Shown piece after piece: positions 1 to 6,085 of a DNA stretch of 6,085 nt (positions within the stretch are counted from its first letter, which is position 1; each line of letters starts with the position of its first letter). Below the pieces are notes generated by a model. That model ran no database searches and was not told where the DNA came from. It worked only from the letters and a program-made list of their open reading frames with translations. The stretch covers positions 1 to 6,085 of the IMG/VR virus record IMGVR_UViG_3300022758_000031. One strand, written 5' to 3'. The position numbers and the translations under genes were made by a program. The DNA is from a virus.

Positions 1-127
1 TATTTTATCACATTAACAATTGACGACAAATCATATAGCGAATTATCAAACACATATAATATTACAGATAACAACGAAATAGCAACAAAAGCAATTAGAT
101 TATGTTTAGAAAGAATCAGAAAACAAA
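1..127. repeat. Terminal redundancy (left copy) marking circular closure
   Basis: Checked base by base: identical to 5959-6085. Confidence 0.97.
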
Positions 128-801
128 CAAGTAAATCTATTAAACACTGGTTTATAACAGAATTAGGACACCAAAAAACAGAAAGATTGCATCTACACGG
201 AATAGTTTGGGGTATTGGAACTGACAAACTAATTACAGACAAATGGAATTACGGAATAACATTCACAGGTTTTTTCGTAAATGAAAAAACAATACAATAT
301 ATAACCAAATATATGACCAAAATCGATGAACAACACAAAGATTTCATAGGGAAAGTACTATGCTCCAAAGGAATAGGAAAAGGTTATACAGAGCGTACAG
401 ACGCAAACAAACATAAATATAAAAAAGGAGAAACAATAGAAACTTACAGATTAAGAAACGGAGCAAAAATAAATCTACCTGTGTATTATAGAAATCAATT
501 ATTTTCAGAGAAAGAAAGAGAACAATTATTTATTGACAAAATAGAAAAAGGAATCATTTATATATTAGGACAACCTGTACATAGGGATAACGAAAAATAT
601 TATCTACAAATATTAGAAGAAGGAAGAAAAACAGAGCGTAAACTATATGGATATAATTTACAAAATTGGGAACAGCAAAAATACTTATCAAGATTAAGGA
701 GACAAAAGAAAAAACAAGATAAAGAATTACAACAATTAGAAACATATTGGGCAATAAATCGTGCAAAAAAATATACATCATTAGATGAATGTCCATTTTA
801 A
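1..801 (+). CDS. VP4: Replication initiation protein (VP4-like), C-terminal part; the full protein is 332 aa on the circular map (5761 -> wrap -> 801)
   Basis: Frame 1 is open from base 1 (YFITLTIDD...). Motif 1 FITLTID is at 4-24, the HUH motif H-L-H at 190-198, and the paired catalytic tyrosines YITKYMTK at 298-321 (compare phiX174 A YVAKYVNK). Stop TAA at 799-801. The track's start at 187 is an internal TTG, not the real start. Confidence 0.93.
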   Translation, partial: YFITLTIDDKSYSELSNTYNITDNNEIATKAIRLCLERIRKQTSKSIKHWFITELGHQKTERLHLHGIVWGIGTDKLITDKWNYGITFTGFFVNEKTIQYITKYMTKIDEQHKDFIGKVLCSKGIGKGYTERTDANKHKYKKGETIETYRLRNGAKINLPVYYRNQLFSEKEREQLFIDKIEKGIIYILGQPVHRDNEKYYLQILEEGRKTERKLYGYNLQNWEQQKYLSRLRRQKKKQDKELQQLETYWAINRAKKYTSLDECPF

Positions 802-810
802 TAATTATAT

Positions 811-842
811 TTTGGGCGACCAGGCGGGCTATCCGGCCCAAA
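811..842 (+). repeat. Inverted repeat / hairpin just after the Rep stop
   Basis: TTTGGGC (811-817) pairs with GCCCAAA (836-842), a 7-bp stem with an 18-nt G/C-rich loop. No downstream T-run, so it is not a canonical intrinsic terminator. Confidence 0.6.
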
Positions 843-888
843 CATATCTCCGCTATGCTCCGATACTCGCCTACTATCCCTGTCGCAC

Positions 889-910
889 GCAACAAAGTTG
901 CTATTAATTT
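889..910 (+). promoter_or_regulatory. Candidate plus-strand origin / Rep nick site (phiX174 ori-core-like motif on a small hairpin)
   Basis: Hairpin GCAAC-AAA-GTTGC (889-901) is followed by TATTAATTT. Window 898-908 TTGCTATTAAT matches the phiX174 origin core TTGATATTAAT, which is nicked after the G, at 10 of 11 positions. Confidence 0.4.
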
Positions 911-995
911 GCGCTCCGCGCAGGTTTTAGGGGTATATAGGGAGGGATAGACAGCGATAAATTAAAGGACAGAATCCTTAAGGAACAGTTTTATA

Positions 996-1036
996 TAAGG
1001 GCGTGCACCCGGCAAAAGCCGTGGTGTGCGCCTTTA
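996..1036 (+). repeat. Long imperfect hairpin specific to the + strand
   Basis: Outer stem pairs 996-1009 with 1023-1036; inner stem pairs CGGC (1010-1013) with GCCG (1018-1021) around an AAAA loop. That gives 18 pairs with a single bulge (T1022). Three pairs are G-T/U wobbles (999-1033, 1004-1028, 1005-1027), which would be A-C mismatches on the - strand. Confidence 0.7.
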
Positions 1037-1046
1037 GCGATATCAA

Positions 1047-1088
1047 GGTGCTAGACGCTAAGGAGGGCTACGCGCCCTCTATTGCACC
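1047..1088 (+). repeat. Nested helix domain
   Basis: GGTGC (1047-1051) pairs with GCACC (1084-1088) and encloses the hairpin GAGGGC (1063-1068) / GCCCTC (1074-1079), which has a 5-nt loop. AGCG (1036-1039) can pair with CGCT (1094-1097) as an outer closing stem. Confidence 0.55.
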
Positions 1089-1102
1089 ATCAGCGCTCAA
1101 AC

Positions 1103-1145
1103 GGCGCGCATCCTTACTATGCAGTGTGTTAAATAAATGTTAAAG
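1103..1145 (+). promoter_or_regulatory. dif-like bipartite motif with tandem TGTTAAA half-sites (candidate Xer-type recombination site)
   Basis: GGCGCGCATCC (1103-1113) matches the E. coli dif XerC arm GGTGCGCATAA at 8/11. GTGTGTTAAAT (1124-1134) matches the XerD arm TTATGTTAAAT at 9/11. Order and orientation are the same as dif, but the spacer is 10 nt instead of 6. TGTTAAA recurs at 1138-1144, 11 nt after the first copy. Confidence 0.3.
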
Positions 1146-1157
1146 GTAACAAGAAAA

Positions 1158-1188
1158 TTTGCAGAATCAAAAAAAACACGCATATTTG
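1158..1188 (+). promoter_or_regulatory. Candidate Bacteroidetes-type promoter (-33 TTTG / -7 TAnnTTTG) for the small-ORF to VP1 operon
   Basis: TTTG at 1158-1161 and cAtaTTTG at 1181-1188 (7/8 to TAnnTTTG) are separated by 19 nt, about 29 nt upstream of the first ATG (1217). Confidence 0.4.
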
Positions 1189-1205
1189 TAGTGTAATAAA
1201 AAACT

Positions 1206-1211
1206 AGGAGG
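1206..1211 (+). promoter_or_regulatory. Shine-Dalgarno site for the 48-aa ORF
   Basis: AGGAGG lies 5 nt upstream of the ATG at 1217. Confidence 0.7.
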
Positions 1212-1216
1212 TAAAT

Positions 1217-1363
1217 ATGTTAATAACAAGAACAAAAGTGCGTGGATTCAAAGCAGTAACCAACAAAAATATACCAGCACGTATCGCAACAAGACACTAC
1301 TTCGCATATCAAGAAGTAGAAGGAAGAGAATTAAAAATAATAACAACAAAAAAAACTTTTTAA
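1217..1363 (+). CDS. Small, highly basic hypothetical protein (48 aa); possible J/VP8-like DNA-binding packaging protein
   Basis: Not in the ORF track. Hand translation: MLITRTKVRGFKAVTNKNIPARIATRHYFAYQEVEGRELKIITTKKTF, stop TAA at 1361-1363. It has a perfect AGGAGG RBS, 11 K/R against 3 D/E, and its stop lies 2 nt before the next ATG. Confidence 0.65.
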   Translation: MLITRTKVRGFKAVTNKNIPARIATRHYFAYQEVEGRELKIITTKKTF

Positions 1364-1365
1364 TT

Positions 1366-1587
1366 ATGGCAGCAACAAAATTTACAGCAATCTACGTAAA
1401 CAACGAAGGTAAAATCATCGAAAGAGAAATTCCAGGTATGAACACTTACAAAATAGCAGAAAAATTTGCTATAATATTAAACGAACCGGAAGAAACAAAA
1501 TTAGTAGGAGTAATAGAAACATGGAAAATGTATCCTAATAATTATGAAAAAACCAAAAAAGAAAACAATTTGGGTAGTGAAAAATAA
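1366..1587 (+). CDS. Hypothetical protein (73 aa)
   Basis: ATG lies 2 nt after the preceding stop. ORF on the phage coding strand. No family recognised. Confidence 0.6.
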   Translation: MAATKFTAIYVNNEGKIIEREIPGMNTYKIAEKFAIILNEPEETKLVGVIETWKMYPNNYEKTKKENNLGSEK

Positions 1588-1798
1588 AACATTTACTACA
1601 TTTAAGGCGTTCAAAACATATGCCTGGTTTAATATGATACCGGGAGAATGTACAAACGGGTTCGAAATATTCGAAGATACGGTAATTAAAGAATACAATT
1701 TAAATAGAAAAGAAAGGAGGTTAATAATAGAAAAAATTTATGACGAAGAAGAAGAAAAAATCAAAAAAATTAATATTCAACAACTTAAATTATTTTAA
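1544..1798 (+). CDS. Hypothetical protein (84 aa if it starts at 1544; start uncertain, alternative ATG at 1634)
   Basis: + strand ORF that overlaps the previous ORF by 44 nt in another frame. Lys-rich N-terminus (MKKPKKK) and acidic C-terminal half (DEEEEK). Its stop lies 1 nt before the next ATG. Confidence 0.5.
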   Translation: MKKPKKKTIWVVKNKTFTTFKAFKTYAWFNMIPGECTNGFEIFEDTVIKEYNLNRKERRLIIEKIYDEEEEKIKKINIQQLKLF

Positions 1799-1799
1799 A

Positions 1800-2003
1800 A
1801 TGAAAGTTACAGGTAATCAATGGATAGAAATTATCCGGGCAATCTCAACGGCAATTATAGCAGTAATCACAACGTTATATGTGCAAAGTTGTACAATGAG
1901 TTTGAGCGTAGCAAAAAACAACAACAACGCTAGTCAAAAAACCGAACAAACGTCAACTTCAAGTATTGACAGTACAAAAATTAGTATTAATCCTAAAATG
2001 TAA
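1800..2003 (+). CDS. Small membrane / lipoprotein-like protein (67 aa); candidate lysis or exclusion factor
   Basis: ATG at 1800 lies 1 nt after the upstream stop; the track's longer version starts at 1740 in the same frame. Sequence MKVTGNQWIEIIRAISTAIIAVITTLYVQSC... has a single hydrophobic helix ending in Cys31 (TGT 1890-1892), then a polar N/S/T/Q-rich tail. Confidence 0.6.
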   Translation: MKVTGNQWIEIIRAISTAIIAVITTLYVQSCTMSLSVAKNNNNASQKTEQTSTSSIDSTKISINPKM

Positions 2004-2009
2004 AAAATT

Positions 2010-2255
2010 ATGGCTAATCTTAAAGAAGCATTCGTAATCCGGCCAGCGGATACAGAAGAAAAAGAGTATATAATTACCATTGGTAACCATCTGGCAACAG
2101 AAGAAAAATTTAAATCAAGAGCAGCCGCTCAAAGAGAAATCAACAAAACAAACTGGAATCTGGTAAGTGCACTAGTATACGCACTTAAGGAAGCAGACCA
2201 GTGGGCGGAAAAAAACAAAGAATTATTAAACGAAAATAAAGAAACGGAGGAATAA
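2010..2255 (+). CDS. Hypothetical protein (81 aa), mildly acidic, immediately upstream of the capsid gene
   Basis: ATG lies 6 nt after the previous stop, and its own stop lies 1 nt before the VP1 ATG. By my count 16 D/E against 12 K/R. No family recognised. Confidence 0.6.
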   Translation: MANLKEAFVIRPADTEEKEYIITIGNHLATEEKFKSRAAAQREINKTNWNLVSALVYALKEADQWAEKNKELLNENKETEE

Positions 2256-2256
2256 T

Positions 2257-4215
2257 ATGAGTATTCAAAAAAACATTGGTAAAAATACCATAGGCGATAA
2301 TAAAAAAATGGAGGTAGACTTGAGAACCTATAACAGGTCAACTCATAACCTATCTACAATTGTAAGAAATACACAATCAGCCGGAACATTAGTGCCAACA
2401 TTGACACTAATAATGCAAAAAGATGACACATTTGAAATCAACATTGAATCAAGCGTATTAACACATCCGACAACCGGACCGTTATACGGATCGTTCAAAT
2501 TAGAAAATCACTTATTTTTCATACCATTCAGACTTTACAACAGTTGGCTACACAACAACAGGATAGGCATAGGCTTAAATATGAGCCAAATCAAATTACC
2601 ACAATTAAAAGTAAATCTAAAAAAATTTATGGACCAACCGGGTGAAGATAATCTACAATGGTCACAAGTAAACCCTAGTTGCCTATTATCATACCTAGGT
2701 ATTAAGGGTTACGGAGGTTTTAAAACAGGCGTAACAACAACAGTTGCAAGTAAAAATGCAGTAAAATTACTAGGATATTGGGATATATTCAAAAATTACT
2801 ATGCTAACAAACAAGAAAAAATAGCATATTTTATCGGAAGCAATGACCCAATAGAAGCAACTATTAACACAACTCCAGTAATAAACCCGAACAATATTAA
2901 TCAAGCGGAAGGTACAGTAAAAGTTAACGCGACAATTAAAATCAATGACCCAAGCAAAATTTATACAGAAAATAATGTAAAATTATGGATAACACAAAAA
3001 ATTGGACATTCACCGGTACAAATGACAGCGGGGGAAATAGGCTCAACAAATTGGGCAGAGAATAAATTTACCATAACACTAGACAGTATACCAACGGGGG
3101 AAACGTGGTGGATACGTTCAATACAATCAACAGAACAACAAGCACTAACAACATTCAGCCTAGACGAAATAGACAAAATGAGAGACGAAATACTAGCAAC
3201 AGCGGGAAACGTAACATACGAGCTAGCAGGAAATGAAAGCGAAGAAATAACTATGAAAAAAATGTTCGGTGAAAGAGGAATAAACCAAAAATTAAAAAGC
3301 ACAAGACCTCAATACGGACTACTATTAAGAACCTACAACAGCGACCTATACCAAAATTGGATAAACACCGAATGGATAGAAGGCGCAAACGGAATCAATG
3401 AAATATCATCCGTAGACGTAACAGATGGTAAACTATCAATAGACGCTCTAAATTTAGCGCAAAAAGTTTACAATATGTTAAATAGAATTGCAGTAAGCGG
3501 AGGAACATACAGGGACTGGCTAGAAACGGTATACGCAAGCGGAAAATACCTAGAGAGATGCGAAACACCTACATTCGAAGGAGGAACAAGTCAAGAAATT
3601 GTATTTCAAGAAGTAGTCAGTAACTCAGCGACAGAAGACGAACCGCTAGGAACGTTAGCAGGAAGAGGCATAAACGCTGGCAAACAAAAAGGCGGAAAAA
3701 TCAAAATCAGAGCAACAGAACCGGGCTACATAATGTCAATAACAAGCATTACACCTAGAATCGATTACAGCCAAGGAAATGATTTTGATACAGATTGGGA
3801 AACAATCGATGATATGCACAAACCAGCACTAGACGGTATAGGATACCAAGACAGCGTAAATACAGGGCGAGCATGGTGGGATGATACATACATAAATTCA
3901 GTAGGTACACTCCAAAAACATGCAGCAGGAAAAACAGTAGCCTGGATAGATTACATGACAAATGTAAATAGAACATACGGAAACTTTGCATCCGGCATGA
4001 GCGAGGCATTTATGGTGCTAAACAGAAACTACCAAATGAAAATAGGAACAGACGGAAATACACTGATAGATGATTTAACAACATACATCGACCCAGTAAA
4101 ATATAATTATATTTTCGCTGATACAAGTATCGACGCAATGAATTTCTGGGTGCAAATTAAATATGACATCACAGCGAGAAGATTAATGAGTGCAAAACAA
4201 ATTCCAAATTTATAA
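2257..4215 (+). CDS. VP1: Major capsid protein (Microviridae VP1 / F-like), 652 aa
   Basis: Largest ORF, with GGAGG 6 nt upstream. Block ...NRSTHNLSTIVRNTQSAGTLVPTLT...DTFEINIESSVLTHPTTGPLYGSFKLENHLFFIPFRLYN... matches the conserved N-terminal pattern of microvirus F/VP1 jelly-roll proteins as I recall it. Confidence 0.95.
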   Translation: MSIQKNIGKNTIGDNKKMEVDLRTYNRSTHNLSTIVRNTQSAGTLVPTLTLIMQKDDTFEINIESSVLTHPTTGPLYGSFKLENHLFFIPFRLYNSWLHNNRIGIGLNMSQIKLPQLKVNLKKFMDQPGEDNLQWSQVNPSCLLSYLGIKGYGGFKTGVTTTVASKNAVKLLGYWDIFKNYYANKQEKIAYFIGSNDPIEATINTTPVINPNNINQAEGTVKVNATIKINDPSKIYTENNVKLWITQKIGHSPVQMTAGEIGSTNWAENKFTITLDSIPTGETWWIRSIQSTEQQALTTFSLDEIDKMRDEILATAGNVTYELAGNESEEITMKKMFGERGINQKLKSTRPQYGLLLRTYNSDLYQNWINTEWIEGANGINEISSVDVTDGKLSIDALNLAQKVYNMLNRIAVSGGTYRDWLETVYASGKYLERCETPTFEGGTSQEIVFQEVVSNSATEDEPLGTLAGRGINAGKQKGGKIKIRATEPGYIMSITSITPRIDYSQGNDFDTDWETIDDMHKPALDGIGYQDSVNTGRAWWDDTYINSVGTLQKHAAGKTVAWIDYMTNVNRTYGNFASGMSEAFMVLNRNYQMKIGTDGNTLIDDLTTYIDPVKYNYIFADTSIDAMNFWVQIKYDITARRLMSAKQIPNL

Positions 4216-4218
4216 ACC

Positions 4219-4527
4219 ATGAAATACGGAAAAATAAAAACAACATCAGGAAGGTTACAAAGCGTAGAAATCTACGAAGGAGAAACCATAGAACAAAAAG
4301 TAAACAGAATCGTGAACAATAACGAACCGATTACAGACGGTGCGCCAATTATATTCACAGAGCGTAAAGATGGAGTATTACCAGAATATGACATACGTAC
4401 AGACAGATGGGACATCGCCATTACAGCAATGGATAAAGTAAATACTGATAGAATCGCGAGACGTGAAAATAAAGTAGACGTAAAAGACGTGCCAGAAAAA
4501 AAAGACGGATCACCAAGCGAAAACTAA
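4219..4527 (+). CDS. Hypothetical protein (102 aa); possibly an internal scaffolding (VP3-like) protein
   Basis: ATG lies 3 nt after the VP1 stop, on the coding strand. The scaffold idea rests only on position and a loose resemblance of PEYDIRTDRWDIAITAMD to gokushovirus VP3 motifs. Confidence 0.7.
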   Translation: MKYGKIKTTSGRLQSVEIYEGETIEQKVNRIVNNNEPITDGAPIIFTERKDGVLPEYDIRTDRWDIAITAMDKVNTDRIARRENKVDVKDVPEKKDGSPSEN

Positions 4528-4646
4528 TAGGCAAAGCCTAGTCACTGTACGCGAAACGCTACATGACTTTTGTAAAAAGTAATGTATGTCAGTACGCGTA
4601 CAGTATATTATATCAAGTATATAGTAAGACGCTTTTAAAAAAAGCG
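4528..4646 (+). repeat. Second noncoding region with nested and competing inverted repeats
   Basis: TAGGC-AAA-GCCTA (4528-4540). ACTGTACGCG (4544-4553) is the exact reverse complement of CGCGTACAGT (4595-4604). Palindrome GTACGCGTAC (4592-4601). Hairpin CGCTTTT (4630-4636) / AAAAGCG (4640-4646). Confidence 0.7.
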
Positions 4647-4675
4647 CGAAAAATGTAAATTAAAATTGAAAGAAT

Positions 4676-5761
4676 ATGTTAGGAGGAATAATAGCAGCAG
4701 CAACTTCAGCAATTGGAAGCCAAATTAAAGGAATCGAGGCAAGAGATGCAGAAGATAGAGCTTATACCAAACAAAAAGAGCTAATGCAAGACCAATACGA
4801 TTATAATAACAAGATGGCAGAAGAAAATCAAAGAAGAGACAAGGAAATGTGGAACTATACAAACTTTGAAAACCAAAAACAACACCTATTAAATGCAAAT
4901 TTATCACCCGGGCTATTTTACGGTGGAGGTGGAGCAGGCGGAGCATCTACAAGCGGAGGTCAAGGACAAGGCATAGGACTAGGAAGTGAAACAGGAGTAG
5001 GATATAGAATCCAAGAAAAAGCACTAGGACTACAACTAGCAAACACAGTATCTCAAATCGCATTAAATGAAAGCCAGGCTAACAAAAACAATGCAGAAGC
5101 CGAAAAAATTGCAGGAGCAGACACCAAAGTAGCCGAAAAAGAAGCGGAAATGTTAGAATCTCAAAGCGAATTTAATAAAAGAATTACCAAGTTACAAGAC
5201 AGTATCGAAAAACTGACAAATGCACAAGAGCAAAAAACAGCCGCAGAATATTTTTATATTCAAGCACAGGAGAAGAAGGTATGGGAAGAAGTACGGGAAC
5301 AAGTTGTAAAAGCCGACGTAGCGGAAAAAACAAAAGAAGCCATGATACGTAAAACAACCCTAGAAAACTTTAACCTCATACAATCAGGTATTGAATCAAT
5401 AACAAGACAAAAGCTTAACAGTGAACAAATAAATTACCTTAAAGGTCAAATTGCAATAGGTTGGGCCAACGTAGCAATAGGTGAAAAATCAGTAGCAAAC
5501 GAAAGCGACAGAATCGCCAACGAGCTGATGATAGGAATGAGAGACCTAGACAGAAAAGACCGTGAACTTATCAAAAATTGGATATATGAAGGAATCCACG
5601 CAGGAAAAGAAATAAGCGGTGAAATCCTCAATTGGTTAATGAAAGGTGCACCTAAAACAATAGCGGAAGTAACCGGAAGAATTGAAGAAATGTTTGATAG
5701 CGAAGGAAAACAAATCGGATCAAAAACAATACAACAAACCGTAACAAAAACAGCAGAATAA
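4676..5761 (+). CDS. VP2: Minor capsid / DNA pilot protein (Microviridae VP2, phiX174 H-like), 361 aa
   Basis: Small-residue hydrophobic N-terminus MLGGIIAAATSAIGSQIKG. Gly-rich tract YGGGGAGGASTSGGQGQGIGLGS (about 4921-4990). Long E/K/Q/A-rich helical region. Position between capsid and Rep fits pilot-protein architecture. Confidence 0.82.
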   Translation: MLGGIIAAATSAIGSQIKGIEARDAEDRAYTKQKELMQDQYDYNNKMAEENQRRDKEMWNYTNFENQKQHLLNANLSPGLFYGGGGAGGASTSGGQGQGIGLGSETGVGYRIQEKALGLQLANTVSQIALNESQANKNNAEAEKIAGADTKVAEKEAEMLESQSEFNKRITKLQDSIEKLTNAQEQKTAAEYFYIQAQEKKVWEEVREQVVKADVAEKTKEAMIRKTTLENFNLIQSGIESITRQKLNSEQINYLKGQIAIGWANVAIGEKSVANESDRIANELMIGMRDLDRKDRELIKNWIYEGIHAGKEISGEILNWLMKGAPKTIAEVTGRIEEMFDSEGKQIGSKTIQQTVTKTAE

Positions 5762-6085
5762 TGTGCCTATATCCAAAACTCATAAAAAACAGGCGGTATG
5801 TACCAAATAAAAAGAATGGAGGCGTACCGCCTCAATGTCCGGACGAAAGACTACTATACGTAACCGCGGCATGTGGCAAATGTATGGAATGCAGAAAACA
5901 AATACAAAGACAATGGCTAGTTAGAATGAGTGAAGAATTAAGACAAGAACCAAACGCGTATTTTATCACATTAACAATTGACGACAAATCATATAGCGAA
6001 TTATCAAACACATATAATATTACAGATAACAACGAAATAGCAACAAAAGCAATTAGATTATGTTTAGAAAGAATCAGAAAACAAA
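5761..6085 (+). CDS. VP4: Replication initiation protein (Microviridae VP4 / phiX174 A-like HUH endonuclease), N-terminal part, running off the window end and continuing at position 128
   Basis: ATG at 5761 overlaps the VP2 stop (TAATG). My translation is MCLYPKLIKNRRYVPNKKNGGVPPQCPDERLLYVTAACGKCMECRKQIQRQWLVRMSEELRQEPNAYFITLTIDD..., with no stop to the window end. The MC..P start and CGKCxxCR Cys cluster are typical of microvirus Rep. The ORF track omits it because it has no stop inside the window. Confidence 0.92.
   Translation, partial: MCLYPKLIKNRRYVPNKKNGGVPPQCPDERLLYVTAACGKCMECRKQIQRQWLVRMSEELRQEPNAYFITLTIDDKSYSELSNTYNITDNNEIATKAIRLCLERIRKQ
5959..6085. repeat. Terminal redundancy (right copy) marking circular closure
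   Basis: Checked base by base: identical to 1-127. The Rep reading frame stays in phase across the junction. Confidence 0.97.

Follow-up and report, generated by a model that had tools for sequence, protein, structure and literature searches.

Two exchanged hairpin cassettes in a non-coding island of a gut microvirus as candidate complementary-strand origins

Microviruses belong to the most abundant gut phages, and we know of no replication signals defined for them outside the coliphages. In phiX174, the n' (PriA) site is an intergenic hairpin signal on the packaged strand, from which complementary-strand synthesis starts. The origins of G4, St-1 and alpha3, as well as ssiA of RSF1010, are marked by a mini-hairpin of the GCGNAGC type (PMC13037366). 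The sso of plasmids are folded ssDNA cassettes of ~160 nt which are fixed in orientation, flexible in position with respect to rep, host-limiting and shared by replicons with different Reps (PMC5703833). Closer to the present case, a conserved intergenic stem-loop with compensatory substitutions in reekeekee- and roodoodoo-microviruses has been discussed as a possible negative-strand initiation site (PMC9865509). Our search of the literature found no account of the cassettes reported in this study or of microviruses that package the strand antisense to their genes.

The window analysed here is the whole stretch of 6,085 nucleotides held in IMG/VR record IMGVR_UViG_3300022758_000031 (positions 1 to 6,085), which has a terminal overlap of 127 nt and corresponds to a circular genome of 5958 nt. 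Its Rep and MCP were assigned by Pfam (PF23343 and PF02305). Using the ORF list, Pfam and base composition, a non-coding gap without assigned strand was delimited at 802-1216, between the stop codon of Rep (801) and the start of the first small ORF (1217). This gap of 415 nt amounts to 7.0% of the 5958-nt circle and consists of a GC-rich island followed by an AT-rich promoter region. The G+C content of 811-1125 is 52.1%, against 34.5% for the remainder of the genome and 35.3% overall; the values of about 52% G+C in an A/T-rich genome and about 7% of non-coding sequence given by a sequence-only reading of this DNA are thus confirmed. Its view of the island as non-coding also held, as the gap contains only short ORFs (40, 53 and 46 aa on the plus strand), none of the three has a Pfam match, and a stop-free frame spanning module B, described below, is intact in just 4 of 40 homologues. 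Immediately downstream of the island, a Bacteroidetes-type promoter (1158-1188, plus strand, TTTG-N19-cAtaTTTG), detected by pattern scan and kept in relatives of the same lineage, serves the gene block. The Bacteroidetes promoter consensus is TTTG/TAnnTTTG, and from this promoter type the host was judged to be a gut Bacteroidales-type bacterium.

In a scan of single-stranded DNA folding over 150 nt at a time, the island at 811-1125 gave the most stable fold of the circular genome (-29 to -32 kcal/mol against a genome mean of -8.5 to -9.9 with a standard deviation of about 5). Only one other part, the second non-coding region (NCR2), is strongly folded, both lying ~4 standard deviations below the genome mean, and its segments near 4628-4648 are the second most stable genome-wide. 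Against shuffled controls, however, the minimum free energy of the whole island has z-scores of -2.40 on the plus and -2.33 on the minus strand, which is weaker than had been implied and does not separate the strands.

On alignment with homologues, the island was found to be a mosaic of module A (811-925) and module B (928-1113), and their features are all assigned below to the minus strand, which we infer to be the functional one. Module A is a conserved cassette with 55.8% GC. Bajarodmic virus 65 and Tortoise microvirus 1 carry it with 84% identity, although their Rep and MCP share only 21-28% identity with those of the window. Its invariant core (877-893), which reads TCCCTGNCGCACGCAAC on the plus strand, was used as a pattern and recovered 17 microvirus copies in IMG/VR. 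A hairpin at 889-901 (GCAAC-AAA-GTTGC) is present in 18 of 18 copies with a variable loop, and in genome L012 it has a C.A on the plus strand, which is T.G on the minus strand. A further hairpin at 910-922 (TGCGC-TCC-GCGCA) shows a compensatory change from C-G to T-A in a T-rich lineage (TGCGT-TTC-ACGCA), and its minus strand reads GCGGAGC, an exact GCGNAGC DNA mini-hairpin, the motif being on the minus strand only. In lineage 2, a hairpin and a T-run are found downstream of module A. A coding role for this module was considered and rejected, since several frames are open simultaneously in such a GC-rich stretch and the homologous copies differ by indels of 1 nt and 11 nt. A TAtgTTTG motif was also seen on the minus strand of module A, without a -33 element.

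Module B, a structured cassette of ~185 nt with ~50% GC recognised from alignments and covariation, has more than 100 homologues, every one of them in microvirus contigs of ~6 kb. Among 85 distinct homologues, changes on both sides were observed at 15 of 25 pairs (310 cells) and 96.4% of the cells are paired; none of 500 shuffles reached the observed level, and slid controls collapsed. By this comparative measure the hairpins of module B are real and under selection, so that the stem-loops proposed earlier can be accepted. A motif near the 5' end (930-946, GGGGTATATAGGGAGGG on the plus strand) forms nearly invariant columns with possible long-range or pseudoknot pairings, and the covariation support for P1 and the 5'-domain helices is weak. 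At 1003-1029, stem PA (GTGCACC/GGTGTGC) encloses the variable hairpin V (CGGC-AAAA-GCCG); pairs 10/35, 11/34, 15/29 and 16/28 covary here, the last of these occurring as four Watson-Crick types. Mini-hairpin M (1030-1038, GCC-TTT-AGC on the plus strand) takes the form C-GNA-G on the minus strand of relatives, with a GNA loop on that strand in 76 of 85 copies (GAA in 53, GGA in 22 and GTA in 1), and its pair 40/47 is likewise found as four Watson-Crick types, the C.A of the window on the plus strand being T.G on the minus strand.

Between hairpins M and C, the alignment shows a conserved single-stranded core (1039-1063), which reads GATATCAAGGTGCTAGACGCTAAGG on the plus and CCTTAGCGTCTAGCACCTTGATATC on the minus strand. 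Its GTGCTAGNCGCTAAGG part is invariant in the 85 sequences, while another part is variable (GATATCAAGG, GATACTATGG, GATACTAAGG, GATGCTAAGG and others); on the minus strand the invariant core includes TAGCGT or TAGCGA (reverse complement of 1055-1060). In hairpin C (1063-1079, GAGGGC-TACGC-GCCCTC on the plus strand, with the apex GCGTAGC on the minus strand), six of eight pairs covary and the minus-strand loop is of the G...A type in 83 of 85 copies. Covariation also supports hairpin T (1093-1107, GCGC-TCAAACG-GCGC on the plus strand), where pair 106/122 is GC in 42 copies, CG in 41 and UA in 2, pair 109/119 occurs as UA in 63 and as CG in 21, and 84 of 85 copies have a G...A loop on the minus strand.

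Modules A and B are each 75-90% identical across microviruses whose Rep and MCP share only about 20-28% identity. In genome L036 of lineage 3, for instance, module B is 88-89% identical to lineage-1 copies and 67% identical to that of L002 from its own lineage, whereas its MCP is 20% identical to that of L031 and 62% to that of L002. The intergenic site differs by lineage, the preceding gene being Rep, MCP or the pilot gene, and each genome carries one copy at a place that is fixed within the lineage, contigs with two copies being concatemers. As judged from these comparisons, at least three independent transfers of cassettes appear to have taken place, all concordant in orientation. The invariant core has 58 exact matches in 185,579 bacterial and archaeal species genomes, all of them chance matches without flanking homology, and a distant blastn search of PLSDB (72,556 plasmids) found no homologue. 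The horizontal acquisition suggested by the sharp change in composition is therefore upheld as exchange among microviruses, but not as acquisition from a host. Two metagenome contigs do join module B to bacterial DNA; their breaks fall inside phage genes (Rep or pilot), the partner sequence in one is GC-rich and non-Bacteroidales-like, and both look like chimeric assemblies. The isolated B. fragilis microvirus phiHBP1 has neither module and is of the conventional T-rich type, and hence offers no direct model for the lineage of the window.

The orientation of the cassettes is independent of gene direction and follows strand composition perfectly in more than 110 genomes from at least three deep lineages, although these genomes may represent just 3-4 independent events. 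The version found on the plus strand of the window always belongs to the purine-rich strand, the coding one here but the non-coding one in T-rich lineages. Module A runs in sense orientation in 5 genomes, which are A-rich, and in antisense orientation in 12, which are T-rich. For module B, the IMG/VR and GenBank genomes comprise 31 that are sense and A-rich and 14 that are antisense and T-rich, and the metagenomes add 27 and 26 contigs of these two kinds, the apparent exceptions being chimeric; six of six further GenBank genomes with partial matches obey the same rule. The apparent rule-breakers (L213, L256, L240 and L229) were set aside as inverted-duplication or bacterial-junction chimeras.

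At four-fold sites the coding strand of the window has 67% A, and the packaged (coding) strand has 59% T in phiX174 and 46% T in G4. A preference of ssDNA phages for NNT codons has been described (PMC3278643). Extrapolating from the coliphages, the T-rich strand is probably the packaged strand, which in the window would be the minus strand. The DNA-type loops lie on this one strand: exact GCGN(1-2)AGC mini-hairpins number 76 on the minus and 0 on the plus strand of the 85 module-B cores, and the minus strand of the window carries both GCGGAGC and GCGTAGC. Wobble pairs had been thought to work on the plus strand only. At covarying positions the counts run the other way, with A.C on the plus strand (G.T on the minus strand) in 43 cells at 8 positions and G.T on the plus strand in 3 cells at 2 positions, an excess which a G-to-A mutation bias on the plus strand could alone yield; an invariant tandem T.G/G.T and G72.T92, which pair on the plus strand only, do favour that strand. 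The one-sided changes seen in the P1 helix and the 5' domain, both with weak support, are also compatible with the plus strand, loops of GGA or GAA type occur on that strand of hairpin V in 12 of 40 copies, and a generic census of loops of non-coding hairpins gave a modest bias (18 on the Y strand versus 8 on the R strand). The evidence on the folding strand is thus mixed. A comparison of plus- and minus-strand minimum free energies for each homologue, with RNA and DNA parameters, was dropped as a strand test because it tracks G content, module B favouring the plus and module A the minus strand.

A third marker of strand comes from NCR2, where the minus strand carries a phiX-like motif, TACTTGATAT, at 4610-4619 that is a candidate viral-strand origin (Rep nick site); the phiX174 record reads AACTTG|ATAT at its counterpart. 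This motif is invariant and non-coding in every lineage-1 genome examined. Lineage 2 has a nick motif of the same type on its T-rich strand, which there is the coding one, and phiX-like nick motifs were counted 53 times on the pyrimidine-rich strand versus 3 times on the other. Beside the candidate site, also on the minus strand, is a covarying hairpin (4628-4648, GACGC-TTTTAAAAAAA-GCGCG region), which in an alignment of 28 NCR2 copies changes from CGCGC/GCG to CGAGC/GCTC and to CGATGA/ATCG. The composition of the strands, the loop motifs and the phiX-like nick motif alike indicate packaging of the minus strand, and not of the plus strand as the sequence-only reading had assumed.

Cassettes that very different microviruses exchange, always on the same replication strand, are probably signals at which second-strand synthesis starts. 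We therefore favour, as the probable reading, that the island is a pair of cis-acting non-coding DNA cassettes of the complementary-strand-origin (sso/ssi-like) kind, comparable in action to the G4/St-1/alpha3 oric or the sso of rolling-circle plasmids and located on the strand that is packaged, in this lineage the one antisense to the genes. The cassettes share traits of this kind: they are strand-locked and flexible in position, contain many DNA mini-hairpins and are swapped among replicons whose Reps are unrelated. By analogy, priming would be their biochemical function, and the minus-strand form would be the active one. The earlier proposal of a complementary-strand origin or priming site is thus the best supported as to type of function, but the evidence puts the functional form on the opposite strand.

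The proposed mechanism is as follows. The packaged strand would enter the cell as ssDNA, most of it too pyrimidine-skewed to fold and hence coated by SSB, while the GC-balanced island would fold into highly stable clustered hairpins, whose mini-hairpin loops are of the GNA or G...A type, with the invariant unpaired CCTTAGCGNCTAGCAC between them. A host priming enzyme, either primase or RNA polymerase, may recognise the island and lay a primer, so that the ssDNA is converted to the replicative form. Because the signal would be read by host factors, the cassettes could move among microviruses with unrelated Rep, yet only in the orientation of the packaged strand.

We also think it likely, on balance, that a 'negative-sense' lineage is represented by the window together with 55 or more gut genomes related to it (Rep of ~330-380 aa, MCP of ~620-680 aa), in which the virion would carry the T-rich strand complementary to all mRNAs; to our knowledge this is unlike every characterised member of the Microviridae. 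The replication module, comprising the NCR2 nick site and the origin-like island, would then be inverted relative to the gene block, an inversion that can be read from three independent and co-varying strand markers, namely synonymous-site skew, cassette orientation and the phiX-like nick motif.

Another explanation, which is close to the structured RNA or leader suggested earlier, is that a structured RNA is read from the purine-rich strand of module B, or of the island as a whole, and acts as RNA and not as folded ssDNA; it would be either a free-standing ncRNA or a long structured primer RNA similar to ColE1 RNA II, with the packaged strand as its template. The covariation is indeed of riboswitch grade and accompanied by long invariant unpaired stretches, the invariant tandem G.U/U.G and the G.U closing pairs exist on the plus strand only, the one-sided changes from G.U to A-U and G-C in P1 and the 5' domain fit that strand, and in the window the element is in mRNA sense, 3' of Rep. 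The plus strand also folds better as RNA, by ~9 kcal/mol in 35 of 40 copies, but this edge follows G content and is opposite for module A. The element of T-rich lineages runs antisense to every gene, directly next to the stop codon of the pilot gene, and by eye no convincing Bacteroidetes-type promoter was seen upstream in these antisense lineages, nor was a U-tract terminator found after module B. Scanning the whole window on both strands against Rfam 15 gave no match at E<=1, and ARAGORN detected no tRNA or tmRNA in it. The plus-strand loops are of U..C types (UUC, UACGC), which are unusual for RNA, whereas the complementary loops are classic DNA mini-hairpins. Orientation follows composition and not transcription, and an independent RNA gene would have no reason to follow strand composition through at least three transfers. 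We consider the RNA explanation unlikely.

It is similarly improbable that module B is, or holds, the viral-strand origin (dso), in which case Rep would nick the minus strand at CCTTG|ATATC within a core exposed by the flanking hairpins in the supercoiled replicative form. Such a function would likewise fix the orientation to the packaged strand; the minus-strand core contains CTTGATAT, an 8/8 match to the phiX174 nick region CAACTTG|ATAT, and in lineage-3 genomes of the L002 type this is the sole non-coding copy of CTTGATA. However, it is precisely this sub-motif that belongs to the variable part of the core, GTGCTAGNCGCTAAGG being the invariant part, and in lineage 1 NCR2 already provides an invariant and better match (TAYTACTTGATAT followed by an AT-rich tract). 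Two origins of the same sense would split the genome, and the same cassette is found in lineages with barely alignable Reps (~24% identity over 141 aa).

The cassettes are very unlikely to be selfish non-autonomous mobile elements without phage function (MITE or IS200/IS605-PATE-like) that insert strand-specifically into ssDNA. Transposition of this kind would also lock the orientation, and both the lineage-dependent intergenic position (after Rep, MCP or the pilot gene) and the hairpins at the cassette bounds would agree with it. Nevertheless, the single copy per genome keeps its place within each lineage, no copy was found in the 185,579 species genomes or PLSDB, so that no parent element or transposase partner is visible, and on reading the junctions no terminal inverted repeats or target duplications were seen. 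Moreover, the internal hairpins are kept by strong purifying selection and compensatory change.

Less likely still is a transcription terminator or insulator that ends a polycistronic unit just upstream of the main promoter. The island does lie after the last gene or between gene blocks in each lineage, beside the promoter in lineages 1 and 3, and it has GC-rich hairpins, with the hairpin and T-run downstream of module A in lineage 2. A terminator must, however, be oriented with the genes, and in T-rich lineages the element is inverted with respect to them with its strand-specific features kept; no U-tracts follow the hairpins of module B in either orientation, and ~185 nt with a 25-nt invariant unpaired core far exceeds what a terminator needs. 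The least likely explanation is an attachment site of host origin, as also raised by the sequence-only reading, in the form of an attP/dif-like region for integration of the XerCD type, for although integration at dif-like sites has been proposed for related gut microviruses, including Bacteroidales microvirus prophages (PMC3091885), and two contigs join module B to bacterial DNA, the core has only its 58 chance matches and no true one in 185,579 species genomes and none in PLSDB, the junction contigs appear chimeric from their breaks in Rep or the pilot gene and the GC-rich partner in one, an att site needs about 13-28 bp and not two covarying hairpin cassettes, and we found no intact prophages of the window's lineage flanked by direct repeats that map within 811-1125.

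The cassettes therefore offer testable candidates for the complementary-strand origins of Bacteroidales-type microviruses, with 4610-4619 as a candidate Rep nick site. As non-coding candidate origin cassettes, they pass horizontally between microvirus lineages with almost no protein identity, as plasmid sso do. Read together, the synonymous-site skew, the nick motif and the direction of the cassettes offer a test, from sequence only, of which strand a metagenomic ssDNA phage packages. The predicted lineage with genes antisense to the packaged strand is large and, if true, would overturn the default assumption that genes are on the virion strand; the prediction bears on strand-aware virome methods, on annotation and on the design of synthetic Bacteroides phage vectors.

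Amongst known systems, the oric of G4, St-1, alpha3 and phiK resembles the island in being a non-coding, GC-rich hairpin cluster between microvirus genes. As in the window, the G4 oric is the most stable ssDNA fold of its genome (-31.9 at 3851-4000 versus a mean of -13.1, with 58% versus 46% GC). Mini-hairpins of the GCGNAGC/GCGNNAGC type are on the T-rich packaged strand in both, the packaged strand of the window being our own assignment, and in G4 GCGAAAGC is inside the annotated primer region. When 801-1130 was compared with G4 and phiX174 by blastn at word size 7, no match at E<=1 was obtained. In contrast to the G4-type oric, the island is about twice as large and has two separable cassettes, these cassettes are exchanged among deeply divergent lineages and lie on the strand antisense to genes, and the hosts are of gut Bacteroidales-type as judged from the promoter.

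Compared with phiX174, the island would be like the n' site in being an intergenic hairpin signal on the strand that a microvirus packages; the n' site, however, comprises just one hairpin of ~55 nt, which PriA recognises, and the island has no similarity to phiX174. The phiX174 viral-strand origin, the nick site of the gene A protein (CAACTTG|ATATTAATAAC), has its likeness in the core ACTTGATAT on the minus strand at 4610-4619, which is followed by an AT-rich tract, and a partial copy, CTTGATAT, that is unconserved in relatives in module B. Unlike its phiX174 counterpart, the NCR2 motif is non-coding and not within the Rep gene, is antisense to genes and has no 3' 'key' sequence.

On comparative evidence, the cassettes are also like ssoA, ssoU, ssoT and ssoW of rolling-circle plasmids, as they occur in one orientation, are flexible in position and travel between replicons. 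The minus-strand core TAGCGT equals the CS-6 sequence of ssoA, but as a single strand between hairpins and not as a terminal loop, and the ssoA RSB consensus TTATGCCGAGAAAATTT has 0 matches in the window at <=3 mismatches. The island differs from plasmid sso in belonging to a phage and in having no homologue in 72,556 plasmids. Finally, the hairpins of reekeekee- and roodoodoo-microviruses are single and within one clade, whereas the island consists of multi-hairpin cassettes that span deep lineages and obey an orientation rule.

The window, whose first and last 127 nt are a direct overlap (1-127 = 5959-6085), holds a single microvirus genome that is a 5958-nt circle with all genes on the + strand. 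These comprise Rep (5761 across the junction to 801; Pfam PF23343), small ORFs (1217-2255), the major capsid protein or MCP (2257-4215; Pfam PF02305), a 102-aa ORF (4219-4527) and a pilot-like protein (4676-5761), leaving a first non-coding region at 802-1216 and a second, NCR2, at 4528-4675. The first contains a GC-rich island (811-1125), closely followed by a Bacteroidetes-type promoter, TTTG-N19-cAtaTTTG (1158-1188). After the promoter, a strong Shine-Dalgarno sequence (AGGAGG, 1206-1211) lies 5 nt ahead of the ATG at 1217; strong sites of this type are uncommon in Bacteroidetes hosts. Within the small-ORF block, 1334-1998 is 77% identical at the DNA level to a human gut Microviridae sp. 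(GenBank PV067927), and DNA searches aligned nothing else of that record with the window beyond this block and part of the island.

The composition described in the sequence-only reading was borne out, with 52.1% G+C at 811-1125 vs 34.5% for the remainder of the genome, as was its estimate of about 7% non-coding DNA: the gap 802-1216 is 7.0% of the genome and its short ORFs show neither family match nor conservation. The folding proposed in that reading was borne out in part. Whole-island minimum free energy (MFE) z-scores against shuffled controls are only modest and equal (-2.40 and -2.33 on the two strands). In an ssDNA folding scan with 150-nt windows the genome averages -8.5 to -9.9 kcal/mol (sd about 5), and two regions lie far from that distribution, the island at -29 to -32 kcal/mol and NCR2 at -26 to -27 kcal/mol.

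Distant blastn searches against GenBank phages revealed that the island is a mosaic. Module A (811-925) has copies of about 84% identity in bajarodmic virus 65, Tortoise microvirus 1/97 and further genomes, and copies of module B (928-1113) occur in Dulem virus 245 and many more; in those genomes nothing else aligns with the window at the DNA level. Pattern scans detected more than 100 copies of module B and 17 of module A, the true copies always lying on microvirus contigs of about 6 kb. From 5' to 3' on the + strand, module B begins with a conserved 5' motif; stem PA, with the variable hairpin V inside it, comes next, then the 3-bp mini-hairpin M, a core of 25 nt with an invariant GTGCTAGNCGCTAAGG portion, and hairpins C and T. 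These hairpins covary, with both-sided changes in 15 of 25 pairs and 96.4% of cells paired; none of 500 shuffles was as good and slid controls collapsed, the signal being weak for the 5' domain and the long-range P1 helix. On this comparative sequence evidence we regard the island as real and functional, and its best-supported description is a pair of horizontally exchanged cassettes, which is one correction to the sequence-only reading.

Cassette-bearing genomes fall into at least three deep lineages, with Rep and MCP identities of 20-28% between lineages and 49-89% inside that of the window (lineage 1). The cassette tree conflicts with the protein tree: module B of L036, a lineage-3 genome, is 88-89% identical to lineage-1 copies and only 67% to that of L002 from its own lineage, and its MCP is 62% identical to that of L002 and 20% to that of the lineage-1 genome L031. 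Cassettes have therefore crossed lineage boundaries at least three times. Lineage 3 also has another structured segment, conserved upstream of module B and in the same strand orientation (L002 2350-2460; also L008, L029), with CACTGTCACTTATC...GATAAGTG around GGGTTTTCGG...CCGAAAACCC, which may be a third cassette type. In lineage 2 (L001 3620-3800; L186, L187, L197 and others), a hairpin and T-run (GGGAAAATACTTTTCCCTTTT) follow module A on the purine-rich strand, and past them lies an AT-rich inverted repeat of about 25 bp.

The horizontal acquisition proposed earlier is thus retained as exchange between microvirus lineages, and a host-derived attachment site finds no backing. No true copy of the invariant core was detected in 185,579 bacterial and archaeal species (one genome each), the 58 exact matches there all lacking flanking homology, and PLSDB plasmids gave no match. 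In two metagenome contigs the element is joined to bacterial DNA; as the junctions interrupt the phage Rep or pilot gene, both have the appearance of chimeric assemblies. Chimeric public contigs with the element include an inverted duplication (L213), an apparent inverted join (L229) and joins to bacterial genes (L256; glmM-like, flavodoxin-like) or to a GC-rich bacterial-like segment (L240), and could be mistaken for prophage junctions.

In bajarodmic virus 65 and Dulem virus 245 the cassettes are antisense to all genes and occupy other intergenic positions, after the MCP gene or directly after the pilot gene. Strand composition was measured at four-fold degenerate sites of the coding strand; for the window (2257-4215, 4676-5761 and Rep) it is A 67%, T 13%, C 11% and G 9%, the mirror image of phiX174 (T 59%) and T-rich gut microviruses. 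The AT-rich non-coding stretch 1126-1216 is also A-rich on +. Module B is sense in 31 genomes including the window (A=59-67%, T=11-18%) and antisense in 14 (T=56-74%, A=11-16%), and module A obeys the same rule (five sense/A-rich, 12 antisense/T-rich). Six more GenBank genomes with partial matches conform, the asymmetry in two of higher GC being purine vs pyrimidine, as do 53 metagenome contigs (27 sense/A-rich, 26 antisense/T-rich), seeming exceptions being chimeric. The window's + version of either cassette therefore always lies on the purine-rich strand: cassette orientation follows the strand and not the genes, and every crossing ended in the orientation set by strand asymmetry. Since the synonymous-site bias is mirrored between genomes, it cannot stem from translational selection in hosts that are alike, and it belongs to the DNA strand itself.

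Three agreeing lines, namely calibration, loop chemistry and a nick motif, lead us to infer that the pyrimidine-rich strand is packaged. At four-fold sites T is 59% and A 9% on the packaged (coding) strand of phiX174, the G4 values being T=46% and A=17%, and phiHBP1, an isolated B. fragilis microvirus, is of the T-rich type (69%); a general excess of NNT codons in ssDNA phages has been ascribed to C-to-T change where ssDNA is exposed (PMC3278643). Read on the minus strand of the window, loop M is GNA in 76 of 85 module-B copies, and loops C and T are G...A in 83 and 84 of 85; exact GCGN(1-2)AGC motifs in module B number 76 on minus and 0 on plus, and the 3' hairpin of module A on minus is GCGGAGC. 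Such mini-hairpins are 'extraordinarily stable' DNA and occur at the complementary-strand origin of G4 (GCGAAAGC), the St-1 and alpha3 (GCGTTAGC) origins and RSF1010 ssiA (PMC13037366); the G4 record places the motif on the packaged strand, within the region annotated as primer. The phiX-like nick motif AACTTGATAT, which is equal in A and T so that counts are unbiased by strand composition, was found at <=1 mismatch 53 times on the pyrimidine-rich strand vs 3 on the other in 58 genomes.

Genomes of the window's lineage share an invariant TA(Y)TACTTGATAT with an AT-rich tract in NCR2 on the minus strand, antisense to the genes; there the invariant phiX174-origin-like core TATACTTGATATAATATAC (4610-4619) is a candidate site for nicking by Rep. 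A covarying hairpin (4628-4648) lies beside it, and Tortoise microvirus 13 and Dulem virus 218 share NCR2 at 88-94% identity. Lineage 2 has an analogous non-coding TAACTTGATAA on the coding strand, as in phiX. In all lineage-3 genomes ATCTTGATAT is invariant within the MCP gene on the coding, T-rich strand (L002 about 4934) amid variable synonymous sites; it may represent an origin inside a gene, as phiX174 has, or no more than codon bias (N-L-D-I).

Caveats concern the strand that folds. Among intermediates at covarying positions, 43 cells at eight positions have A.C on + (= G.T on -) and only three cells have G.T on +; a G-to-A bias of the + strand could contribute to this excess. The + strand better fits the invariant tandem T.G/G.T in stem PA, G72.T92 and the one-sided changes seen in the weak 5' helices; GNA loops of hairpin V occur on + in 12 of 40 copies, and a general tally of non-coding hairpin loops favoured the pyrimidine-rich strand by only 18 vs 8. 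Strand-wise MFE comparison was discarded as a strand test, as it merely tracks G content. On this mixed evidence we hold it moderately probable that the minus form is active. The +-only wobble pairs would be accounted for if the element were a structured RNA of + sense, among them a long primer RNA for which the packaged strand is the template; however, this reading requires antisense transcription in conventional lineages, has loops atypical of RNA, and lacks promoter, terminator or Rfam support (no family at E<=1, and no tRNA or tmRNA), so that this second suggestion of the sequence-only reading appears unlikely. Module B as a Rep-dependent viral-strand origin (dso) is disfavoured, and we consider it improbable: the CTTGATAT within it is the variable part of its core, and NCR2 is the better candidate. 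Selfish ssDNA transposon, terminator and attP readings are highly improbable, each being contradicted by direct test.

The complementary-strand origin is thus the best supported of the functions first suggested, modified in that activity most likely resides on the strand antisense to the genes; if true, this would mean that a large lineage of gut microviruses has a genome polarity not recognised before. Comparison of sequences is the basis of every functional statement here. We propose that the packaged strand is so pyrimidine-rich that its self-pairing is slight, that the GC-balanced island would be the sole place folding and resisting SSB, and that the hairpin cluster, together with the invariant unpaired CCTTAGCGNCTAGCAC, would be recognised by a priming enzyme of the host. 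Cassettes would be interchangeable between lineages because Rep would not be their reader. The TAGCGT/A in CCTTAGCGNCTAGCAC is identical to the CS-6 sequence of ssoA, although in module B it does not lie in a loop and the RSB is absent. Plasmid sso elements are cassettes of fixed orientation and flexible position that limit host range and pass between replicons having different Reps (PMC5703833), and with these, as with the G4 and M13 origins, the island would share the logic of a folded, SSB-resisting site.

What the first reader, a model, noticed from the sequence alone, without database searches (positions are those of the whole stretch)
1800..2003. Small single-pass membrane / lipoprotein-like protein: candidate lysis or superinfection-exclusion gene
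MKVTGNQWIEIIRAISTAIIAVITTLYVQSC-TMSLSVAKNNNNASQKTEQTSTSSIDSTKISINPKM has a single hydrophobic helix of about 18 residues ending in ...VQSC. This is loosely lipobox-like, with the Cys at codon 31 (1890-1892). A low-complexity polar tail follows. Outside the phiX174 group, where the small membrane protein E blocks MraY, lysis genes of microviruses are largely unidentified, and this genome encodes no recognisable endolysin or peptidase. A 67-aa membrane-anchored protein is the only obvious candidate for a single-gene lysis function. It could instead be a surface-modifying or exclusion lipoprotein.
Basis: partly seen in the sequence, partly recalled or inferred. Interest (0 to 1): 0.62.

Follow-up and report, generated by a model that had tools for sequence, protein, structure and literature searches.

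The report
Small lipoprotein, likely microvirus lysis gene
This 67-codon gene of a gut Bacteroides microvirus is real and strongly conserved, encodes a tiny exported, lipid-anchored and probably sugar-tagged peptide, and sits where related small replicons carry a cell-wall-cutting enzyme, so it is the best, still untested, candidate for how these phages burst their hosts.

Summary
It has 680 homologue clusters. Synonymous sites are saturated while the amino acids stay fixed.

The protein has two parts:
- An N-terminal helix ending in a lipobox, with Cys31 invariant.
- A 36-residue polar tail. This is not low-complexity filler. It is the best-conserved protein segment shared by microvirus lineages whose capsid and Rep proteins are 25% identical or less.

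The tail carries an invariant D-S-T, the O-glycosylation motif of Bacteroidota. Integrated copies show that the host is Bacteroides.

The N-terminal half is related to the 'smalltalk' micropeptides (DUF6486). These lie next to cell-wall amidase genes in Bacteroides.

In an unrelated family of 3.6-4.7 kb gut replicons, the gene order is either smalltalk, Rep, M15 peptidase, or smalltalk, this lipoprotein, Rep with no peptidase. The lipoprotein and the peptidase never occur together. No lipoprotein-bearing microvirus examined has a wall hydrolase.

The best reading is a lysis effector that stands in for an endolysin (about 0.55). Superinfection exclusion fits poorly. Nothing here is experimental.

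Earlier follow-ups in this scan reached the same family and similar conclusions on other genomes. The replicon swap is the new piece.

The parts
1800..2003 (+). Gene for the 67-aa lipoprotein precursor (stop codon included)
   Evidence: ORF list and sequence. 680 homologue clusters. Purifying selection acts at the protein level while synonymous sites are saturated.
1800..1889 (+). Codons 1-30: signal peptide / membrane helix, related to 'smalltalk' (DUF6486) micropeptides
   Evidence: AlphaFold helix 5-33. NCBIfam NF033879 E 0.0017, below the cut-off. hhalign of the family against 12 smalltalk peptides gives 96.5% probability and score 44.7, against 14.1 or less for reversed and shuffled controls.
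1881..1892 (+). Lipobox V28-Q29-S30-C31, with Cys31 the predicted lipidation and cleavage site
   Evidence: Cys is invariant in alignments of 15, 17 and 62 members. Residue statistics at -3, -1 and +2 come from 272 distinct sequences. Distant members carry LVASC, LLSSC, LVAAC and LLTGC.
1890..2000 (+). Codons 31-67: mature 37-residue polar peptide with consensus C-T-x-S-[LM]-S-[VI]-x-K-N-N-x-N-S-x-Q-x-T-E-Q...[VI]-D-S-T-x-I-N
   Evidence: Invariant columns T32, S34, S36, K39, N40, N41, N43, T48, E49, Q50, S55, D57, S58, T59 among close lineages. 73-84% identity in lineages with unrecognisable capsids. Predicted disordered.
1968..1976 (+). D57-S58-T59: match to the Bacteroidota general O-glycosylation motif D-(S/T)-(A/I/L/V/M/T)
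   Evidence: D57 is invariant and S58 is at least 90% conserved in 62 diverse members. 247 of 272 sequences have D[ST][AILVMT] 24-28 residues after the Cys, and the third residue is only T, A, V, I or L. The motif is as stated in PMC8550257.

Best explanation
The gene encodes a small lipoprotein precursor.

Shown from sequence and comparison:
- A membrane-targeting helix ends in a conserved lipobox cysteine.
- A conserved 36-residue polar tail follows it.
- The tail carries the Bacteroidota O-glycosylation motif.

Inferred processing:
- The precursor is exported by Sec.
- It is lipidated at Cys31 and cleaved by signal peptidase II.
- The disordered peptide stays tethered to a membrane on the periplasmic side, where Ser58 is glycosylated.

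Inferred function:
- The peptide is the phage's lysis effector.
- It replaces a peptidoglycan hydrolase by acting on a conserved host envelope component.
- It could do this by switching on a host autolysin or by blocking wall synthesis.
- The smalltalk-like N-terminal helix, possibly released as a free membrane peptide, supplies the membrane-acting part. In related elements a separate smalltalk gene supplies that part.
For: A real, constrained gene:
-.

Lipoprotein features:
- Cys31 is invariant, -1 is S/A/G in 263 of 272 sequences, and +2 is T in 249 of 272.
- Distant members have textbook signal peptides.
- The invariant D-S-T sequon implies a periplasmic tail.

Host:
- Integrated proviruses lie in Bacteroides chromosomes.

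No other lysis candidate:
- No hydrolase family in any window ORF.
- No other hydrophobic ORF on the coding strand.
- No M15 match, and no hydrolase in the accessory ORF clusters of 63 lipoprotein-bearing loci.

Mobility:
- The tail is 73-84% identical in lineages whose capsid and Rep are 25% identical or less.
- The gene lies either between Rep and capsid or between pilot and Rep.
- Those are the two slots reported for M15 peptidase genes in Alpavirinae (PMC3394797).

Link to wall hydrolases:
- The N-terminal half is related to smalltalk/DUF6486.
- 9 of 12 smalltalk genes examined in Bacteroides abut an amidase-like gene starting ..HCSAT. Four of these neighbours were confirmed as Amidase_2 by Pfam.
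- The same neighbourhood was published by Sberro et al. (bioRxiv 10.1101/494179).

Natural swap in the 3.6-4.7 kb replicons:
- 51 loci carry smalltalk plus M15.
- 4 loci carry this lipoprotein, 3 of them with smalltalk, and none has M15. This includes complete units of 3781 and 3903 nt.
- Fisher p = 0.003.
Against: - There is no experiment of any kind. All support for lysis is by elimination, by neighbourhood and by an anticorrelation.
- That anticorrelation rests on only two independent lipoprotein lineages in the small replicons.
- The role of smalltalk itself is unknown. Its link to lysis is adjacency only.
- Across all GenBank microviruses both the lipoprotein (57 records) and M15 are rare. 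Their non-overlap there is therefore not significant on its own.
- No mechanism is known by which a 36-residue disordered glycolipopeptide could break a cell wall.
- The window protein has Tyr at -4. That falls outside the strict PROSITE lipoprotein pattern as I recall it.
- Some lineages integrate as proviruses, where an exclusion or host-modifying role would also make sense.
Confidence: 0.55

Rival explanations
1. Superinfection-exclusion or receptor-masking lipoprotein, like T5 Llp or phi80 Cor. The periplasmic lipopeptide would bind the phage's outer-membrane receptor, or another envelope protein. This would block further infection and protect progeny from cell debris.
For: - It is a small phage lipoprotein.
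- Some lineages are temperate and integrated in Bacteroides, where such genes are useful.
- It behaves like a mobile accessory gene.
Against: - The tail is nearly invariant across microviruses whose capsid proteins, the receptor-binding part, are 25% identical or less or not alignable. It is also present in non-microviral replicons. A receptor blocker should change with the receptor.
- This reading does not explain why the gene replaces the M15 peptidase in minimal 3.8-3.9 kb replicons that have only three or four genes.
- It would leave these genomes with no lysis function.
Confidence: 0.15
2. Uncleaved signal-anchor membrane protein acting mainly through its helix. It would be a smalltalk-type, holin-like peptide with an added periplasmic tail. 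It would depolarise or permeabilise the inner membrane, and the host's own signal-less amidases or autolysins would do the wall cutting.
For: - The N-terminal half is related to smalltalk peptides.
- Many smalltalk peptides lack the cysteine, so they are not lipoproteins.
- They are translationally coupled to signal-less Amidase_2 genes in Bacteroides.
- They accompany signal-less M15 peptidases in small replicons.
- Bacteroides genomes hold 2-8 such modules.
Against: - Within the viral family the helix sequence is the variable part. The Cys and the tail are the constrained parts.
- Members with plain, short, non-smalltalk signal peptides exist.
- Some of these sit beside a separate smalltalk gene. 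So the tail carries the family's specific function.
Confidence: 0.15
3. Some other envelope role unrelated to lysis or exclusion. Examples are helping non-lytic release, changing the host surface or vesicles, or acting as a glycopeptide signal.
For: - The function of smalltalk is unknown, and it was first proposed to act in cross-talk (bioRxiv 10.1101/494179).
- The conserved glycosylation motif would suit a secreted or displayed peptide.
- phiHBP1, the one cultured Bacteroides microvirus, makes turbid plaques (PMC13064476).
Against: - The residues after the Cys (C-T-x-S-[LM]-S) are not acidic. As I recall, Bacteroidota surface-export signals are acidic there, so the peptide probably stays periplasmic.
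- Minimal replicons keep this gene as their only accessory gene besides smalltalk.
- The anticorrelation with M15 would be unexplained.
Confidence: 0.1

Closest known systems
'Smalltalk' micropeptides of Bacteroidales (NCBIfam NF033879; Pfam DUF6486, PF20096; family #350024 of Sberro et al.)
   Same: - The N-terminal 30 residues align in register: Met, basic residue, Trp, helix, and in some smalltalk copies ...VQSC.
- hhalign probability is 96.5%.
- Some viral members pass the Pfam cut-off, for example P0212 at 30.7 bits.
- Both are tied to cell-wall hydrolase contexts and to small replicons of gut Bacteroidales.
   Different: - Smalltalk peptides are 24-40 aa and end at or just after the helix. 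Many lack the cysteine, and none has the conserved tail.
- They are common chromosomal genes, with 2-8 copies per genome.
- The tailed protein was found in 1 of 301 Bacteroidales genomes sampled, and there in a provirus.
- The window protein scores below the NCBIfam cut-off.
- The function of smalltalk is itself unknown.
Colicin lysis proteins / bacteriocin release proteins (ColE1 Kil, pCloDF13 BRP; Pfam Lysis_col)
   Same: - Both are small lipoprotein precursors of about 45-70 aa. The mature peptide is polar, about 28-37 residues long, and carried on a small replicon.
- From my own knowledge of that literature, both the lipopeptide and the stable signal peptide of BRPs contribute to envelope damage. 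This parallels the two-part reading proposed here.
   Different: - No sequence similarity: the window protein has no Pfam match other than a chance one.
- The hosts are different phyla.
- BRPs act through outer-membrane phospholipase A and cause leakage or quasi-lysis, not phage release.
- BRPs have no glycosylation motif.
phiX174 protein E and other single-gene lysis proteins of small phages
   Same: - All are small membrane-targeted proteins in tiny phage genomes with no endolysin.
- All are proposed to lyse by subverting host wall metabolism.
   Different: - E is overprinted inside another gene, and its transmembrane helix is the specific, essential part. Its C-terminal part is replaceable.
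- Here the gene stands alone, the helix is variable, and the exported tail is the constrained part.
- To my knowledge, no lipoprotein-type or glycosylated single-gene lysis protein has been described. Library searches found none.
M15_3 peptidase genes of Alpavirinae and gokushoviruses (Roux et al. 2012, PMC3394797)
   Same: - Both are accessory genes in the same two genome slots, pilot-Rep and Rep-capsid.
- Both are exchanged between distant microviruses.
- They are mutually exclusive in the data seen here.
   Different: The M15_3 peptidase is a recognisable zinc peptidase of about 135 aa without a signal peptide. This gene encodes a 37-residue lipopeptide with no enzyme fold.

Membership tests
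Bacterial lipoprotein (signal peptidase II substrate) | N-terminal basic region, a hydrophobic stretch, then a lipobox with a small residue at -1 and an invariant Cys at +1, within the first ~35 residues | tested here: met
   - K2 and R13, a helix at 5-33, V-Q-S-C with Cys at residue 31.
- Cys is invariant. Position -1 is S241/A17/G5 of 272, and -3 is V198/A27/L13/I7.
- Distant members carry LVASC, LLSSC, LVAAC and LLTGC.
- Caveat: Tyr27 at -4 falls outside the strict PROSITE PS51257 pattern as I recall it.
Bacterial lipoprotein (signal peptidase II substrate) | Actual lipid modification and globomycin-sensitive cleavage | not testable with these tools
   Needs lipid labelling or mass spectrometry of the product made in Bacteroides.
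Bacteroidota O-glycoprotein | The motif D-(S/T)-(A/I/L/V/M/T) in a part of the protein exported from the cytoplasm | tested here: met
   - D57-S58-T59 lies downstream of the signal peptide.
- 247 of 272 sequences keep the motif 24-28 residues after the Cys, and nearly all exceptions are frameshifted or truncated calls.
- The motif is quoted from PMC8550257.
- Attachment of a glycan was not testable.
Smalltalk protein / DUF6486 | Match to the curated profile above its cut-off | tested here: not met
   - Window protein: NF033879 scores 18.1 bits against a cut-off of 24.7, and PF20096 gives no match at E of 1 or less.
- Only 5 of 62 family members match PF20096 at E of 1 or less. Of the 20 scanned individually, P0212 (30.7 bits) passes the 22.7-bit cut-off and P0217 (19.4 bits) does not.
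- Profile-profile comparison still supports relatedness of the N-terminal half.
Smalltalk protein / DUF6486 | A micropeptide of about 24-40 aa lying next to an HU-like gene and a cell-wall amidase | tested here: not met
   - The protein is 67 aa with a conserved extra tail.
- Its neighbours in the window are small ORFs and the capsid gene.
- The smalltalk neighbourhood itself was confirmed in three Bacteroides genomes.
Colicin lysis protein (Lysis_col) | Sequence membership in the Pfam family | tested here: not met
   The only Pfam match to the window protein at E of 1 or less is a chance CERK_C hit.
phiX174 E-type lysis protein | A gene overprinted in another gene, with the transmembrane helix as the conserved, specific element | tested here: not met
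   - This is a free-standing gene.
- The helix falls into at least four divergent classes while the tail is conserved.
Receptor-blocking phage lipoproteins (T5 Llp, Cor) | Sequence similarity, and specificity that follows the phage's receptor-binding protein | tested here: not met
   - No family match.
- The tail is 73-84% identical where capsid proteins are 25% identical or less.
o-spanin (Rz1-like) | An outer-membrane lipoprotein paired with an inner-membrane spanin, a holin and an endolysin | tested here: not met
   - There is no endolysin, no second membrane protein and no Pro-rich mature part.
- None of these families matched in the PHROGs search.

The most novel reading that the evidence does not exclude
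The precursor is a two-in-one lysis cassette of a kind not described before. Signal peptidase II would cut it into a smalltalk-like membrane peptide with a holin-like role and a glycosylated lipopeptide. The lipopeptide would replace an endolysin by hijacking a conserved Bacteroides wall-remodelling or glycan-carrier step. If so, it is a lipoprotein-type single-gene lysis system, shared horizontally among unrelated small ssDNA replicons of the gut.
Probability: 0.25. Interest if true: 0.85.

Novelty: new variant of a known kind. Interest (0 to 1): 0.7.

Why it matters
Microviruses of Bacteroidales are among the most abundant phages of the human gut. Outside the phiX174 group and the minority that carry an M15 peptidase, how they lyse their hosts is unknown.

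- This family gives a concrete, easily testable candidate. It is 67 codons long and has three obvious point mutants: Cys31, Asp57/Ser58 and a tail deletion.
- The near-invariant tail points to a conserved and possibly essential Bacteroides envelope target. Single-gene lysis proteins have historically revealed such targets (MraY, MurA, MurJ).
- It also gives a first functional handle on the widespread but uncharacterised smalltalk micropeptides.
- It draws attention to an abundant class of 3.6-4.7 kb gut replicons.

Tried and rejected
Searches that found nothing:
- Pfam, PHROGs and NCBIfam gave no significant family for the whole window protein.
- A profile search of PDB sequences found nothing.
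- AlphaFold shows only a helix and a disordered tail, so a fold search of this protein would be meaningless.
- Paper searches for microvirus lipoprotein or lysis proteins, DUF6486, and DUF4248 plus amidase found no functional work.

Ideas rejected:
- DNA-level conservation, from a cis element or an overprinted frame, is rejected because synonymous sites are saturated.
- The +2-frame ORF 1820-1933 appears only as frameshift chimeras in the databases.

Tests that led nowhere:
- Scanning IMG/VR with one M15 peptidase returned mostly unrelated environmental phages, so it did not test mutual exclusion.
- Scanning IMG/VR with the replicon's large protein found nothing.
- The lysis cassettes of a Bacteroides siphophage (BKR1) and a crAss-like phage (cr52_1) hold no relatives of smalltalk or of this protein.
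- The two M15-bearing microviruses fetched, phiHBP1 and bajarodmic virus 66, have neither smalltalk nor this protein by my HMMs.

Side branch:
- The large protein of the small replicons was folded (pTM 0.70). It has no PDB match and only one weak match to an uncharacterised viral protein. Whether these replicons are viruses or plasmids stays open.

Full report
**What the window is**

The 6085 bases are one circular microvirus genome of 5958 nt with a 127-nt wrap-around. All genes lie on the + strand.
- Rep runs from 5761 across the junction to 801.
- The major capsid protein is at 2257-4215 (Phage_F, phrog_514).
- The pilot protein is at 4676-5761.
- Between Rep and the capsid gene lies a chain of small ORFs. 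The finding is one of them.

**The observation**

ATG 1800 to TAA 2003 encodes the 67-residue protein exactly as quoted, and TGT at 1890-1892 is codon 31.
- The upstream gene stops at 1796-1798 and the next gene starts at 2010.
- An in-frame ATG at 1740 would give 87 aa. In most relatives a stop lies four codons before Met1, so the 67-aa form is the conserved one.
- On the coding strand this frame has the strongest hydrophobic window. Its Kyte-Doolittle score over 17 residues is 1.86. The next best, 1.41, is the known N-terminal membrane segment of the pilot protein.
- AlphaFold, given 62 aligned relatives, models residues 5-33 as a confident helix (pLDDT 82-93). The rest is disordered (pLDDT 50-62).
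- No ORF of the window matches a peptidoglycan hydrolase in Pfam or PHROGs.

**A real and unusually conserved gene**

The protein has many relatives.
- 680 homologue clusters at 90% identity.
- 57 GenBank microvirus records from human, lemur, rodent and tortoise faeces, all annotated 'hypothetical protein' or not annotated.
- 63 IMG/VR loci.
- 108 representatives in a profile search of 1.84 billion proteins, all of them 41-125 aa long.

Conservation acts on the protein, not on the DNA.
- Among 62 distinct coding sequences the mean pairwise synonymous difference is about 0.75.
- Invariant serines switch between AGY and TCN codons.

- The N-terminal helix falls into at least four divergent sequence classes.
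- The 'low-complexity' tail is nearly fixed: C-T-x-S-[LM]-S-[VI]-x-K-N-N-x-N-S-x-Q-K-T-E-Q-T-x-T-S-S-[VI]-D-S-T-x-I-N.
- In lineages whose capsid and Rep proteins are 25% identical or less to the window's, or not detectable, the mature peptide is still 73-84% identical.

The gene also moves within genomes.
- In the window, and in loci such as L005, L058 and L146, it lies between Rep and the capsid gene.
- In Dulem viruses 232 and 263 it lies between the pilot gene and Rep.
- Roux et al. reported M15 peptidase genes of Alpavirinae in these same two slots (PMC3394797).
- Kirchberger et al. noted that unexplained small proteins of about 65 aa link microviral families that otherwise share nothing (PMC9239249). 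This family is probably among them.

**Host**

- Homologues lie in integrated microvirus proviruses in Bacteroides chromosomes and metagenome-assembled genomes.
- One is in a 3.7-Mb contig of Bacteroides sp. f07, flanked by ClpB-like, GyrA and TPR genes on one side and a Usp gene on the other.
- An IMG/VR 'provirus' of 43.7 kb has the same TPR-domain neighbour.
- In a sample of 301 Bacteroidales genomes only the one with that provirus has the gene. It is therefore a gene of mobile elements, not of the host.

**Lipoprotein**

- Cys31 is invariant in alignments of 15, 17 and 62 members.
- In 272 distinct sequences, position -1 is S, A or G in 263. Position -3 is V, A, L or I in 245. Position +2 is T in 249.
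- Distant members have short, textbook lipoprotein signal peptides. Examples are MNKFAIILSTLLVASC..LLLSSC..MLVAAC and ..GLLTGC.
- The window protein itself has Tyr at -4, which is outside the strict PROSITE pattern as I recall it. The family evidence outweighs that.
- Lipidation itself cannot be shown with these tools.

**A glycosylation motif**

- After the cysteine, the most conserved residues in 62 diverse members are D57 (invariant) and S58 (at least 90%).
- D57-S58-T59 matches the three-residue O-glycosylation motif of Bacteroidota, D-(S/T)-(A/I/L/V/M/T) (PMC8550257).
- Of the 272 sequences, 247 keep such a motif 24-28 residues after the Cys: DST 217, DSA 11, DSV 8, DSI 7, DSL 3, DTI 1. 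The third residue is never outside the permitted set.
- Nearly all exceptions are frameshifted or truncated gene calls.
- This supports a periplasmic location for the tail and suggests that glycosylation matters for its function.

**Relation to smalltalk**

- Residues 8-32 of the window protein match NCBIfam NF033879 'smalltalk protein' weakly (E 0.0017, 18.1 bits, cut-off 24.7).
- Five of 62 family members match the equivalent Pfam family DUF6486 at E of 1 or less, with a best E of 4e-12. P0212 passes the cut-off.
- I collected 12 smalltalk genes from the three Bacteroides genomes that hold proviruses. These genomes have 5, 8 and 2 copies.
- The products are peptides of about 30-35 residues. 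Some end ...GVQSCM and many end ...GANAMNL with no cysteine.
- Profile-profile comparison of the viral family with these 12 gives 96.5% probability, score 44.7, over the N-terminal 37 columns in register.
- Controls score far lower: 11.7 for the reversed alignment and at most 14.1 for 20 column shuffles. The resemblance is therefore not just hydrophobic composition.
- Nine of the 12 smalltalk genes abut a signal-less amidase-like gene starting ..HCSAT, several through an ATGA overlap. An HU-like gene and, in several loci, a DUF4248-like gene lie upstream.
- Pfam confirmed four of the amidase neighbours as Amidase_2, two HU-HIG genes and one DUF4248 gene.
- Sberro et al. described the same neighbourhood for their family #350024 (bioRxiv 10.1101/494179).
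- The function of smalltalk is unknown. Its coupling to cytoplasmic wall hydrolases suggests a holin-like partner, but that is inference.

**The natural swap**

Looking up distant family members led to a different kind of element.
- P0214 (52 aa, lipobox LVAAC) lies on a 10,994-nt concatemer of a 3781-nt unit.
- Each unit encodes a 342-aa protein of a large family, the lipoprotein, and a Rep_trans-like initiator (phrog_20614, E 3.5e-8). The rest is a GC-rich non-coding stretch.
- The large protein has 1034 clusters, some tagged DUF6266, on contigs of 3.5-5 kb.
- Relatives of 3.6-4.7 kb encode the large protein, then a 26-30-aa smalltalk gene, then Rep, then a signal-less M15_3 peptidase.

A scan of metagenome contigs gave 80 more loci. 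I classified them with HMMs and tblastn.
- 51 have smalltalk and M15.
- 4 have M15 without a detected smalltalk.
- 7 have smalltalk only. Three of these are short fragments.
- 4 have the tailed lipoprotein, and none of those has M15.

Complete lipoprotein-bearing units are of two kinds.
- 3781 nt, with the lipoprotein alone.
- 3903 nt, with smalltalk plus a lipoprotein that has a plain LSSC signal peptide. Here Rep is followed directly by the GC-rich region.

So the tailed lipoprotein takes the place of the M15 peptidase while smalltalk stays. Fisher's test gives p = 0.003. Only two independent lipoprotein lineages stand behind that number.

Among the microviruses, none of the 63 lipoprotein-bearing loci has an M15 match or a hydrolase among its accessory ORF clusters. 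phiHBP1, the one cultured Bacteroides microvirus, has an M15_3 peptidase and no lipoprotein (PMC13064476). Across GenBank both genes are rare, so their non-overlap there carries little statistical weight.

**Interpretation**

Shown:
- a real, mobile, strongly constrained gene of Bacteroides microviruses and other small replicons;
- a lipoprotein-type precursor;
- a conserved tail with a glycosylation motif;
- an N-terminal half related to smalltalk;
- mutual exclusion with M15 and, in one replicon family, replacement of it.

Inferred:
- export, lipidation and cleavage at Cys31, and glycosylation at Ser58;
- a role as the lysis effector that stands in for an endolysin. I put this at about 0.55.

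How a 36-residue disordered glycolipopeptide would breach the wall is open. The obvious options are activation of a host autolysin and blockage of a wall-synthesis step. The near-invariance of the tail across very different phages argues for a conserved host target.

A more novel version is also possible. Signal peptidase II would release a smalltalk-like membrane peptide and the lipopeptide from one precursor, giving a two-part lysis system in 67 codons.

Superinfection exclusion fits poorly. A receptor blocker should vary with the capsid, and it would not replace a hydrolase in a three- or four-gene replicon.

**Comparison with what is known**

- The nearest relatives by sequence are the uncharacterised smalltalk peptides. 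The protein fails their membership tests on score, length and neighbourhood.
- The nearest functional analogues are the colicin lysis lipoproteins, which are similar in size and architecture. There is no sequence relation, and the hosts and mechanism differ.
- It is not like phiX174 E in gene layout or in which part is constrained.
- I found no paper describing this family.

**Relation to this scan's earlier notes**

After my own analysis I looked up earlier notes.
- Several follow-ups on other genomes had already reached this family. They reported the lipoprotein reading, the smalltalk relation, the amidase neighbourhood, exclusion with the peptidase and, in one case, the sugar tag.
- I confirmed each of these independently here.
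- One note gave the lead to the Sberro paper, which I checked.
- Others report smalltalk-like micropeptides in front of M15 genes in microviruses. I did not see this in the two M15 microviruses I fetched, but I did see it in the small replicons.
- The replicon swap was not in the notes that I retrieved.

**Limits**

- All functional statements are computational inference.

Noticed in passing
L160 (unit 3781 nt), L222 (unit 3903 nt), L164-L168, L170, L172-L230: An abundant family of 3.6-4.7 kb circular replicons occurs in human-gut metagenomes, with coverage up to about 1100x in contig names. They encode a 325-342-aa protein (partly DUF6266) with a disordered basic N-terminus, a Rep_trans-like initiator, a smalltalk micropeptide and usually an M15_3 peptidase. 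Integrated-looking copies lie in contigs of 78-96 kb; L167 sits beside CRISPR-Cas genes. The large protein has no PDB fold match, so whether these are viruses or plasmids is open.
   Followed up: partly
L077 4379-4582 and L078 4657-4848 (Dulem viruses 232 and 263): The same lipoprotein gene lies between the pilot gene and Rep instead of between Rep and the capsid gene. These genomes have capsids only 23-29% identical to the window's. This is evidence of horizontal movement between distant microviruses.
   Followed up: yes
window 1334-1998: This is the only stretch of the window that megablast matches over more than about 100 nt in GenBank phages. It covers two small ORFs plus the lipoprotein gene and is 76.8% identical to PV067927. 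The small-ORF cassette is therefore better conserved or more exchanged than the core genes.
   Followed up: no
window 1740-1799: An in-frame upstream ATG gives an 87-aa form with a lysine-rich extension that overlaps the preceding ORF. One database gene call uses it (P0001). Most relatives have a stop four codons before Met1, so this start is probably wrong.
   Followed up: partly
L015 388-3003: In one IMG/VR contig the lipoprotein frame runs on into the major capsid gene as a single 871-codon ORF. This is probably an indel or an assembly error at the 1-3 nt junction, not a real fusion.
   Followed up: no
L072 about 7200-13800; L059: A microvirus provirus in Bacteroides sp. f07 lies between a TPR-protein gene (downstream of gyrA) and a Usp gene. 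An IMG/VR provirus contig has the same TPR-domain neighbour, which suggests a preferred integration site.
   Followed up: partly
L076 3245-3367; L077 3661-3777: Other tiny single-helix ORFs of 38-40 aa lie after the pilot gene in an M15-bearing microvirus and in a lipoprotein-bearing one. They are unrelated in sequence to smalltalk and may be further membrane partners.
   Followed up: no
L221, L225, L229, L216: Some near-complete small replicons have smalltalk but neither M15 nor the lipoprotein by my searches. They may carry yet another lysis solution, or a hydrolase too divergent for tblastn.
   Followed up: no
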